Source: Alphaproteobacteria bacterium
GTDB taxonomy: Bacteria; Pseudomonadota; Alphaproteobacteria; UBA6615
Length of the DNA: 64,000 nt
Direction of reading: 5' to 3'
Assembly: GCA_965261975.1 (NCBI GenBank)
Contig: CBDHEC010000017.1
Span: forward strand, 1-64,000
Part shown: piece by piece, positions 1-64,000 of the stretch
Position numbering within the stretch: the first letter of the stretch is position 1
Layout: every line of letters starts with the position of its first letter
The notes under the pieces: generated by a model
What the model was told of the DNA's origin: nothing
Databases searched by the model: none
What the model saw: only the letters and a program-made list of their open reading frames with translations
Made by a program: the position numbers and the translations under genes

Positions 1-81
1 GGTTATAATCTGATCATCTCCGTGATCCTCGCGGCGGCGTCCGCGTGGGCGGCACAGGGTTTCTGGCGAAAGACGGCATGA
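1..81 (+). CDS. dsbB: 3' end of probable disulfide bond formation protein B (DsbB family), truncated by window edge
   Basis: Frame 1 reads GYNLIISVILAAASAWAAQGFWRKTA*, resembling the last TM helix of alphaproteobacterial DsbB; its TGA overlaps the coq7 ATG (ATGA). Confidence 0.55.
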   Translation, partial: GYNLIISVILAAASAWAAQGFWRKTA

Positions 82-653
82 GCGATACAGATTCCAAACG
101 ACCCCGAAAGACCGGCGACGATCGCCTCCCCGGCGATCCGGACCGGGAGACCCTGATCGAACGGATGATCCGGGTGGACCATGCCGGCGAGTTCGGCGCG
201 GCGCGGATCTATGCCGGCCAGCTCGCGGTGCTGGGCAAGCATCCGGTCGGCGACACCATCCGGCACATGGCCGACCAGGAAAAGAAGCATCTCGAGGCCT
301 TCGACAAGCTGATCGTCGAACGGCGGGTGCGCCCGACGCTCCTGTCGCCCGTCTGGCATGCCGCCGGTTTCGCGCTGGGCGCGGCCACGGCGGCGATGGG
401 CGAGAAGGCCGCCATGGCCTGCACCGTCGCGGTCGAGGATGTCATCCAGGAGCATTATGCCGACCAGTCCGAACAGCTCGGCGAGGACGAGGCCGAGCTA
501 CGCGACCTGATCGACGAGTTCCGTGCCGAGGAAATCGAGCACAAGGAAACCGGCCTCGCCCATGACGCGGAAGCCACGCCGGGCTATCGGGTGATGTCGG
601 AATTCATCAAGACCGGCACCCGCGCGGCCATCTGGCTGTCGACGCGCGTGTGA
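78..653 (+). CDS. coq7: Demethoxyubiquinone hydroxylase (Coq7, di-iron)
   Basis: RVDHAGEFGAARIYAGQ, E-x-x-H iron ligands, AMACTVAVE..I.EHY; ATG at 78. Confidence 0.93.
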   Translation: MSDTDSKRPRKTGDDRLPGDPDRETLIERMIRVDHAGEFGAARIYAGQLAVLGKHPVGDTIRHMADQEKKHLEAFDKLIVERRVRPTLLSPVWHAAGFALGAATAAMGEKAAMACTVAVEDVIQEHYADQSEQLGEDEAELRDLIDEFRAEEIEHKETGLAHDAEATPGYRVMSEFIKTGTRAAIWLSTRV

Positions 654-670
654 CGCGCCAGATCGACTTC

Positions 671-1231
671 CTACTCGTCCAGCTCGGTATCCCAGTAGAG
701 ATAATCCCGCCAGCTCTCGTGCAGGAAGTTCGGCGGGAAGGCGCGGCCATTCTCGATCAGCTCCCAGGTGTCGGGCTGGCGCGGCTTGCTCAGCAGATGC
801 ATGCCCGCTTCTTCCGGGGTGCGGTTCGCCTTCGCCAGATTATACGCCCCCGACGCGGTCACCACATTTTCCCAGCAGGTGCGCCCACCGCGTGAGCGGG
901 GGATCACATGATCGAAGGTCAGTTCATGGGCCGGCAGGCGCTGGCCGGAGTACTGGCAAGTGAAGCGGTCACGCAGGAACACATTGAAACGGGTGAAGGC
1001 GGGCTTGTCCGCGGGGCGGACATACTCCTTGAGGGAGACGACGCTGGGCAGGGGAATTTCGAGGTTTGGCGAACGGATCACCCGGTCATATTCGGCGACC
1101 GTGTTGACCCGGCCCATCAGGGTCGCCTTCACGGCATCCTGCCAGGGCCAGACAGACAAGGGGAAATAGCTCAGCGGGCGGAAATCCGCGTTGAGCACGA
1201 GTGCCGGACATTGTTCCAGCGCGACGTCCAT
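671..1231 (-). CDS. HNH endonuclease (McrA-like)
   Basis: LVLNADFRPLS, FTRFNVFLRDRFTCQY, LTFDHVIPRSRGG..WENVV...N..K. Confidence 0.9.
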   Translation of the reverse strand: MDVALEQCPALVLNADFRPLSYFPLSVWPWQDAVKATLMGRVNTVAEYDRVIRSPNLEIPLPSVVSLKEYVRPADKPAFTRFNVFLRDRFTCQYSGQRLPAHELTFDHVIPRSRGGRTCWENVVTASGAYNLAKANRTPEEAGMHLLSKPRQPDTWELIENGRAFPPNFLHESWRDYLYWDTELDE

Positions 1232-1347
1232 CCTTGCCCTCCCGGAGGTGACCCTCAGCGGATCAATTCAAAGATTAAGCAACAAACTCCGATTCTCATC
1301 AAAACCTCGTCGGCCAACTGTCCCACCTGTTCGCATGATTGTCCAAC

Positions 1348-2010
1348 TCAGTCGGCTGCAAACGCCCGAGCCAGAACCGCGACGGCGCGGCCAACACCAT
1401 CATCGTCGATGCCGTGACCCAACCCCGGTCGCGAGATCGCTTCGACCGAGACACCCACATCACGCAGGGCCGTTTCGGCCATCCCGAGTGCGGCGTGGGG
1501 CACGACCTCGTCGGCCTCGCCATGCACCAGCAAGACCGGCGGGCGAGCGGTGATCTCGTCGGCGAGACTGTCGGCCGCCGCCAGCATGCCCGAATAACCA
1601 AGCACCGCCGCGGGTGCCGCCGCGCGCCGCATCCCGATGTGCAGCGCCATCATGCAGCCCTGGCTGAAACCGAACAGCGCGAGGTCGCCATCGCCGAGGC
1701 CATGGCGTTGCAGATGATGATCGAGAAACGCGTCGACCGCCGGGGCCACGCCGCGTACCCCCGCGGCGATATTCTCGGGCGAACAATCCGTCAGGCTGAA
1801 CCATTGCAGGCCGAAGGGCGCCCCCTCGCAGGGATCGGGCGCATCCGGGGCCAGGAAGAGCGCGTCGGGCAAATCGCCCGCGAGCATCGGTGCCAGGCCG
1901 ATCAGGTCGTTGCCGTCCGCCCCGCGCCCGTGGAGCAACACGACGAGCTGCCTGGGCGGGTTGCCAGATGCGGGGCCGTAGCTTGGGCCGGTCAGTTGCG
2001 GTTCGGTCAT
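1348..2010 (-). CDS. Phospholipase/carboxylesterase (alpha/beta hydrolase)
   Basis: LLHGRGADG, GFSQG nucleophile elbow, HGEADEVV, GHGI; start MTEPQL at 2010. Confidence 0.9.
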   Translation of the reverse strand: MTEPQLTGPSYGPASGNPPRQLVVLLHGRGADGNDLIGLAPMLAGDLPDALFLAPDAPDPCEGAPFGLQWFSLTDCSPENIAAGVRGVAPAVDAFLDHHLQRHGLGDGDLALFGFSQGCMMALHIGMRRAAAPAAVLGYSGMLAAADSLADEITARPPVLLVHGEADEVVPHAALGMAETALRDVGVSVEAISRPGLGHGIDDDGVGRAVAVLARAFAAD

Positions 2011-2041
2011 GGTCTGCTCTTTCGTCTCGTGGTTCGGCCCA

Positions 2042-2617
2042 TCATATCGCGTCGATGCGGTAGGCGTGCCAGAGCAGCCGCGCCGCCGCACTGCGCCAGG
2101 GTCGCCATTTCTGCTCGGCCTCCTTGCGCAACTGCCCCGGGGTCCAGCGGGTGCCGTCGCCCAGATGTTTGCCCGCCGAGGCGACGAGCGCCAGGTCATC
2201 CGCCGGCATGATGTCGGGTCGGCCGAGCGCGAACAGCAGGTAGACCTCCGCGCTCCAGCGGCCGATCCCCTTGAGCGCCACCAGCGCGTCGATCGCGGTG
2301 TCGTCGTCCTGCTTGCGAAGCCCGTTGAGATCGAGACCGCCGGATACGATCGCCTCCGCCAGGCCCCGGGCGTAGACGATCTTCTGCCGGCTGAGCCCGT
2401 GGCCGCGGAGATTCTCGTCGTCCTGGACGATGAACGCCGCCGGGTCCTTGGTGATGCCCGCGACCTCCATGCGCTTCCAGATGGCCGCCGCCGCATGGGT
2501 CGAGAGCTGCTGGCCGACGATCACCCGCAGCAGGGTCGCGAAGCCGGGCGCACGCGCGCGCGGGTCGAGCGCCGCGAGTTCTTCAAGCCCCGCCTCTAGC
2601 CGTTTGCGTGTTTTCAT
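2042..2617 (-). CDS. DNA-3-methyladenine glycosylase II (AlkA/HhH-GPD family)
   Basis: IVGQQLS, GLSRQK, HhH LKGIGRWSAE, PADDL, WRPWRS. Confidence 0.85.
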   Translation of the reverse strand: MKTRKRLEAGLEELAALDPRARAPGFATLLRVIVGQQLSTHAAAAIWKRMEVAGITKDPAAFIVQDDENLRGHGLSRQKIVYARGLAEAIVSGGLDLNGLRKQDDDTAIDALVALKGIGRWSAEVYLLFALGRPDIMPADDLALVASAGKHLGDGTRWTPGQLRKEAEQKWRPWRSAAARLLWHAYRIDAI

Positions 2618-2700
2618 CGCATCATCACCTTGTAAACGCCCGCGCATTGACCCCGATTGCAGCGCCAAGATCAACCCGGACCCCCAATGAACCACCTCTC

Positions 2701-3606
2701 ATGAGTGAACAAAGCACCGCCGAAACGCTCACCACCCGCTTCGCGCCCTCGCCGACCGGCCTGCTGCATCTGGGGCACGCCTATTCCGCCCTGTTCGCGG
2801 CACGTCTGGCAAGCGCGGCCGAGGGCCGTTTCATCCTGCGCATCGAGGACATCGATCCGGGACGCTGCCGCCCGGAGTTCGAGGACGCGATCATCGAGGA
2901 CATGGCCTGGCTGGGGCTTGAATGGGCCCAGCCGGTCTGGCGGCAGTCGGAGCGGATGGACGAATATGCGGGAGCGTTGGAGACCCTCGACGAGATGGGT
3001 CTGCTCTATCCATGCTTCTGCACTCGCAAGGATATCGCCGCAGAGATCGCCCGGTCCGGGGCGGCGCCGCATCTGACCCATGACGGCCCCGACGGCCCTG
3101 TGTACCCCGGAATCTGTAAATCGCTCGACGCGGAAACCCGCGCGGCGCGGATCGCCGACGGCGAGCCCCACGCCCTGCGCCTCGACATGGACGCCGCGAT
3201 CGCCCGGGCCGGGACGCTTGCCTGGCATGACCGGTCACGCGGCGAACAGACCGCCGAACCGGAAATCTTCGGCGACGTGGTGCTCGCCCGCAAGGATGTG
3301 GCGACCAGCTACCACCTGGCGGTGACCGTCGACGATGCGGCCCAGGGGGTCACCCTGGTGACCCGCGGCACGGATCTTTTCGCTGCGACCCACATCCACC
3401 GCCTGCTCCAGGCGCTGCTCGGCCTCGACGTGCCCGAATGGCACCACACGCCCCTGTTGGCCAACAGCGACGGTGAGCGCCTGGCCAAGCGGGACAAGGC
3501 ATTTACCCTGCGCGCCATGCGCGAAGCGGGCACCGATCCGGACGAGATCTGGGCGATGGCGATCCGCCAGATCGCCCGGGGCGCGGCGAACGCCAACGAA
3601 TTGTGA
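2701..3606 (+). CDS. gluQ: Glutamyl-Q tRNA(Asp) synthetase
   Basis: RFAPSPTGLLHLGH, LRIEDID, YPCFCTR, YHLAVTVDD, RLAKR; ~300 aa without an anticodon-binding domain. Confidence 0.92.
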   Translation: MSEQSTAETLTTRFAPSPTGLLHLGHAYSALFAARLASAAEGRFILRIEDIDPGRCRPEFEDAIIEDMAWLGLEWAQPVWRQSERMDEYAGALETLDEMGLLYPCFCTRKDIAAEIARSGAAPHLTHDGPDGPVYPGICKSLDAETRAARIADGEPHALRLDMDAAIARAGTLAWHDRSRGEQTAEPEIFGDVVLARKDVATSYHLAVTVDDAAQGVTLVTRGTDLFAATHIHRLLQALLGLDVPEWHHTPLLANSDGERLAKRDKAFTLRAMREAGTDPDEIWAMAIRQIARGAANANEL

Positions 3607-3618
3607 AACGGGGTCCGG

Positions 3619-4470
3619 TCAGGCCCAGGCGCGCAGGCCCTTTATCAACCGCGCATAGTCGGGATGTTCGGGCGCGATCAGGCCGTGGCGGATCGCGAAA
3701 TCGATGATCACCAGGTTGACGTTGAACTTGAACTCGTCGGTCTCGTCGATCACCCGAAGTGCCTGCTGCACGGGCCACTTCACGAAGCCGCTCACCTCGC
3801 CATCGGTGTTCACGGGCTCGAAATCCGCCGGCAGCTTCAGGTCATAGACGAACAGCATGTCGCGCCGGATGCCCATCTTGGTGTCGAGCACATAGCTGAT
3901 CACCCCGGCGGGCCGGGCCGTCTGCGCCAGCGCTTCGGGCACCGAGGCTTCCTCGGCGGCTTCCTTGATGACGTTTTCCATCAAACTCAGCCCGACCGGC
4001 AGGCCGCCGGCGACCATATTGTCGAGCTTGCCGGGTGCCACCTCGCGGTTCTTCGAGCGCACCCCGATCCACAGTTCGGGACCGTCCGCGGTTTCGACAT
4101 AGCCGTTCACATGAACCCCGTATGAGACGACGCCGAAGGGCTCGAGCCAGGCCCGGTCGATCCGCATCAGGGTCTCGCCGCCGAAACGCGTCGACACCGG
4201 GCAGAGCTCCTTGCGGTTTCGCGGCAGCGCCTGTTTGACCACCAGGGCGGCACCCGCCTCGGCGAGCGCGCGCGAACGTTCCTCCACATCCTTGAGGCTT
4301 TCGAGGATCGCCACCTCGTTATCGGTGACCTTGAAGTAATGGCCCCAGCGGGTCATGAGCTCCGCGAGGTCACGGCGCACCCAGCCGACCTGCACGCCGC
4401 CCACGCTGAACGGCAGCCGGCCGTCGAAGCTGTGAGCGTTGCACGCCTTGATATGGTCGTAGAGGCCCAT
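3619..4470 (-). CDS. NUDIX hydrolase with DUF4743-like N-terminus
   Basis: YGVHVNGY, PGKLDNMVAGG, Nudix box KEAAEEAS, NTDGEV. Confidence 0.85.
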   Translation of the reverse strand: MGLYDHIKACNAHSFDGRLPFSVGGVQVGWVRRDLAELMTRWGHYFKVTDNEVAILESLKDVEERSRALAEAGAALVVKQALPRNRKELCPVSTRFGGETLMRIDRAWLEPFGVVSYGVHVNGYVETADGPELWIGVRSKNREVAPGKLDNMVAGGLPVGLSLMENVIKEAAEEASVPEALAQTARPAGVISYVLDTKMGIRRDMLFVYDLKLPADFEPVNTDGEVSGFVKWPVQQALRVIDETDEFKFNVNLVIIDFAIRHGLIAPEHPDYARLIKGLRAWA

Positions 4471-4495
4471 CGCGTCCTACCGCCACCAACAGGGT

Positions 4496-4804
4496 TCAGG
4501 CGCGGGCGGCGCGTCGTTTTTCCGAGACCAGCACCTGGGAGACGCCGAACATGGCCCGCATGGCCGCGGCCATCTGGGTGGCCAGCGCCTGATCGATGTC
4601 ACCCGATTCGATGTCGATATCGACATAGGTCCCGCTCGTCTCGTCGCGCACGCCGTGCCACCGGTCGGGCAGCAGGCCGCGCTTCGCCCAAAGTTCCATC
4701 AGACGCGGCATCATACCCGGATCGGCGACGGCCCGGACCGAGAAACAGTGAACCGCGTCGGTTCGTTCTTCAGATTGAGTATGCGGGTGATTGTGTAAGG
4801 ACAT
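4496..4804 (-). CDS. Small ACT-like domain protein (hypothetical)
   Basis: CFSVRAVADPGMMPRLMELWAKRGLLP...VSQVLV; pattern resembles a stand-alone ACT domain. Confidence 0.6.
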   Translation of the reverse strand: MSLHNHPHTQSEERTDAVHCFSVRAVADPGMMPRLMELWAKRGLLPDRWHGVRDETSGTYVDIDIESGDIDQALATQMAAAMRAMFGVSQVLVSEKRRAARA

Positions 4805-5018
4805 TGTGAACGGACTCCATTTGAATTGACGTTACGTAGGCATGCGCTCCCGGCCGCCGCCCCGTAAGTCGGGCGTACGCCGGGCCGTCAATAAGAATGG
4901 TCCGCATTCCGTTCATGGCGCGGAACCTACAAATCCGCACCCGCGGGGTCAAGAATTCCGTAAATTCCCGCACCCGCGCCCCTCGTCACGGGTGATCGGT
5001 GTCGATATGATCGCGGCC

Positions 5019-5219
5019 ATGAAGACCTTGTCCATTCTCCTCGCCATCGCGCTGGCGGCCGTCATGGCGGTCCTGATTGTCGGCCTTGTCGCCATGGCGC
5101 GCGGCGGTGAATTCAACCGCAAATACGGCAACAAGCTGATGCGCGCGCGCGTGGCGCTGCAGGCGGCCGCGATCGTGCTGTTCCTGCTGTTCGTGCTCGC
5201 GGCGAGCCAGGGCAACTGA
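5019..5219 (+). CDS. Twin transmembrane helix small protein (HIG1 domain)
   Basis: Two TM helices around GGEFNRKYGNKLMRARVALQ. Confidence 0.85.
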   Translation: MKTLSILLAIALAAVMAVLIVGLVAMARGGEFNRKYGNKLMRARVALQAAAIVLFLLFVLAASQGN

Positions 5220-5229
5220 GGCGCGAGGC

Positions 5230-5814
5230 ATGGTCCAGCTCACCAAGATCTACACCCGCGGCGGCGACGGCGGCGACACCTCGCTGGGGTCCGGCGACCG
5301 GGTGGCCAAGCACGATCTGCGGGTCGCCGCCTACGGCACCGTGGACGAGGCCAATGCGGTGATCGGGCTGGCCCGGCTGCACACCGGCGATGCCCCCGAA
5401 ACCGACGCGATGCTCCGGCGCATCCAGAACGACCTGTTCGATCTCGGCGCCGACCTCTGCACGCCCGAGGGGGATGCCCGCGCGGCCAGCAAATCAGAGG
5501 GCGCGTTGCGCATCGTCGCGGAACAGGTGGACCGCCTCGAAGCGGAGATCGACGCCATCAACGAGGGTCTCGAACCCCTCACCTCGTTCATCCTGCCCGG
5601 CGGCACCCCCGCGGCCGCGCAGCTGCACCTGGCCCGCACCGTGGTGCGCCGCGCCGAGCGGCTGATGACCGAGCTGGCGACGAACGAGGCCGTCAATGCC
5701 CACGCGCTGAAATACGCCAACCGCCTGTCGGATCACCTGTTCGTGCTGGCGCGCGCGCTCAACGACGGCGGCAAGGCCGACATCCTCTGGGAGCCCGGCC
5801 AGACCCGCGGATGA
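5230..5814 (+). CDS. ATP:cob(I)alamin adenosyltransferase (PduO/MMAB type)
   Basis: KIYTRGGDGG.T, YGTVDEAN, FILPGG, ARTVVRRAER, NRLSDHLF. Confidence 0.93.
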   Translation: MVQLTKIYTRGGDGGDTSLGSGDRVAKHDLRVAAYGTVDEANAVIGLARLHTGDAPETDAMLRRIQNDLFDLGADLCTPEGDARAASKSEGALRIVAEQVDRLEAEIDAINEGLEPLTSFILPGGTPAAAQLHLARTVVRRAERLMTELATNEAVNAHALKYANRLSDHLFVLARALNDGGKADILWEPGQTRG

Positions 5815-5896
5815 ACCGGTTTTTTCAACGTAATATCAATAGCTTGCGAACCAGGCACACCAACCGGCGCCTGGCGCAGACACCCGCGGCGACGCC

Positions 5897-6517
5897 CTAG
5901 AAGATGAAGTCATCCTCGTGGAGTTCGGCCTTCTGCACGCCGATCAGGGTGACGCTGTCGCTGCCGTTGAAGTCGATCAATGTGTCGGCCCCGACATCGG
6001 TCGTTGATGCCAGCAGGTCCGCCAGGTCGGTGAAGCCGAACGACGAGACGTCGATCTGATCATCGCTGCCGGCGCCTGCTTCGAAGTCCGTGATCGTATC
6101 GTCACTGTCATTGACCGCAAAGTCGAACAGATCGTCGCCATCGCCGCCCGTCAGGAAGTCGAAACCTTTGCCGCCGACGATGGTATCATCGCCCGCACCG
6201 CCATCCAGCGTATCGGCACCGTTAACGCCATCGAGGGTATCGTTGCCTTCACCGCCGAGCAGGATATCCGCCCCCTGATTACCGGTGAGATTATCGTCAC
6301 CGGCGCCGCCGATAAGGACATCATTGCCGGAACCGCCGTGGATCGTATCGTCGCCCCGGCCGCCCTTCAGCTTGTCGTCGCCGCCGCGGCCGAAGATCGT
6401 GTCGTTCCCGTCGCGGCCGTCGATGTAGTCGCGGCCGGCGTCGCCTACCAGATGATCGTCCGAATTTGTGCCCTTGGTCTTGTTGAACTTGTGGCTCTTC
6501 TTGTTCTTCCTGGACAT
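5897..6517 (-). CDS. RTX-like calcium-binding protein (GGxGxD repeats)
   Basis: Tandem nonapeptide repeats ([36 protein letters not shown]...), DTITDF and C-terminal DDFIF typical of type I secretion substrates. Confidence 0.85.
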
Positions 6518-6665
6518 CTGGCGCCCCCCCACCAAAAAAACGAAGTGATGGTTCCCCAACCAACGCTTCGGTGCTCCGCGATGGGGCGGTATCGATGTGC
6601 CCCGGATCGGTATCAATGTATTAGCTCCTAAGTACCAGCTTCCCGGACCCGGAGATATGAAAATC

Positions 6666-6681
6666 CTAACAATTGGTTAAC
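6666..6681 (-). promoter_or_regulatory. CtrA-box-like site upstream of RTX gene
   Basis: CTAA-CAATTGG-TTAAC, one mismatch to TTAA-N7-TTAAC. Confidence 0.4.
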
Positions 6682-6883
6682 GGCCCAATGCGCGGCCGCG
6701 GGGTGCCGGCCTGAGGTGCCGAATCCCGTTTGCTCATGCCGTGAGAGCGTCGCACCGATGAATTGACTCCGTTCCGCCCGTTCGGCATGTTGCAGTGCGA
6801 AAAACAACGAAACGCTATGGCAGACGGGGCTTTCATGCGTATTCCCCGCATTGTCAGAACCATGATCGCGAACGGATAAACCC

Positions 6884-7633
6884 ATGAAATTGCTGATCCC
6901 CGTCAAGCGGGTCATCGACTACAACGTCAAGGTGCGCGTCAAATCCGACGGCACCGGCGTCGAGACGTCGAATGTCAAAATGTCGATGAACCCTTTCGAT
7001 GAAATCGCCGTCGAAGAGGCCGTGCGCCTGAAGGAAGCCGGCAAGGCCGAAGAGGTCATCGCCGTGTCCCTGGGCGTCGCCCAGTGCCAGGAGACAATCC
7101 GCACCGCGCTGGCGATGGGGGCGGACCGCGGCATCCATGTGGCAAGCGACGATGACCTGGAACCGCTGGCGGTCGCCAAACTGCTCAAGGCCCTGGTCGA
7201 TCGCGAATCGCCCGAGCTGGTGATCCTCGGCAAGCAGGCGATCGATGATGATTCCAACCAGACCGGGCAGATGCTCGCCGCCCTTCTGGGCTGGCCCCAG
7301 GCGACCTTCGCCTCCGAGCTCGAACTCGGCGACGGCACCGCGAAGGTGACCCGCGAGATCGACGGCGGGCTCGAGACCATCGACATCAACCTGCCGGCGA
7401 TCGTCACCACCGATTTGCGCCTCAACGAGCCGCGCTATGCTTCGCTGCCCAACATCATGAAGGCGAAGAAGAAGCCGATCGACGAGCTCACGCCCGACGA
7501 GCTGGGTGTCGACGTCGCACCGCGCCTGGAGACCCTCAAGGTCGAGGAACCGGCCGGGCGCGAGGCCGGAGTGATGGTCGAGACCGTCGCCGAACTCGTC
7601 GACAAGCTGAAGAACGAAGCGAGGGTCATCTGA
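6884..7633 (+). CDS. etfB: Electron transfer flavoprotein beta subunit
   Basis: [49 protein letters not shown]. Confidence 0.97.
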
Positions 7634-8586
7634 TGGCTATTCTCGTCATTGCCGAACATGACAACGCCACCCTCAAGCCCGCGACCCTGAATACGGTCAT
7701 GGCCGCAAGCCAGCTGTCCGACGCAGGCGCCGGCGATGTCACCGTCCTGGTCGCCGGGTCGGGCTGCGCCGCGGTCGGCGAAGCCGCCGCCGCCATCGAC
7801 GGCGTTGCCAAGGTGCTGGTCGCCGACGATGCCGGGCTCGAACACGGGCTCGCGGAAAATCTGGCTGCCCTTGTGACCGGCATGGCCGGGGATTACTCCC
7901 ATGTGCTCGCTCCCGCCACGACATCGGGCAAGAACTTCATGCCCCGGGTCGCAGCAACCCTCGATCTGCAGCAGATCTCCGAGATCAGCGCCGTGGTGGA
8001 TGCCGATACCTTCGTGCGGCCGATCTACGCCGGCAACGCGATGGCCACGGTCAAATCTTCGGACGCGACCAAGATCATCACCGTGCGCATCACCACCTTC
8101 GACGCCGCACCGGCCACGGGTGGCAGCGCCGCCATCGAGGCGGCATCGGGCGCGGCGGATTCGGGCCTCTCCAGGTTTGTCAGTCGCGAGGAATCCGGCG
8201 GCGACCGGCCGGAGCTCACCGCCGCACGCGTGGTGATTTCGGGCGGCCGCGGCATGGCATCTGGCGAAAATTACGCCCTGATCGAGCCCATCGCCGACAA
8301 GCTCGGGGCCGCTATGGGCGCCTCGCGGGCCGCCGTCGATGCGGGCTTCGTGCCGAACGACTGGCAGGTCGGCCAGACCGGCAAGGTCGTGGCGCCGGAG
8401 CTCTACATCGCAATCGGTATTTCCGGCGCGATCCAGCATCTCGCCGGCATGAAGGATTCAAAAGTGATCGTTGCGATCAACAAGGACGAGGAAGCGCCGA
8501 TCTTCCAGGTCGCCGACTATGGTCTGGTCGCCGACCTGTTCAAGGCACTGCCCGAGCTCGACGCCGAGCTTGAGAAGCAGGGCTGA
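7633..8586 (+). CDS. etfA: Electron transfer flavoprotein alpha subunit
   Basis: [45 protein letters not shown]. Confidence 0.97.
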
Positions 8587-8628
8587 CCAGGAACGACCGG
8601 CAACACGAACCATCCAGGACACAGAACA

Positions 8629-9501
8629 ATGCTGAACAAGATAGGCGTCATCGGCGCCGGCCAGATGGGCAGCGGCATCGCCCATGTCTGCGCGCTGGCG
8701 GAACATGACGTGGTCATCGTCGATATCGATGCCGAAGCACTCGAAAAATCCCTTGGCCGGATCGACTCCAACATGGAGCGCCAGGTCAAACGCACCCTGA
8801 TCGCGGAAGAGGACAAGGCGGAGGCGCTTGCGCGGATTACCACCGCCACGGGGCTCGACGCCCTGTCGGATTGCGATCTGGTGATCGAGGCCGCAACGGA
8901 GGACGAAGGCACGAAGGTCAAGATCTTCGAAGCACTTTGCCCCCATTTGAAGGACGGCGCGCTGATCGCCTCGAACACCTCGTCGATTTCGATCACGCGC
9001 CTGGCCACGGCCACCGACCGACCGGAAAAATTCATGGGCATGCATTTCATGAACCCGGTCCCGATGATGAAGCTCGTCGAGCTCATCCGCGGCCTGGCGA
9101 CAGACGATGCCACCTTCACGGCCGTCCAGGAGCTGACGAAGAAGCTCGGCAAGACGGGCACGGTGTCGGAAGATTTCCCGGCCTTCATCGTCAACCGCAT
9201 CCTGCTGCCGATGATCAACGAGGCGGTCTACACGCTCTATGAAGGCGTGGGGAACGTGGACTCGATCGACACCTCGATGAAGCTCGGCGCGAACCACCCG
9301 ATGGGCCCGTTCGAGCTGGCCGACTTCATCGGCCTCGACACCTGCCTGGCGGTCATGCAGGTGCTCTATGAGGGCCTGGCGGACACCAAGTACCGTCCCT
9401 GCCCGCTGCTGGTGAAATATGTCGAGGCCGGCTGGCTGGGTCGCAAGACCGGTCGCGGCTTCTACGATTATTCGGGAGACGAACCGGTCGCGACGCGATA
9501 G
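8629..9501 (+). CDS. hbd: 3-hydroxybutyryl-CoA dehydrogenase
   Basis: [39 protein letters not shown]. Confidence 0.93.
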
Positions 9502-9522
9502 CCGACAAATAATATCCGGAAC

Positions 9523-9558
9523 AAGAAGGGCGCCTGTGAAGATCGCGGCGCCCTTTTT
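9523..9558. terminator. Intrinsic, probably bidirectional terminator between hbd and tlpA
   Basis: AAGGGCGCC...GGCGCCCTT stem with T-run on + and A-rich flank upstream. Confidence 0.75.
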
Positions 9559-9577
9559 CATTGCGTACCAGCGGCGC

Positions 9578-10153
9578 CTAGCTGCCGCTCGCCTTGTCGA
9601 TGTACCAGTTCACCAGATCGAGCGCCTCGGGTGAATCCCACTCGGCCGAACCGACCAGCCGGCCCACTTCCATGCCGTCGGCGTCGATCAGGATCGTTGT
9701 CGGCAGGGACACCACGCCGATCGCGCGAGAGAATTTCAGCCGCTCATCGACAAAGTTGTCCGGAAACTCGACCTTGAGCTTCTTCAGGAACCGGTCGGTC
9801 TGCTTGAAACCGCCGCGATCCTGGCTGATCAGGACAACCCGGGCCTTCTCGCCGCCCAGCGCAGTATTCAGCCGTTCCAGCGACGGCAGTTCGCGAATAC
9901 ACGGCCCGCACCAGGTCGCCCAGAAGTTCAGGACCACGAACTTGCCCTTGAACCGGTCGAGCGTGATCGGCCCGTCTTTCTGGGCCAGAACGGGCACATC
10001 GGGGACCGAAAGAGGTTTCGCCAAAGGCTCGTAATTCTGGACCTGGCCCTCGATGGGCGGCCCGGAATCGGCGTTCGCACTGGTTTGCAGGCCCAAAGGT
10101 GCCCACATCACAAGCGCGAGTGCGGAAAAGGTCGTGAACAGAAAAACTTTCAT
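9578..10153 (-). CDS. tlpA: TlpA-family thiol:disulfide oxidoreductase
   Basis: N-terminal [20 protein letters not shown]; divergent from argH; start uncertain (10153 or 10165). Confidence 0.85.
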
Positions 10154-10205
10154 CCGGCGTATCATATCGTTAAACGTCGCTCCCAGTAATACGAGCCCGA
10201 AAGCC

Positions 10206-11627
10206 ATGAGCCCAAACGACACACGCAAGCCAGCCAATGCGCAATGGGGCGGCCGATTTACCTCCGGACCGTCGGAGGTCATGGAACGCATCAATGCGTC
10301 CATCGGTTTTGACCAGCGCTTTTTCGCCCAGGATATTGCCGGGTCGCGCGCGCATGCCCGGATGCTTGTCGAACAGGGCATCCTCGCCGCTGAAGATGGG
10401 CAGGCCATCAGCGACGGTCTAGACACGATTTCGCGAGACATCGAGGCCGGCACATTCGAGTTCAAGGTGGCGCTGGAAGACATCCACATGAACATCGAAT
10501 CACGGCTGCGCGAGCTGGTCGGCGATGCGGCGGGGCGGCTGCATACCGCGCGGTCTCGCAACGACCAGGTCGCGACGGATTTCCGGCTCTGGGTGCGCGA
10601 CGAAATCGATGCGCTCGACGCCCAGCTCATGGGACTGCAGGCGGCCCTGATCGAAAAGGCCGAGGCCCATGCCGGCACCGTCATGCCCGGCTTCACGCAT
10701 CTGCAGACGGCCCAGCCCGTGACCTTCGGCCACCACCTGCTGGCCTATGTGGAAATGTTCGGGCGCGACCGGGGACGTCTCGCGGATGCCCGCGCGCGCC
10801 TTAACGAGTCGCCCCTGGGCGCGGGCGCGCTCGCCGGCACGTCCTTTCCCATCGACCGGGCCGCAACGGCGGCATCGCTCGGCTTCGATCGGCCCATGGC
10901 CAATTCGCTGGACGCGGTGTCCGATCGGGATTTCGCGCTCGAGTTCCTCTCGGCCGCCGCGATCTGCACGACCCATGTGTCGCGGTTCGCCGAAGAGCTG
11001 GTGATCTGGTGCAGCGATGGGTTCCGCTTTATCGCCTTGTCCGACGCCTACACCACCGGCAGCTCGATGATGCCGCAGAAGCGCAACCCGGACGCAGCGG
11101 AACTGTCACGGGCCAAGACCGGACGCGTGTATGGCGCGCTGATCGGCCTGCTGACCGTCATGAAGGGGCTGCCGCTGGCCTATTCCAAGGACATGCAGGA
11201 AGACAAGGAACCGGTCTTCGACGCGGCGGACTCCCTGGCGCTGGCGCTCGCAGCCATCACCGGCATGGTCAGTGATATGCAGGCCCAGGCGGAGAATATG
11301 CGCGCCGCCGCGGGACAGGGTCACTCCACGGCCACGGATCTGGCCGACTGGCTGGTCCGGGCCGCCGGTGTGCCTTTCCGCGATGCCCATGCGATCACGG
11401 GCGCTGTCGTGGCACTCGCCGACGACAAGGGTGTCACGCTGGCCGAGCTTTCCCTGGAAGACATGCAGGGCGTTGACCCACGGATCAGCGCCGATGTCTT
11501 TGATGTCCTGACGGTCGAAGCCTCTGTCGCCAGCCGGACCAGCTTTGGCGGCACCGCACCGGACAATGTCCGCGCCGCCGTCGCCGACGCCCGCGCCCGG
11601 TTCCTTGCCGGCAACGAGGGAGATTGA
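10206..11627 (+). CDS. argH: Argininosuccinate lyase
   Basis: [44 protein letters not shown]. Confidence 0.97.
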
Positions 11628-11628
11628 G

Positions 11629-11775
11629 ATGCAACATCTGGTCACCGCGACCTCCCGTCATGTGCTCGTCGCCCTGCTTCTGGCCGTGGCGCTGACTGCC
11701 TGTGGCAAGAAAGGCCCGCCCAACCCGCCCGAAGGTGAAGAAATCACCTACCCGCGCACCTATCCGACACGCTGA
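11629..11775 (+). CDS. Small lipoprotein (LptM/YifL-like)
   Basis: Lipobox LTAC followed by GKKGP; sits between argH and lysA. Confidence 0.75.
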   Translation: MQHLVTATSRHVLVALLLAVALTACGKKGPPNPPEGEEITYPRTYPTR

Positions 11776-11823
11776 GTTCGACCGGCCGGCGGCCTGAGTT
11801 TCCGCCAGCCCTGAGACAATGTC

Positions 11824-13092
11824 ATGAGCCACTTCGAATACAGAGACGGCGAACTTTACGCCGAGGACGTCCCCCTTTCGCGCATTGCGCAAGCCGTGGG
11901 AACGCCGGTCTATGTCTATTCCGAGACGACGCTCACCGACGCCTATCGGCGCTTTGCGGGCGCGCTCGCGGACGCCGGCCTCGACGCGCGGGTCTGCTAT
12001 GCCATGAAGGCCAACTCGAACCTGGCCGTCATACGCGCGCTGGCAGCGTGCGGCGCGGGCGCCGATGTGGTGTCCGGCGGCGAGTTGGCGCGCGCGCTGG
12101 CGGCGGGTGTCGACCCCGCAGAGATCGTGTTTTCCGGCGTCGGCAAGACCGCCGACGAAATGCGCCAGGCCATCGCAGCCAAAATCGGTCAGTTCAACAT
12201 CGAATCCATTCCCGAACTGGAGCGCCTGTCGGAGGTGGCCAGCGCATCCGGTGCGACCGTCAACGTGGCCGTGCGCGTGAACCCCGACGTGGATGCCGAC
12301 ACCCACCACAAGATCTCGACCGGGCGCCATCACGACAAGTTCGGGATCGAGATCGCACGCGCGCGCGCCGTCTACGCCCGCGCGGCAGAACTGCCGGGAA
12401 TCGCCGCCAACGCGGTCGCGGTGCATATCGGCAGCCAGCTGACCGACCTGTCCCCGTTCCGCGCGGCTTTCTTGCACGTCGCGGCCCTGGTCCATGAGCT
12501 GCGCGCCGATGGCCACGACATCATCAAGCTCGATCTCGGCGGCGGCCTGGGCATTGACTACGGACATCACACGCCGCCCGATCCCGCCGACTATGCCGCC
12601 ATCGTGGCCGAGACCGTCGGCGATCTGGGCTGTACGCTCGTGTTTGAGCCGGGCCGGTATCTCGCCGGGCCCGCCGGCGTGCTGCTGACCGAAATCATCT
12701 ATGTCAAAGACGCCGAGACCCGCAGCTTCGCCATCGTCGACGCCGCCATGAACGACCTCGTGCGACCGGCCATGTACGACGCCCATCATGAGGTACTGCC
12801 CGTGCGCCAGGCCGGCGCAGATGGGGCGACCCACAGCTACGACATTGTCGGACCCGTGTGTGAAACCGGCGACACCTTCGCCACGCAGCGTGACTTGCCC
12901 GCGCTCGAAGCGGGTGAACTTGTTGTGATCCGCGACGCCGGCGCCTATGGCGCGGTGATGGCTTCGGGCTACAATAGCCGTCCGCTGATCGCCGAAGTGC
13001 TTGTTCGTGGCGATGAATTCAGCGTTGTACGCGCGCGCCAGGAAATCGCCGCAATACTGGCGCAGGAAGAATTGGCAGACTGGCAGACCTAG
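11824..13092 (+). CDS. lysA: Diaminopimelate decarboxylase
   Basis: YAMKAN, VSGGE, HIGSQ, EPGR, GPVCETGD, GAYG..M.SGYN. Confidence 0.96.
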   Translation: MSHFEYRDGELYAEDVPLSRIAQAVGTPVYVYSETTLTDAYRRFAGALADAGLDARVCYAMKANSNLAVIRALAACGAGADVVSGGELARALAAGVDPAEIVFSGVGKTADEMRQAIAAKIGQFNIESIPELERLSEVASASGATVNVAVRVNPDVDADTHHKISTGRHHDKFGIEIARARAVYARAAELPGIAANAVAVHIGSQLTDLSPFRAAFLHVAALVHELRADGHDIIKLDLGGGLGIDYGHHTPPDPADYAAIVAETVGDLGCTLVFEPGRYLAGPAGVLLTEIIYVKDAETRSFAIVDAAMNDLVRPAMYDAHHEVLPVRQAGADGATHSYDIVGPVCETGDTFATQRDLPALEAGELVVIRDAGAYGAVMASGYNSRPLIAEVLVRGDEFSVVRARQEIAAILAQEELADWQT

Positions 13093-13132
13093 GACAGCGC
13101 CGTCCCGATTGACGGCCACATCAGGGGCCGAA

Positions 13133-15637
13133 TTGAGCGACTGGAACGAACATCATCGACGCGACGAGGAAACGCGGGCTCCCGCGCGCCTCGGCCTGCG
13201 TCGCACGATCGCGCGGGCTTCGATGCTTTGGGAACGCGCATGGCCGGCGCTTTGGCCTGCTGTCGGGGTCGCGGGACTTTATCTCGCCATCGCCCTCCTG
13301 GGGGCCCTGTCCGCGATACCGGGATGGCTCCACGCCCTGTTGCTCCTCGGCTTCACCGTTATCTTTGCCTCGCGCATATGGCATGGCATCCGCCGCATCA
13401 AACCGCCGACGAATGCCGAGGCCAAACGCAGACTCGAAACGGATTCCAACCTCCCCCATCGCCCGTTGACGGTTATCGAGGACCGGCCGGCCATCGGCGT
13501 GGTGGATCCCGAGACCGATCGCCTCTGGCGTCAACATCTGGCCCAGGCCGCGGCGGCGGCCCGCCACATCCAGTTGCGCTGGCCGCACCCGAACCTGGCC
13601 GGCCGAGACCCCTTCGCCCTGCGAATCGCGCTTGGTGTGCTTCTGATCATCGGCGTCTTCGCCGCCGGGAATGATGCGCCCAATCGGATTGCTTCGGCGT
13701 TCACCCCAAGTTTGCAAGCGCTGACAGATGGCCCTTCTGCGAGCCTGGAGCTCTGGATCACACCGCCCGACTACACGAACCTGCCGCCGCGCCTGCTCGC
13801 GAGCGCCGACCCGAAGGCGGCTCCTGCACTCGAAGATCGCGGCGAAGAGGAAATCTCGGTTCCCGTCGGCAGCACCCTCCTGGCCCAGGTCAGCCATGCC
13901 CGCCGGACACCAAGCCTGCACATCGGGGATGCCCGCCACGCGCTGACATCGGTCTCGGCGGGTGGCTGGCAGATCGAAGCCGCACTCGAGGATACCGGCC
14001 CTCAATCGATTGGCATCGATGCGTCGGGGCGGACGGTCGGCGAATGGCAGATCATTGTCCTGCCCGACACACCGCCGGAGATCAGTTTCGTCGAATCCCC
14101 CCAGGGCACGAGCAGCAATGCGCTGCAACTCAGCTATGACGGTGCGGACGATCACGGGATCGTCGAGGTCACGGCGGAAATCACCTGGCCCGGCGAGACC
14201 AGGCAGGCGTCGATCAAACCCATCGACATCGAGCTCCCGCTGCCGCGGCCGACCCCGCGCGAAGGCGGTGCCGTCAGCGTTCACGACCTGACCGAACATC
14301 CATGGGCAGGTCTCGAGGTCGATGTTCGGCTCACAGCAACCGACGGCAGCGGCCAGACCGGCCAAACCGACCGGCTCGCGGTGTTGCTTCCGGAGCGGAG
14401 CTTCAACCACCCCGTGGCACGAGACATCATCGAACAGCGTCGCGTCCTGGCGCTCTCGCCCGACAGCCGGCGCGAGGTGGCGCGCTCGCTGCACAATATC
14501 GGCAGCTTCCCGCAGCGTTTCGACAATGATGTCGTGGTCTTTCTGGCCCTGATGTCGGCCCGCTCGCGGCTTGTCCATGGGCGCACGACAAACGAAATCG
14601 CGCCGATCCTGTCACAACTCTGGGACACGGCCCTTCGACTGGAAGACGGCGCGCTTTCGCTGACCCAGCGCGAACTCGCCGACCTTCAGGAACAGCTCCA
14701 GCAAGCGATCGAGGACGGCGCCAGCGACGAAGAGATCCAGGCGCTGATGGAGGAACTGCGCGCCGCACTCGATCGGTATCTCGAGGCCCTCGCGCAGAAT
14801 CTGTCCCAGGCCCTCGAGGGTATGGACCTGTCCCTGCTGCCCGAGGCCGGAGAAGAACTCGATATCATCGACCAGGACGCAATCCAGGAACTGCTGGAGC
14901 AGCTGGAACAGATGGCGCGTTTGGGGGATACGGAAAGCGTCGAACAGCTTCTGGAACGCATGCAGCAGATGCTGCAGGCCCTGCGCGACGCCCCCAACCA
15001 GCTACAGCAACAGTCGAATTCGCCGGCACAAGAGATGCTCCGCGACCTGCAAGACGTGGTGCGGCGCCAGCAGGAACTGCAGGACGATGTCTTCCAGCGC
15101 AACCAGCGCGGCGATCGTCTGTCGGAGGAAGAGGCCCAACGCCTGCGCGAGGCACAAAATGAAATCCGCCGCCAACTTGGCGAACTCATGCGCCAGCTCG
15201 GCGAGATGACGGACCAAATTCCCGAGAATCTCGGCAATGCCGAGGATGCGATGGGCGACGCCGAGGGCGCGCTGGAAGGCGGCGACCTGCCGGGCGCGTT
15301 GGGAGACCAGGCCCGGGCGCTGGCCGAGCTGCAGCAGGGTGCGCAGAGCATGGCGCTGCAATTGCTGCGCCAGCCCGGCCAGGGCCAGGGGCCAGGCCAG
15401 CAGCAGGGCGGCATCGCGCAACCCGGTCAGGAAGGCTTCGATCCGCTGGGTCGCCGACTGCCGAGCGAGAGCGAGGATCAACCATTCGGCGTGGACAGCT
15501 CACAGCAGGGAATAGGCGATGGCGAACAGGCGCGCCGCGCCCTTGAAATCCTCGACGAGCTGCGCAACCGCGCCCTCGACCAATCGCGGCCGACGCTGGA
15601 ACGAAACTATCTCGAGCGGCTGTTGCGCCGATTTTAG
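13133..15637 (+). CDS. TIGR02302/DUF4175 family membrane protein with coiled-coil C-terminus
   Basis: LWERAWP TM N-terminus, WITPPDYT, LTEHPWAG, F.HPVAR.IIEQRR, DPLGR, E.NYLERLL; TTG start inferred. Confidence 0.85.
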   Translation: MSDWNEHHRRDEETRAPARLGLRRTIARASMLWERAWPALWPAVGVAGLYLAIALLGALSAIPGWLHALLLLGFTVIFASRIWHGIRRIKPPTNAEAKRRLETDSNLPHRPLTVIEDRPAIGVVDPETDRLWRQHLAQAAAAARHIQLRWPHPNLAGRDPFALRIALGVLLIIGVFAAGNDAPNRIASAFTPSLQALTDGPSASLELWITPPDYTNLPPRLLASADPKAAPALEDRGEEEISVPVGSTLLAQVSHARRTPSLHIGDARHALTSVSAGGWQIEAALEDTGPQSIGIDASGRTVGEWQIIVLPDTPPEISFVESPQGTSSNALQLSYDGADDHGIVEVTAEITWPGETRQASIKPIDIELPLPRPTPREGGAVSVHDLTEHPWAGLEVDVRLTATDGSGQTGQTDRLAVLLPERSFNHPVARDIIEQRRVLALSPDSRREVARSLHNIGSFPQRFDNDVVVFLALMSARSRLVHGRTTNEIAPILSQLWDTALRLEDGALSLTQRELADLQEQLQQAIEDGASDEEIQALMEELRAALDRYLEALAQNLSQALEGMDLSLLPEAGEELDIIDQDAIQELLEQLEQMARLGDTESVEQLLERMQQMLQALRDAPNQLQQQSNSPAQEMLRDLQDVVRRQQELQDDVFQRNQRGDRLSEEEAQRLREAQNEIRRQLGELMRQLGEMTDQIPENLGNAEDAMGDAEGALEGGDLPGALGDQARALAELQQGAQSMALQLLRQPGQGQGPGQQQGGIAQPGQEGFDPLGRRLPSESEDQPFGVDSSQQGIGDGEQARRALEILDELRNRALDQSRPTLERNYLERLLRRF

Positions 15638-15640
15638 CAG

Positions 15641-16021
15641 CTAGTGGGTGCGGCGGCTTCGCTGCGACATCGCGTCTTCCGCCGCATCGCAGATCTGTTT
15701 CAGACTGAACGGCTTGGCGATCACCTCGTGGATGAGCTCCTCGAGATTATGCGCCCGCTGCCGCTCCGCGGCATATCCGGTCATCATCAAGATCGCTGTC
15801 TTCGGATGCTCCTTGGCCACCTTCAGCGCCAGGGCAATACCATCCATACCCGGCATCACGATATCGGTGATCAGCAGATCGAAATCTTCGTCCACTTCCA
15901 AGGTATCGAGGGCATCAAGACCGTCATTGACGGTCGCCACGTCGTGCCCGCCATGCACCAGGGCGCGGCGCACGAACTCACGCACCGCCCCGTCGTCTTC
16001 AGCTATCAGAACCCGTGCCAT
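15641..16021 (-). CDS. Single-domain response regulator (CpdR-like)
   Basis: MARVLIAEDD, DLLITDIVMPGMDGI, MTGYA, KPFSL. Confidence 0.85.
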   Translation of the reverse strand: MARVLIAEDDGAVREFVRRALVHGGHDVATVNDGLDALDTLEVDEDFDLLITDIVMPGMDGIALALKVAKEHPKTAILMMTGYAAERQRAHNLEELIHEVIAKPFSLKQICDAAEDAMSQRSRRTH

Positions 16022-16163
16022 TTCGTTCCACCCCAATTCCTCGCGAGCCGCTTGTTGCCCGCGATATCCTCCCAAACCTTGCCATTCATCACCAACGGCA
16101 AGGGATCGGACCGTCTTTCACCAGGGCAGACTCCGCAGCGGCGGAGGGAGTGACGATCACGTG

Positions 16164-16826
16164 TTAAGGATTTTCGTCGGGATTGGTAAACAAAACGCTA
16201 ACGTTTGCCGCGTTGGCCGGGATTTCTTCCGTTTGCGAGGTAAACGACGCCCGCTCACCGGGGCCAAGCCGCGCCGTGTCGACGTTGAATGACCAGGATT
16301 TGAGGATGTTATTGTCGCCATCCGAAATCAGGACATAGAGCACGGGAATATCGCGCGCACCGTTAGAGACGTTGATCACCTCGCCCTTCAGCGCCAGCTT
16401 CCCGTCCTCGGCCGACACGTTGAATTCGACCTCGAGCCCTTCACCCGGCGGCGGAAAGGCATCGATGCCGATGCTTGCGTAAATCGCCTCGGCCTGCGGG
16501 ATGGCGAGCGCGATCGGTCCGCGGCCAAACCACAACACCGCCAGGATCGCCACCAGCAATACCGCCGACACGATCCACGCGGTGCGCGCCCCCCGGCCGG
16601 ACCTCAACTGGCGAAGCGCCGGCACATTGCGCCGACTATCGCCCGCTTCCTCGTCGGGATCATAGGGCGTGACCTCGATGGGAATCGGCGGATCGGGTTC
16701 CGCTTCCGGCATCGATTCATACCAGACATGGGCGCACTTACCGCATTTCACGCGTCGTCCATCGGGCGCAAGATGCGCCGGGTCGATCGCAAACCGCGTG
16801 TGGCAGTCGGGGCAACTCAGGATCAT
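16164..16826 (-). CDS. MJ0042-type zinc-finger / DUF3426 membrane protein
   Basis: CPDC.TRF...GRRVKCGKC.HVW, a single TM, C-terminal beta domain. Confidence 0.8.
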   Translation of the reverse strand: MILSCPDCHTRFAIDPAHLAPDGRRVKCGKCAHVWYESMPEAEPDPPIPIEVTPYDPDEEAGDSRRNVPALRQLRSGRGARTAWIVSAVLLVAILAVLWFGRGPIALAIPQAEAIYASIGIDAFPPPGEGLEVEFNVSAEDGKLALKGEVINVSNGARDIPVLYVLISDGDNNILKSWSFNVDTARLGPGERASFTSQTEEIPANAANVSVLFTNPDENP

Positions 16827-17061
16827 GGTCAGGTTATCGCCGTCGCAGGTAAATCAATTCTGAAGACCAAGTATAAACCATTCGCAGCGTGGGATCGCGA
16901 ATCGGAATTTGCGCGTGACGCATAAAAAGAGACGCAAACATGGCGCGTCCGCCAATGGCTTTACCCCCGGTTTGCATCATGCCAACGTGATCGGCGAACA
17001 GGGCCGAGTCGAAATCTTCGTATTTCCCGGCCTCCCCCGTCCCAACCGGAGGCGCGTATTC

Positions 17062-17772
17062 GTGTTGCGCTTCGAAAATGTCGGAATGCGATACGGCATC
17101 GGGCCGGAGATTCTGCGCGACGTCAGCTTCTCGCTCGCGCCCGGGTCGTTTCACTTCCTGACCGGGGCCAGCGGTGCCGGCAAAACCACATTGTTGAAAT
17201 TGATGTATCTCGCGCTACGCCCGACGCGGGGTCTGGTACATCTTTTCGACAAGGATATTTCGGTGACGCCACGCGGGGACCTGCCGGCATTGCGTCGCCG
17301 GGTCGGCGTGGTTTTTCAGGATTTCAGGCTCATCGATCATCTGACGGCGGTGGAGAATGTCGCGTTGCCGCTGCGTGTAAATGGCGCCCAGCACACCGAG
17401 ATCGATAATCACGTGCGCGAATTGCTGAGCTGGGTTGGCCTCGGCGATCGTCTCGATGCACGTCCGTCAACATTGTCCGGCGGTCAGCAACAGCGTGTCG
17501 CCATCGCGCGTGCCGTCATCAACCGACCGAAGCTGTTGCTGGCGGATGAGCCCACCGGAAATGTCGATGACCATATCGCGGTACGTCTCATGCACTTGTT
17601 CGAGGAACTCAACAAGGCGGGTACGACCATCGTCATCGCGACGCATAACCAGGCGCTGCTCGAGGAATTCGGTCACCCGGTCCTGCAGCTTGACGATGGC
17701 GAACTCATCGTCCGCCGCAACATCGCTCCCTCTGCTGCGCCCGCCACGGCCGCAACGACAGAAGCCGTATGA
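17062..17772 (+). CDS. ftsE: Cell division ATP-binding protein FtsE
   Basis: GASGAGKT, VFQDFRL, LSGGQQQRVAIARA, LADEPTGN; GTG start with GGAGG RBS. Confidence 0.93.
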   Translation: MLRFENVGMRYGIGPEILRDVSFSLAPGSFHFLTGASGAGKTTLLKLMYLALRPTRGLVHLFDKDISVTPRGDLPALRRRVGVVFQDFRLIDHLTAVENVALPLRVNGAQHTEIDNHVRELLSWVGLGDRLDARPSTLSGGQQQRVAIARAVINRPKLLLADEPTGNVDDHIAVRLMHLFEELNKAGTTIVIATHNQALLEEFGHPVLQLDDGELIVRRNIAPSAAPATAATTEAV

Positions 17773-18644
17773 TGTTGAGACGCCGCATCGATTTGCCATT
17801 CGAGCGCGACCAATCCACCCGGTTTCTGCCCTGGATCGTCGCCCTCATGGTGTTCCTCGGGGCCTTGATGTTTGCCGGTGCGTTGGTGATCTCCGATACC
17901 ATCGACAGTTGGGACAACAAGTTGACCGGTCGGGTGACCGTCCAGATCCCGCAGGATTCTGCCACCGACAAGGCCACCGAAACCCTGGTCAAAATGCTTG
18001 GCGCCACACCCGGCATCACGGCCGTCCGACCGGTTCCGACCAGCGAAGCACGTGCTCTCCTGGTTCCCTGGCTCGGCGAGGAGGTCGTGAATTCGGGTCT
18101 GCCCGTCCCTGCGCTGATCGATGTCGAACTGGCCGCCGACGCCCGCCTCGACCCCAATCTGCTGGCCGCGCGCTTGTCCCAATCGGTCTCCGGCACGACC
18201 GTAGATGACCATCGGGTGTGGCTATCCGCCCTCATAAATCTGGGCCGGACCGTTGAAATTCTCGCCTTTGTCATCCTCGCGCTCATTGCGTCGGCCGCCG
18301 TCGTCGCGGTGATATTCACGACCCGCAGCGGGCTGGCCGTCCATGCCGCCATTATCGAGTTGCTGCATCAAATGGGCGCCCAGGACACCTACATCGCAGG
18401 TCAGTTCCAGATACAGGCGATGAAGCTCTCGCTTCGTGGCGGCATTGCCGGGGCGGCGGCGGCGGCGATCGTTCTGCTGATCTTCGCCTGGGTCGGGCGC
18501 GGCATCGATGCTGCCTTCCTGCCACCCGTTACGTTGGCGATTGCCGAATGGGTCGCGCTCCTGATCGTCCCTGCGGGTGCTGTGGCCATCGCCATGCTCA
18601 CGGCGCGACTGACCGTCCTGCGCGCACTCGCGCGCATGCCGTAA
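17769..18644 (+). CDS. ftsX: Cell division permease FtsX
   Basis: 4 TM, LPVPALIDV, DDHRVW, IELLHQMGA; overlaps ftsE. Confidence 0.9.
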   Translation: MMLRRRIDLPFERDQSTRFLPWIVALMVFLGALMFAGALVISDTIDSWDNKLTGRVTVQIPQDSATDKATETLVKMLGATPGITAVRPVPTSEARALLVPWLGEEVVNSGLPVPALIDVELAADARLDPNLLAARLSQSVSGTTVDDHRVWLSALINLGRTVEILAFVILALIASAAVVAVIFTTRSGLAVHAAIIELLHQMGAQDTYIAGQFQIQAMKLSLRGGIAGAAAAAIVLLIFAWVGRGIDAAFLPPVTLAIAEWVALLIVPAGAVAIAMLTARLTVLRALARMP

Positions 18645-19260
18645 TGGCCCGCAAGCCCCAACGTCGCTGGCGCCGGGTGCTCATCCCTGCGGGAGGGTTG
18701 GCCGTCGCCTGGGTCATTGGCCTGTTCGTGTTCGTCGACCGCATCCCGGCGGTGGCCGAAGCCACAGGTCGCGACATCCGTACCGATGCCATTGTTGTGT
18801 TGACCGGGGGGCGCGGCCGGGTCGAACAGGGCACCGCGCTGCTGGCGCGCACGGCGGCACAGAAAATGCTGATCTCCGGTGTCGCGCCGAACGTCACGCC
18901 GCGCGACGTCATACCTGCATCCCGGCTCGGATCCACCATCCTGGAATGCTGCGTGACCTTCGGCCGCGCGGCGCGCAACACGCGCGAGAATGCGGTGGAG
19001 ACGGCCGGTTGGGTGGCCGCGAATGAAATTACCAGCCTGCGCCTCGTCACGGCCGACTTTCACATGCCGCGCAGCCTGCTGGAATTTCATTCGCGCTTGC
19101 CCGACGTGATGATCGTGCCCGATCCGGTCAGATCGGAGAATGTCCGCCTGTCGCGTTGGTGGCTCTGGCCCGGCACGGCGGCTCTCCTGGCCGGGAGTAC
19201 AACAAATACCTGGCCGCGCGTGCGCGCGTGTTCGTGGCCCAGTTCGCGGACGGGAGATAA
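18644..19260 (+). CDS. YdcF/ElyC (DUF218) family protein, with -1 frameshift near 19195
   Basis: DAIVVLTGG, NTRENA, LVTADFHMPRS; the conserved ..EYNKYL.. is restored by adding one G in GGG at 19193-19195. Confidence 0.8.
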
Positions 19261-19265
19261 CCCGG

Positions 19266-20023
19266 ATGCGCGCGGTTCTCTTCACCATCCTTTTCTATGG
19301 ATGGACCGTCATTGCCGGCCTTCTCGTGTTGCCGCTTCTACTCGGCCCGCCGCGGCCACTTATGGCCTATAGCCGGTTCTGGATCCGCGTTGTGCTCTGG
19401 CTGTTGAGGAACACCGTGGGCCTGTCGCATCGGGTCGTCGGACGCGAACACATCCCCCCCGGGCCGGCGCTGTTCGCCGTCAAGCATCAATCGGCCTGGG
19501 ACACCCTGGCCATTAACCTGATCGTCCGCGATCCGGCCATTGTGCTGAAACGCGAGCTCACCTGGATTCCGCTCTTCGGCTGGTGCCTCATCCGCACACG
19601 CCAGATCGCCATCGACCGGGCCGGCGGCATGTCGGCTTTGCGCGGCATGGTCAAAGCCGCGCGCGCGGCACTCTCCGAGGGGCGCCCGATCGTCATCTAC
19701 CCCGAAGGAACCAGGGTCGCTCCGGGCGTGAAACAGCCCTATCACGCCGGAATATCGGCCCTCCACGGCGCCCTCGATGTTCCCGTTGTTCCGGTGGCCC
19801 TGAACTCCGGCGTGTTTTGGCCTCGACGATCGCTCAAACTGCGTCCCGGGGTCATCACGATCGAGTTCCTGCCCCCTTGCCCGCCGATATCCCGCGGCGC
19901 GAATTCATCGAAACGCTTGAAACGGCGATAGAAGATGCCTCGGATCGGTTGTACCGGGAAACCAATGTGACAACCGCCCGACCGAACGGCCGAGAGGCTG
20001 TGGATAAAGTTGTGGAAGATTGA
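19266..20023 (+). CDS. plsC: 1-acyl-sn-glycerol-3-phosphate acyltransferase, with -1 frameshift near 19875
   Basis: KHQSAWD, YPEGTR, VPVALNSG; FLPPLPADIPRREF is restored by adding one C in the C-run at 19872-19876. Confidence 0.8.
19999..20019 (-). promoter_or_regulatory. Tandem DnaA boxes
   Basis: TGTGGATAA (perfect TTATCCACA) at 19999-20007 and TGTGGAAGA (7/9) at 20011-20019. Confidence 0.6.
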
Positions 20024-20289
20024 CAGTCCGCCGCGGCGCCAAGCGAACGGGTAATTGGCGGCGAGTAATAATTACACATTGCGAGAACCGCTGGGCGTTG
20101 TTGCATCAATATTCTCTGTTTATTTCAGTTATCTTTCACGACTGCCGCAATAGCACGCTCACTTTCCCTTTCGGCCTGTTGCAAAATCCAGGCGAAAACC
20201 GTCATTTCCGCTTTGGCAGCATCGCGGAATGCTGGCGCACAACCTCTCAGCGCTTCCCGGAAGCATCCGGCCCATCGCAATTAACGTTC

Positions 20290-20298
20290 TGTGGATAA
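20290..20298 (-). promoter_or_regulatory. DnaA box
   Basis: Perfect TGTGGATAA, intergenic. Confidence 0.6.
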
Positions 20299-20364
20299 AC
20301 CATCGCCGGGTATGCCGTGTGCGGCAGAACCAATTGCAATGGTTCGGATATTAGCAAATACGAG

Positions 20365-21041
20365 TTATACCGACCCGGCGGGCGTGTGACGGGCCGCCCG
20401 CTTATGCAGACGACGCAGGGGGCGATCGGCGATCCCAAGTTCGTCGAGATGGCTCACCGTGTTGCTCAGATATTCCGTATTCGGCCCGCTTCGGCCATGT
20501 CCCTGCAATATCAGTCGTAACGCCTCGTCCTCGGACAATCGCCCGGCATACTGAACATGATTATGCGCCGCGGTGTAGTGTGGGCCCTGACCGTCTTGCT
20601 GCCGATCCGGGCCGTCACCCAGCGCGGCATGTAGACCCGCGTCACCATTTCGCGGCGAATCAGGTATTCGACGGCGCCCTCCGCATCCGCAGCCGCAACG
20701 CGATAGGCCACGCCGGTACAGCTGCCGCCATTGTCGAGCCCCAGCACCAGACCGGGCTGTTCTCGGGTCCCACGATAGACGTGGGAATAGACGCAGAAAG
20801 AGCGGTGATAGCCATGCACCTGCGCGCGCGCCCGGTCGATGAAAGGAAAATCAGGGCGCCACATCAAGGAGCCATAGCCGAAGATCCACAAATCCTCGCC
20901 CGGCGGATGGGTTTCCATGACCGCCCGCAACGTCCAGTCCAGTTCGTCTTCGGTCAGCTCATACTGATCGGTCAGATGCGTGAGATCGGGCTGTTCTTTC
21001 AACATCGTCATGGCGTCAGGATCGGTTCCGTTGCTGGTCAT
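20365..21041 (-). CDS. chaC: Glutathione-specific gamma-glutamylcyclotransferase (ChaC), with -1 frameshift near 20578
   Basis: LWIFGYGSLMW, HRSFC.YS..YRGT..PGLVLGL, RREM; shifted frame continues YTAAHNHVQYAGRL...GRSGPNTEYL...* to 20365; start uncertain. Confidence 0.85.
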
Positions 21042-21126
21042 GGGTATGAAATCACGCAGCGCATCTCGACGCCGCTGCGAACCCCGACTAGGTTGATCGG
21101 CAAGCTTCTTAGGCAACTGGCTTCAT

Positions 21127-22200
21127 ATGATCCAGCGAAAGTATTTGATTCCCGTCGGCGTGATCACCCTGCTGGTGACCATCTGGACAATTGGATGGTT
21201 CTGGTTCGCCCGGGAAATCCAGACCGGCATGCAGGAATTCGCGGCCCAACACAACGGTACGCCGGCCCGTATTTCCTGGGACGGGGTGCGAATCTCGGGC
21301 TATCCGAACCGGCTGAACACCCATATCGCACAACCCCGCGGCAGCTGGTCGGGCCCGGACGGTGATATCAGCTGGGCGGGCGCGGACGCGATTCTGGGAT
21401 TCTTCAAGGATGGCGGGCGCACGGTATCCTTCCGGGCCCCGGGCGCACATGATTTCACGCTGCGCGCCGACGGCACGGAAAGATCGATGTCCGCCCTCAC
21501 TCAGGGGTTTCGCGGCCGATTGGATTTCGATGGCAACGGTCAGGCAACGGGACTGCGCGGGCTGGCGACCGGCCTTGATATAAAGATTGATGACAATCCG
21601 ACAACGCGCCTCGACCGCGCCGCGTTCGACTGGTCCCAAACGGGCACGCGCGGCAACGCTTCCGCAGACGAAGTTCATCCTGATTCCATCGGCCAATCCC
21701 TGACATTCTCCTTGTCGGGCGTGTCTCTGGCCTCGGCCAAACTTGATCCGAACCTCGTGGATATGCTCGGCCGTGATCTCGATCAGCTGGCGGGGCAGTT
21801 TTCTGTCCGCGGCCGGCTCAACCCGACTGACTTGTCGCCCGATGGGCTGACACGCTGGCGCGACGCGGGTGGAACCCTCGAACTCACGGATTTTTCGCTG
21901 GCCTGGGGACCGCTACAGATCGCCGGTGACGGAACGCTCGCCGTCGATGACGCCCTGCAGCCCGTCGGTGCTTTCACGGCACAGATCGCCGGCCTGGACC
22001 GGGTGGTCAGTCTGCTCGAGAAAACCGGGCAGATGCGTCCGCAACAGGCTGCGATTGCGCGGATCGCGTTGGCGGTGCTGACCCGTGCGCCTGCAAATGG
22101 CGGGGCGCCGCAAGCCCGGGTCCCGGTTTCAATCCAGGACCGGCAGCTATCGATCGGCCCGATCCCGCTTCTGCGGCTGCCAACCGTTCACTGGGACTAG
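21127..22200 (+). CDS. DUF2125 domain protein
   Basis: N-terminal TM with W..GWF, SGYPNRL, WRDAGGTLE, G.G.LAVD..LQP.G, GPIPL. Confidence 0.8.
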   Translation: MIQRKYLIPVGVITLLVTIWTIGWFWFAREIQTGMQEFAAQHNGTPARISWDGVRISGYPNRLNTHIAQPRGSWSGPDGDISWAGADAILGFFKDGGRTVSFRAPGAHDFTLRADGTERSMSALTQGFRGRLDFDGNGQATGLRGLATGLDIKIDDNPTTRLDRAAFDWSQTGTRGNASADEVHPDSIGQSLTFSLSGVSLASAKLDPNLVDMLGRDLDQLAGQFSVRGRLNPTDLSPDGLTRWRDAGGTLELTDFSLAWGPLQIAGDGTLAVDDALQPVGAFTAQIAGLDRVVSLLEKTGQMRPQQAAIARIALAVLTRAPANGGAPQARVPVSIQDRQLSIGPIPLLRLPTVHWD

Positions 22201-22201
22201 A

Positions 22202-23167
22202 TCAGCCGTCTTCGGACGGCTTGCCGTTCTCGGTGTATTGGAACCGCCCGGCCTGGCGCGCCTCGATAACACCCCGGCGAATATCGCGCGTGCGGGTGAA
22301 CAGCTCGAACAGGGCGTCGCCATCATCCTTGCGGATCGCACGCTGCAGGGCCGTCAAATCTTCGGTAAACCGGCCGAGCATCTCGAGCACCGCATCCTTG
22401 TTGAGCAGGAAGACGTCGCGCCACATGACAGGATCGGAAGCCGCGATCCGCGTGAAATCACGGAACCCGCCGGCCGAGTATTTGATCACCTCACGGGTGG
22501 TCACCACCTCGTCGTCTTGCGGCTTTGCTTCCAGTTCTTTCTCGAGGTCCGCGGCGGTGGCAACGATGGTGAAAGCAATCAGATGCGGCAGATGACTGGT
22601 GATCGCCAGCACGCGGTCATGATGCTCGGCATCCATGACCTCGACATCCGCCCCCATTCCCTGCCAGAGCCGCGACAGTCGCTCAACCGCGTCGGCATCG
22701 GCGTTGGGCGGCGGGGTTAAAATCGAGAACCGGTTCTGGAACAGCTCGGCGAAACCGGATTCCGGCCCGGAATGCTCCGTACCCGCAACGGGATGCCCCG
22801 GCACCAGGTGCACATTGTCAGGAATATGCGGTGCCATTGCCTTGATGACCGAGCCCTTGACCGACCCCACATCGGTGACGATTGCTCCCGGCTTCAGATG
22901 CCCCGCCATCGCCGCCGCGACGGCGCCGACGGCACCCACCGGCGTCGCGACGATGATCAGGTCCGCATCGTCCACGGCGGCGGCAATGTCGGCATGCATG
23001 CTGTCGACAATATCGAGTGCATCGGCGCGCGCGCGCACGTCCGCATCGGCATCGTGACAGGCGACATGTGCCGCCAGCCCGTTCGCCCGGATCGCATGGG
23101 CCAGGGACGAGCCGATCAGGCCGATCCCGATGATGGCCACCCGGTCAAATATCCGTGTATCGCTCAT
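22202..23167 (-). CDS. tyrA: Prephenate/arogenate (cyclohexadienyl) dehydrogenase
   Basis: GIGLIGSS, TDVGSVK, GHPVAGTE.SGP, HD..LA.TSHLPH, GGFRDFTRIA. Confidence 0.93.
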   Translation of the reverse strand: MSDTRIFDRVAIIGIGLIGSSLAHAIRANGLAAHVACHDADADVRARADALDIVDSMHADIAAAVDDADLIIVATPVGAVGAVAAAMAGHLKPGAIVTDVGSVKGSVIKAMAPHIPDNVHLVPGHPVAGTEHSGPESGFAELFQNRFSILTPPPNADADAVERLSRLWQGMGADVEVMDAEHHDRVLAITSHLPHLIAFTIVATAADLEKELEAKPQDDEVVTTREVIKYSAGGFRDFTRIAASDPVMWRDVFLLNKDAVLEMLGRFTEDLTALQRAIRKDDGDALFELFTRTRDIRRGVIEARQAGRFQYTENGKPSEDG

Positions 23168-24255
23168 GCGCCCTCAACAAACGCGCGCAGCGCTTCCAGG
23201 ACATCGCGCATCTCGTCGCGCGTGCCGATTGACATGCGCACCCAGTCGGGCAGGCCATAGCCGGCCACGCGGCGAGTCACGATCCCGCGGTCGAATAAAA
23301 ACCGGTAGGCCGCCTCGGCGTTCCGGTCGCCATCGGGATCGAAACGGACGATCACGAAGTTGCCCACCGACGGATTGACCGTGAGACCGAGCGCCTCGAC
23401 CTCTGCCGTGAACCAGGGCAAGAGCTCGGCGTTGAGATCGCGCGAGCGCGCGGTGTGTTCGACATCGTCAAGCGCCGCGATACCCGCCGCAATCGCCGGC
23501 GCGGACACGTTGAACGGCGGTCGCACGCGGTCGAGAATCTCGATGATCTCGGCGGGGCCATAGGCCCAGCCGATGCGCAGGCTCGCGAGCGCATAAATCT
23601 TCGAGAACGTCCGCGTCATCACCACATTCGACGCCTCACGCACCAGCGCGATGCCCGGGTCATAGTCCGGCTCCGTCACATATTCAGCGTAGGCTGCGTC
23701 GAGGACCAGCAGCACATCTTCCGGCAGGCCCGCATGCAAACGGCGCAACGCATCGTCGCCGAGATAGCTGCCGGTCGGATTGTTCGGGTTGGCGAGGAAC
23801 ACGATCTTGGTACGTTCATTCACCCGGTCCAGGATCGCATCCACGTCAGCCGTCAGATCGGTTTCGGGTGCCGCCACGGGTGTCGCACCGACCCCACGCG
23901 TGGCGATCGGATACATGGTGAAACCATGTTCGCTGTAGATGGTCTCGTCGCCGGGCCCGGCATAGGCCAGCGCGAGCAAGTCGATAAGTTGGTCCGAGCC
24001 GCAGCCGCAGATGATGCGCTCGACCTCAAGCCCATGATGCGCGGCGAGCGCCAGCCGCAGGCTCCGCGCATCGATCTCGGGATAGCGGTGCATCTCCTCG
24101 CTGGACGCAGAATATGCCTCCATCGCACGCCAAGATGGCCCAAACGCGCTTTCGTTCGAGCTGATGACTATGCGGTCCGCGCCGCCTGATCCGACCTCGC
24201 TACCGGCGTAGGGCGTAATCTGGAGCACGCCGGGTTTGGCTTTTGGCGGTGCCAC
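23164..24255 (-). CDS. hisC: Histidinol-phosphate aminotransferase
   Basis: SSNE, RYP, NPNNPTG, DAAYAEY, RTFSKIY.LA.LRIG; GTG start. Confidence 0.92.
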   Translation of the reverse strand: MAPPKAKPGVLQITPYAGSEVGSGGADRIVISSNESAFGPSWRAMEAYSASSEEMHRYPEIDARSLRLALAAHHGLEVERIICGCGSDQLIDLLALAYAGPGDETIYSEHGFTMYPIATRGVGATPVAAPETDLTADVDAILDRVNERTKIVFLANPNNPTGSYLGDDALRRLHAGLPEDVLLVLDAAYAEYVTEPDYDPGIALVREASNVVMTRTFSKIYALASLRIGWAYGPAEIIEILDRVRPPFNVSAPAIAAGIAALDDVEHTARSRDLNAELLPWFTAEVEALGLTVNPSVGNFVIVRFDPDGDRNAEAAYRFLFDRGIVTRRVAGYGLPDWVRMSIGTRDEMRDVLEALRAFVEGA

Positions 24256-25128
24256 CTATTTATCTCCTGTTGTGCTGTCGGGCACGTACGGTCGGGCAAA
24301 CGCGCCCAGCAAACGGACATTCGAGGCCTCCAGCATCATGGCAACGGCCTGGATGCGATCGTCGTCGGCGTCGATGAAGCCGTCCAGTTCGACGATATGG
24401 ATACGCGCGTCAGCCGCGTGGGGATCGTCGGTGACGGCCTGGGCCGCGACCGTTAGGCCGCTCTCGGCGCATGCATCGCCCACCCGCGCACGGCTTGCCG
24501 GCTTGGAGCAGGTGAACATCAACAGGCTGCGGTCATCACCGGATTCCTCCGGCACGCCACGGGCCAGGACTAGTGCGCCAACGGAAGCCCCACCGGCCGC
24601 ATCCGCCACGTCGTCAAACCAGGGCAGGCGCGCGACCACATACACATCCGACGCGTCGCGAATATCGCCCCACCAACCCGGCGCATCCGCAGCTTCGGGC
24701 AGCGGCACCAGACCGACCGAAATCTCGCCACGATGGACAGCGGAGACAACGTGGGATGCCGATTCGAAACGCTGCGTGGACGTGTCCAGACCGAAATGTC
24801 CGTTCGCAAGGCGCAGCGCGGAACCATGTCCTTCGATCGGGCAATAACCAACAGTCAGCCGCCCCTGGATCCGGATCGACGCGGCAATGATTTCGCGCCA
24901 GAGACGGACGATGGAGGCGTGAGACAAATCACCCCGATGGCGCGTCAGCAACCGGTGCAGCAGTTGGGCCTCACGTGCCGGGCGAAACGTGACCTGACCA
25001 TCAACAGCCTTGCGACGGCCGATCTCAGACACGACTTCACCACGCCGCATCAGCAGATCATGCAGCTGCTCATCGATCGAATCGATCTCGCGGCGCAACG
25101 CCGCCAGGTCGTCTGGCGCGGGGCTCAT
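24256..25128 (-). CDS. Chorismate mutase with C-terminal extension
   Basis: L..LRREIDSIDEQL..LL.RR, RPAREA, WREII; first gene of the CM-hisC-tyrA operon. Confidence 0.85.
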   Translation of the reverse strand: MSPAPDDLAALRREIDSIDEQLHDLLMRRGEVVSEIGRRKAVDGQVTFRPAREAQLLHRLLTRHRGDLSHASIVRLWREIIAASIRIQGRLTVGYCPIEGHGSALRLANGHFGLDTSTQRFESASHVVSAVHRGEISVGLVPLPEAADAPGWWGDIRDASDVYVVARLPWFDDVADAAGGASVGALVLARGVPEESGDDRSLLMFTCSKPASRARVGDACAESGLTVAAQAVTDDPHAADARIHIVELDGFIDADDDRIQAVAMMLEASNVRLLGAFARPYVPDSTTGDK

Positions 25129-25197
25129 TGGCTCACTCTTCCGGGAAATTAGCGGCCAAATATGTATCGCTCCCTCGGGAATTTGGCAAAGAAAACG

Positions 25198-25227
25198 TTG
25201 ACACCCCTCCATGGCCCCACATAGCTA
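25198..25227 (+). promoter_or_regulatory. Candidate sigma70 promoter of metXW
   Basis: TTGACA at 25198-25203 followed 17-18 nt later by ATAGCTA. Confidence 0.45.
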
Positions 25228-25285
25228 TGCCCCCGTTGCGGTTGCGTTTTGCCCCGCAACACTGGCTTCAAATCACGCTCAGACG

Positions 25286-26497
25286 ATGACAAAGCACGAA
25301 CCAGACGGCGCGCAGAGCGCCGGCGAGGCAATCGCAGTTGAACCGGCGGTCACCGACCTTCCGGGCCATCAACTTGTGCTGGGCGCCGATGAACCCCTGC
25401 GGCTCGCGTCGGGCCAGATGCTGGGGCCGTTTACGGTCGCCTACCAGACCTACGGAACACTCAACGACGACAAGTCGAATGCAATACTGGTCTGCCATGC
25501 CCTGACCGGCGACCAGTATGTTGCCGAAACCCATCCCGTGACCGGCAAGGACGGCTGGTGGGGGAGCATCGTCGGCCCGGGACGCACGATCGACACCGAC
25601 AGCTATTTTGTCATCTGCATCAATGTTCTTGGCGGGTGCATGGGAACCGCGGGGCCCAAAGACATCGACCCGCGAACTGGGGGTCCGTTCGGGCTTAATT
25701 TCCCCGTTATCACCATCGCCGACATGGTCGCGGCCCAGAAGCGCGTTATCGAGCATCTGGGCATCACCAGGCTATTCGCCGTCATCGGCGGGTCCATGGG
25801 CGCCATGCAGGCGCTAGAATGGGCGTCGCGCTATCCGGAAATGGTATTCTGCGCGATCCCGATTGCCGGGGCGGCGCGGCACTCGGCTCAGAACATCGCG
25901 TTCCACGAAGTCGGCCGCCAGGCGATCATGGCGGACCCGAACTGGTGCGGTGGCGCTTACTATGGCCAGGATGTCGATCCGGAACGCGGGCTCGCTGTCG
26001 CGCGCATGGCCGCGCACATCACCTATCTTTCCGATTCCGCATTGCATCGAAAGTTCGGGCGCAACCTGCAGGATCGGCAGGAGATCACATTCGGTTTCGA
26101 TGCGGACTTTCAGATCGAGAGCTATTTGCGCCACCAAGGTCGCTCCTTCGTCGAGCGGTTTGACGCGAATTCCTATCTCTACATCACCCGCGCGATGGAT
26201 TATTTCGACCTCGCCGCCGAACATAACGGACTTTTGCCGGCCGCCTTCGAGGGATCACCGGTCCGGTTCTGCCTGGTCAGCTTCACATCCGACTGGCTGT
26301 TCCCGACCGCAGAATCCCGGCAAATCGTCCATGCCCTGAATGCCGTGGCCGCGTCGGTCAGTTTTGTCGAAATCGAAACGGATTCAGGACACGACGCCTT
26401 CCTTCTCGAGGAGCCGGAGTTCTTTCGAATCCTGTCCGGTTTCCTGCGGGGTGCCGCAGACCAGCGCGCGCGGAAAGCAACCGGGGCGAACGCATGA
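25286..26497 (+). CDS. metX: Homoserine O-acyltransferase
   Basis: [42 protein letters not shown]. Confidence 0.95.
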
Positions 26498-27126
26498 ACA
26501 GGCAAGATACAACCGGCGCGGCCCGCATCCGCGTCGACCAGAAACTGATCGCCGATATGGTGACCCCCGGCAGCCGGCTGATCGACGTCGGTTGCGGTGA
26601 TGGCGTGCTGCTGGACCTGCTGGTCCAGGAACGCCAGGTCGACGGACGCGGCATTGAGCTCAGCCAGGAGGGGGTGAACACATGTGTCGCGCGCGGGCTG
26701 GCTGTGGTGCAGGGCGATGCCGAAACCGACCTACACAATTATCCCGACGACGCATTCGATTTCGCCCTCTTGTCGCAAACACTGCCGGCGATCTTCGATG
26801 TAAAGGGCGTGTTGCACGAATTGCTGCGCATCGGCCGCTGTGCCGTGGTCAGTTTTCCCAATTTTGGCTACTGGCGAGTCCGCACCGATTTGCTGTTCCG
26901 CGGTCGCAGCCCCGTCTCGGACAACTTGCCCAACGCCTGGTACGAGTCACCGAACATTCGGTTCTTTACCCTGACGGATTTCATGGACCTTCTGGCCGAA
27001 CTTGATCTCACCGCTCAGCAAATCATTACGATCGATCGGCGCGGCAAGGCACGATCTCACAGCGAGATCGGCCATTGGACTAATCTTCTGACGGAGCAGG
27101 CGATCTTTCTAATCGGCCGGAACTAA
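26494..27126 (+). CDS. metW: Methionine biosynthesis protein MetW
   Basis: [34 protein letters not shown]. Confidence 0.93.
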
Positions 27127-27886
27127 TGAACCGCCGAGACGCCTTTGCGGGCGCCATCGCCGTCCCGCCCGCCGGCAATGCGACATAAGACCGACGGCGC
27201 ACTTTCTCGCCCACACTGGCGCCGCCATAGATTTGTTTCGTCGCCTCGACAATCGTCACCCCGCCAACGGGATTGAGCCAGCGCAGCCCCATGCGCTCCC
27301 AGGCCGACGCCGCCGAGAGCCAGAACCGGCGACGCGACGGCGGGAAAAACAGCGCGCGTGAACTGCGAACCGGCGTGAACATCGATTGGCGCAAGGCCTT
27401 GTTGAGCTGCTCTGTCGAGAACGGATACCCATGTCCGAACGGAGTGTGATCCGCGCGTGCCCAGATCGAACGGCGGTTCGGCACGACCACCAGCAGGCGG
27501 CCTCCTTCGGCAAGAACCCGCCACATCTCCCGAAGCATCAAATGGGCGTTCTCGCTGTATTCCAGCCCGTGCACCACGAGGATCCGGTCGACGGAAAGAT
27601 CGGGCAGCGGAATCTCATCCTCGTGGGCGACAAGCGCCAAATTGCGTTCCTCGGTAATCCGCTCGGGCCAGGCCAGAACCCCCATACGTGTCGGCATCAC
27701 CGCTGCCACACGCTCGGCTTCTTCCACGAACGGGGTCAGGTAAGGGGTCGCGTAGCCAAACCCCAACACCCGCATGCCGCGCAGATCCGGCCACAACGTG
27801 CGCAGCTGTCGCCGGATCATACGGCGTGCGATGGACCCCAGGCTGGACGCATAAAAATCGCGCAAATCGACGACATCGAGAATCAT
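27080..27886 (-). CDS. Class I SAM-dependent methyltransferase
   Basis: DVVDLRDFY..LG, LGFGYATPYL, VHGLE, VVPNRR..WAR..TPFG.G.PF; 3' end may be frameshifted. Confidence 0.85.
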   Translation of the reverse strand: MILDVVDLRDFYASSLGSIARRMIRRQLRTLWPDLRGMRVLGFGYATPYLTPFVEEAERVAAVMPTRMGVLAWPERITEERNLALVAHEDEIPLPDLSVDRILVVHGLEYSENAHLMLREMWRVLAEGGRLLVVVPNRRSIWARADHTPFGHGYPFSTEQLNKALRQSMFTPVRSSRALFFPPSRRRFWLSAASAWERMGLRWLNPVGGVTIVEATKQIYGGASVGEKVRRRSYVALPAGGTAMAPAKASRRFISSGRLERSPAPSED

Positions 27887-28038
27887 GGCCGGACGTTAAC
27901 ACAGGAGGCCAAAACGAGAGCTGCAACCGGGGTGCGCGCGCGATTTCGTTCACCCAACCGCGCGTGTAAGCTGTTTCTCATACCCATGAAACAACGCCAC
28001 ATGAACGGTATTCCCAATGCCGACCCAACGAGGACGAT

Positions 28039-28641
28039 ATGAAACTCATTTACTCCGCCGCCTCTCCCTATGCACGCAAGGCCCGAGTAGCCGCGATTGA
28101 AGCCGGGGTCACCGACAAGCTCGAACTCGAGGAAATTCTCCCCTGGGAAGACCCGGACGGGTACCGGGACATCAACCCTGTCGGCAAGGTACCCGCGCTG
28201 GTCCGCGACGACGGTCCGCCGCTCTATCAGTCGACCCTCGTTTGCGAATATCTCGATTCCCAGGGCACGAACAAAATCTATCCCGATCCCGGCCCCGCGC
28301 GCTGGACGGCACTACGCCAGATCGCCGCCGCCGACGGCATACTTGATGCGTCGGTCGGCGTGCGAATGGAAGGCATGTTCCACGAGGGTGACGCAGTCTC
28401 CAGCAAGTTCGTCGAACGGCAGGAACTCTCGGTCAATGCCGCCCTGGACCAACTCGAGGCGGAAGCCGACGACCTGGCCGGACCGGTCACCATCGGACAA
28501 GTAGCGGTGGCCTGCGCGCTGGGCTATCGGGATTTCAGGTTCGCCGAAATAGACTGGCGCACCAGCCGACCCAACCTGGCAAGCTGGTTTGCGACCTTTG
28601 CGGAACGCCCCTCCATGATCGAGACCGACCCCGAAGCCTGA
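28039..28641 (+). CDS. Glutathione S-transferase family protein
   Basis: SPYARK, NPVGKVPAL, S..CEYLD, ALGY..FRF...DWR, RPS. Confidence 0.9.
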   Translation: MKLIYSAASPYARKARVAAIEAGVTDKLELEEILPWEDPDGYRDINPVGKVPALVRDDGPPLYQSTLVCEYLDSQGTNKIYPDPGPARWTALRQIAAADGILDASVGVRMEGMFHEGDAVSSKFVERQELSVNAALDQLEAEADDLAGPVTIGQVAVACALGYRDFRFAEIDWRTSRPNLASWFATFAERPSMIETDPEA

Positions 28642-28667
28642 CGGGCCCGAGTTCCCGTCGTCCGCGT

Positions 28668-29324
28668 CTAGTAGAAGAACGACGTCAGCAGGGCGTAGAC
28701 CCCGAAGCCGGCCAGTACGAACGCGACGATACGGTCCATCCAGAGCTGATACGACCCGTCGACGAACGGACGGAAGGCGTTCGCCGTCGTCGAAAGCGCG
28801 ATCCACCAGAGCGCCGAACCTGCAAACACGCCAGCCACCAGGATCGAGGCGTTGCCAATTGACCGGCCCGCCTCGGTAAACCCGAGGGTCGCCAGCAAGC
28901 CGGCGAACGCGATAAAGGTTATCGGATTGGTAATCGCCAACATGAAGGTCGACAGGAAGTCCTTCACGAGGCTGTGGGTCACAATCCGTTTTTGAATTTT
29001 TTCGTCCGTCCCGTCGGTTACCGGATGCGCCTGAACCATCGCGACCACGGTCCGCAGCGCCAGCAGGAGCAGTATGATGCCACCGACGAGGCGCAACGCC
29101 CCCTGGTGCCCGGTGATCCAGTCCTCGACTGCAGAGATGCCGAATGCGGCGATGGCGCCGTAGAGCGCGTCACCAAAAGCCGCGCCCAGACCGGAAATCA
29201 GGCCATGCATGCGGCCCTGAGACAATGTGCGCTGCACGCACAACACACCAACCGGCCCCACCGGCAATGCGAGGAAAAACCCGAACACAATGCCCTGGAT
29301 CAGAATGTAATCAGTTACGGCCAA
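28668..29324 (-). CDS. LysE family translocator
   Basis: LPVGPVGVLC.QRTL, GLGAAFGDALY, TNPIT, GSALWW; TTG start inferred. Confidence 0.85.
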   Translation of the reverse strand: MAVTDYILIQGIVFGFFLALPVGPVGVLCVQRTLSQGRMHGLISGLGAAFGDALYGAIAAFGISAVEDWITGHQGALRLVGGIILLLLALRTVVAMVQAHPVTDGTDEKIQKRIVTHSLVKDFLSTFMLAITNPITFIAFAGLLATLGFTEAGRSIGNASILVAGVFAGSALWWIALSTTANAFRPFVDGSYQLWMDRIVAFVLAGFGVYALLTSFFY

Positions 29325-29422
29325 AATACTGTGTTCCTGTTCCCCGATAGGCGTCGCTGGACGGCGCGCCCTCCCCCGACCGTTCATAGCAGATTAAGGG
29401 CGCGGTAAAAAACCGGAGGAGA

Positions 29423-30301
29423 TCAGACAATCGGTTGTGCGGCGAAATGTTGCGCCGGCGATACAATCGCGTCGCGCGCAGCAACCAGCTCGAGCTCCGT
29501 GCCGCCCCGCCGCGCCGTCTCCGAAAGAATAGCGAACACGGTGGCCACGCTGTGTTCCAGCGCCCCGGGAAGGGAGTTGCGTGCTGCGATGGAGGCTCCA
29601 AAGAGGGCGCTGAGCAGGTCCCCCGTACCATGCGGTTCCGACGGGAAAACCAGCCGGGGAGTCTCGACGCACCAGGCCTTCGAGTCGTCGAATGCGACCA
29701 CCGCGATAGTCTCCGGATTCAAATCTCGATGGTCGGCGCTGGTCACCATGACGGTGGCACCCGGTCGCATGTGCGACAAAAGCTTGCGCCCGGCTGCGAC
29801 AATGTCACTGACCGGCGCCGCCTTCAGTGCACCGGCTTCAAGACCACACAACAAGGACAATTCGTACAAGTTGGGCGTCGCGATGTCCGCGACGGGAAGC
29901 GCTGCCGTTCGGAAATGATCCGGCAGTGCGCCATCCACATACACGCCGGAACCGTCATCTCCCATTACGGGATCGCAGCAATAGACCATATCGGGATTTT
30001 CGCCCCGGACCTGGCCCACGGCGCGTGTGACCACCGCTGCAAGCGCCGGATTGCCGAGATACCCGGTGACCATCAGGTCACAATTGGGAAAAACCCCGCG
30101 ATGACCGAGACCGCGAATCAGGTCCGCGACGGTCTCGGGCGGCAAGACCTGACCGCCAACATCCGGATAGCCGGCATGGTTTGAGAGGACCGCCGTGGGG
30201 ACGGACCAGACTTCATGCCCAAGACACTGAAGCGGGAATGTGGCGGCCGAATTGCCGACATGGCCAAACACCACCTGAGACTGGATCGAAAGAATATGCA
30301 T
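29423..30301 (-). CDS. pdxY: Pyridoxal kinase
   Basis: ILSIQSQVVFGHVGNSAA, SNHAGY, TGYLG, CDPVMGD, TPNLYEL, GTGDL. Confidence 0.92.
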   Translation of the reverse strand: MHILSIQSQVVFGHVGNSAATFPLQCLGHEVWSVPTAVLSNHAGYPDVGGQVLPPETVADLIRGLGHRGVFPNCDLMVTGYLGNPALAAVVTRAVGQVRGENPDMVYCCDPVMGDDGSGVYVDGALPDHFRTAALPVADIATPNLYELSLLCGLEAGALKAAPVSDIVAAGRKLLSHMRPGATVMVTSADHRDLNPETIAVVAFDDSKAWCVETPRLVFPSEPHGTGDLLSALFGASIAARNSLPGALEHSVATVFAILSETARRGGTELELVAARDAIVSPAQHFAAQPIV

Positions 30302-30350
30302 CGCTGGGTATCGGTTTTGCGCTTGTCGCGGCGCCAGCACAAGAATTCGT

Positions 30351-30380
30351 TTGACCGACGCGAAACGCCATTGATACCTG
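30351..30380 (+). promoter_or_regulatory. Candidate sigma70 promoter of a plus-strand sRNA
   Basis: TTGACC (30351-30356), 18 nt, then TACCTG preceded by TGn; lacks the -7 T. Confidence 0.35.
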
Positions 30381-30386
30381 TCGAAT

Positions 30387-30462
30387 ATTGATCTGCCTGG
30401 ATGCGGAGCCCGGCCAAAGACGCCTGAGAAAGAGCCTGGTGCGAAAGCACCGGGCTCTTTTC
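30387..30462 (+). ncRNA. Candidate ~75-nt sRNA antisense to the 3' hairpin of the large RNA
   Basis: Orphan plus-strand terminator and upstream promoter-like sequence; body 30394-30427 repeats 30524-30552; 5' end inferred. Confidence 0.45.
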
Positions 30463-30552
30463 ATATCCCGATAGGTCTCGCACGACCCGATGCGCAGCTT
30501 GCGGAAATGAAGAAGGCGCCAGGTGCATGGACGCGGAGCCCGTGACGCCTGA
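30394..30552. repeat. Imperfect direct repeat pair (30394-30427 and 30524-30552)
   Basis: TGCCTGGATGCGGAGCCCG-GCCAAA-GACGCCTGA versus TGCATGGACGCGGAGCCCG-T-GACGCCTGA (17/19 plus 9/9 identical). Confidence 0.85.
30429..30462 (+). terminator. Intrinsic terminator, best on plus strand, possibly bidirectional
   Basis: AAAGAGCCTGGTGC-GAAA-GCACCGGGCTCTTT then T; the GAAA loop and U-G wobble both work on +. Confidence 0.8.
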
Positions 30553-30559
30553 CGCCTTC
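30505..30559 (-). terminator. Terminal hairpin / probable terminator of the large RNA
   Basis: RNA GAAGGCGUCAGG...CCUGGCGCCUUC (12 bp, one U-G) followed by UUCAUUU. Confidence 0.6.
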
Positions 30560-31380
30560 CTCGATCTTCCAACCCCGGAGTCACCCCCGGAACTTCAGAT
30601 CTTTCGGGTCCCACCCGCCGGGCTTGCGCCCCGCCGGCTTCGACCCAATACCCACATCGGCATCCAGCTTCTCATCGCTCCGCGCGTGGGACGCACCCCT
30701 GGCCGATACGTCGTCCATCGCGCTTCGCTTTTCCGGTATCGTCCGCTTTGACACGTCCCATACCGTCCCCGAAGGGATCGAAGCCTAGGTCAGCCGCCGT
30801 CCTGCAAACCCGTCCGATTGGTCGCCGCGGCTCCGAAGAACCGGGGTTTCCGACCGGCCGTCGTCTCGAATTCCTGGCCGGCGAGAGCCTGGATAACGAA
30901 ACGCTGCCGTCCTTCCTGCGCCCCGAGCCCGCCGAAGCTGGCATCCGGGCGGAGCGCGCGCTCCGAGGAGCTTGCGCTTCCGGAAAGACCGCTGGATTGC
31001 GCAACGGTGCCTTCCTTACCGGCCGACCTCTGGCTGTGTTCTTCCGAGGAAGCACACCTCCGTCCGGTCTGCCGACCGTGCCCGACCGTTGCATGGTTGC
31101 CCATGTATCGGACCGAACACATGAATGAACATCCACCGAGGCGATCGATCCCGAAGGATCATGTCCATCCGCCGACTTTCCCCCCGACCTGGCGTCACCT
31201 TGCGGCAACCCCGTTGATCCGGCGTTCGGTTCCCGTCGATCCGGCACGCCCCCTTGGTGACCGTTCCGAACCTGTCCGAGCCAACCGCAGAGCGGCTAAT
31301 CCGACCCGACAGAAACCCGTCGACACGCCAATGCGTGCACGGACATGTTCGACCGCTGCCGCAAAGGCGGCAATGTCCAA
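30505..31380 (-). ncRNA. Candidate large (~870 nt) highly structured non-coding RNA, family not recognised
   Basis: At least 10 hairpins with cUUCGg, cCUCGg or GNRA loops and G-U pairs on the minus strand only; a long-range helix; terminator-like 3' hairpin; no credible protein ORF; ends approximate. Confidence 0.7.
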
Positions 31381-31421
31381 TCGGCCCCGGCATCCAGTTT
31401 CTTGTGCAAAACTCGCCCGGT

Positions 31422-31451
31422 AGATCACAACTCCTCCACAGGTTTTCCACA
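31422..31451. promoter_or_regulatory. Phased DnaA-box-like array
   Basis: TTTTCCACA (31443-31451, fits TTWTNCACA), TCCTCCACA (31432-31440) and a weaker third box, at an 11-bp period. Confidence 0.45.
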
Positions 31452-31510
31452 CGCTACCCACGACACCGACGCTGTGCCCGTCGATCCAAGCTGTTGCGCG
31501 CGGCAGTGTC

Positions 31511-31540
31511 ATTGACGAAACGGGGGGCGGGGGTCTAAAT
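31511..31540 (+). promoter_or_regulatory. Candidate sigma70 promoter of sdhCDAB
   Basis: ATTGAC-N18-CTAAAT, similar to the alphaproteobacterial CTTGAC-N17-CTATAT. Confidence 0.55.
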
Positions 31541-31663
31541 CTGCTTTCTAGAAATACATACGCACGTGACCGTCACGAACGACTGTTTGACGGCGCGCGG
31601 CACACGGAAAACCACCGGAACCATTTCCCTGGTTCCGGCTTTGCAGCAAAGTCAGGGGGCATC

Positions 31664-32059
31664 ATGGCGACCGACAACAGACCGCTATCGCCGCACCTTC
31701 AGGTCTATCGCCCGCAGTTCACATCGGTGCTGTCGATCCTTCATCGCATCACGGGTATCGGCCTCGCCGTCGGCACACTGCTTTTGGTCTGGTGGCTGAT
31801 CGCCGCCGCCGCAGGGCCCACGGAATTTGACGCGGTGCAGAAATTCATTGGTTCGGTCATCGGGCGAATACTGCTGCTCGCCTGGAGCTTCGCGCTCTAC
31901 TATCACCTCTGCAACGGCATCCGGCATCTGGTCTGGGACGCCGGCAAGGGATTCGAACTGAGTACCGCATTCGCTTCGGCCTGGCTGGTGGTCGTCGCCG
32001 CGAGCGTTCTCACCGTCATCAGCTGGGTCGCTGGTTACGCCAGCCTCGGAGGGCTCTAG
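31664..32059 (+). CDS. sdhC: Succinate dehydrogenase cytochrome b556 subunit
   Basis: RPLSPHLQVY, SILHRITG, HLCNGIRHL.WD.G.G. Confidence 0.97.
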   Translation: MATDNRPLSPHLQVYRPQFTSVLSILHRITGIGLAVGTLLLVWWLIAAAAGPTEFDAVQKFIGSVIGRILLLAWSFALYYHLCNGIRHLVWDAGKGFELSTAFASAWLVVVAASVLTVISWVAGYASLGGL

Positions 32060-32061
32060 AG

Positions 32062-32439
32062 ATGAACATGCGCTCCCCCCTGAGCCGCGCACGCGGCCTC
32101 GGATCCGCCAAGAGCGGCACCAACCATTGGTGGGCACAGCGACTCACGGCGCTGGCGTTGATCCCGCTCGTGATCTGGTTCGTCGTGTCCATGATTATTG
32201 TCACCGGCGCCGACCATGCAGCGGCCGTCGACTTCATCAGCAGCCCGGTCAACTCGGTTCTGCTTATCCTCCTGATCGTCGCCACATTCCATCATGGGCA
32301 ACTCGGCCTGACGGTGGTGATCGAGGACTACATCCACACACGCTGGCTCGAAGTGGGCCTGATCATCGCGGTCAAAGGCGCGGCCATTTTCCTTGGCGTC
32401 GCCTCTGTCTACGCCGTGATCGCAATCGCATTGAATTAA
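32062..32439 (+). CDS. sdhD: Succinate dehydrogenase membrane anchor
   Basis: [27 protein letters not shown]. Confidence 0.96.
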
Positions 32440-32449
32440 GGAGTTAACG

Positions 32450-34243
32450 ATGGCGACCAACGGCGATTACGAGATCATCGACCATGACTACGACGTTATT
32501 GTCGTAGGCGCGGGCGGTGCCGGGTTGCGTGCCACATTCGGCATGGCGAACCAGGGCCTGAAAACGGCATGCATCTCGAAAGTATTTCCCACACGCTCCC
32601 ACACGGTGGCGGCTCAGGGCGGCATTTCGGCGGCACTCGGCAATATGGGCGAGGATGACTGGCGCTGGCACATGTACGACACCGTGAAGGGGTCGGACTG
32701 GCTGGGCGATCAGGACGCCATCGAATACATGGTGCGCGAAGCGATACCGGCGATCATCGAACTCGAGCATCAGGGCGTACCGTTCAGCCGCACCGAAGCG
32801 GGCAAAATCTACCAGCGCCCCTTCGGCGGCATGACCACCAACTATGGTGAAGGCACGGCCCAGCGCACCTGCGCGGCGGCCGACCGAACCGGCCACGCAA
32901 TCCTGCACACGCTGTATCAGCAGTCGCTGCGCTACAACGCGGAATTCTTCATCGAGTATTTCGCCCTCGACCTGATCATGGAAGACGGCAAATGCCGCGG
33001 CGTTATGGCCTGGAACCTGGCCGACGGCACGATGCACCGCTTCCGTGGACACCTCGTATGCATGGCGACGGGCGGCTACGGCCGGGCCTACTTCTCGGCC
33101 ACCTCCGCGCACACCTGCACGGGCGACGGCAACGCGATGGTTGCACGCGCCGGACTGCCGCTCGAGGACATGGAGTTCGTACAGTTCCACCCGACCGGCA
33201 TTTACGGTGCCGGCGCGCTGATCACCGAAGGATCGCGTGGCGAAGGCGGCTACCTCACCAACTCCGAGGGCGAGCGTTTCATGGAACGCTATGCGCCGTC
33301 CGCCAAGGACCTGGCCAGCCGCGATGTCGTCAGCCGTTCGATGACCATCGAAATGCGCGAGGGCCGCGGTGTCGGTGACGAGAAGGACCATATCCATCTC
33401 CACCTCGAACATCTCGACCCCGACGTGCTGGCCCAGCGCCTGCCCGGCATTTCCGAGACAGCGCGTATCTTCGCGGGCGTCGACGTCACCAAGGAGCCGA
33501 TCCCGGTCCTGCCGACCTGCCATTACAATATGGGCGGCATCCCGACGACCTATCAGGGTCAGGTCCGGACCTGGACGGAGGATGATCCCGAGGCGGTCAC
33601 GCCGGGCCTGATGGCCATCGGCGAGGCGGCCAGCGTGTCGGTGCATGGCGCCAACCGACTGGGCTCGAACTCGCTGCTCGACCTGGTCGTCTTCGGCCGG
33701 GCGGCGGCATTGCGCGCGGCCGAACTGGTCACGCCAGGCACGCCACATGAACCGCTTCCCGAGGGCGCCGGCGACGAGGCGCTCGCGCGCTTCGACAAGC
33801 TGCGCCACGCCTCGGGCAGCACGCCGACCGCGAAGCTGCGCCTCGAGATGCAACGCACGATGCAGAACAACTGCGCCGTGTTCCGCACCGGCGAGGTCTT
33901 GCAGGAAGGCGCAAGCAAACTGGACGAACTCTGGGGCGCGCGTGACGACCTGAGCGTGTCCGATGACTCGCTGATCTGGAATTCCGACCTGGTCGAGACT
34001 CTCGAGCTCGAGAATCTGATGATGCAGGCGGTGATCACGATGAATGGCGCGAAGGAGCGCGAAGAAAGCCGCGGCGCACATGCTCGTGAAGACTTCCCCG
34101 ATCGAAACGACGATGACTGGATGAAGCACACGCTTGCCTGGGTCGACGAGAAGGGCAAAGTCGACCTCAAATATCGCCCGGTGCACCTCCAGACAATGAC
34201 CAACGAAGTCCAGAGCTTCCCGCCGAAGGTGCGGTCCTACTAG
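32450..34243 (+). CDS. sdhA: Succinate dehydrogenase flavoprotein
   Basis: [45 protein letters not shown]. Confidence 0.98.
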
Positions 34244-34274
34244 GCCGCCCCCGGCGACGAGGAGAATTTAAGAC

Positions 34275-35054
34275 ATGGCTGAGTTTACGCTGCCGAAGAA
34301 TTCCAAAGTGACCGAAGGCAAGGAATGGCCCAAGCCCTCGGGTGCGACCAACACCAAGGCCTTCAAGATCTACCGCTGGTCCCCGGACAGCGGTGAGAAT
34401 CCGCGGGTCGACACCTACCATATCGATCTCGATGATTGCGGGCCGATGGTCTTGGACGCGCTGATCAAGATCAAGAACGAGGTCGACCCGACGCTCACCT
34501 TCCGGCGGTCATGCCGCGAGGGTGTGTGCGGTTCCTGTGCGATGAACATCGACGGCACCAATACGCTGGCCTGCACCAAGTACATCGCCGACGCGAAGAA
34601 GGACGTGCGGGTCTATCCCCTGCCCCATCAGTCGGTCATCAAGGACCTGGTGCCAGACCAGACCCATTTCTTCGCCCAGTACCGGCAGATCGAGCCCTGG
34701 CTCAAGACGGACAGTCAGCCCCCTGAGCGCGAGCGCCTGCAAAGCCCCGAAGACCGGGCCAAGATCGACGGCATGTGGGAATGCGTCCTGTGCGCGTGCT
34801 GCTCGACATCCTGCCCGAGCTACTGGTGGAACGAGGATCGCTACCTCGGCCCGGCCATCCTGTTGCAGGCCTATCGCTGGCTCGCCGACAGCCGCGACGA
34901 GGCAACTGGCGACCGTCTCGACCAGCTGGAAGACCCGTTCCGCCTGTATCGTTGCCACACGATCATGAACTGCACGCGCACCTGCCCGAAGAGCCTGAAC
35001 CCGGCCAAGGCAATCGCAGAGATCAAGAAGATGATGGTGGAACGCCGGGTTTGA
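34275..35054 (+). CDS. sdhB: Succinate dehydrogenase iron-sulfur subunit
   Basis: [33 protein letters not shown]. Confidence 0.98.
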
Positions 35055-35971
35055 CGATCCGGCGCGATACCAAGACCCTCGACAGGCGCGCGCGCCCAGC
35101 CCGGGCTTGCGTTAATCGAATCATCACCGCCGCGGCCCTGTCCGCGGCGGTCGTGTTTTCAGCCGCTGCCCCGGCCCATGGACAGGGCGAGGCCGAACGT
35201 GTTCCCGCCGGCCCCGCCAACATGTTCAAGCCCGGCGCCGCATTCCTGTATTACGCCGGCACCGCGGACCCGGCCCGGATCGAGGGTCTCAACGCGGCCC
35301 TCAACACAATGACCGTGCAAAGCGCGGAAACCGCCGCGGCCATGCAGTCCGTGCGGGCCGGAATCGACAAAGGCGTGGCCGACAGCAGCCGGGACAACCT
35401 CGCGCGCACCGTGGCGACGAGCATCGAAGGCACCTTTTCCGTAGCGGTGCAGGCTGGCTTTCTGCAAGCGCTGGCCCGGACCGACCCGGCTTTCGGCCAG
35501 GTGCTGCAGACCGCGCAGATGAACATTCGTTTGCCGGACGGTGAGACGATCGATCTGCCAATCCTGCTGGCCGCCGCCGTGCACTCATTGAGTGTGGTCA
35601 GCGCCGGCAAAAGAATGCGCAGCGAAAGCCTGCCGCGCGACCTGGCGGGCAGCTATGAACTGCAGGCGACAGGCACCTGCTCCGTGCCGGACGGCATGAT
35701 CCAGATTTCCCAGCAGGATTTCGTCATCGAGGGCGTCAGCGAAGACCGGCTGACCCTCTTCGGGGCCGTGGGTGACGGAAGCGTCTATCTGTTCTCGAAC
35801 GAGCAACGCTTCGCCCGGGTCACGGACAATGCCGGCAATACACCGCAAATCGACGTCCCGGATACCCCGTCCGACCTGTTCGAGGCTGAACTGCCGGCAA
35901 AGGGCGAACCAATCACTTTCCAAAGCATTGCGCGCGGTGCATGCAGCTTCACCTTGACGCCAGCTTCATAG
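35051..35971 (+). CDS. Hypothetical exported protein
   Basis: Open 306-codon frame with signal-peptide-like [18 protein letters not shown]; TTG start overlapping the sdhB stop is inferred. Confidence 0.65.
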
Positions 35972-35990
35972 ACAAACGGGAAGCCGCCGC

Positions 35991-36617
35991 ATGTTCATAC
36001 CGGACCTGTTTCGCGAAACCGACAACGCTGTCCTGCATGAGCTGATTGCAACCAATCCGTTCGGAATTTTGATTGGCCAATATGATGGCGAGCCGTTCGC
36101 GACCCACATACCCTTCATGCTCGATCGCGCAACCGGGCCTAACGGCACCCTGATCGGCCATGTGGCGAGGAACAATCCGCATGGTTCACTCTTCGATGGC
36201 ACCACGAGCTTGCTGGCCATCTTCGAGGGGCCACACGCCTATGTTTCGCCGCGCTGGTACAATCCCGGCAATGCTGTCCCCACCTGGAACTATGCCGTCG
36301 TACACGCCTATGGGACAGCGCAGGAAGTGACCGACATCGACACCGTGCGTGCTCATCAGGAAGCGCTCATCGCGGCTTTCGAGGGCAATGCCCCGGGCGC
36401 ATGGACAATGGATGAACAGCCCGAGCGCTACATCGAGGGAATGCTCCGCGGCGTGAGCGCGTTCGAAATACCCATCGACCGGCTCGAAGGCAAGTTCAAG
36501 CTGAGCCAGAACCGGCCCGAGGCCGACCGCGCCAATGTTGCAAGCGAGTTGGCGAAAAGTACCCGCGAGACAGACCGAAACCTGGCCGCCCTGATGCAGG
36601 CACGCGCAGACCGATAG
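35991..36617 (+). CDS. FMN-binding split-barrel protein (PaiB-like 'negative transcriptional regulator')
   Basis: ATHIPF, GHVARNNP, GPHAYVSP.WY, VPTWNY..VH, GKFKLSQN. Confidence 0.9.
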   Translation: MFIPDLFRETDNAVLHELIATNPFGILIGQYDGEPFATHIPFMLDRATGPNGTLIGHVARNNPHGSLFDGTTSLLAIFEGPHAYVSPRWYNPGNAVPTWNYAVVHAYGTAQEVTDIDTVRAHQEALIAAFEGNAPGAWTMDEQPERYIEGMLRGVSAFEIPIDRLEGKFKLSQNRPEADRANVASELAKSTRETDRNLAALMQARADR

Positions 36618-36620
36618 CCG

Positions 36621-36971
36621 CTATTTGACCCGCCGCAAATGTGGCGGTTTGCGATCCTGCTTCGGTGGCCCGCTGTCATGCGGCCCGCTGCCGCCGGATC
36701 GCCGTCGCATCAACCGATACAAATAGAAAACACCCATGGTGACGATCAGCGCGCCGACGAGCCTCAGACAGGTCTGGGCGATCAACCCCTGCAGATCCAG
36801 AAACGAGACCCGGCCCAGCGCCAAGGCAAATATCTGTACCGCAAGCCCCCAGAGGACCGCATACTTGAAGGCTCGCCATGGCGTTGTGGCGTAGACGCCA
36901 AGACCGATATAACCGGCCAGTGCGATCGGGCTCGCGGTAAGTTCTAGGGCGAGGTTCAGGTATGAAAGCAT
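36621..36971 (-). CDS. Hypothetical membrane protein
   Basis: Three hydrophobic segments and a C-terminal PHLRRVK tail. Confidence 0.6.
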   Translation of the reverse strand: MLSYLNLALELTASPIALAGYIGLGVYATTPWRAFKYAVLWGLAVQIFALALGRVSFLDLQGLIAQTCLRLVGALIVTMGVFYLYRLMRRRSGGSGPHDSGPPKQDRKPPHLRRVK

Positions 36972-37136
36972 CGGTCGGTCCGGCGGTTAACAAGCCGCTT
37001 GAATCTAGCGACAAACACCTTGCGTCACCAGCCGGGATACCCCCTTGCGGGAACAACCGCCCGCGCCTACTCGTCTGTCAGCACCATGCGAGCTATAATC
37101 GCCTGAACGACAAATACATTGGCCGGGAGCCGCGCC

Positions 37137-37940
37137 ATGGAACTGACCCAGGAACAGCTCGAACAATTCGACTCCGAAGGCTGGGTGTTTTTGCCCGACG
37201 TGTTCAGCCAGGCGGAAATGGACGTCCTGTCAGGCGAGTTGCCGGAAATCTTCGCGATGGATCGCGATGAAGTCTGGCGCGAATCCAATGGCGAGGCCGT
37301 GCGCACCGCATTTGCCGCCCATTACTACAACGAGGCGTTCCGCCGCCTGGGCCGCCACCCGCGTCTGATCGGCCCGGTGCAGCAGCTGCTCGACGGCGAT
37401 GTCTACATGCACCAGTACAAGATCAACGGGAAGGCCGCCTTCGACGGCGATGTCTGGCAATGGCATCAGGATTACGGGACCTGGGCGCGCGACGACAAGA
37501 TGCCCGAGGCCCGGGCCATGAACATCGCGCTGTTCATCGACGAGGTGACCGAATTCAACGGCCCTCTCTACCTGATCCCGCGCAGCCACAAGGGTGGCGT
37601 GATCGAAGCCGGGCATGACCTCGCCACCACGTCATACCCGCTGTGGACCCTCGACAAGGAAAACGTCGCGAAGCTGGCCGAAGAAGGCGGCATGATCGCG
37701 CCCAAGGGCAAACCGGGCTCGGTCCTGCTGTTCCATTCGAACCTCGTACATGCCTCGGCGCCGAACATCAGCCCCTGGGGCCGGGTGATCGTCTATCTGA
37801 GCCTGTGCCATGTCGACAACCACATCCGCCAGTTCAAGCGCGAGGAATGGATCGCCCACCGCGACTTCACGCCGATCGAGCCACTCGACGACGATTGCCT
37901 GCTGGAACTCGCCCGGGAGCGTGCGACGGCAGCGGAGTAG
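37137..37940 (+). CDS. Fe(II)/2-oxoglutarate dioxygenase, PhyH family (EctD/proline hydroxylase-like)
   Basis: YMHQYKINGK, WHQD, NGPL..IP.SH, FH.NLVH.S..N. Confidence 0.88.
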   Translation: MELTQEQLEQFDSEGWVFLPDVFSQAEMDVLSGELPEIFAMDRDEVWRESNGEAVRTAFAAHYYNEAFRRLGRHPRLIGPVQQLLDGDVYMHQYKINGKAAFDGDVWQWHQDYGTWARDDKMPEARAMNIALFIDEVTEFNGPLYLIPRSHKGGVIEAGHDLATTSYPLWTLDKENVAKLAEEGGMIAPKGKPGSVLLFHSNLVHASAPNISPWGRVIVYLSLCHVDNHIRQFKREEWIAHRDFTPIEPLDDDCLLELARERATAAE

Positions 37941-37941
37941 C

Positions 37942-38499
37942 CTAGTCCGGCATCGGGGTGCGTTCGATCGTGTCCTCGATCGGCACGTGCAGCGTCGTGC
38001 AGAAGGTGCCGACGAGCTGGTAGTAGCCGACCATCACCGTCAGATCGACGAGACCCCGGTCGCCCAGGGCGTCGCGAATTTCTTCAATCAATGCGTCGTC
38101 GGCTTTCCCGTTGTTGGCGACGATGCGTGAGAACCGCAGCACCGGGCCGACAGGAGACGGCAGATCCTCGGCCGCCGGCATCCCGCAGATCGCGCGCATA
38201 TCATCCGGCATCCGGTGAATGTGATGGGTCCATTCGTACCAGTTGCCGACCTCCTTCGAGACCGTGCAGATGATCATCTCGCGCAACACCTCGTCGAAGA
38301 CGCTATGGAAGCGCACATGCTCGCCGACCGATGCCACGGCCTCGAGCGCGCCGGGGCTGCTGGCCATCCGCGCAAACAGTTCGGCCATGAACTCGAGCTT
38401 CCGGGTCTCCATGATGTGGTCATAGACGCCAACCCGCTCGGCGGGGAAATCTTCCCGTGACACGTGCGGCACCCGCGCGTCCTCGTTGTAGTCGGTCAT
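37942..38499 (-). CDS. Carboxymuconolactone decarboxylase / AhpD-like protein
   Basis: LREMII, YEW.HH, LVDLTVMVGYY; start MTDYNE at 38499. Confidence 0.75.
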   Translation of the reverse strand: MTDYNEDARVPHVSREDFPAERVGVYDHIMETRKLEFMAELFARMASSPGALEAVASVGEHVRFHSVFDEVLREMIICTVSKEVGNWYEWTHHIHRMPDDMRAICGMPAAEDLPSPVGPVLRFSRIVANNGKADDALIEEIRDALGDRGLVDLTVMVGYYQLVGTFCTTLHVPIEDTIERTPMPD

Positions 38500-38576
38500 G
38501 CTTCCCCTCCAGATTTTGAATGCAATTCGTTGTAGGTTGCGTTGATAGAATAGCGGGAAATGCAAAGGACGTTGCA

Positions 38577-39935
38577 ATGAACCTCCACGCGATGCTCGGC
38601 CGGCGCGCCGAAGACGGGCGGCCTGTCCGGGTTGGCCTGATCGGCTCGGGCAAATTCGGCACCATGTATCTATCCCAGGCGGCGCGGACGCCAGGCATCC
38701 ACGTCGTGGCGATCGCCGACCTGGACCCGGAGCGCGCCCGCGCGGCCTGCGCGCGGGTCGGGGGGCTCGATCCGTCCGCCGCGACATTCGAGGCCGCCCT
38801 GTCCGGAGGCAACACCCATCTGACCGACGATTCGATGGCGCTGGTCGCCGCCGACGGGATCGACGTGGTGATCGATGCGACCGGCAGCCCCGCCGCCGGT
38901 ATAGCCCACGCGCTGGCGGCCTGCGAGTACGGCAAGCACATCGTGATGGTCAACGTGGAAGCCGATGTCCTCGCCGGGCCGTTACTGGCTGAACGGGCTC
39001 GCCAGGCGGGGGTCGTCTATTCGCTCGCCTATGGCGATCAGCCGGCCTTGATTCACGAGCAGGTCGACTGGGCCCGGGCCTGCGGCCTCGAGGTGATCGC
39101 CGCCGGCAAGGGCACCAAGTATCTCGATGGCTACCACTATGTGACACCGGATGACGTCTGGGAGCATTACGGGCTGACCCCGGAACAGGCCGCGGCCGGC
39201 GGCATGAACCCGCAAATGTTCAACTCCTTCCTCGACGGCACCAAGTCAGCCATCGAGATGGCCGCCGTCGCCAACGCCACCGGGCTCACGCCCGCGCCCG
39301 ACGGGCTCGCCTTCCCGGCCTGCGGCGTCCACGACCTGCCGCATGTGATGCGGCCTGCCGCCGAGGGTGGCCAGTTGCATCACAAGGGACAGGTCGAGGT
39401 CATCAGCTCGGAGGAACGCGACGGCCGCCATGTGACCGGCGATCTGCGCTGGGGGGTGTATGTGGTGTTCGAGGCGCCGAGCGAATATGTCCGCGCCTGC
39501 TTCGATGAATATGGGCTGGTCACGGATGTCTCGGGCAACTATGCCGCCCAGTGGAAGCCCTACCACCTGATCGGGCTGGAACTCGGCATCTCCGTCGCCA
39601 GCGCCGCGCTGCGCAATGAGCCCACCGGATCCCCGACCGGCTTCCGTGGCGACGCCGTGGCAACCGCCAAACGTGACCTGAAACCAGGCGACGAGCTGGA
39701 CGGCGAAGGCGGATTCACCGTCTACGGGAAACTGATGCCGGCCGCGGCCAGTCTCGCCGCCGGCGGGCTTCCCATCGGGCTGGCCCATGGCGTGACGCTC
39801 AAGCGCGCCGTGCCCAGGGATCAGCCCGTCGGATGGGCCGATGTCGAGATCGACGCGAACATCCAGGCCGTGCAGGTGCGCCGCGAGATGGAAGCGATGT
39901 TCGCCGACCCGGCCGCACACGAAGCCGCACAATAA
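38577..39935 (+). CDS. NAD(P)-dependent oxidoreductase, homoserine dehydrogenase-like with C-terminal SAF domain
   Basis: GLIGSGKFG, MVNVEAD, YGDQP, GKGTKY, DGTKSAIEM, AKRDL.PG..LDGEGG. Confidence 0.88.
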   Translation: MNLHAMLGRRAEDGRPVRVGLIGSGKFGTMYLSQAARTPGIHVVAIADLDPERARAACARVGGLDPSAATFEAALSGGNTHLTDDSMALVAADGIDVVIDATGSPAAGIAHALAACEYGKHIVMVNVEADVLAGPLLAERARQAGVVYSLAYGDQPALIHEQVDWARACGLEVIAAGKGTKYLDGYHYVTPDDVWEHYGLTPEQAAAGGMNPQMFNSFLDGTKSAIEMAAVANATGLTPAPDGLAFPACGVHDLPHVMRPAAEGGQLHHKGQVEVISSEERDGRHVTGDLRWGVYVVFEAPSEYVRACFDEYGLVTDVSGNYAAQWKPYHLIGLELGISVASAALRNEPTGSPTGFRGDAVATAKRDLKPGDELDGEGGFTVYGKLMPAAASLAAGGLPIGLAHGVTLKRAVPRDQPVGWADVEIDANIQAVQVRREMEAMFADPAAHEAAQ

Positions 39936-39985
39936 CGCTGCCGCCGGTTGCGCCCGGCGCCAAGCTGGCCTACGTAACCGCCGCC

Positions 39986-41128
39986 ATGCCCGACGACACG
40001 CCCGATTCGGAATTGCTGACCCCGCTCGAACGCTATCGCAACATGCGAGAAGCGAACGAGTTGATGCGCGACCCGACGCAGAAACTGGCCGTCGAAAAAC
40101 TCCAGATCCTGCATCACGCGCTGAAGGGCTATCAGCCGGCGGGCGACGGCTTTCTGTCGGGTTGGAAAGACCGGTTCGGACTGGGTCGACGCAACGAAGA
40201 ACCACCGATGGGGCTTTATCTCTACGGCCCGGTCGGGCGCGGCAAATCCATGTTGATGGATCTGTTCTTCGACACAGCGCCGGTCGAGCGCAAACGCCGG
40301 GTGCATTTCCACGCCTTCATGCTGGAAATCCAGCAGCGCCTGAACGAACTGCGCAAGCACGAGAAACGCGCCGACCCGCTGATGCAGGTCGCCGCAGACG
40401 TCGCCGACGAGAGCTGGCTGCTATGTTTCGACGAGTTCCATGTCGTCAATATCGCCGACGCCATGATCCTGGGCCGTTTGTTCCAGGCCTTCTTCGATCA
40501 CGGCGTGGTGGTGATCGCCACATCCAATGTCGCCCCGCGCGATCTCTACAAGGACGGCCTGCAGCGCGACCGGTTCCTGCCCTTCATCGATCTGATCGTC
40601 GAGAAACTCGACGTGCTCGATATCGGTGCCGGTACGGATTTCCGGCTCGACCGGCTGAAGGGGGAGCCCGTCTGGCACACACCGATCGGCCGCGCCGTGA
40701 CCGCCAAGCTCGACGCGACCTTCGCCACCCTGACCGACAACGCCGACCCGGTCCCGTTCGAGGTCGAAATTCAGGGCAGGAGCATCCACGCTCATCAGGC
40801 CGCTCGCGGCATCGCCCGGTTTACCTTCGACGAATTGTGTAACAAGCCGCGAGGCGCGTCGGATTTCCTGACCATCGCAACCCAGTTCCATACCGTCATG
40901 GTCGACAACATCCCCGTTCTCGACGAGCGCGAGCGCGACGCCGCGAAGCGTTTCGTTGTGCTGATCGATTCGCTTTACGAGCATCATGTGAACCTGTTCG
41001 CCAGCGCCGACGGTGAGCCCGACGCGCTTTACATGAAAGGCGATACGGCATTTGAATTTCAGCGCACGGTATCGCGGCTCATGGAAATGCAGGCCGAAGA
41101 CTATCTGAACAGCCCGCACGCACCATAG
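39986..41128 (+). CDS. zapE: Cell division ATPase ZapE (AFG1 family)
   Basis: GPVGRGKSMLMDLF, RVHFHAFM, CFDEF, TSN..P..LY..GLQR, F.RT.SRL.EM. Confidence 0.93.
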   Translation: MPDDTPDSELLTPLERYRNMREANELMRDPTQKLAVEKLQILHHALKGYQPAGDGFLSGWKDRFGLGRRNEEPPMGLYLYGPVGRGKSMLMDLFFDTAPVERKRRVHFHAFMLEIQQRLNELRKHEKRADPLMQVAADVADESWLLCFDEFHVVNIADAMILGRLFQAFFDHGVVVIATSNVAPRDLYKDGLQRDRFLPFIDLIVEKLDVLDIGAGTDFRLDRLKGEPVWHTPIGRAVTAKLDATFATLTDNADPVPFEVEIQGRSIHAHQAARGIARFTFDELCNKPRGASDFLTIATQFHTVMVDNIPVLDERERDAAKRFVVLIDSLYEHHVNLFASADGEPDALYMKGDTAFEFQRTVSRLMEMQAEDYLNSPHAP

Positions 41129-41199
41129 ATTCGCCCCGCGGCGGCACCGATCCGGCGGCACAAATGCCTTGCCCCGGCCATGCCTTGAACCACCCCTGA

Positions 41200-42234
<1,035 letters not shown>

Positions 42235-42432
42235 ACACAGAACCCGCGACAGTCCGACTTTAGACCCGGTTGCGCACTGCAACATGAGTGCTACAGTCGG
42301 ACTTCGTTAACCATGTTCGGCCCCATCAACCGGGCTATATCGCGACGGTGAGCGAGAAATTAACCATACGGTAATCCCGGACGTTCATCGTCACCGCCAC
42401 TTTCCACATTTTCCTCTCGGAACAGACCGCCA

Positions 42433-43629
42433 ATGAACATTCACGAGTATCAGGCCAAAGGCCTGCTGGCGAAATTCGGTGTCGCCGTGCCCCGCGGCGC
42501 GGTTGCCTATACGCCGGAAGAAGCCAGCAAGGCGGCCCAGGATCTGGGCGGCTCAATCTGGGTTGTAAAATCCCAAATTCACGCCGGCGGACGCGGTGCA
42601 GGACATTTCGCCGAAGACCCGGATGGCGGCGGCGGCGTCCGCCTCGCCAAGAGCGACGACGAAGTCCGCGCCCATGCCGCAGCCATGCTGGGCCAGACGC
42701 TGGTCACCAAGCAGACCGGCCCGGACGGCAAGGAAGTGAAACGGATCTATGTCGAGGAAGGCTGTGATATTGCACGCGAGCTCTACCTGAGCCTGCTGGT
42801 GGATCGCGAGACCTCACGAATCGTCATCGTCGCCTCGACCGAAGGCGGCATGGACATCGAGACCGTCGCCGAGGAAACACCTGACAAGATTGCCCAGGTG
42901 GTGATCGACCCCGTCACCGGCATCATGCCGTTCCACACCCGCGAGATTGCCTTCGGGCTCGGCCTCGAAGGCAGCCAGATCAAGAGCGCCGCCAAATTCT
43001 TGACGGCGATGTATGACGCGTTCCTCGAGCTCGACGCTTCGATGGTCGAAATCAACCCGCTCGTGGTGACCGGGTCGGGCGATGTCATCGCGCTCGATGC
43101 GAAGATGAACTTCGACGACAACGCGCTCTACCGTCAGGCCGATGTCGAGGCGCTGCGCGACGAGGACGAAGAAGACCCGATGGAGCTCGAAGCCTCGAAG
43201 CACGAGCTCAATTACATCAAGCTCGACGGCGTGATCGGCTGCATGGTGAACGGCGCCGGCCTGGCCATGGCCACGATGGACATCGTCAAACTGCATGGTA
43301 GCGAACCCGCCAACTTCCTGGACGTCGGCGGCGGTGCGACCAAGGAACGGGTCACGTCGGCCTTCAAAATCATCCTGTCCGATCCGAATGTCGAAGGCAT
43401 TCTGGTCAACATCTTCGGCGGCATCATGCGTTGTGACGTGATCGCCGAAGGAATCGTTGCCGCGGCTCGCGAAGTTTCGCTGCATGTACCGCTGGTTGTC
43501 CGCCTTGAAGGCACAAACGTCGATCTCGGCAAGAAAATCCTTGCAGAGTCGGGGCTCCCGATCGTCTCGGCAGACGATCTCGGGGATGCCGCCGAAAAAA
43601 TCGTCAACGCGGTGAAGGAGGCGGCCTAA
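42433..43629 (+). CDS. sucC: Succinyl-CoA synthetase beta subunit
   Basis: [38 protein letters not shown]. Confidence 0.98.
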
Positions 43630-43633
43630 CGCC

Positions 43634-44509
43634 ATGTCCGTACTCGTCGGCAAAGAAACCAAAGTCATCTGTCAGGGCTTCACCGGAGCCCAGGGCACCT
43701 TTCATTCCGAGCAGGCTATCGCCTACGGCACCCAGATGGTCGGCGGCGTGACGCCGGGCAAGGGCGGCACCTCGCATCTCGACCTTCCCGTGTTCAACAC
43801 GGTGGACGAAGCGGTCAGCACGACCGGAGCGAATGCCTCCGTCATCTATGTACCGCCGCCATTTGCGGGCGATGCCATCCTCGAGGCAATCGACGCCGGT
43901 GTTGATCTCGTGGTGTGTATCACCGAAGGCATCCCGGTCCTCGACATGGTCCGGGTCAAGCGGGCCCTCAGCGGCTCCAGTACCCGCCTCATCGGCCCGA
44001 ACTGCCCGGGCGTCATCACGCCTGACGAGTGCAAGATCGGCATCATGCCGGGGCATATTCATCGCCGCGGCAACATCGGCATCGTCTCGCGGTCGGGCAC
44101 CCTGACCTATGAGGCCGTTGCGCAAACGACCGCGGTCGGACTTGGCCAGAGCACCTGCATCGGCATCGGTGGCGATCCCGTGAACGGCACCAATTTCATC
44201 GATTGCCTGGATATGTTCCTGGAAGACGATGAGACCGAGGGCATTATCATGATCGGCGAAATCGGCGGTTCGGCCGAAGAAGACGCCGCCGATTTCCTGA
44301 AATCGTCAAAGATCAAAAAACCGGTCGCCGGGTTCATCGCCGGCGTCACGGCACCTCCCGGAAAGCGCATGGGCCATGCCGGCGCCATCATTTCGGGCGG
44401 CAAAGGCACCGCGGATGCAAAAATGGACGCCATGAAATCTGCGGGCATTCTGGTTGCGGAGTCGCCGTCGGCGCTCGGCACCACGATGATGAAGGCATTG
44501 AAGGGCTAG
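43634..44509 (+). CDS. sucD: Succinyl-CoA synthetase alpha subunit
   Basis: [33 protein letters not shown]. Confidence 0.98.
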
Positions 44510-44587
44510 GTAGGTCACCTATCTGTTGGTGAGGGGGACACCGACGCTTTGTAACAAGGGACCGCAGCCTCATACCGCGGCTAGAAC

Positions 44588-47527
44588 ATGAATAGTTATA
44601 TTGGCCACTCCTCGTTCCTGAATGGCGCCAACGCAACCTTCGTTGCGCAACTTTACGCGAACTACCTCGAGCAGCCGGATAGCGTCGATCCTGAATGGGG
44701 CGAGTTCTTCGCCACGTTGCACGATGATGCCCGCGCCCTGCTGGAAGATCTGCGGGGTGCCAGCTGGGCGCCACGCGACGCGCGCATCATCGGTGAGTAT
44801 CGTGGAAACGGAGCCAACGGTGCGCAGCCGGGCAACGGACACGCGTCCCCAGCCTCCCCGGGTGCCAACGGCGCTCCTTTGAAAGGCGCCCCTCTTTCCT
44901 ACGGTGCGGGCGGCGATTCCCAGGCCTCACCCGACCAGGTTCGCCGCGCGACTCTCGATTCCATTCGCGCCCTGATGCTTATCCGCGCCTACCGTGTGCG
45001 CGGGCATCTCGAGGCGCGGCTCGACCCGCTCGGCCTGGTGAAACCCGATGCCCACCCGGAACTTGACCCGCGCACATACGGTTTTGCGGATTCAGACCTG
45101 GATCGGCCCATCTTCATCAACTATGTGCTCGGCCTCGAAACCGCGACGATGCGCCAGATTATCGACGTGGTGCGCGAGACCTATTGCGGCAATATCGGCA
45201 TCGAGTTCATGCACATCCAGGGCCCGGAAGAGAAGGCCTGGATCCAGGAGCGCATCGAGGGTGTCCGCAACCACACCGAATTCACCGAGCAGGGCAAACA
45301 GGCAATCCTCGGTGCCCTGACACGCGCGGAAATCTTCGAGCAGTTCCTCGACAAGAAATACACCGGCGCCAAACGGTTCGGGCTGGAAGGGGGCGAGACC
45401 CTGATTCCGGCCCTCGAGCAGCTGGTCAAACGCGGCGGCCAACTGGGCTTGCGTGAACTGGTGATCGGCATGCCCCACCGCGGCCGCCTGAACGTGCTGG
45501 CCAACTTCATGGACAAGCCGTTCCGCGCGATGTTCTCGGAATTCGAGGGCAACTCGCCCAACCCCGACGATGTCATGGGATCCGGCGATGTGAAGTACCA
45601 TCTCGGCACCTCATCCGACCGCTCCTTCGACGGCAACAATGTGCATTTGTCGCTAACGCCGAACCCGAGTCACCTCGAAGCGGTGAACACCGTCGTTCTG
45701 GGTAAGGTCCGCGCCAAGCAGCAGCTGCGCAGCGATACCGAGCGCGACAAGGTCATGGGCCTGCTGATGCACGGCGATGCCGCGTTTGCCGGTCAGGGCC
45801 TCGTGGCCGAGACGCTCGACCTTTCCCAGCTGCGCGGCTACCGCACCGGCGGCACGTTCCATCTGATCGTCAACAACCAGATCGGCTTCACGACCAATCC
45901 GACGGCGGCGCGCTCGTCGCCCTATTCGTCGGATGTCGCCAAGATGATCCAGTCGCCGATCTTCCATGTAAACGGAGACGACCCCGAATCAGCCGTCCAT
46001 GTGGCGCGGATCGCGACCGAGTATCGATACCGCTTCAAGGCCGACGTGGTCATGGACCTGTGGGGCTATCGCCGCGCCGGGCACAACGAATCCGACGAGC
46101 CGGCCTTTACCCAGCCGCGGATGTACAAATCAATCTCCGAGCAGCCGACGACGCGCGCGCTCTACGCGGAGCAACTCGAAGCCGAGGGCGTGATCGAGGC
46201 GGGTGGCGGCGACCGCATGGTCGAGGAGTTCCAGGCCCATCTGGAACAGGAGTTCGAGGCCGCCCAGAGCTACAAACCGAACAAGGCCGACTGGCTTGAA
46301 GGCCGCTGGGCCGACCTCGGCATGGCGGAAGGCGATGAGCGCCGCGGCGAGACAGCCGTGGACAACGACCTCCTGAACGAGGTCGGGCATGCCATTTCCG
46401 AACCCCCGCAGGGGCTCGAGATGAATTCGAAGATCCTTCGCCAGCTCAAGAACAAGCGCAAGATGATCGAGACCGGCGAAGGCATCGACTGGGCAACGGG
46501 TGAAGCACTCGCGTTCGGCACTTTGCTGTGTGAATCCACGCCCGTGCGTCTGTCCGGCGAAGATGTGGGCCGCGGCACCTTCTCGCAGCGCCATGCCGTG
46601 TTGGTGGACCAGACCCATGAAGAAAAATATCTGCCGCTGGCGAACATCCGCTACGGCCAGGCGCCAATCGAGGTCATCGACAGCCCCCTGTCGGAGTTCG
46701 GCGTCCTCGGTTTCGAATATGGCTACAGCCAGGCCGAGCCCCACGCGCTTGTGCTCTGGGAGGCGCAATTCGGCGACTTCGCCAATGGCGCGCAGGTCAT
46801 CATCGACCAGTTCATCGCATCGGGCGAATCCAAATGGCTGCGCATGTCAGGCCTGGTCATGCTCCTGCCCCATGGGTTCGAAGGCCAGGGACCGGAGCAT
46901 TCCTCGGCCCGCCTTGAGCGTTACCTGCAGCTGTGCGGCGACGACAACATGCAAGTCTGCAACATCACCACACCGGCGAATTACTATCACGCGCTGCGCC
47001 GGCAGATTCGCCGCAACTTCCGCAAGCCGCTGATCGTGATGACGCCGAAGTCCCTGCTCCGGCACAAACTGTGCGTGTCGAATCTGGAAGACTTTGGTCC
47101 CGGAACCAGTTTCCACCGGGTCCTCTATGACAATGAAAAGCTGTGCGACGACAAGGATGTGAAGCGCGTCGTGCTGTGCTCGGGCAAGGTCTATTACGAT
47201 TTGTATGAAGAGCGCGCAAAACGCGGGATCAAGGATGTCTTCTTCCTGCGGCTTGAGCAGCTCTACCCCTTCCCGCGCAAGGCGCTGATCGAGGAGCTGT
47301 CGCGCTTCAAGCATGCCGAGATCGTCTGGTGCCAGGAAGAGCCCGAAAACATGGGCGGCTGGACATTCGTCGATCGGCGCCTCGAGGACGTCCTCGTGGA
47401 GATCGATGCCTACCAGACCCGTCCGAAATATGTCGGCCGCGTCGAATCGGCCTCACCCGCCACGGGTAACGCCGCGCGCCACAGACGCGAACAGGAAAAA
47501 TTGGTCGACGAAGCGCTCACGGTCTGA
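44588..47527 (+). CDS. sucA: 2-oxoglutarate dehydrogenase E1
   Basis: [47 protein letters not shown]. Confidence 0.98.
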
Positions 47528-47555
47528 GCCGGTCGATGACAACGGGGATTACAAA

Positions 47556-49139
47556 ATGACCATCGAGATCAAAGTGCCCGACATGGGCGAGTCCGTGACC
47601 GAAGGCACTGTGGCGCGCTGGTTCAAGGCCGTGGGCGAGGCCGTGACCGCCGACGAGCCCCTGGTCGAGATCGAGACCGACAAGGTCACGGTGGAGGTGC
47701 CCGCACCGAGCACCGGTGTCCTCACCGCGATCGGCGCCGACGAAGGCGTGGACGTCGAGGTCGGCACGGTCATCGGCTCTATCGACGAGAACGCAACCGC
47801 CGCACCTGCTCCGGCAGCAGACCCTGCTGCGGAAAGCGCACCGGCCGAAGAAAAACCTGCAGAGACGCCCACCGCTGCGGCTGCCGGCGGTGAGACCATG
47901 GATGTAACCGTGCCCGAACTGGGCGAATCCGTTACCGAAGGCACGGTCGGACGCTGGCTCAAACAGGTCGGCGAAAGCTTTGCGGCCGACGAGCCGCTGG
48001 TCGAGATCGAAACCGACAAGGTAACCGCGGAACTGCCGGCGCCCGGGGCCGGTACCCTTATCGAAATCATCGCCAATGAAGGCGTCGACGTTGAAGTCGG
48101 CGCCATCGTCGGCCGCATCACGACCGGCGACGCCCCGGCAGCTGTTCCTCCCGCAGCTGAAACACCGGCGGCGGCCGAAGAACCGGCCCCGGCCGAGGCT
48201 CCGGCCGCGAGCGCGAATACGGACCACCCGCTCTCGCCGGCGGTACAGAAGCTGGTCGACGAGAACGGGCTCGACCCATCGGCCATCCCTGTCACAGGTC
48301 GCGACGGACGCATCACAAAGGGTGACGTGATGCGCTACCTCGACAGCCGCGGGTCCGGCGCCAGCGCCGCGCCGGCAACGGCACCCGCCGCCGCGGCCTT
48401 TGTCGCCGCGAGCGATCTGCCGGAACGCGCAGAAGACCCGCGCGGCGAAGAACGCGTGCGCATGACCAAGTTGCGCCAGACCGTCGCCACGCGCCTCAAG
48501 CAGGCACAGAACACGGCGGCGATGCTGACCACCTTCAACGAGGTCGACATGCAGGGCGTGATGGATCTGCGCGCCCGCTACCGTGACGATTTCGAGAAGA
48601 AGCACGGGGTCAAGCTGGGTTTCATGAGCATCTTCGTGAAGGCGGCGATCAACGCCCTGAAGGAGCTGCCCTCGGTGAATGCGGAGATCCATGGCGACGA
48701 GATTATCTACCGCAACTACTACGACATCGGGATCGCAGTCGGCGGCGAACAAGGCCTTGTCGTCCCGGTCCTGCGCGATGCAGACAAGCAGAGCTTCGCC
48801 CAGATCGAAGGTCAGATTTCGGACTTCGGACAGCGCGCCCGCGACGGCAAGCTGACGATGAAGGAACTCACAGGCGGCACCTTCACGATCACAAATGGCG
48901 GCATCTTCGGCTCGATGCTTTCAACACCGATCCTGAACCCGCCGCAGTCGGGAATTCTCGGCATGCACAACATCGTCAAGCGGCCGGTCGTGATCGACGA
49001 CGAAATCGTCATCCGACCGATGATGTATCTGGCGCTGAGTTACGACCATCGGATCATCGATGGCCGCGAGGCGGTTACCTTCCTGGTCCGGCTCAAACAG
49101 GCAATTGAGGACCCGGAGCGTCTTCTGATCGAGGTGTAG
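47556..49139 (+). CDS. sucB: Dihydrolipoamide succinyltransferase E2 (two lipoyl domains)
   Basis: Two IETDKV lipoyl motifs, E3-binding [26 protein letters not shown]. Confidence 0.97.
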
Positions 49140-49145
49140 AAAGCC

Positions 49146-50558
49146 ATGGCAGACGAACAGAGTTTCGACCTCGTTGTAATCGGCGCCGGCCCGGGCGGTT
49201 ATGTTGCCGCCATCCGCGCCGCGCAACTCGGCCTCAATGTGGCTTGCGTGGAGAAACGCGCGACGCTGGGCGGCACCTGCCTCAATATTGGCTGCATCCC
49301 CTCGAAAGCCCTGCTGCAATCATCCGAGCACTACACCCACGCCCAGCATGGGCTGGGGGCGCACGGCGTCAAGGTTGGCAAGGTCTCGTTCGACCTCGAC
49401 GCGATGATGGCGCACAAGACCAAGGTCGTGGACGATAACACCCAGGGCATCGAGTTCCTGTTCAAGAAGAACAAGGTCACCTCCGTGTTCGGCACAGCCG
49501 AAATCAAAAGTGCCCAGGAAGTCGTGGTGACACCGGATGACGGCGCACCGCAAACTCTGAAAACCAAGTATGTCCTGATCGCGACAGGCTCCGAGTCCAT
49601 GCCCCTGCCCGGCGTGGACGTCGATGAGAAACGCATCGTCACGTCGACAGGCGCACTCGAGCTCGAGAGCGCTCCCAAACATCTGGTGGTTATCGGCGGC
49701 GGTTACATCGGCCTCGAGATGGGCTCCGTCTGGGCCCGTCTGGGTGCCAAGGTCACGGTGGTCGAATTCCTCGACCGTATCACGCCCGGCATGGATGGCG
49801 AGGTGGCCAAGACCTTCCAGCGAACCCTGAAGAAGCAGGGAATGACGTTCAAACTCGGCACCAAGGTGACGGGAGCGAAAACCCTGAAGACCAAGATCAA
49901 GCTGGCCGTCGAACCGGCAGGCGGCGGTGACGGCGAGACGGTCGAGTGCGATACGGTGCTGGTGGCCATCGGCCGCCGGCCCTACACAAACGGCCTCGGC
50001 CTGGATGCTGCGGGCGTCAAAACGGACGACCGCGGATTCATAGAGATCGATGCCGATTTCCAGACCAATGTGGCCGGCATATTCGCCATCGGCGACTGCG
50101 TGCCGGGCCCGATGTTGGCCCATAAGGCCGAGGATGAAGGTGTGGCGGCGGCCGAAATTATCGCCGGCGAGACGGGGCATGTGAACTACGACGCCATCCC
50201 CGGGATCGTCTACACCTGGCCGGAGGTCGCGGCAGTCGGCAAGACCGAGGAACAACTCAAGGAGGCCGGGGTCGAATATAGCAGCGGCACTTTCCCCTTC
50301 TCCGCGAATGGCCGCGCACGCGCCGCCAACGAAACAGACGGATTCGTGAAAATCCTCGCGGACGCCAAGACCGACCAGGTCCTCGGCGCCCACATCATCG
50401 GACCGGATGCCGGCACGCTGATTCACGAGATCGTCGTGGCCATGGAGTTCGGCGCATCGGCCGAGGACATCGCGCGCACCTGCCACGGTCACCCGACCCT
50501 GGCCGAAGCCGTCAAGGAAGCCGCGCTCGCCGTGGGCGGGCGCACCATTCATATCTAG
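49146..50558 (+). CDS. lpdA: Dihydrolipoamide dehydrogenase
   Basis: [32 protein letters not shown]. Confidence 0.97.
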
Positions 50559-50577
50559 CCGGGCGCCCGGACAGACG

Positions 50578-50946
50578 TCAGCCGGTTTTCAGGTTGGCGC
50601 TGAAAGCAGCCGCGAGTTCGTTCAGGTCGAGCGGTTTGCGCAACAGCACCGTCGCGCCCGCATCGAGGGCTTCCGCCTCCGCTTCCCGCAGGACCTGACC
50701 GGTCACGACGATTATCGGCAGTTCCGTGTCGCTGGACCGGATGGCGTGAATCAACTCCACCCCGTCACCGTCCGGCATGCGCAAGTCGGTCACGATCATG
50801 TCGGCGGGGTCGCTTGAATGGAGGGCCAAAGCGCTGCGCCCACTGCCCGCTGTGCTGGTGCGCACGGACGCGCTTTCGAGAAAGCGCGCCACCTGTTCGG
50901 CAGCGAGCGGTTCGTCATCGACAACAAGGATATGCGCGTCGGTCAT
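50578..50946 (-). CDS. Single-domain response regulator
   Basis: ILVVDDE, TDLRMPDGDG, VTG, KPLD. Confidence 0.88.
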   Translation of the reverse strand: MTDAHILVVDDEPLAAEQVARFLESASVRTSTAGSGRSALALHSSDPADMIVTDLRMPDGDGVELIHAIRSSDTELPIIVVTGQVLREAEAEALDAGATVLLRKPLDLNELAAAFSANLKTG

Positions 50947-50950
50947 TGGC

Positions 50951-52639
50951 TTATTCTAGATCGTTATCTGCTGCTGATGCACCCGCAACATCGGCAGGCA
51001 TAATCCGCGGCAATTCCACGCGAAACAGGGCACCATCGCCGGTGTTCTCCGCGACCAGCGTTCCGTTCATCCCGCTGACGATGCCATAGGAAATCGAAAG
51101 CCCCAGACCTGTGCCCGAACCGGGACCTTTGGTGGTGAAGAACGGTTCGAAGAGCCGCTCGATGTCACCGGCGGAAATACCTGGTCCGTCGTCGTGTACT
51201 TCGATCGTAACAATCTCTCGCGCGGGGTCGTCAGAGACGATGACACGCACAATACCCGCCTGATCCGATGTGACGGAATCATCGCGCCCGGTTTCAACGG
51301 CGTCCCGGGCGTTGATCAACAAGTTGATGACCACCTGCTCGAACCGGGAAGGTTCTCCAAACACCCGCCCACAGGCCGCGGGTGCAGACAGGCTAAGCGC
51401 AACACCACGCTGATCGAACTCCGGCCGCAACCAATCGATCGCCTGCGCCACGGACTGGGCCGGATCGAACGCGACCTTTCGGCCATAATCATCGCGACTG
51501 ACGATACGCATGCTCTGGATGGTCTCGGCCATGCGTTCGGTCTGGCCGGCAATGATTTCGAGCTGACCGTGGATCGTCTCGCCTTCTGACCCGGCATCGG
51601 CCGCCCGGAACTTGCTCTGGGTCCGCTCCGTTGCCATTCGGATGATATTCAGCGGCTGGTTGAGTTCGTGCACGACCCCGGCAGCCATCTCGCCGAGCAA
51701 CGCGAGCTTGCTCGACTGGGCGAGTTGACGGTCCTTTTCGGCGATCTGGCGATCGTGATCCGCGATGCCACGCGCGGTGCGCAGCACCTGACGGACAAAA
51801 AGCAGGCTCAGCAGCAGAACAACGAGGACACCCAGGCCCCACCAAACACGCAGAGACGAGATCAATTCGGCCCCGGGATGAGGGGCGGCCCAGGTCAGCC
51901 ACGCGACCGGCTGACCGTCGGGTGCATGCAGAGATATCGACGGGTTACGCAGATCTTCGGCCGGTGGCTCAAATGTGAAAGTTAGCCCCTTGACCAGAAA
52001 CTCGTCTGAAATATCGCCCAGAAGTTCGGGTGATATCTCCTGGGCGTATACGAGAACTTCGCGGACGCGCCGTTCGGTTTGAGCCCCGATCGGGTTCTCG
52101 TGTGTGATCGCGCTCGCGGAGACCAGATGCAGCTTTCCGTCACGCATGAAGTATCCCGCCTCGGGCACCGGTTCGAACATGGACGCGCCCCGGGCGCGCG
52201 CGATCAGCAGGTCGAGCCCGGGGCCGAAATACCGGCGCGCATCCTCCCTGGAAGGAACACCGAAAACATATGCAATTCTCGTCGAGCCGTCCGGCGCGAC
52301 GACGAAGGATTCGGAGATGCCATAAACTTCGGCTGCGTAGGTTCCGATATTGTTGTCGGCCCAATCCTTGTTGAGGCCCTCCACCAGGTTCTCAACCGCG
52401 AGATCCCACCAGCTATTGTCATAGACCAGCGTGTCGAGATCCTCCTCGAACCCCGAGATCAGGGAACCGACAAGTGTCTTCGAACCCTCGGCCGCAATCT
52501 GGTCCTGGCCACGCGCCGAGAGGTTGATGACGATCGCGGCAGAGACAGCGACGAGCAACACGGCGAGCACAAAGGGCGTCACGAGAGGCCAAAACACCCG
52601 GACTTCGAAACGGCGTGGCGCGGAATCGGACTTGGACAT
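50951..52639 (-). CDS. Sensor histidine kinase with CHASE4-like periplasmic domain
   Basis: Two TM, DNSWWD, H-box [34 protein letters not shown]. Confidence 0.88.
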
Positions 52640-52798
52640 GTGTGTAAACGGACCCCAGAAATCTCCATTCAGGCTAACGCCGGCCACCGCGGCATGCAAA
52701 TGTAGCCAAGTGCGGTTTGGCGCGATTCAATGTTACCTTCCGGCAGCTATCGCGCCCGGTATCACCGGAATGATTCAACCCCAAACGGCAGCCAGATC

Positions 52799-53515
52799 AT
52801 GGTCGGATTCACACGCAAGCTTGCCCGTCGCTTTGGCGTTGACCTCACGCCTTTTCCGGGAGGTGCAAAGCATTGGAGCCATATCGTCTCGCTGCTGGCA
52901 GACCATGAGATCGATTGCGTGTTTGATGTCGGTGCCAATGTCGGCCAGTACGCGACGTCGCTCAGAAGAAACGGCTACACCGGAAGGATCGTCTCGTTCG
53001 AGCCGCTTGCCGCGGCCCATGCCGAAACCGCCAAGCGAGCGGCAAACGACCCCAAATGGGAGGTGGCCCCGCGCGCTGCCATCGGTGCCGCACCCGGCGA
53101 GACCGAAATCCATGTCTCGGCGGAATCCGACATGAGCTCCATCCTGCCACTCGACGCAACCGCGCAAGAACGCCTTGCCAGCACCCGCCCGACAGGTATC
53201 GAACGGGTTGTGGTCACGACAATCGCCGAAGCGCTCGACACTCACACTACGACGGATACACGCGTGTTCGTGAAATCCGACACCCAGGGCTACGAGGCCC
53301 AGCTGCTTGCCGGAATCGGCACATCATGGGACCGCGTCTCGGGGATACAGCTCGAACTCTCCATCCAGTCGATCTATGAGGGACAGCCCGACCATCTTCC
53401 CCTGCTCACCGAGCTCGCCGCGCAGGGACTGCGGCCACATCTCGTGATCCCCGGCTACTGGAGCCGCCACTATGGCCGGATGCTGGAGTATGACGTGGTG
53501 TGTTTCCGCGACTAG
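52799..53515 (+). CDS. FkbM family methyltransferase
   Basis: FDVGANVGQY, SFEP, KSDTQGYE. Confidence 0.88.
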   Translation: MVGFTRKLARRFGVDLTPFPGGAKHWSHIVSLLADHEIDCVFDVGANVGQYATSLRRNGYTGRIVSFEPLAAAHAETAKRAANDPKWEVAPRAAIGAAPGETEIHVSAESDMSSILPLDATAQERLASTRPTGIERVVVTTIAEALDTHTTTDTRVFVKSDTQGYEAQLLAGIGTSWDRVSGIQLELSIQSIYEGQPDHLPLLTELAAQGLRPHLVIPGYWSRHYGRMLEYDVVCFRD

Positions 53516-54483
53516 CTTTTCTGCGCCCGGGGGTGCGCCTTGCTGTAGACATCAAGCAGGCGCGCACTATCGACGTCGGTATAGCGCTGGGTGGTCGACA
53601 AGGATTCATGGCCGAGCAACTCCTGGATAGCCCGCAAATCCCCGCCGGCAGACAGCAGATGTGTCGCGAAGGAGTGGCGCAACGCATGCGGGGTGGTCTC
53701 GCGCGGCAACCCCAGGGCGAGCCGCAAGGCCTGCACCCGCTTTTGCACCACCCGCGGACCGAGCCGTCCACCCCTGACCCCGACAAACAGCGGACCATTC
53801 GGCGTCAACGGATGCGGGCAGGTCGACAGATACACGTCGAGCGCTTCGCTGACAGCGGGCAAGACCGGCACCATCCTCGTCTTCCCGCCCTTGCCTACCA
53901 CTGTAAGGCTCCCGTCCCGGGGCATGTCTTTCTGGTTAAGCTCCAGCGCTTCGGAGATCCGCAGCCCGCAACCGTAGAGCAACAGGATGACCGCAATATC
54001 GCGCGCAGTGATCCATGCCGGCGCCGCGTCCCCCTGATCCAGAGCCTGCAGCAGATCTTCCGTTTCGGGGCGACTCAACGCCTTGGGAACGGCGTGGGGC
54101 AACCGGGGGCCGCGCACTGCACCAATGGCAGGGTTGTGGCCAAGCCCTTCCCGATCAAGATACCGGAACAGCATGCGCACGGACGAAAGCGCGCGGGCGG
54201 TCGAACTCCGGGCGTATCCGGACGTGCTGCGCATCGCCAGCCAGGCGCGGAAGTCGCCCGGCTTGAGAGCGAAAAGGGTCGCGAGTGAAATCGTTCCACC
54301 GCAATGTTCGGACAGAAACTCCAGGAACGCGCTTACATCACGGAGATAGGCCGATATCGTGTGTTCAGATGCACGACGTTCGGTGAGAAGCAGGTTCTGC
54401 CAAAGCTCCAGCGCACCGCTCAGGTCGCGCGCAGCCGGCACTGATGAGAAATCAAATTTTTTCAGCGCGGCAGGTCGAGCCAT
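53512..54483 (-). CDS. xerC: Tyrosine recombinase XerC
   Basis: S.HT..AY.RD, GLRISE, GKGGK.R, TPHALRHSFATHLL..GGDLR.IQELLGH..LSTTQRY; downstream of DUF484. Confidence 0.92.
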   Translation of the reverse strand: MARPAALKKFDFSSVPAARDLSGALELWQNLLLTERRASEHTISAYLRDVSAFLEFLSEHCGGTISLATLFALKPGDFRAWLAMRSTSGYARSSTARALSSVRMLFRYLDREGLGHNPAIGAVRGPRLPHAVPKALSRPETEDLLQALDQGDAAPAWITARDIAVILLLYGCGLRISEALELNQKDMPRDGSLTVVGKGGKTRMVPVLPAVSEALDVYLSTCPHPLTPNGPLFVGVRGGRLGPRVVQKRVQALRLALGLPRETTPHALRHSFATHLLSAGGDLRAIQELLGHESLSTTQRYTDVDSARLLDVYSKAHPRAQKS

Positions 54484-55193
54484 GTGCGGATGCTGTGCTC
54501 CATGATAGCCGCCAGGAACACCAGAAGTTCCGATCCCTGGCCTTCGTGAAAGCGTTGCGGATCCCGGCTCCCGAGCGCCAGCAGCGCGACCGGCGCATCC
54601 TCGCGCACAGTCAGGCGCAACAACACCTCAGACCGGACGAGACCTGCCGCTTCGCCATACAGCCTGCGATCACCCTCTATGTCTTCACGAAGGGTTACCG
54701 CTCGCGAGATATCAACAAGACGCTCGATGGTGCCCACGGGGACAACGCGCACACCTTGATTGTTGCCCGGCGCAACCGTGCCGCCCTCGAGACACAGCGC
54801 GGCCGCATCGACGTGCAAAAGACCGACCAGGTCGATCGTGAGAATTTCAATCAGATGATCGAGCGAGCGCGCCTTGAGAAGCGCGACGACGGCGGCATGA
54901 ACCCGGTTCTGGCTTTGCAGGTTCGAGCGGCCGGCATCGATAAGGTCGGTACACTGCTCACGTTGCTTGCCGAGGTCCGCGCGCACACGTGCGAGCATGG
55001 CATCCTGTAAATCGACAACCTCGCCACCCGCCGGATCAACATCGGCGAACGCGCGTTCGGGTGCTTCGAGAACCGACAGCAGCTCGGGGCGGCGCTTGAG
55101 GAAATCGGGGTTGGTTTTCAGAAACTCCGCGACCCGGTCTTCGCTCAGCTCGACCGGTTCCGGCGCGTCCTGCCGCGGGGCCTTGGTGCTCAC
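54462..55193 (-). CDS. DUF484 family protein
   Basis: V.EFL..NPDF, VVDLQ, LALGSRD..RF..GQG.ELL.FLA. Confidence 0.88.
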   Translation of the reverse strand: MSTKAPRQDAPEPVELSEDRVAEFLKTNPDFLKRRPELLSVLEAPERAFADVDPAGGEVVDLQDAMLARVRADLGKQREQCTDLIDAGRSNLQSQNRVHAAVVALLKARSLDHLIEILTIDLVGLLHVDAAALCLEGGTVAPGNNQGVRVVPVGTIERLVDISRAVTLREDIEGDRRLYGEAAGLVRSEVLLRLTVREDAPVALLALGSRDPQRFHEGQGSELLVFLAAIMEHSIRTWLDLPR

Positions 55194-55217
55194 GCCCGCA
55201 CCCCCGCGATCTGTTCT

Positions 55218-55907
55218 CTATTCTGCGGCATTCTTCCGGTCATTCGCCTGTTCCAGGATCGACTGCCCGGTTGCCTCCCAATCCTTCATGAATGCCGCGA
55301 GCCCCTTATCCGTCAGCGGGTGCTGATAGAGCTGCCGCAGAACACCCGGCGGCAAGGTCGCGACATGCGCACCGGCCACCGCGGATTCGACCACATGCGC
55401 GGGGCCGCGGATCGACGCGACCAGCACCTCGGTCTCGAAGTTGTCATACTGGGAATAGATTTCGACGATATCCTCGATCAGGTCGAGGCCACGCAAACCC
55501 ATGTCGTCGAGACGCCCGACAAACGGTGAAATGAAACTCGCGCCCGCCTTGGCGGCCAGAACAGCCTGTGCGGCAGAGAAACAAAGGGTCACGTTGACCA
55601 TGATGTCGCGATCACGCAGCGTCTTGCATGTCTTCAGGCCGTCCGGCGTCAGCGGGACCTTGATCGCCACGTTCGACGCGATGGCGGCGAGCACGTCGGC
55701 TTCGGCCATCATGGTCTCGAAATCCGGCGCGGTGACCTCCGCGCTAACCGGTCCGGGGACGACGTCGCAAATCTCGGCAATGACATCGAGCATGTTGCGC
55801 CCAGACTTCGCGATCAGGGACGGGTTCGTGGTCACACCATCCACAAGGCCGCTATCGGCCAGATCACGAATTTCCGCCAGATCGGCAGTATCCACAAAAA
55901 ACTTCAT
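55218..55907 (-). CDS. Transaldolase / fructose-6-phosphate aldolase family
   Basis: [43 protein letters not shown]. Confidence 0.93.
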
Positions 55908-56017
55908 TCCCCGAATTCCTTCTTCTGCGCCATGTTTTCGAAGCGCCAGGACTCTATCCCCGCAGAGACCTGCGCCATGCGTTGGCCCGCTGCGAGTCGC
56001 CGGATAAAGTGTACCCG

Positions 56018-58234
56018 ATGCCCCTGACCGACACCACTGCACCCAGACAGGACAACCCGATGGACGAGGCCGGCGAAACGGTCAGTGTTTTGCTGCCGCT
56101 GCCGGTCGCCGGCCCGTATGACTACAAGGTGCCGCCGGACATGACCCTGCAACCGGGTGACTTCGTACACGCCCCCCTGGGGTCGCGCGAGATGACCGGC
56201 GTGGTATGGGGCCCGGCCATCGGCGACGTGGACGAGAAGAAACTGCGCCCCGTCACCGACCGGATCGACACCCGCGCGCTGCCCGAAGAGCTCCGGCGCT
56301 TCGTCGACTGGGTCGCCGCCTATACGCTGAGTGCACCCGGCGCCGTGCTGCGGATGGCGCTACGCTCGCCGGACGCACTGGCACCGCCGAAGCCTGTCAC
56401 GGCTTTTCTGGCCGCGACACCGCCCGAAGGGCTGCGCATGACGCCGGCGCGGATCCGGGTTCTTGATGCATTGCGTGACGGCCCCCCTCTCACCGCCCGC
56501 GATCTGGCGAGTGAAGCCGGAGTCACACAGGGTGTGATCAAGGGACTGGCCGATGCCGGTGCCGTCGAGCGTGTCGAACTTGCGCCGCCGCCCGCCTTCG
56601 CCGTCCCGGACATCTCCCGACCGGGCATGGCGCTGTCGGACGACCAGACCCAGGCCGCGACCGCGCTCTGTCATGATGTGGAGGCCGATAGTTTTTCGGT
56701 CACATTGCTGGATGGGGTCACGGGCTCGGGTAAGACGGAAGTCTATTTCGAGGCACTCGCAACCGCGCTGGGCGCTGGCAGGCAGGTGTTGGTGCTGTTG
56801 CCGGAAATAGCCCTGACGCCGCAATGGCTCGACCGTTTCGAACGACGCTTTGGCGTCGCCCCCGCGGTCTGGCATTCGGACCTCGGCCAGGTTCGCCGCC
56901 GCAAGACCTGGCGCGCTGTGGCCGACGGCGAAGCGCGTGTCGTGGTTGGTGCGCGCTCGGCGCTTTTCCTGCCCTTTCCCGAACTGGGCCTGATCGTCGT
57001 TGATGAAGAGCATGAATCCGCCTTCAAGCAGGAAGACGGGGTGGCCTATCACGGCCGCGACATGGCCGTCGTACGCGCCAGGATCGCCGATTGTCCGATC
57101 ATTGTCGCGTCCGCCACACCCTCCCTGGAAACCCGCGTCAATGTGGCGCGAGAACGCTATAAGGCGATCGCGCTGCCCGAAAGGTTCGGTCGCTCGGCGC
57201 TGCCGACGATCGAGACCATCGATATGCGTGACGGCGACTTGCGCGCCGACCGCTTTCTCTCCGAACCGCTGGTCGAGGCACTCAAGGCAAACATGGCCGA
57301 CGGCGAGCAGGCGCTGCTGTTCCTCAACCGCCGCGGCTACGCGCCCCTCACCTTGTGCCGCACCTGCGGCCACCGCTTCGCCTGCCCGAGCTGCAGCGCG
57401 TGGTTGACGGAGCACCGTTTTCGAAAGCGACTCCAGTGCCATCACTGCGGCTATGAGGTCCCGATCCCGACAAATTGCCCCTCCTGCGACAACACCGACA
57501 CGCTCGTGGCGTGTGGCCCGGGTGTCGAGCGCATCGCCGAAGAGGTCAGAACGATGCTGCCCGAAGCGCGCATGGAGATCATGACCAGCGACACCATGCG
57601 GGGTCCGGAGGCCGCGCAGCGGCTGGTCCGTTCGGTCGAGGACCAGGAGATCGACATCCTGATCGGCACCCAGATGGTCGCCAAGGGTCATCATTTCCCG
57701 AACCTGACCCTCGTCGGGATCGTCGATGCTGATTTGGGCCTCGCCGGCGGTGACTTGCGTGCGGCCGAGCGCACCTATCAGGTATTGCAGCAGGTTTCGG
57801 GCAGAGCGGGGCGCGCCGAGCGTCCTGGCCGGGTGCTGATTCAAACCTTCCAGCCCGAACATCCCGTCATGAAAGCACTGGCTTCCGGTGACAGGGATGG
57901 TTTCATGGCGCTCGAGACGGATGCACGGCGAATGGGTGACTGGCCGCCATTCGGACGTCTGGCGGCCATTATTGTGTCCAGCCGGGATCCGCAGGTGGCC
58001 GATGAACTTGCACGCGCACTAGCGCGTTGCGCACCCGACGGCCCCGGCGTGCGAGTGCTCGGGCCGGCACCGGCACCTCTGTCACTGCTGCGCGGCCGGC
58101 ACCGTCGGCGGCTCTTGCTCAAGGCCGGCCTGGACCAGCAAATTCAGGGTCTTGTCAGGTCCTGGCTATCGCAGGTCAAGGTTCCTTCCAGCGCGCGGGT
58201 GCGGGTGGACATCGATCCCTACAGCTTCCTCTAG
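56018..58234 (+). CDS. priA: Primosomal protein N'
   Basis: [27 protein letters not shown], four Cxx[18 protein letters not shown]; start may be 56059. Confidence 0.96.
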
Positions 58235-58492
58235 AGGCGCGGTTTTCGTTGCCGCCGGTTCGCGCGAACATGCGCGACGAAACGCCGCCATGGCGAACCT
58301 CTGAAAACCCGGTGTTTTTCTACAGTTTTTGCGCTGCGGTACGCTTGCCAGCCCCCAAGCCGTATGCTACCAAGCGCCTGCCTTATCGGCGGGTCTCTTC
58401 CCGTTATCTGGCAGCCGAAAAATATCAATAGATATCAATCGGTTACAACTAATCGCGCAAGCAAAAACAGGCTCCGGGGGGGCAGTCGCACA

Positions 58493-59050
58493 GTGGCGGC
58501 AGATACAAGTGTTGTCGGCGATATTGCAGAACGGTACGGGCTCGCGTTGTACGAGCTCGCGGACGAGGCAAAATGCCTCGACGAAGTGGCCGGCGATCTC
58601 GCGGACCTGAAACAACTCATCACGGACAGCGAGGAGCTGACGAAGCTCCTGCGTTCCCCGCTGATCGACCGCGACGACAAGGCGCGTGCGATGGGGGTGA
58701 TCCTCGAGCGAGGCGCCGCGAACGAACTCACCCGCCGATTTGTCGGTGTGGCCGCCGGGAACAACCGGCTGTTCGCGCTATCCGCGATGATCGAGGCCTA
58801 TCTGGCCGAACTTGCGCGCCGACGCGGCGAAATCACCGCCGAGGTGACATCAGCCCGCGCGCTGAATGACGAACAACTGCAGCAGCTCACCGAGAGCCTG
58901 CGTGCAAAGTTGGGTGGAAAAATAGCCGTCGAACCGAAAGTGGACGCCTCGCTCATTGGCGGGCTGGTGGTCCGGGTTGGTTCGCGGATGATCGATGCAT
59001 CGCTGAAAACAAAGCTTCAGCGCCTGCAATACGCCATGAAGGGAGCGTAG
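58493..59050 (+). CDS. atpH: ATP synthase F1 delta
   Basis: A.RY..ALYELA, NNRL, VD.SLIGG.VVRVGSRMID.S; GTG start. Confidence 0.95.
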   Translation: MAADTSVVGDIAERYGLALYELADEAKCLDEVAGDLADLKQLITDSEELTKLLRSPLIDRDDKARAMGVILERGAANELTRRFVGVAAGNNRLFALSAMIEAYLAELARRRGEITAEVTSARALNDEQLQQLTESLRAKLGGKIAVEPKVDASLIGGLVVRVGSRMIDASLKTKLQRLQYAMKGA

Positions 59051-59053
59051 AGG

Positions 59054-60583
<1,530 letters not shown>

Positions 60584-60612
60584 CACCGACCGGACAGGGC
60601 AAAGACAAGACG

Positions 60613-61515
60613 ATGGCCAGTCTCAAGGAATTCCGCGTCAGGATCGCTTCGGTGAAGTCGACGCAGCGTATTACGTCGGCGATGAAGATGGTCGCCGCCG
60701 CAAAGCTGCGCCGTGCGCAGGAAGAAGCGATCGCGGCCCGACCCTATTCCGAACGCATGGAACGCATGCTGGGGTCGCTCGCGGAAAGCGCCGCGGCATC
60801 AGGCAATGCACCGCCCCTGCTCGCCGGCAGCGGCAAGGACAACGTCCATCTGCTCGTGGTCATGACCACCGACCGCGGCCTGTGCGGCGGCTTCAACGGC
60901 AGCATCACCCGCTGGGCCCGCCAGCGAATTCTTGAACTCCGCGCCGACGGCAAAGAGGTCAAGATTCTCATGGTCGGCCGCAAGGGACGCGGCATTCTGC
61001 GCTCCGAGTTCGACAGCATGATCATCGACACCCTCGAGGACACGGCGCGTCCCGCGCCCCGCTTCGAGACCGCGGTTGAGATTGCCCAGCGCGTGCGCAC
61101 CATGTTCGAGGCGGGCGAAATCGATGTCTGCACGATTGTCTACAACAAGTTCATTTCTGCGCTGACCCAGGATGTCACGCCACAGCAGCTGATCCCGTTC
61201 GCGCTGCCCGAGGCCGACGAGTCCAACGCCGAGGACGCCAACTCGGATATCGCCGGCAACGCGGCCTATGAATACGAACCCGACGAAAAAGAAATCCTCA
61301 CGGATTTGCTGCCGCGCAACCTGTCGGTTCAGGTTTTCCGCGCGATGCTCGAATCATTCGCCTCCGAACAGGGTGCGCGGATGACGGCCATGGACAGCGC
61401 CACACGAAACGCGGGCGACATGATCAACCGCTTGACCATCGAGTATAACCGAACACGCCAGGCGGCGATCACAACAGAACTCATTGAAATCATCTCTGGC
61501 GCGGAAGCGCTCTAG
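60613..61515 (+). CDS. atpG: ATP synthase F1 gamma
   Basis: [39 protein letters not shown]. Confidence 0.98.
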
Positions 61516-62972
<1,457 letters not shown>

Positions 62973-62993
62973 CGGCCTAGCAGGAGACGACGC

Positions 62994-63416
62994 GTGGCGG
63001 ACAACGCGGTTCAGTTCGAACTTGTTTCACCCGAGAAGCTTTTGCTCTCGGAAGACGTCGAGATGGTGGTGGTTCCCGGTGCCGAAGGTGACTTCGGTGT
63101 TCTGCCGGGACATTCACCCATGATTTCGACCGTACGCCCCGGCGTGATCCACGTTTTCGAAGGTGGATCGGTTACATCACGCATTTTCGTGGCAGGCGGC
63201 TTTGCTGAAGTCACGGCGGAGCGCTGCACCGTCCTGGCCGAAGAAGCCGTGCCGCTCGACGAGATCGACCGCGCGGGTGTCGAGAAAGACCTGCGGGACG
63301 CGAATGAGGATATTCGTGATGCTGCCGGTGACGAGGCCCAGCTGGGCCTGGCGGAAGCGCGGGCAGCTACGGCACGTGCGAAACTCACCTCACTCGACAA
63401 TCTGGTCTATCAATAA
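62994..63416 (+). CDS. atpC: ATP synthase F1 epsilon
   Basis: FELVSPE, PG.EG.FGVLPGH.P, GGFAEV. Confidence 0.96.
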   Translation: MADNAVQFELVSPEKLLLSEDVEMVVVPGAEGDFGVLPGHSPMISTVRPGVIHVFEGGSVTSRIFVAGGFAEVTAERCTVLAEEAVPLDEIDRAGVEKDLRDANEDIRDAAGDEAQLGLAEARAATARAKLTSLDNLVYQ

Positions 63417-63458
63417 AATCAACGATTTGCCCTAATTCGCACTTCTGTGCACAGGGTT

Positions 63459-63490
63459 TTGACTGCACAGCATATCCGACGATATATAAT
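63459..63490 (+). promoter_or_regulatory. Candidate sigma70 promoter of the ferritin-like gene
   Basis: TTGACT (63459-63464) followed 18 nt later by TATATAAT. Confidence 0.45.
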
Positions 63491-63536
63491 GGTGACGTGG
63501 ACATCGGGTCCGCAGGCCATTCGTTGATGTGACGTC

Positions 63537-64000
63537 ATGATCGCAGACCAAAGCCGACATTGGACGCCCGACGACATCCCGTGGGATCAGTTTGATCCGG
63601 CGAAGGTTGATCCGGAGATGCTGAGCATCGTCAAAGCCGCGGCGATGGTCGAGTATAACGGCAACACCTATGCCGACTATTTGTGCAATGTCTTCAATGA
63701 CGACCCGGATTTCCAGCAGGCCGCACGACGCTGGTCGCTCGAAGAGGTCCAGCACGGAGAGGTGTTGGCGCGCTGGGCGCAGATGGCCGACCCGTCGTTT
63801 GATTTCAGAACCCGTTTCACCGATTTCTCGGAGAAGATTCAACTCCCCATGGCGGCTGAAGAATCAGTCCGCGGCACACGCTGCGGCGAGTTGGTCGCGC
63901 GCTGCATGGTGGAAGTCGGCACCTCGTCCTACTACACCGCCTTGCGCGAAGCGACCGACGAACCCGTGCTACGCGAAATTTGCCGCCGCATCGCCCAGGA
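63537..64000 (+). CDS. Ferritin-like di-iron domain protein, truncated by window edge
   Basis: MIADQSRHWTPDDIPWDQFD...AAAMVE...W..EEVQHG...RCMVEVGTSSYY...EPVL.EICRRIA. Confidence 0.85.
   Translation, partial: MIADQSRHWTPDDIPWDQFDPAKVDPEMLSIVKAAAMVEYNGNTYADYLCNVFNDDPDFQQAARRWSLEEVQHGEVLARWAQMADPSFDFRTRFTDFSEKIQLPMAAEESVRGTRCGELVARCMVEVGTSSYYTALREATDEPVLREICRRIAQ

Follow-up and report, generated by a model that had tools for sequence, protein, structure and literature searches.

What does a strong intrinsic terminator serve when no gene lies upstream of it on its own strand? This question is raised by a locus in the window, as the whole analysed stretch of 64,000 nucleotides of alphaproteobacterial DNA is called here. 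The initial annotation had assigned this terminator to the plus strand, had noted that the adjacent pdxY-like gene points away on the minus strand, and had proposed a small RNA (sRNA) with a promoter of its own whose body is antisense to the 3' hairpin of a large RNA encoded on the opposite strand. Every sequence feature that it named was found at its coordinates, and the gene at 29426-30301 is indeed a minus-strand PF08543 kinase gene; no plus-strand gene lies upstream. The interpretation to which we lean, with moderate confidence, is that the locus contains an sRNA gene with its own promoter and its own terminator, the product of which would serve the 3' hairpin of the large RNA as a dedicated antisense partner. 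From left to right, the features concerned are the following.

29426 to 30301, minus strand: PdxK/PdxY-like kinase gene (Pfam PF08543, E = 6.1e-16)
30351 to 30380, plus strand: promoter-like box of the sRNA, with the -35 element TTGACC at 30351-30356 and a predicted start site
30385 to 30463, plus strand: predicted sRNA of ~78 nt, from its putative start to the end of the T-run
30394 to 30412, plus strand: antisense segment 1, a copy of 30524-30542, with the core UGGAYGCGGRGCY at 30397-30409
30419 to 30427, plus strand: antisense segment 2 (GACGCCUGA), whose complement, UCAGGCGUC, lies in the hairpin of the large RNA (5' arm)
30429 to 30463, plus strand: intrinsic terminator of the sRNA, with stem arms 30429-30442 and 30447-30460 and a GAAA loop
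30464 to 30508, no strand: variable spacer between the two convergent terminators, unalignable between genera
30505 to 31455, minus strand: large structured non-coding RNA of ~0.95 kb (ends approximate), the proposed target of the sRNA
30509 to 30562, minus strand: terminal (terminator) hairpin of the large RNA, succeeded on that strand by a U-rich tail

The arms of the sRNA terminator measure 14 nt each and are 93% complementary; TTTTC follows, and the T-run at 30458-30461, which is conserved on the plus strand, lies partly within the 3' arm. In the alignment of homologous loci, 98.8% of the 325 cells of its 13-pair helix are paired, eight pairs have changed on both sides, and the covariation score was reached by none of 500 shuffles. 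Since a plus-sense reading gives 29 G-U/U-G cells against a single A-C cell, the helix is plus-sense, which agrees with the strand originally assigned to it. For the entire sRNA, the plus strand has the lower minimum free energy (MFE), -36.5 kcal/mol (z = -4.6) versus -30.1 for the minus strand. These observations bear on an explanation that does without any sRNA, in which the hairpin would be a bidirectional or back-up terminator of the large RNA, the repeat a duplication scar, and TTGACC a regulatory or promoter element of the kinase gene. In most copies, the stem is indeed flanked by an A-tract on its 5' side and a T-tract on its 3' side, making minus-strand termination possible, and the stem still forms in the minus-sense fold. 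However, the same 29 G-U cells turn into A-C mismatches on the minus strand, and some copies, e.g. that of locus L016, have no minus-strand U-tail.

The promoter-like element lies about 110 nt before the end of the T-run, at the position given for it in the initial annotation, and its -10 part can be read either as an extended TGn-TACCTG at 30372-30380 (TGA at 30372-30374, TACCTG at 30375-30380; 18-nt spacer) or as GATACC at 30373-30378 (16-nt spacer). TTGACCG..GCGA together with TTGATA is nearly invariant among 25 unique loci from at least nine genera; TTGACC itself is invariant, and TTGATA is conserved, about 30 nt 5' of the conserved core, the box keeping a fixed distance. The pattern TTTGACCGNNGCGA-N30-50-GCGGRGC was found in 31 of the 46 family genomes, versus 0 with the reversed control. 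The kinase gene is divergent from this promoter and codirectional with the large RNA, and in 12 of 15 loci a minus-strand ORF bearing the motif ILSIQS..GHVGN (recognized by eye) lies 12-54 nt to the left of the -35 box. Such closeness of the kinase start codon to the box, 12-54 nt only, would suit a kinase element, as would the fact that no promoter was listed by a simple scan (simple consensus scans of the window for sigma-70 promoters and terminators had neither the promoter nor the terminator of the sRNA in their output). Against this, the unit is kept where the kinase neighbour is absent at its left (L022, L034) and where it stands 500 nt from the hairpin (G013); moreover, the most conserved part of the unit is the core between box and hairpin, unlike what is expected of a scar. 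In L141 and G016, the end of a plus-strand, and thus convergent, ORF abuts in place of the kinase gene. Altogether, we regard an arrangement without an sRNA as clearly unlikely.

A covariance model (R1) matches the window at 30385-30463 on the plus strand with 93.3 bits (E = 4.6e-21) and finds a single full-length copy in 34 of the 46 family genomes (E <= 4.6e-8), its match in genome G015 being weak (E = 9.5e-5). Divergent copies of the sRNA are present in G015, in G013, where the sRNA lies ~500 nt upstream of the hairpin and has a variant box, and on the metagenome contig L141. Box, core, terminator and hairpin recur jointly across the family, and the comparison of genomes speaks for a genuine sRNA gene on the plus strand. 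The invariant columns of alignment A1 are G11, C12, T14, A17, G19, C20, G21, G22, G24 and C25. Beyond promoter and terminator, the only conserved feature of the sRNA gene is its antisense match to the end hairpin of the large RNA. A search of G016, G018, G014, G024 and G057 with TTGACC-N36-50-GRAYGCGG gave matches at control level only, and a duplicated match to this pattern in G018 was rejected as an sRNA. The pattern used for scanning metagenomes comprised 15 bases and was too unspecific, yielding one real hairpin (L141) among at least 117 stretches. Rfam returned no match at gathering score within the 64-kb window; at E <= 10 there were only terminator-driven chance matches, the best of which, Thr_leader, scored 22.7 bits where the gathering threshold is 55. 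Judged by its sequence conservation, the plus-strand element at 30385-30463 is a predicted new sRNA family.

A small transcript could instead encode a peptide, as an in-frame ATG (30401) and TGA (30425-30427) enclose eight residues across both conserved segments in the window and its close relatives. However, L014, L031 and L037 have a linker that is shorter by 1 nt, which breaks the frame, while L017, L028 and L040 lack the ATG and L015-L018 lack the stop. This 8-codon ORF was rejected for want of a reading frame conserved across loci, and we give the peptide next to no credence.

The neighbouring element of ~0.95 kb is a minus-strand structured RNA, as had been claimed, and it ends in the hairpin at 30509-30562. 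RNAalifold yields -137.6 for the minus versus -58.2 for the plus strand, and the 161 pairs comprise 459 G-U cells versus 51 A-C cells in the minus sense. The element is kept in all 11 other genomes of the same genus, and colinear blocks of it occur in other genera. Its three longest ORFs have no match in Pfam, and indels in its alignments do not preserve a frame. The terminal hairpin consists of an outer stem of 12-15 bp, an apical stem of 4 bp and the pentaloop UCCGC (30533-30537), with an MFE of -40.9 kcal/mol (z = -6.1) on the minus and -35.1 on the plus strand. Its sequence is nearly invariant among 19 loci; the outer stem shows a compensatory GAAAGCG/CGCUUUC in L076 and L077 and minus-sense wobbles in L079 and L048, and the hairpin pattern is present in 30 of the 46 family genomes. 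The transcription units of the two RNAs do not overlap, being separated by the spacer between their terminators, the length of which from the end of the sRNA to the hairpin motif is, by our own estimate for 25 loci, about 27-103 nt, and about 500 nt in G013. DnaA-box-like words flank the 5' end of the large RNA, but the GC skew keeps its sign there, and a replication origin was rejected.

The genes of both RNAs are found in uncultured marine bacteria (alphaproteobacteria), and the large RNA, conserved and unannotated, is present in assembled RNA-library contigs from four studies. The search of RNA libraries gave 22 rows, each with 7-12% of the sampled words, four of which (X1, X4, X9 and X2) were placed on the window. 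The contigs assembled from the four libraries cover 30584-31327, with one more on sdhC, and leave 30200-30563 without contigs. Assembled contigs cannot show small RNAs, strand or ends, nor can they prove transcription; these data are therefore neutral on the sRNA and on the 3' hairpin. A loose end of X1 (of G021-type sequence) stops ~5 nt before the hairpin of that relative, which is suggestive of a 3' end.

The link between the two RNAs is a direct repeat (family D1) of 30394-30412 (TGCCTGGATGCGGAGCCCG) and 30524-30542 (TGCATGGACGCGGAGCCCG), identical at 17 of 19 positions and the longest direct repeat in 30250-31700. Because the first copy would be transcribed from the opposite strand, the sRNA would be antisense to the hairpin: when the plus-strand RNA of the 19-mer is set against the minus-strand RNA of copy 2, there are 17 Watson-Crick pairs, one U-G pair and one C-U mismatch. 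The initial annotation had described precisely this, namely an sRNA body repeating the second copy and a 19-nt duplex with one mismatch and one U-G. It had further proposed a second duplex of 9 bp, formed by the 9-mer GACGCCTGA that occurs at 30419-30427 and again at 30544-30552. Both copies of the 9-mer exist in the window, but the second duplex is weaker across the family than was proposed, the 9-mer being exact in only 10 of the 25 aligned sRNAs and segment 2 being absent in G015 and G013; 24 of the 25 carry an A[CT]GCC core. A role of antisense segment 2 in pairing is weakly supported. An inverted repeat (I1) between the sRNA core and 31382-31397, by which the 5' part of the large RNA would mimic the sRNA, was treated as chance because 31382-31397 is not conserved beyond close relatives.

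According to RNAduplex, the sRNA body binds the 961-nt large RNA with -54.2 kcal/mol, the best site being the terminal hairpin (30523-30558). Three hundred dinucleotide shuffles gave a mean of -43.3 (sd 2.8) and a best value of -56.2, so at least one shuffle beat the native sequence, and in the window alone the predicted match is only moderately more than chance. Its weight beyond chance comes from the joint conservation of box, core, terminator and hairpin. For a target hairpin that has already folded, net ddG values of -6.2 were obtained in the window (as low in 2 of 200 shuffles), 0.0 in G015 (168 of 200) and -12.6 in G013 (0 of 200), i.e. the modelled equilibrium pairing energy between sRNA and folded hairpin is modest. 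A nascent target, still without its 3' arm, gives -35.4 in the window, to which none of 200 body shuffles came as low (mean -11.9, best -26.3), and -24.7 in G013 (0 of 200), while the -10.9 of G015 is not significant, with 43 of 200 shuffles as low.

If the two RNAs pair as originally proposed, homologous loci should retain the second copy and the two copies should change together. Both behaviours are seen. The sRNA core UGGAYGCGGRGCY can pair with the apex of the hairpin at its own locus over at least 13 positions in each of the 33 unique canonical loci, with single-position breaks in five loci (G to A in L004; G to A in L014, L040 and L079; U to A in L017). Variable core positions mostly preserve pairing through wobbles (U/C versus G, A/G versus U, C/U versus G). 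One position is A-U in the window, G-U in G052 (sRNA G, target U) and G-C in G047 and G048, where hairpin (GCGGGGCC) and sRNA (GCGGGGCC) have both changed; no locus among the unique canonical ones compared combines an sRNA A with a target C. Furthermore, the interior of the hairpin differs in three divergent lineages, and in each of these the sRNA mirrors the hairpin of its own genome: by eye, about 23 bp with one mismatch in G013, and 16 bp with one mismatch, a bulge and then 5 bp in G015, while the sRNA of L141 copies both hairpin arms (CAGGTGC...CTCCTGACG). On these comparative grounds, the sRNA and the large RNA probably pair with each other. As the copies are direct DNA repeats, keeping complementarity amounts to keeping identity, and short-tract gene conversion may be the cause of the concerted changes. 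In a matrix of energies, the cognate pair of sRNA and hairpin is best or tied best for only 7 of 10 sRNAs, and that of G015 is the worst in its own row.

Identity of two DNA copies would also be maintained if both were sites of one sequence-specific protein, arranged as direct repeats ~130 bp apart, without any pairing of RNAs. The same word GGAYGCGGRG is contained in both copies, and in some lineages they change jointly. Yet copy 2 lies within a helix that evolves by RNA rules, with compensatory and wobble changes, copy 1 has a promoter-like box on one side and a covarying terminator on the other, the spacing of the copies ranges from about 110 to more than 500 bp (own estimate), and the paralogous hairpin in G018 and G059 occurs alone. 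A pair of protein sites thus seems to us very unlikely.

The favoured antisense partnership can be put as a sequence of steps. An sRNA of ~78 nt would converge on the minus-strand structured RNA of ~0.95 kb, its body being a putative diverged local copy of the interior of that RNA's terminator hairpin. First contact would be made by GCGGR of the sRNA with the hairpin loop YCCGC, from where pairing would spread across the apical stem into the 5' arm, covering 13-24 bp depending on the lineage. Pairing would thereby open or pre-empt the terminator hairpin, so that the sRNA would exert its effect at the large RNA's 3' end. Its outcome might be that a protective 3' hairpin is removed or exposed, with altered processing or stability, e.g. 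by RNase III cutting of the duplex. Alternatively, binding of the nascent 5' arm might reduce termination and allow read-through towards the kinase gene, or a functional loop might be masked by the sRNA. As some loci have no kinase gene downstream of the large RNA, controlling read-through cannot be what the sRNA does everywhere. A bolder version, which we consider rather unlikely, is a natural two-RNA system in which the hairpin would be a dock for the hairpin-derived 78-nt RNA, the latter acting either as a stoichiometric subunit (through GCGGR:YCCGC kissing) or as a switch turning the terminator off in the manner of synthetic small transcription activating RNAs (STARs).

A real sRNA could, however, have its targets in mRNAs elsewhere, its likeness to the hairpin being a relic of its origin by local duplication or an abundant large RNA acting as its sponge. 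The gene is built like that of an ordinary trans-acting sRNA, with a promoter, a conserved core free of structure, a stretch rich in A and a terminator, and Hfq is encoded in the genome, which counts for the antisense partnership too. The weak equilibrium binding to the folded hairpin points in the same direction, as does the hairpin core GGACGCGG, which is kept in G016, G018 and G059, in which no sRNA was found, and also in a paralogous hairpin that stands alone in G018 and G059; the sRNA is therefore not the explanation of hairpin conservation. On the other hand, a genome-wide scan with the 13-nt core gave 708 matches versus 342-2141 for 20 shuffled cores, i.e. no enrichment and no candidate, under a criterion (wobble allowed, up to one mismatch) that is too permissive and makes the scan uninformative. 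Among the matches listed, full pairing with no more than one wobble is seen solely at the hairpin and at the sRNA gene itself. In addition, the sRNA tracks lineage-specific changes of the hairpin, unlike a relic, and the genes of the two RNAs are linked in all lineages but one. Targets elsewhere are hence a possibility to which we attach little probability.

Several known systems resemble the proposed antisense partnership in part. In bsrG/SR4 and txpA/RatA, RNase III is expected to cut the duplex, which would govern the decay of the neighbour, and contact starts between complementary stem-loops; the genes overlap, so that the complementarity is perfect and cis-encoded, and the target is a toxin mRNA. 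Both are type I toxin-antitoxin pairs of Bacillus subtilis with convergent 3'-end pairing (PMC3834814, PMC3531473). The locus shares with them convergent genes and a predicted small antisense RNA matching the 3' terminal region of its neighbour, and the proposed duplex would start and be cut in a similar way. In contrast to these pairs, its genes are separated by a variable spacer, the complementarity stems from a displaced copy, and the target is a structured RNA of ~0.95 kb without a conserved ORF or a Pfam match in its three longest ORFs. The Escherichia coli pairs tisB/IstR-1, shoB/OhsC and zorO/OrzO consist of adjacent, non-overlapping genes with about 19-21 nt of complementarity, where the antisense RNAs IstR-1, OhsC and OrzO are divergent from their targets and block translation at the 5' UTR of a toxin mRNA. 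Here, too, an sRNA gene stands beside its proposed single target with short, imperfect complementarity and no overlap, but it is convergent and matches the terminator hairpin of a non-coding RNA.

Antisense attenuation in the plasmids pT181 and pIP501 and the kissing loops of ColE1 and R1 share with the proposed mechanism that complementary stem-loops meet loop to loop and that the outcome is set during transcription. Their antisense RNAs are encoded in cis and bring about termination within the leader of an mRNA, whereas the predicted sRNA would dissolve or mask the terminator that ends a non-coding RNA of the chromosome. Synthetic STARs work by keeping the hairpin of a target terminator from forming, according to the abstract of a preprint (bioRxiv 10.1101/022772). 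STARs and the predicted sRNA alike are complementary to an intrinsic terminator over the 5' half of its hairpin, and a large energy gain arising only with the nascent target lacking its 3' arm would fit such a mode. Unlike the STARs of that source, which are engineered and have the terminator upstream of a reporter, the terminator here ends a non-coding RNA, and a codirectional downstream gene is not universal (kinase gene in 12 of 15 loci). We know of no dedicated partner sRNA of a large bacterial non-coding RNA such as OLE, GOLLD, ROOL or HEARO and, to our knowledge, no natural sRNA pairs directly with the intrinsic terminator of another RNA. Attenuation of the SgrS terminator by CyaR was rejected as a precedent, since the action of CyaR there is judged indirect by its authors (PMC9765468). 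Searches of the literature, conducted outside supplementary files, for this large RNA or for a pair resembling the present one returned nothing on this locus.

If binding is confirmed, the sRNA would provide a way into studying what an uncharacterised large RNA does and how it is turned over. It would likewise be an example of sRNA evolution by copying the terminator of the target and possibly a natural model for terminator-targeting riboregulators.

The two RNAs lie in an intergenic gap of 1.36 kb in the window, with a kinase gene on the left and sdhC on the right:

29426-30301, minus strand: PF08543 kinase gene, PdxK/PdxY-like, left of the gap
30385-30463, plus strand: predicted sRNA of about 78 nt
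30509-30562, minus strand: long terminal hairpin of the large RNA (-40.9 kcal/mol, z -6.1, versus -35.1 in the plus sense)
31664 onward, plus strand: sdhC (PF01127), right of the gap

The sequence elements that the initial annotation had assigned to the sRNA were all found in place: the 17/19 direct repeat 30394-30412/30524-30542, the 9-mer GACGCCTGA at 30419-30427 and 30544-30552, the hairpin arms 30429-30442/30447-30460 with GAAA loop and TTTTC tail, and TTGACC at 30351-30356 with TGA-TACCTG 18 nt downstream. No Rfam match reached the gathering score in the window, where only chance-level matches occurred at E <= 10, and simple consensus scans listed neither the promoter nor the terminator of the sRNA; the latter was, we conjecture, missed because its A-tract and T-tract form part of the stem. 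Alignment of 25 unique sRNA loci (A1) revealed a constant order of parts, in which an invariant TTGACCG..GCGA is followed by a conserved TTGATA, about 14 variable bases, a conserved core (G-C-Y-T-G-G-A-Y-G-C-G-G-R-G-C), a variable linker, A-Y-G-C-C, an A-rich stretch and finally the hairpin with its T-run. The 13 pairs of the terminator helix are formed in 98.8% of 325 cells, eight pairs are changed on both sides, and the resulting covariation score was reached by 0/500 shuffles, while slid controls were all far lower. Since its 29 G-U/U-G cells, against one A-C cell, would mismatch on the minus strand, the helix has been selected in the plus sense, which bears out the earlier reading of 30429-30462 as a strong plus-strand terminator. 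R1, a covariance model built on the unit, detects one full-length copy in 34/46 family genomes (E <= 4.6e-8; the order comprises the same 46 genomes) and a weaker match in the divergent genome G015 (9.5e-5), the remaining matches being terminator-only partials. G006 carries a further, partial copy where a contig ends. An 8-codon frame crosses the conserved parts in the window and is not conserved among the sRNA loci compared. Hence, the small plus-strand unit is very probably an sRNA gene, whose transcription we infer.

The adjacent large RNA (30505-31455, minus strand, ~0.95 kb) has no Rfam match. The whole gap is kept in 11/11 other genomes of the same genus at 71-95% identity and as colinear blocks in 10/13 other genera of the family, and it was conserved in 0/16 other families sampled. 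An exact 40-mer from the terminal hairpin retrieved 22 records, all titled as uncultured marine Alphaproteobacteria or Rhodospirillaceae MAGs; the large RNA is confined to a single alphaproteobacterial family, uncultured and marine. For an 18-locus alignment, RNAalifold gave -137.6 kcal/mol in the minus sense versus -58.2 in the plus sense, with 161 minus-sense pairs comprising 459 G-U versus 51 A-C cells, and many of the minus-strand hairpins are capped by C(UUCG)G. Judged by its sequence, the neighbour of the sRNA unit is thus a minus-strand structured RNA. Four RNA libraries, drawn from four studies, contain contigs over 30584-31327; contigs are blind to strand, ends and level. Whole contigs from two studies extend over 30688-31324 (637 nt) and 30683-31317 (635 nt), a possible sign of a stable core left by processing. 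In G018, a two-hairpin module of ~70 nt (GGATCGTTGAGCCCGAAGGCTGTCCCGACCCGGTGGTTCTCCCCATCCGAAGA...) is tandemly duplicated just inside the terminal hairpin (L020 reverse-complemented, ~870-1010).

Upstream of sdhC, a plus-strand TTGACG-N17-CTAAAT at 31514-31541, kept in all genera including an AT-rich one, is likely the sdhCDAB promoter; the large RNA lies upstream of it and would thus not be the sdhC 5' UTR. Directly before sdhC, a 10-bp hairpin (31614-31639) conserved within the genus is listed by the terminator scan as terminator-like on the minus strand (tail GGTTTTCC). An invariant block flanking the large RNA on its 5' side contains two matches to the DnaA-box consensus TTWTNCACA, TTTTGCACA and TTTTCCACA (31403-31411, minus; 31443-31451, plus), one of which is a perfect TTATCCACA in L019. 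This flank is probably not a replication origin, since the GC skew does not flip there; the words may mark a DnaA-responsive promoter. Two perfect boxes TTATCCACA lie on the minus strand at 19999-20007 and 20290-20298, 291 bp apart; the window holds four consensus matches versus 0.95 expected. The AT skew reverses at about 16-22 kb.

The terminal hairpin is almost invariant, and its variation obeys RNA rules in the minus sense: the outer stem GAAGGCG/CGCCUUC becomes GAAAGCG/CGCUUUC in L076 and L077, a G-C pair becomes G-U in L079, and L048 has U-G in place of C-G and G-U in place of A-U. The tail that follows varies in sequence and stays U-rich on the minus strand. The hairpin, with core GGACGCGG, is retained in G016, G018 and G059, where neither R1 nor pattern searches found the sRNA. 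In G018 and G059, two genomes of one genus, a paralogous hairpin of the same architecture occurs at an unlinked locus:

L133 (G018:C59), ~120830-120851: second hairpin
L132 (G059:C10), ~29132-29153: second hairpin

With its outer stem GAGACGCCAAG/CTTGGCGTCTC, its core GCGCGGACGCGGGAGCCC and an additional arm, this second hairpin may mark where a paralogous large RNA ends. Together, retention without the sRNA and the paralogous copy argue that the hairpin is conserved for reasons of its own; most likely, the sRNA evolved to match it.

The hairpin interior recurs in the sRNA body as a copy interrupted by an inserted linker of ~5 nt, and as the copies are transcribed from opposite strands, the two RNAs are complementary. 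With RNAduplex, the best site for the body in the 961-nt large RNA is the terminal hairpin (-54.2 kcal/mol); dinucleotide shuffles gave -43.3 +/- 2.8 with a best value of -56.2, so that the window alone is suggestive, not conclusive. The initial annotation had proposed testing homologous loci for the second repeat copy, and there the core can pair with the hairpin apex GGCUCCGCGUCCA in 33/33 unique loci having both parts. Core changes include U to C opposite G, improving the pair (L028, L040), and wobbles, which arise where G replaces A opposite U (many loci) or U replaces C opposite G (two positions); pairs are broken by a G to A change in L004, by another G to A change in L014, L040 and L079, and by U to A in L017. 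By our own count, ~4/7 wobble-tolerant positions vary versus 2/7 G positions, which is the expected direction, the difference not being significant. One position runs from A-U in the window through G-U in L005, L008-L013 and L024/G052 to G-C in G047 and G048, where the hairpin partner itself is altered; in none of the loci does an sRNA A face a target C.

Divergent lineages extend this pattern. G015 (L113) has a different hairpin interior with an extra arm (sRNA GGTGCATGGACGCGGGGTTCAT, own hairpin GGTGCGTGGACGCGGGCCCAT). In G013 (L044), the sRNA has a variant box, lacks the canonical terminator and lies ~500 nt from its hairpin (sRNA GTGCATGGACGCGGGGTCCGTCGC, own hairpin GTGCGCGGACGCGGGGTCCATCGC); the intervening ~500-nt insert (L044 reverse-complemented, ~1270-1410) includes a long inverted repeat, GAGCCGGGGCCCAGGAACACGGAA ... 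TTCCGTGTTCCTGGGCCCCGGCTC, and could be a mobile or REP-like insertion. In the metagenome contig L141, both hairpin arms are copied in the sRNA. The first loop base is C with an sRNA G opposite in G015, G013, L141 and G047/G048, so that the sRNA has tracked its own hairpin in at least four lineages. When 10 sRNA bodies were scored by pairing energy against 12 hairpins, the cognate hairpin came first or shared first place in 7 rows of the matrix, missed it for G001 and L141, and ranked last for G015; this matrix and the hairpins kept without an sRNA weigh against a simple co-evolution story. Moreover, the copies are direct repeats, and gene conversion over a ~20-nt tract would mimic covariation. 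For the predicted co-variation of the repeat copies, the A-U/G-U/G-C series and the divergent lineages speak in favour, and the 7/10 cognate rows and possible conversion speak against.

Against the fully folded hairpin, the modelled dimer gain is small: -6.2 kcal/mol in the window (2/200 body shuffles as low), 0.0 in G015 (168/200) and -12.6 in G013 (0/200). For a nascent target devoid of the outer 3' arm, it amounts to -35.4 in the window (0/200; shuffle mean -11.9, best -26.3), -24.7 in G013 (0/200) and -10.9 in G015 (43/200, not significant). Of the hairpin, the sRNA spans the 5' arm and the apex, leaving the outer 3' arm uncovered. It might capture the 5' arm co-transcriptionally, as synthetic STARs reportedly do (10.1101/022772), or pairing might start loop-to-loop between sRNA GCGGR and loop YCCGC, aided by a chaperone; Hfq is encoded in the genome. 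Coverage and modelled energies fit both modes.

Read-through from the large RNA would run antisense across the sRNA gene into the kinase gene, whose start codon lies 12-54 nt from the sRNA -35 box in 12/15 loci. In the window this distance is only 49 nt (start codon at 30301), no conserved minus-strand promoter is evident in 30304-30350, and kinase transcripts may originate inside the sRNA gene or run across it. The left neighbour is not the kinase in L022 and L034 among the 15 loci checked, and in G016 and L141 a convergent ORF ends there instead; kinase control is thus not a universal role. Pairing with the hairpin has a slightly better than even chance of being the main role of the sRNA. 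Action on the large RNA itself, through 3' end processing or stability or through loop masking, is favoured, antitermination receiving a smaller share.

Adjacent, non-overlapping antisense sRNAs of the IstR-1 type and plasmid antisense attenuators are close to the sRNA/large RNA system. Closest in logic are the type I toxin-antitoxin pairs bsrG/SR4 and txpA/RatA, in which convergent RNAs reportedly pair through their 3' ends; STARs (10.1101/022772) are likewise close. Compared with these systems, the sRNA and large RNA genes do not overlap and owe their complementarity to a displaced copy, while the target, a large structured non-coding RNA, is matched at its intrinsic terminator. We class the sRNA as the founder of a new family and as a new form of dedicated antisense control.

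What the first reader, a model, noticed from the sequence alone, without database searches (positions are those of the whole stretch)
30505..31380. Candidate ~870-nt highly structured ncRNA between pdxY and sdhC, with no recognised family
Seen in the sequence: the minus strand is packed with hairpins closed by stable RNA tetraloops. cUUCGg occurs at 31147-31160 (GAUCC-UUCG-GGAUC), 30927-30942, 30828-30843 (CGGUUC-UUCG-GAGCCG) and 30766-30777. cCUCGg occurs at 31035-31056 and 30954-30977. GNRA loops occur at 31194-31209 (GUUGCC-GCAA-GGUGAC), 31092-31105, 30620-30631 and 30575-30590 (CCGGGG-GUGA-CUCCGG). On the plus strand these loops are unremarkable (CGAA, CGAG, UUGC, UCAC) and the G-U pairs become A-C mismatches, so the signal is strand-specific. 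There is a 5' multi-stem at 31341-31378, a 9-bp long-range helix (31020-31028 with 30852-30860) enclosing a multibranch domain, and a 12-bp terminal hairpin with a U-rich tail (30505-30559). The stems differ in sequence, so this is not a REP array, and the overlapping ORFs are not protein-like. Established knowledge: large ornate bacterial RNAs of this size class exist (GOLLD, ROOL, OLE). Inference: this is a stand-alone large structured RNA in a core-genome position of an alphaproteobacterium, possibly a new class.
Basis: partly seen in the sequence, partly recalled or inferred. Interest (0 to 1): 0.92.

Follow-up and report, generated by a model that had tools for sequence, protein, structure and literature searches.

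The report
New large structured RNA with partner sRNA
Between the sdhC and pdxY genes of an uncultured marine alphaproteobacterium lies a roughly 900-base, heavily folded, non-coding RNA gene that matches no described RNA family, is kept throughout its bacterial order, and sits next to a small RNA gene complementary to its last hairpin.

Summary
Window ~30500-31400 (minus strand) encodes a ~900-nt structured non-coding RNA.

- **No coding signal:** no ORF is conserved, and 55 of 60 indels are not multiples of three.
- **No known family:** Rfam 15 gives no match for the window or for 7 divergent homologues.
- **Strand-specific structure:** alignment-fold z-scores are -18 to -21 on the sense strand and +0.5 to -3.4 on the antisense strand, in three clades.
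- **Covariation:** 64 of 235 predicted pairs change on both sides, against 33 ± 3 in shuffles.
- **Closing helix:** a covarying long-range helix (31338-31325 with 30663-30650) closes a ~680-nt multi-domain body.
- **Distribution:** 43 of 46 genomes of one uncultured marine alphaproteobacterial order have it, nearly always upstream of sdhC on the opposite strand. It was not found in 398 other sampled genomes of the class.
- **Expression:** metatranscriptome contigs from four studies cover it, while pdxY is uncovered and sdhC barely covered.

New here: a convergent ~85-nt sRNA gene (plus strand, 30381-30465). Its seed is complementary to the near-invariant loop of the large RNA's terminator hairpin, and the two sites co-vary between clades. 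The promoter region carries three DnaA-box-like TGTGGA repeats.

Function is unknown. The 5' end, the transcribed strand and the pairing are inferred, not measured.

The parts
30500..31400 (-). Large structured non-coding RNA, about 900 nt here and 0.6-1.13 kb in relatives. The 5' end is inferred near 31400 and has not been mapped. The 3' end is the U-tract after the block D hairpin.
   Evidence: Alignment-fold z-scores are -18.8, -18.3 and -21.1 in three clades, against +0.5, -1.0 and -3.4 for the antisense strand. Covariation is shown. There is no conserved ORF and no Rfam match. RNA contigs cover 30584-31327.
31396..31451 (-). Block A, a conserved promoter or regulatory region. Three 11-bp direct repeats (TGTGGAAAACC, TGTGGAGGAGT, TGTGATCTACC) lie at 31451-31419. 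The invariant GAGTTTTGCACA(A/G)GAA follows at about 31415-31398. The first repeat resembles a DnaA box; the consensus TTATCCACA is recalled.
   Evidence: These columns are invariant in 25 sequences from several genera. One clade has the exact TGTGGATAA (row L027). The tool's sigma-70 scan called no promoter here, so the promoter type is unknown.
31325..31338 (-). 5' strand of the long-range helix LR1 (GCACGCAUUGGCGU). It can alternatively form a local hairpin with 31328-31323.
   Evidence: Helix 3. Across genera 85.2% of cells pair, against 27-52% when partners are slid. 6 of 13 pairs change on both sides, and 30 cells do so against 10.9 ± 2.8 in shuffles (0 of 500). The local hairpin also covaries.
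30650..30663 (-). 3' strand of LR1 (AUGCCGAUGUGGGU).
   Evidence: The changes AUUG to GCAA on the 5' strand are matched by changes on this strand in the 1.1-kb clade.
30977..31317 (-). Variable middle domain, helices 5 to 21. It is missing from a natural 598-nt variant.
   Evidence: The alignment of L017 (identical to L034, from a record titled as a complete chromosome) lacks this stretch. Helices 5, 6, 9, 10, 11 and 12 each have 3-8 pairs changed on both sides.
30862..30903 (-). Block B stem-loop. A covarying outer stem encloses the near-invariant CCAGGCUCUCGCCGGCCAGGAAU.
   Evidence: Helix 24 has 4 of 7 pairs changed on both sides, and 6 of the 7 pairs of helix 25 never vary. The pattern with at most 2 mismatches was found in 36 of 46 genomes of the order.
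30682..30723 (-). Block C hairpin with the invariant GACGUAUCGGCCAGGGGUGCGUC. Its loop is GGCCAGG.
   Evidence: Helix 32 has 16 pairs, 10 of which never vary. BLAST found 96% identity across genera.
30500..30562 (-). Block D, a 12-bp terminator-like hairpin with a near-invariant 24-nt loop (CGUCACGGGCUCCGCGUCCAUGCA) and a U-rich tail. It is the proposed docking site of the sRNA.
   Evidence: 52 nt are 100% identical between genera. 18 of the 22 pairs of helix 36 never vary. It is the best duplex site for the sRNA seed in 46 of 47 pairs.
30381..30465 (+). Convergent small RNA gene. It has a single-stranded seed (UGCCUGGAUGCGGAGCCCG at 30394-30412 and GACGCCUGA at 30419-30427), a terminator hairpin at 30431-30458, and a U-tract.
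   Evidence: Own covariance model R1 scores 90.6 bits here. 10 of 16 pairs change on both sides. The stem's G-U pairs exist only in the plus sense; for example one pair is U-G in 17 of 44 sequences. The repeat finder family D1 links the seed to block D.
30351..30379 (+). Promoter-like element of the sRNA: TTGACC, a 16-17 nt spacer, then GATACC or ATACCT. It lies back to back with the pdxY upstream region.
   Evidence: The sequence is and is conserved in 55 of 62 distinct loci, including clades without pdxY downstream. The tool's stricter scan did not call it.
31664..32059 (+). sdhC, the divergent neighbour.
   Evidence: Pfam Sdh_cyt, E = 1.8e-34. It lies upstream and divergent in 29 of 30 loci.
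29423..30299 (-). pdxY, the downstream neighbour on the same strand.
   Evidence: Pfam Phos_pyr_kin, E = 6.9e-16. It is downstream in 25 of 30 loci and was not found in L023, L024 or L026.

Best explanation
This is a stand-alone gene for a large, abundant, trans-acting structured RNA. It belongs to a previously undescribed class confined to one order of uncultured marine Alphaproteobacteria.

**Proposed transcript (inferred).** Transcription starts just downstream of a conserved regulatory block carrying three TGTGGA repeats. It runs about 900 nt on the minus strand and stops at a hairpin with a U-tract (block D).

**Architecture (shown by covariation).** A 13-bp long-range helix closes a body of about 680 nt made of several hairpin-rich domains. 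Three sequence islands, blocks B, C and D, are almost invariant. I read them as contact surfaces for a protein, another RNA, or other copies of the same RNA.

**Partner sRNA.** A separately transcribed ~85-nt sRNA converges on the locus. It can form about 25 bp with the loop and upper stem of block D.

**Most likely working model (inferred).** The large RNA is the scaffold of a ribonucleoprotein or RNA-only assembly with a housekeeping role. The sRNA binds its 3' hairpin either to control its 3' processing and stability, or to be sequestered there.

**Status of each step.**
- Shown: non-coding nature, RNA-level selection on the minus strand, order-wide conservation, presence in RNA libraries, complementarity and co-variation of the two sites.
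- Inferred: the transcript ends, pairing in the cell, and the function.
For: 1. **Structure under selection, on one strand only.** RNAalifold energy against column-shuffled alignments gives z = -18.8 (18 sequences, 25 shuffles), -18.3 (19 sequences, 15 shuffles) and -21.1 (20 sequences, 15 shuffles). The antisense strand gives +0.5, -1.0 and -3.4.
2. **Covariation.** 96.4% of 4213 cells are paired, against 37-48% when partners are slid. 64 of 235 pairs change on both sides, against 33.2 ± 3.2 in shuffles (0 of 500).
3. **The long-range helix covaries between genera**.
4. **Not coding**.
5. **Not in Rfam 15**.
6. **Conservation.** 43 of 46 genomes of the order have it, 27 of 29 high-quality ones, and 15 of 18 genera. 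A diverged copy was then found in a 44th genome. It is single-copy in its own genome.
7. **RNA-library contigs.** Contigs of four studies cover 30584-31327. Summed depths reach 112, 28, 44 and 2823, while pdxY is 0 in all four and sdhC is at most 9.9. The contigs include pieces 95-97.5% identical to the window, such as 239 nt with 6 differences.
8. **The sRNA.** It has a conserved promoter-like element, a seed and a covarying plus-sense terminator. Its best site on the whole large RNA is block D in 46 of 47 pairs, with mean energy -53.2 against -41.8 kcal/mol for the next-best site.
9. **Co-variation of the two sites.** They switch together from GGGCUCC to GGACCCC in four loci of the divergent genera (L030, L077, L121, L150). 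Differences between them are G-U-compatible in the proposed strand pairing: it pairs better than the opposite orientation in 63 of 69 loci, equally in 5, and worse in 1.
Against: - No strand-specific or end-mapping data are available. Contigs show presence in RNA libraries only.
- Depth comparisons between genes are weak, because the runs were chosen for holding this stretch (tool caveat).
- No recognisable sigma-70 promoter was called for either RNA.
- The four laid runs gave no contig over block A, block D or the sRNA.
- The 63-of-69 count is inflated by shared ancestry. Counted by eye as substitution events in the table, roughly 8 are wobble-compatible and 4-5 are not, and the latter sit at the 3' edge of the site.
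- Co-variation of the two sites would also arise if both were bound by one protein.
- One clade (L027/L055) has the large RNA but no downstream sRNA copy within 1.5 kb. One genome of the order (G024) shows no element at either of its two sdhC loci.
- Nothing here indicates what the RNA does.
Confidence: 0.75

Rival explanations
1. The large RNA is mainly a sponge or decoy for the sRNA. On this reading the sRNA regulates other mRNAs through its invariant seed, and the block D loop mimics their target sites and titrates it. The rest of the RNA only provides stability and abundance.
For: The seed and the loop are far more conserved than pairing with each other alone would need. 52 nt are 100% identical between genera, and 18 of the 22 helix 36 pairs never vary. 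That suggests a third constraint, such as other targets. The RNA appears abundant in RNA libraries. The sRNA has the usual build of a trans-acting sRNA.
Against: A sponge would not need 0.6-1.1 kb of covarying architecture, a closing helix, and two further invariant islands. No other exact copy of the 13-nt target motif lies outside a coding frame in the genome: there are 3 exact matches, 2 in this locus and 1 inside a purN-like ORF. One clade keeps the large RNA without a nearby sRNA.
Confidence: 0.15
2. The element is a giant cis-acting 5' leader of pdxY, such as a riboswitch or attenuator that controls read-through into the pyridoxal kinase gene.
For: pdxY lies downstream on the same strand in 25 of 30 loci. 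The element ends in a terminator-like hairpin that could act as an attenuator.
Against: A convergent plus-strand sRNA gene with its own terminator lies between the element and pdxY. pdxY has its own conserved upstream CTTG-containing region. The element is retained in the clade where pdxY is not downstream (L023, L024, L026). RNA contigs cover the element while pdxY has depth 0.
Confidence: 0.04
3. The conservation acts on DNA or on protein. The element would then be a DnaA-binding or replication-control locus, a decayed or unusual protein gene, or a mobile element.
For: Block A carries DnaA-box-like repeats, and one clade has the exact TGTGGATAA. Long ORFs are present in the high-G+C copies.
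Against: Compensatory changes, G-U pairs and the folding signal exist on one strand only. The box-like repeats occupy only about 30 bp. There is no GC-skew switch in the window. No ORF is conserved, and 55 of 60 indels break the reading frame. Pfam finds nothing in 5 ORFs. The element is single-copy and syntenic.
Confidence: 0.02

Closest known systems
OLE RNA (ornate, large, extremophilic; Firmicutes)
   Same: It is a non-coding RNA of several hundred nucleotides with an intricate covarying structure. It is single-copy and highly expressed, has long been of unclear function, and is restricted to one lineage. The abstract of PMC3413148 (listing) states high expression and a protein partner.
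   Different: There is no match to any Rfam model. The phylum and habitat differ. It is not in an operon with partner-protein genes. It has a dedicated partner sRNA, which I do not know for OLE (recalled).
GOLLD and ROOL RNAs
   Same: Size class (about 0.6-0.8 kb, recalled), many tetraloop-capped helices, no coding potential and unknown biochemical function. They form RNA-only homo-oligomers according to the abstract of PMC12286853 (listing). That is one possible use for the invariant loops seen here.
   Different: There is no Rfam match. GOLLD and ROOL are often in prophages or near tRNAs (recalled). This RNA sits at a fixed core-genome position beside sdhC in 29 of 30 loci. Oligomerisation was not tested here.
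Antisense or kissing-loop pairs of a long RNA and a short RNA, such as ColE1 RNA II/RNA I, and sRNA-sponge pairs
   Same: A short RNA with a single-stranded seed is complementary to a hairpin loop of a much longer structured RNA encoded next to it.
   Different: The two genes do not overlap; 40-130 variable bases separate them, so the pairing is in trans. There is no sign of a replication origin, and no toxin ORF as in type I toxin-antitoxin pairs.
Universal structured RNAs: RNase P RNA, tmRNA and 6S RNA
   Same: It is a conserved, abundant, structured housekeeping-type RNA present throughout a lineage.
   Different: RNase P RNA (2 matches) and the alphaproteobacterial two-piece tmRNA are found elsewhere in the same genome. 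So this is not a divergent copy of either. 6S RNA was not found, but nothing here resembles it.

Membership tests
Any Rfam 15 family, including OLE, GOLLD, ROOL, HEARO, raiA, RNase P, tmRNA, 6S and group I/II introns | Match to the family's covariance model at or above its gathering score | tested here: not met
   There are 0 matches in the 64-kb window. In 30300-31700 the 8 matches at E <= 10 all fall far below gathering; the best is 22.7 bits against 55. Seven divergent homologue loci gave one spurious match, 27.8 bits against 66. That these named families are in Rfam 15 is recalled.
Large structured ('ornate') bacterial non-coding RNAs, a descriptive category | Several hundred nucleotides long with no conserved reading frame | tested here: met
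   Lengths are 598-1127 nt in 62 distinct sequences. There is no conserved ORF. 55 of 60 indels are not multiples of three.
Large structured ('ornate') bacterial non-coding RNAs, a descriptive category | Complex conserved secondary structure supported by compensatory changes | tested here: met
   64 of 235 pairs change on both sides, against 33.2 ± 3.2 in shuffles (0 of 500). z-scores are -18 to -21 in three clades. The long-range helix covaries.
Large structured ('ornate') bacterial non-coding RNAs, a descriptive category | Expressed as a discrete RNA on the predicted strand | tested here: inconclusive
   Contigs from RNA libraries of four studies cover 30584-31327 while pdxY has depth 0. Contigs give neither the strand nor the ends.
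Trans-acting base-pairing sRNA (the plus-strand partner) | Own promoter, unstructured seed, intrinsic terminator with U-tract | tested here: met
   A conserved TTGACC-N16/17-GATACC element is present. The seed is unpaired in the consensus fold, and in the terminator stem 10 of 16 pairs change on both sides, with G-U pairs only in the plus sense. The promoter is inferred from sequence; the tool's scan did not call it.
Trans-acting base-pairing sRNA (the plus-strand partner) | Conserved complementarity to its target, kept through change | tested here: met
   Block D is the best site in 46 of 47 pairs. 67 of 69 loci have a copy within 3 mismatches (my count of the table; my note says 66). The two sites switch together in four loci of the divergent genera (L030, L077, L121, L150). 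Pairing in the cell is not shown.
Type I toxin-antitoxin pair | A small conserved toxin ORF on the long RNA | tested here: not met
   No ORF is conserved in position or frame. The ATG inside block D opens a frame that runs through the variable spacer.
Riboswitch or leader of pdxY | Continuous with, and always followed by, the regulated gene | tested here: not met
   A convergent sRNA gene and terminator lie in between. pdxY is absent downstream in L023, L024 and L026.
Chromosomal replication origin or DnaA-titration locus | A cluster of DnaA boxes with an AT-rich unwinding region and a GC-skew switch | tested here: not met
   There is one box-like array of about 30 bp. The region is 62-67% G+C, and GC skew stays negative across the window. 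DnaA binding cannot be tested with these tools.

The most novel reading that the evidence does not exclude
This is a two-RNA system of a kind not described before. An order-wide, roughly 1-kb ornate RNA acts as a ribozyme, a ribonucleoprotein core or a self-assembling RNA particle. A dedicated, co-evolving sRNA controls its amount or maturation by docking on its terminator hairpin. A DnaA-box-like repeat array next to the succinate dehydrogenase operon ties its transcription to the cell cycle or to respiratory state.
Probability: 0.3. Interest if true: 0.93.

Novelty: categorically new. Interest (0 to 1): 0.86.

Why it matters
Only a handful of bacterial non-coding RNAs above 500 nt with elaborate conserved structures are known. 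Each one (RNase P, group II introns, OLE, GOLLD, ROOL) has taught something about what RNA can do. This candidate has unusually clean evidence:

- 62 distinct sequences that span 40-78% G+C;
- natural deletion variants that mark out a core;
- a covarying closing helix;
- presence in RNA libraries of four studies;
- a built-in handle for experiments, the partner sRNA and its docking loop.

Its hosts are uncultured marine bacteria, so it could only have been found by sequence analysis of this sort. If confirmed, it would add a new family to Rfam. It would also give a defined target for structural work and the first case I know of a large ornate RNA with a dedicated antisense-like regulator.

I call it "categorically new" in the sense of a new RNA class with no detectable relative. 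It still fits the loose descriptive group of large structured bacterial RNAs, and its mechanism is not yet known to be new.

Tried and rejected
- **Parts without read cover.** The four laid runs gave no contig over block A (31396-31451), block D (30500-30562) or the sRNA (30381-30465). Several contigs end near 30683-30688 and 31317-31327. These places coincide with the edges of conserved blocks, where assembly graphs branch, so I draw no conclusion about transcript ends.
- **Mutual information.** MI with APC correction on the 62-sequence alignment was dominated by clade-specific columns and was useless for finding helices. It did flag one LR1 pair as 100% canonical.
- **Promoter and terminator scan.** It called none of the features discussed. 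I could not fit block A to sigma-70, sigma-54, sigma-32 or ECF consensus sequences recalled from memory.
- **DnaA side-track.**
  - The tandem TGTGGA pattern is not enriched in the genome: 7 matches against 5 for the reversed control.
  - Similar tandems lie at window 19999-20022 and at G000:C56:43026.
  - dnaA (G000:C4) has no box upstream.
  - There is no GC-skew switch in the window.
  - So the DnaA reading of block A rests on resemblance only.
- **Other targets of the sRNA.** The 13-nt motif has 3 exact matches in the genome: 2 in this locus and 1 inside a purN-like ORF. With one mismatch there are 28 matches against 46 for the control.
- **sRNA outside the order.** Model R1 on 151 genomes of the class scored 90.6 and 46 bits in the two family genomes and at most 36 bits elsewhere. 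The other hits were mostly terminator-like, some on both strands of one place.
- **Large RNA outside the order.** BLAST found it in 0 of 24 other families. The block B pattern hit 20 of 398 other genomes, against 2 hits for the reversed control. The 10 loci that were fetched, out of 23 such hits, had no colinear blocks C or D, so I read them as chance matches in G+C-rich DNA. The other 13 hits were not inspected.
It could not be confirmed in the other clades.
- **Direct repeat 30658-30672 / 31388-31402.** It is not conserved beyond close relatives.
- **L014.** Its apparent deletion contains a run of N, which is an assembly gap, so I did not use it as a deletion variant.
- **Literature.**
  - Searches (listings and abstracts only) turned up nothing on this RNA.
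  - Passages of PMC5069720 and PMC7368042 do not mention it.
  - Supplements were not opened. They could hold lists of unnamed abundant marine transcripts.
- Protein homology searches, structure prediction and complex prediction were not used, because no protein is involved.
Full report
**1. What is there**

Read on the minus strand, window 30500-31400 is packed with hairpins capped by UUCG, CUCG and GNRA loops. The stretch lies in a 1.3-kb gap between two genes:
- pdxY (29423-30299, minus strand; Pfam Phos_pyr_kin, E = 6.9e-16);
- sdhC (31664-32059, plus strand; Pfam Sdh_cyt, E = 1.8e-34).

Folded alone, the minus strand of 30500-31340 reaches -425.7 kcal/mol, z = -5.93 against 20 dinucleotide shuffles. 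The plus strand reaches -325.2, z = -1.63.

**2. Not coding and not a known RNA**

- Five stop-to-stop frames in the region have no Pfam match.
- In 27 homologous loci no frame is consistently open. In a relative whose element is 40% G+C, the longest frame in 1147 nt is 73 codons.
- Within the genus, 55 of 60 distinct gap runs are not multiples of three. Variable sites are spread evenly over the three phases: 0.63, 0.67 and 0.70.
- Rfam 15 (4227 families) gives nothing at gathering score in the whole window.
- In 30300-31700 it gives only chance-level matches at E <= 10, the best at E = 0.15 on a terminator hairpin.
- Seven divergent homologue loci gave only one spurious plant miRNA match.
- RNase P RNA and the alphaproteobacterial tmRNA are found elsewhere in the same genome. 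So this is not a divergent copy of either.

**3. Conservation**

- BLAST of the element found it in 33 of 36 other genomes of the same family and in 0 of 24 other families of the class.
- It is single-copy in its own genome.
- The family is the whole order in the collection held, 46 species genomes. The 3' half matches in 43 of 46 genomes, in 27 of 29 high-quality genomes, and in 15 of 18 genera.
- Of the three genomes without a match:
  - G014 turned out to have a diverged but complete copy upstream of sdhC;
  - G024 has two sdhC loci without it;
  - G020 (79% complete) gave no sdhC hit.
- An exact-pattern scan for the 3' hairpin found 31 species genomes. All are uncultured MAGs titled Alphaproteobacteria, Rhodospirillaceae or Proteobacteria bacterium, several with marine sample names.
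- The same scan found 44 metagenome contigs. Together these give 62 distinct full-length sequences of 598-1127 nt.
- The block B pattern hit 20 of 398 genomes elsewhere in the class. The 10 loci fetched had none of the other blocks. I write "not found in those searched".

Conservation is patchy in the way structural RNAs are. Four colinear islands are nearly invariant between genera, and one 52-nt stretch is 100% identical. The sequence between them drifts. sdhC is the divergent upstream neighbour in 29 of 30 loci. pdxY follows on the same strand in 25 of 30.

**4. Structure**

Three clades were aligned separately. Their consensus fold energies lie 18-21 standard deviations below column-shuffled alignments on the sense strand, and within about 3 on the antisense strand.

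| Clade | Sequences | Length (nt) | z, sense | z, antisense |
|---|---|---|---|---|
| I | 18 | ~970 | -18.8 | +0.5 |
| II | 19 | ~925 | -18.3 | -1.0 |
| III | 20 | ~1120 | -21.1 | -3.4 |

For the 18 genus-level sequences, the tool's RNAalifold structure has 235 pairs in 36 helices. Counted on the MAFFT alignment:
- 96.4% of cells are standard pairs, against 37-48% when partners are slid by 1-3 columns;
- 64 pairs change on both sides, against 33.2 ± 3.2 in shuffles (0 of 500) and 18-28 when slid;
- 185 cells change on both sides, against 59.4 ± 7.1.

The most telling feature is a long-range helix, LR1, between 31338-31325 and 30663-30650. It closes about 680 nt.
- On a 25-sequence alignment spanning several genera it is 85.2% paired, against 27-52% when slid.
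- 6 of its 13 pairs change on both sides, and 30 cells do so against 10.9 ± 2.8 (0 of 500).
- Four consecutive positions read AUUG in the genus and GCAA in the 1.1-kb clade, and the partner strand changes to match.
- The same 5' strand can form a local hairpin, which also covaries: 88.2% of 372 cells are paired, against 79.1% of 793 for LR1 on the cruder 62-sequence alignment.
- Some lineages keep only LR1 (L002, L007, L057).
- I read the two as alternative conformers, perhaps a co-transcriptional intermediate and the final state. This is inference.

Inside LR1 lie four parts:
- a variable middle domain (about 31317-30977);
- a UUCG hairpin;
- a domain containing block C.

A natural 598-nt variant, from a record titled as a complete chromosome, lacks the middle domain. 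The core is therefore the 5' strand of LR1 plus the 3' half.

**5. Expression**

A word index of public runs listed 22 RNA runs from marine, aquatic and salt-marsh metatranscriptomes holding 6-11% of the sampled words. Contigs of four of them, each from a different study, were laid on 29800-32200.
- They cover 30584-31327.
- Summed depths reach 112 (X1), 28 (X4), 44 (X9) and 2823 (X2).
- pdxY has depth 0 in all four, and sdhC at most 9.9.
- Long pieces are close to the window: 239 nt with 6 differences, 200 nt with 5, 399 nt with 15, and 635 nt with 31.

DNA contamination would cover the flanks as well, so the element is present as RNA. Three caveats apply:
- the runs were picked for holding this stretch;
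- depths sum over organisms;
- contigs show neither strand nor ends.

**6. Ends and promoter (inferred)**

The 3' end is block D. It is a 12-bp stem with a 24-nt loop and a U-rich tail (30562-30500).

Upstream, conservation starts abruptly at 31451 with three 11-bp direct repeats: TGTGGAAAACC, TGTGGAGGAGT and TGTGATCTACC. The invariant GAGTTTTGCACA(A/G)GAA follows. I place the start of transcription just after this, near 31400.

The first repeat is one base from the DnaA-box consensus (recalled), and one clade has the exact TGTGGATAA. The tool's sigma-70 scan calls nothing here, and the motif is not enriched in the genome. The regulator is therefore unknown. An OmpR-type activator would fit the 11-bp phasing equally well.

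**7. The partner sRNA (new here)**

Beyond block D is a second hairpin (30431-30458).
- Its G-U pairs exist only when it is read on the plus strand. For example, one pair is U-G in 17 of 44 sequences.
- Its U-tract is on the plus strand in the clade where the two sides differ.
- Upstream of it on the plus strand is a conserved TTGACC-N16/17-GATACC element (30351-30379). It is found in 55 of 62 loci; 5 of the 7 misses have under 200 nt of flank.
- It is kept even in the clade that lacks pdxY.
- The implied ~85-nt RNA has an unpaired 5' half and a terminator in which 10 of 16 pairs change on both sides.
- A covariance model built from it scores 90.6 bits here, 46 bits in another genus of the order, and at most 36 bits (terminator-like hits) in 149 other genomes of the class.

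The unpaired half contains UGCCUGGAUGCGGAGCCCG and GACGCCUGA. These are complementary to the loop and upper stem of block D. The repeat finder picked up the first independently, at 89% over 19 nt.

RNAduplex places the best site for the seed on the whole large RNA at block D in 46 of 47 distinct pairs. The mean energy is -53.2 kcal/mol, against -41.8 for the next-best site. Shuffled seeds gave means of -20 to -38.

In 69 distinct loci with enough flank, all but L027 and L065 hold a downstream copy of the 13-nt loop core within 3 mismatches (my count of the table). Four loci of the divergent genera (L030, L077, L121, L150) have switched both sites from GGGCUCC to GGACCCC.

Where the two sites differ, the difference is mostly G-U-compatible if the large RNA is read on the minus strand and the sRNA on the plus strand. 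This orientation pairs better than the opposite one in 63 of 69 loci, equally in 5, and worse in 1. These loci are related. Counted by eye as events, the bias is roughly 8 against 4-5. So this supports real base-pairing only moderately, and a shared protein partner is not excluded.

**8. How it most likely works**

- Shown: an order-wide, single-copy, non-coding, strand-specifically structured element that is present in RNA libraries. It has three invariant islands and a co-varying complementary sRNA next door.
- Inferred: it is a stand-alone trans-acting RNA, because it has its own regulatory block and terminator and persists without pdxY.
- Inferred: the invariant loops are contact surfaces.
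- Inferred: the sRNA docks on the 3' hairpin.

My preferred model is a ribonucleoprotein or RNA-only scaffold with a housekeeping role. On this model the sRNA controls its 3' processing or stability, or the RNA in turn sequesters the sRNA. I give about 0.85 to "real large structured RNA of a new class". I give about 0.5-0.6 to pairing in the cell, and much less to any particular function.

**9. Comparison and novelty**

In size, ornateness, abundance and lineage restriction it resembles OLE, GOLLD and ROOL. It matches none of their models, nor any other Rfam model.

It also differs from them in three ways:
- it sits at a fixed core-genome site;
- it has a partner sRNA;
- its hosts are uncultured marine Alphaproteobacteria.

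Five literature searches and passages of two papers on marine metatranscriptome ncRNAs gave no description of it. Supplements were not seen.

I rate it a new RNA class.

Noticed in passing
window 19990-20510: A ~490-bp gap with no ORF of 100 aa or more lies between 20024 and 20510. It holds two exact TGTGGATAA (DnaA-box-like) sites at 19999 and 20290, and the first is followed by a second TGTGGA, as in block A. GC skew does not switch here.
   Followed up: partly
G000:C56:43026-43042 (L141 about 1526-1680): Another intergenic tandem, TGTGGATAATTTGTGGG, lies about 140 nt from a TTTTCCACA box. It may belong to the same regulon as block A. The neighbouring genes were not identified, because my Pfam call failed on the coordinates.
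   Followed up: partly
G000:C57:205801-206172 and G000:C11:8227-8639: The genome has two full-length RNase P RNA matches (327.8 and 284 bits). This suggests either a second organism in the bin (contamination is 2.81%) or a true duplication.
   Followed up: no
G000, whole genome: 6S RNA (RF00013) was not found at E <= 0.001 in this 94.6%-complete genome, although the model does find it in Caulobacter. The other genomes of the order were not checked.
   Followed up: no
window 31614-31639: A 10-bp G+C-rich hairpin with a T-run on the minus strand lies in the sdhC leader, about 25 nt before the sdhC start codon. It may be a leader structure of sdhC or a terminator shielding it from upstream minus-strand transcription.
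   Followed up: no
G061:C426:1482-1504, G025:C178:129-151, G032:C14:2903-2925: Three genomes of the order have a second near-match to the block B pattern on another contig. These could be second copies or strain mixtures in the bins.
   Followed up: no
G024:C45 (L151, L152): One genus of the order has two sdhC paralogue loci. The large RNA is upstream of neither, so it is a possible natural loss.
   Followed up: partly
window 30658-30672 and 31388-31402: There is a 15-nt direct repeat, AGAA(G/A)CUGGAUGCCG in RNA sense. One copy is near the inferred 5' end and the other just before the 3' strand of LR1. It is seen only in the closest relatives.
   Followed up: partly
L027/L055 (a genus whose element is 78% G+C): This clade keeps the large RNA with an altered block D loop (GGAUCCCGCGUCC). 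It has no sRNA copy within 1.5 kb downstream, and pdxY lies about 960 nt away.
   Followed up: partly
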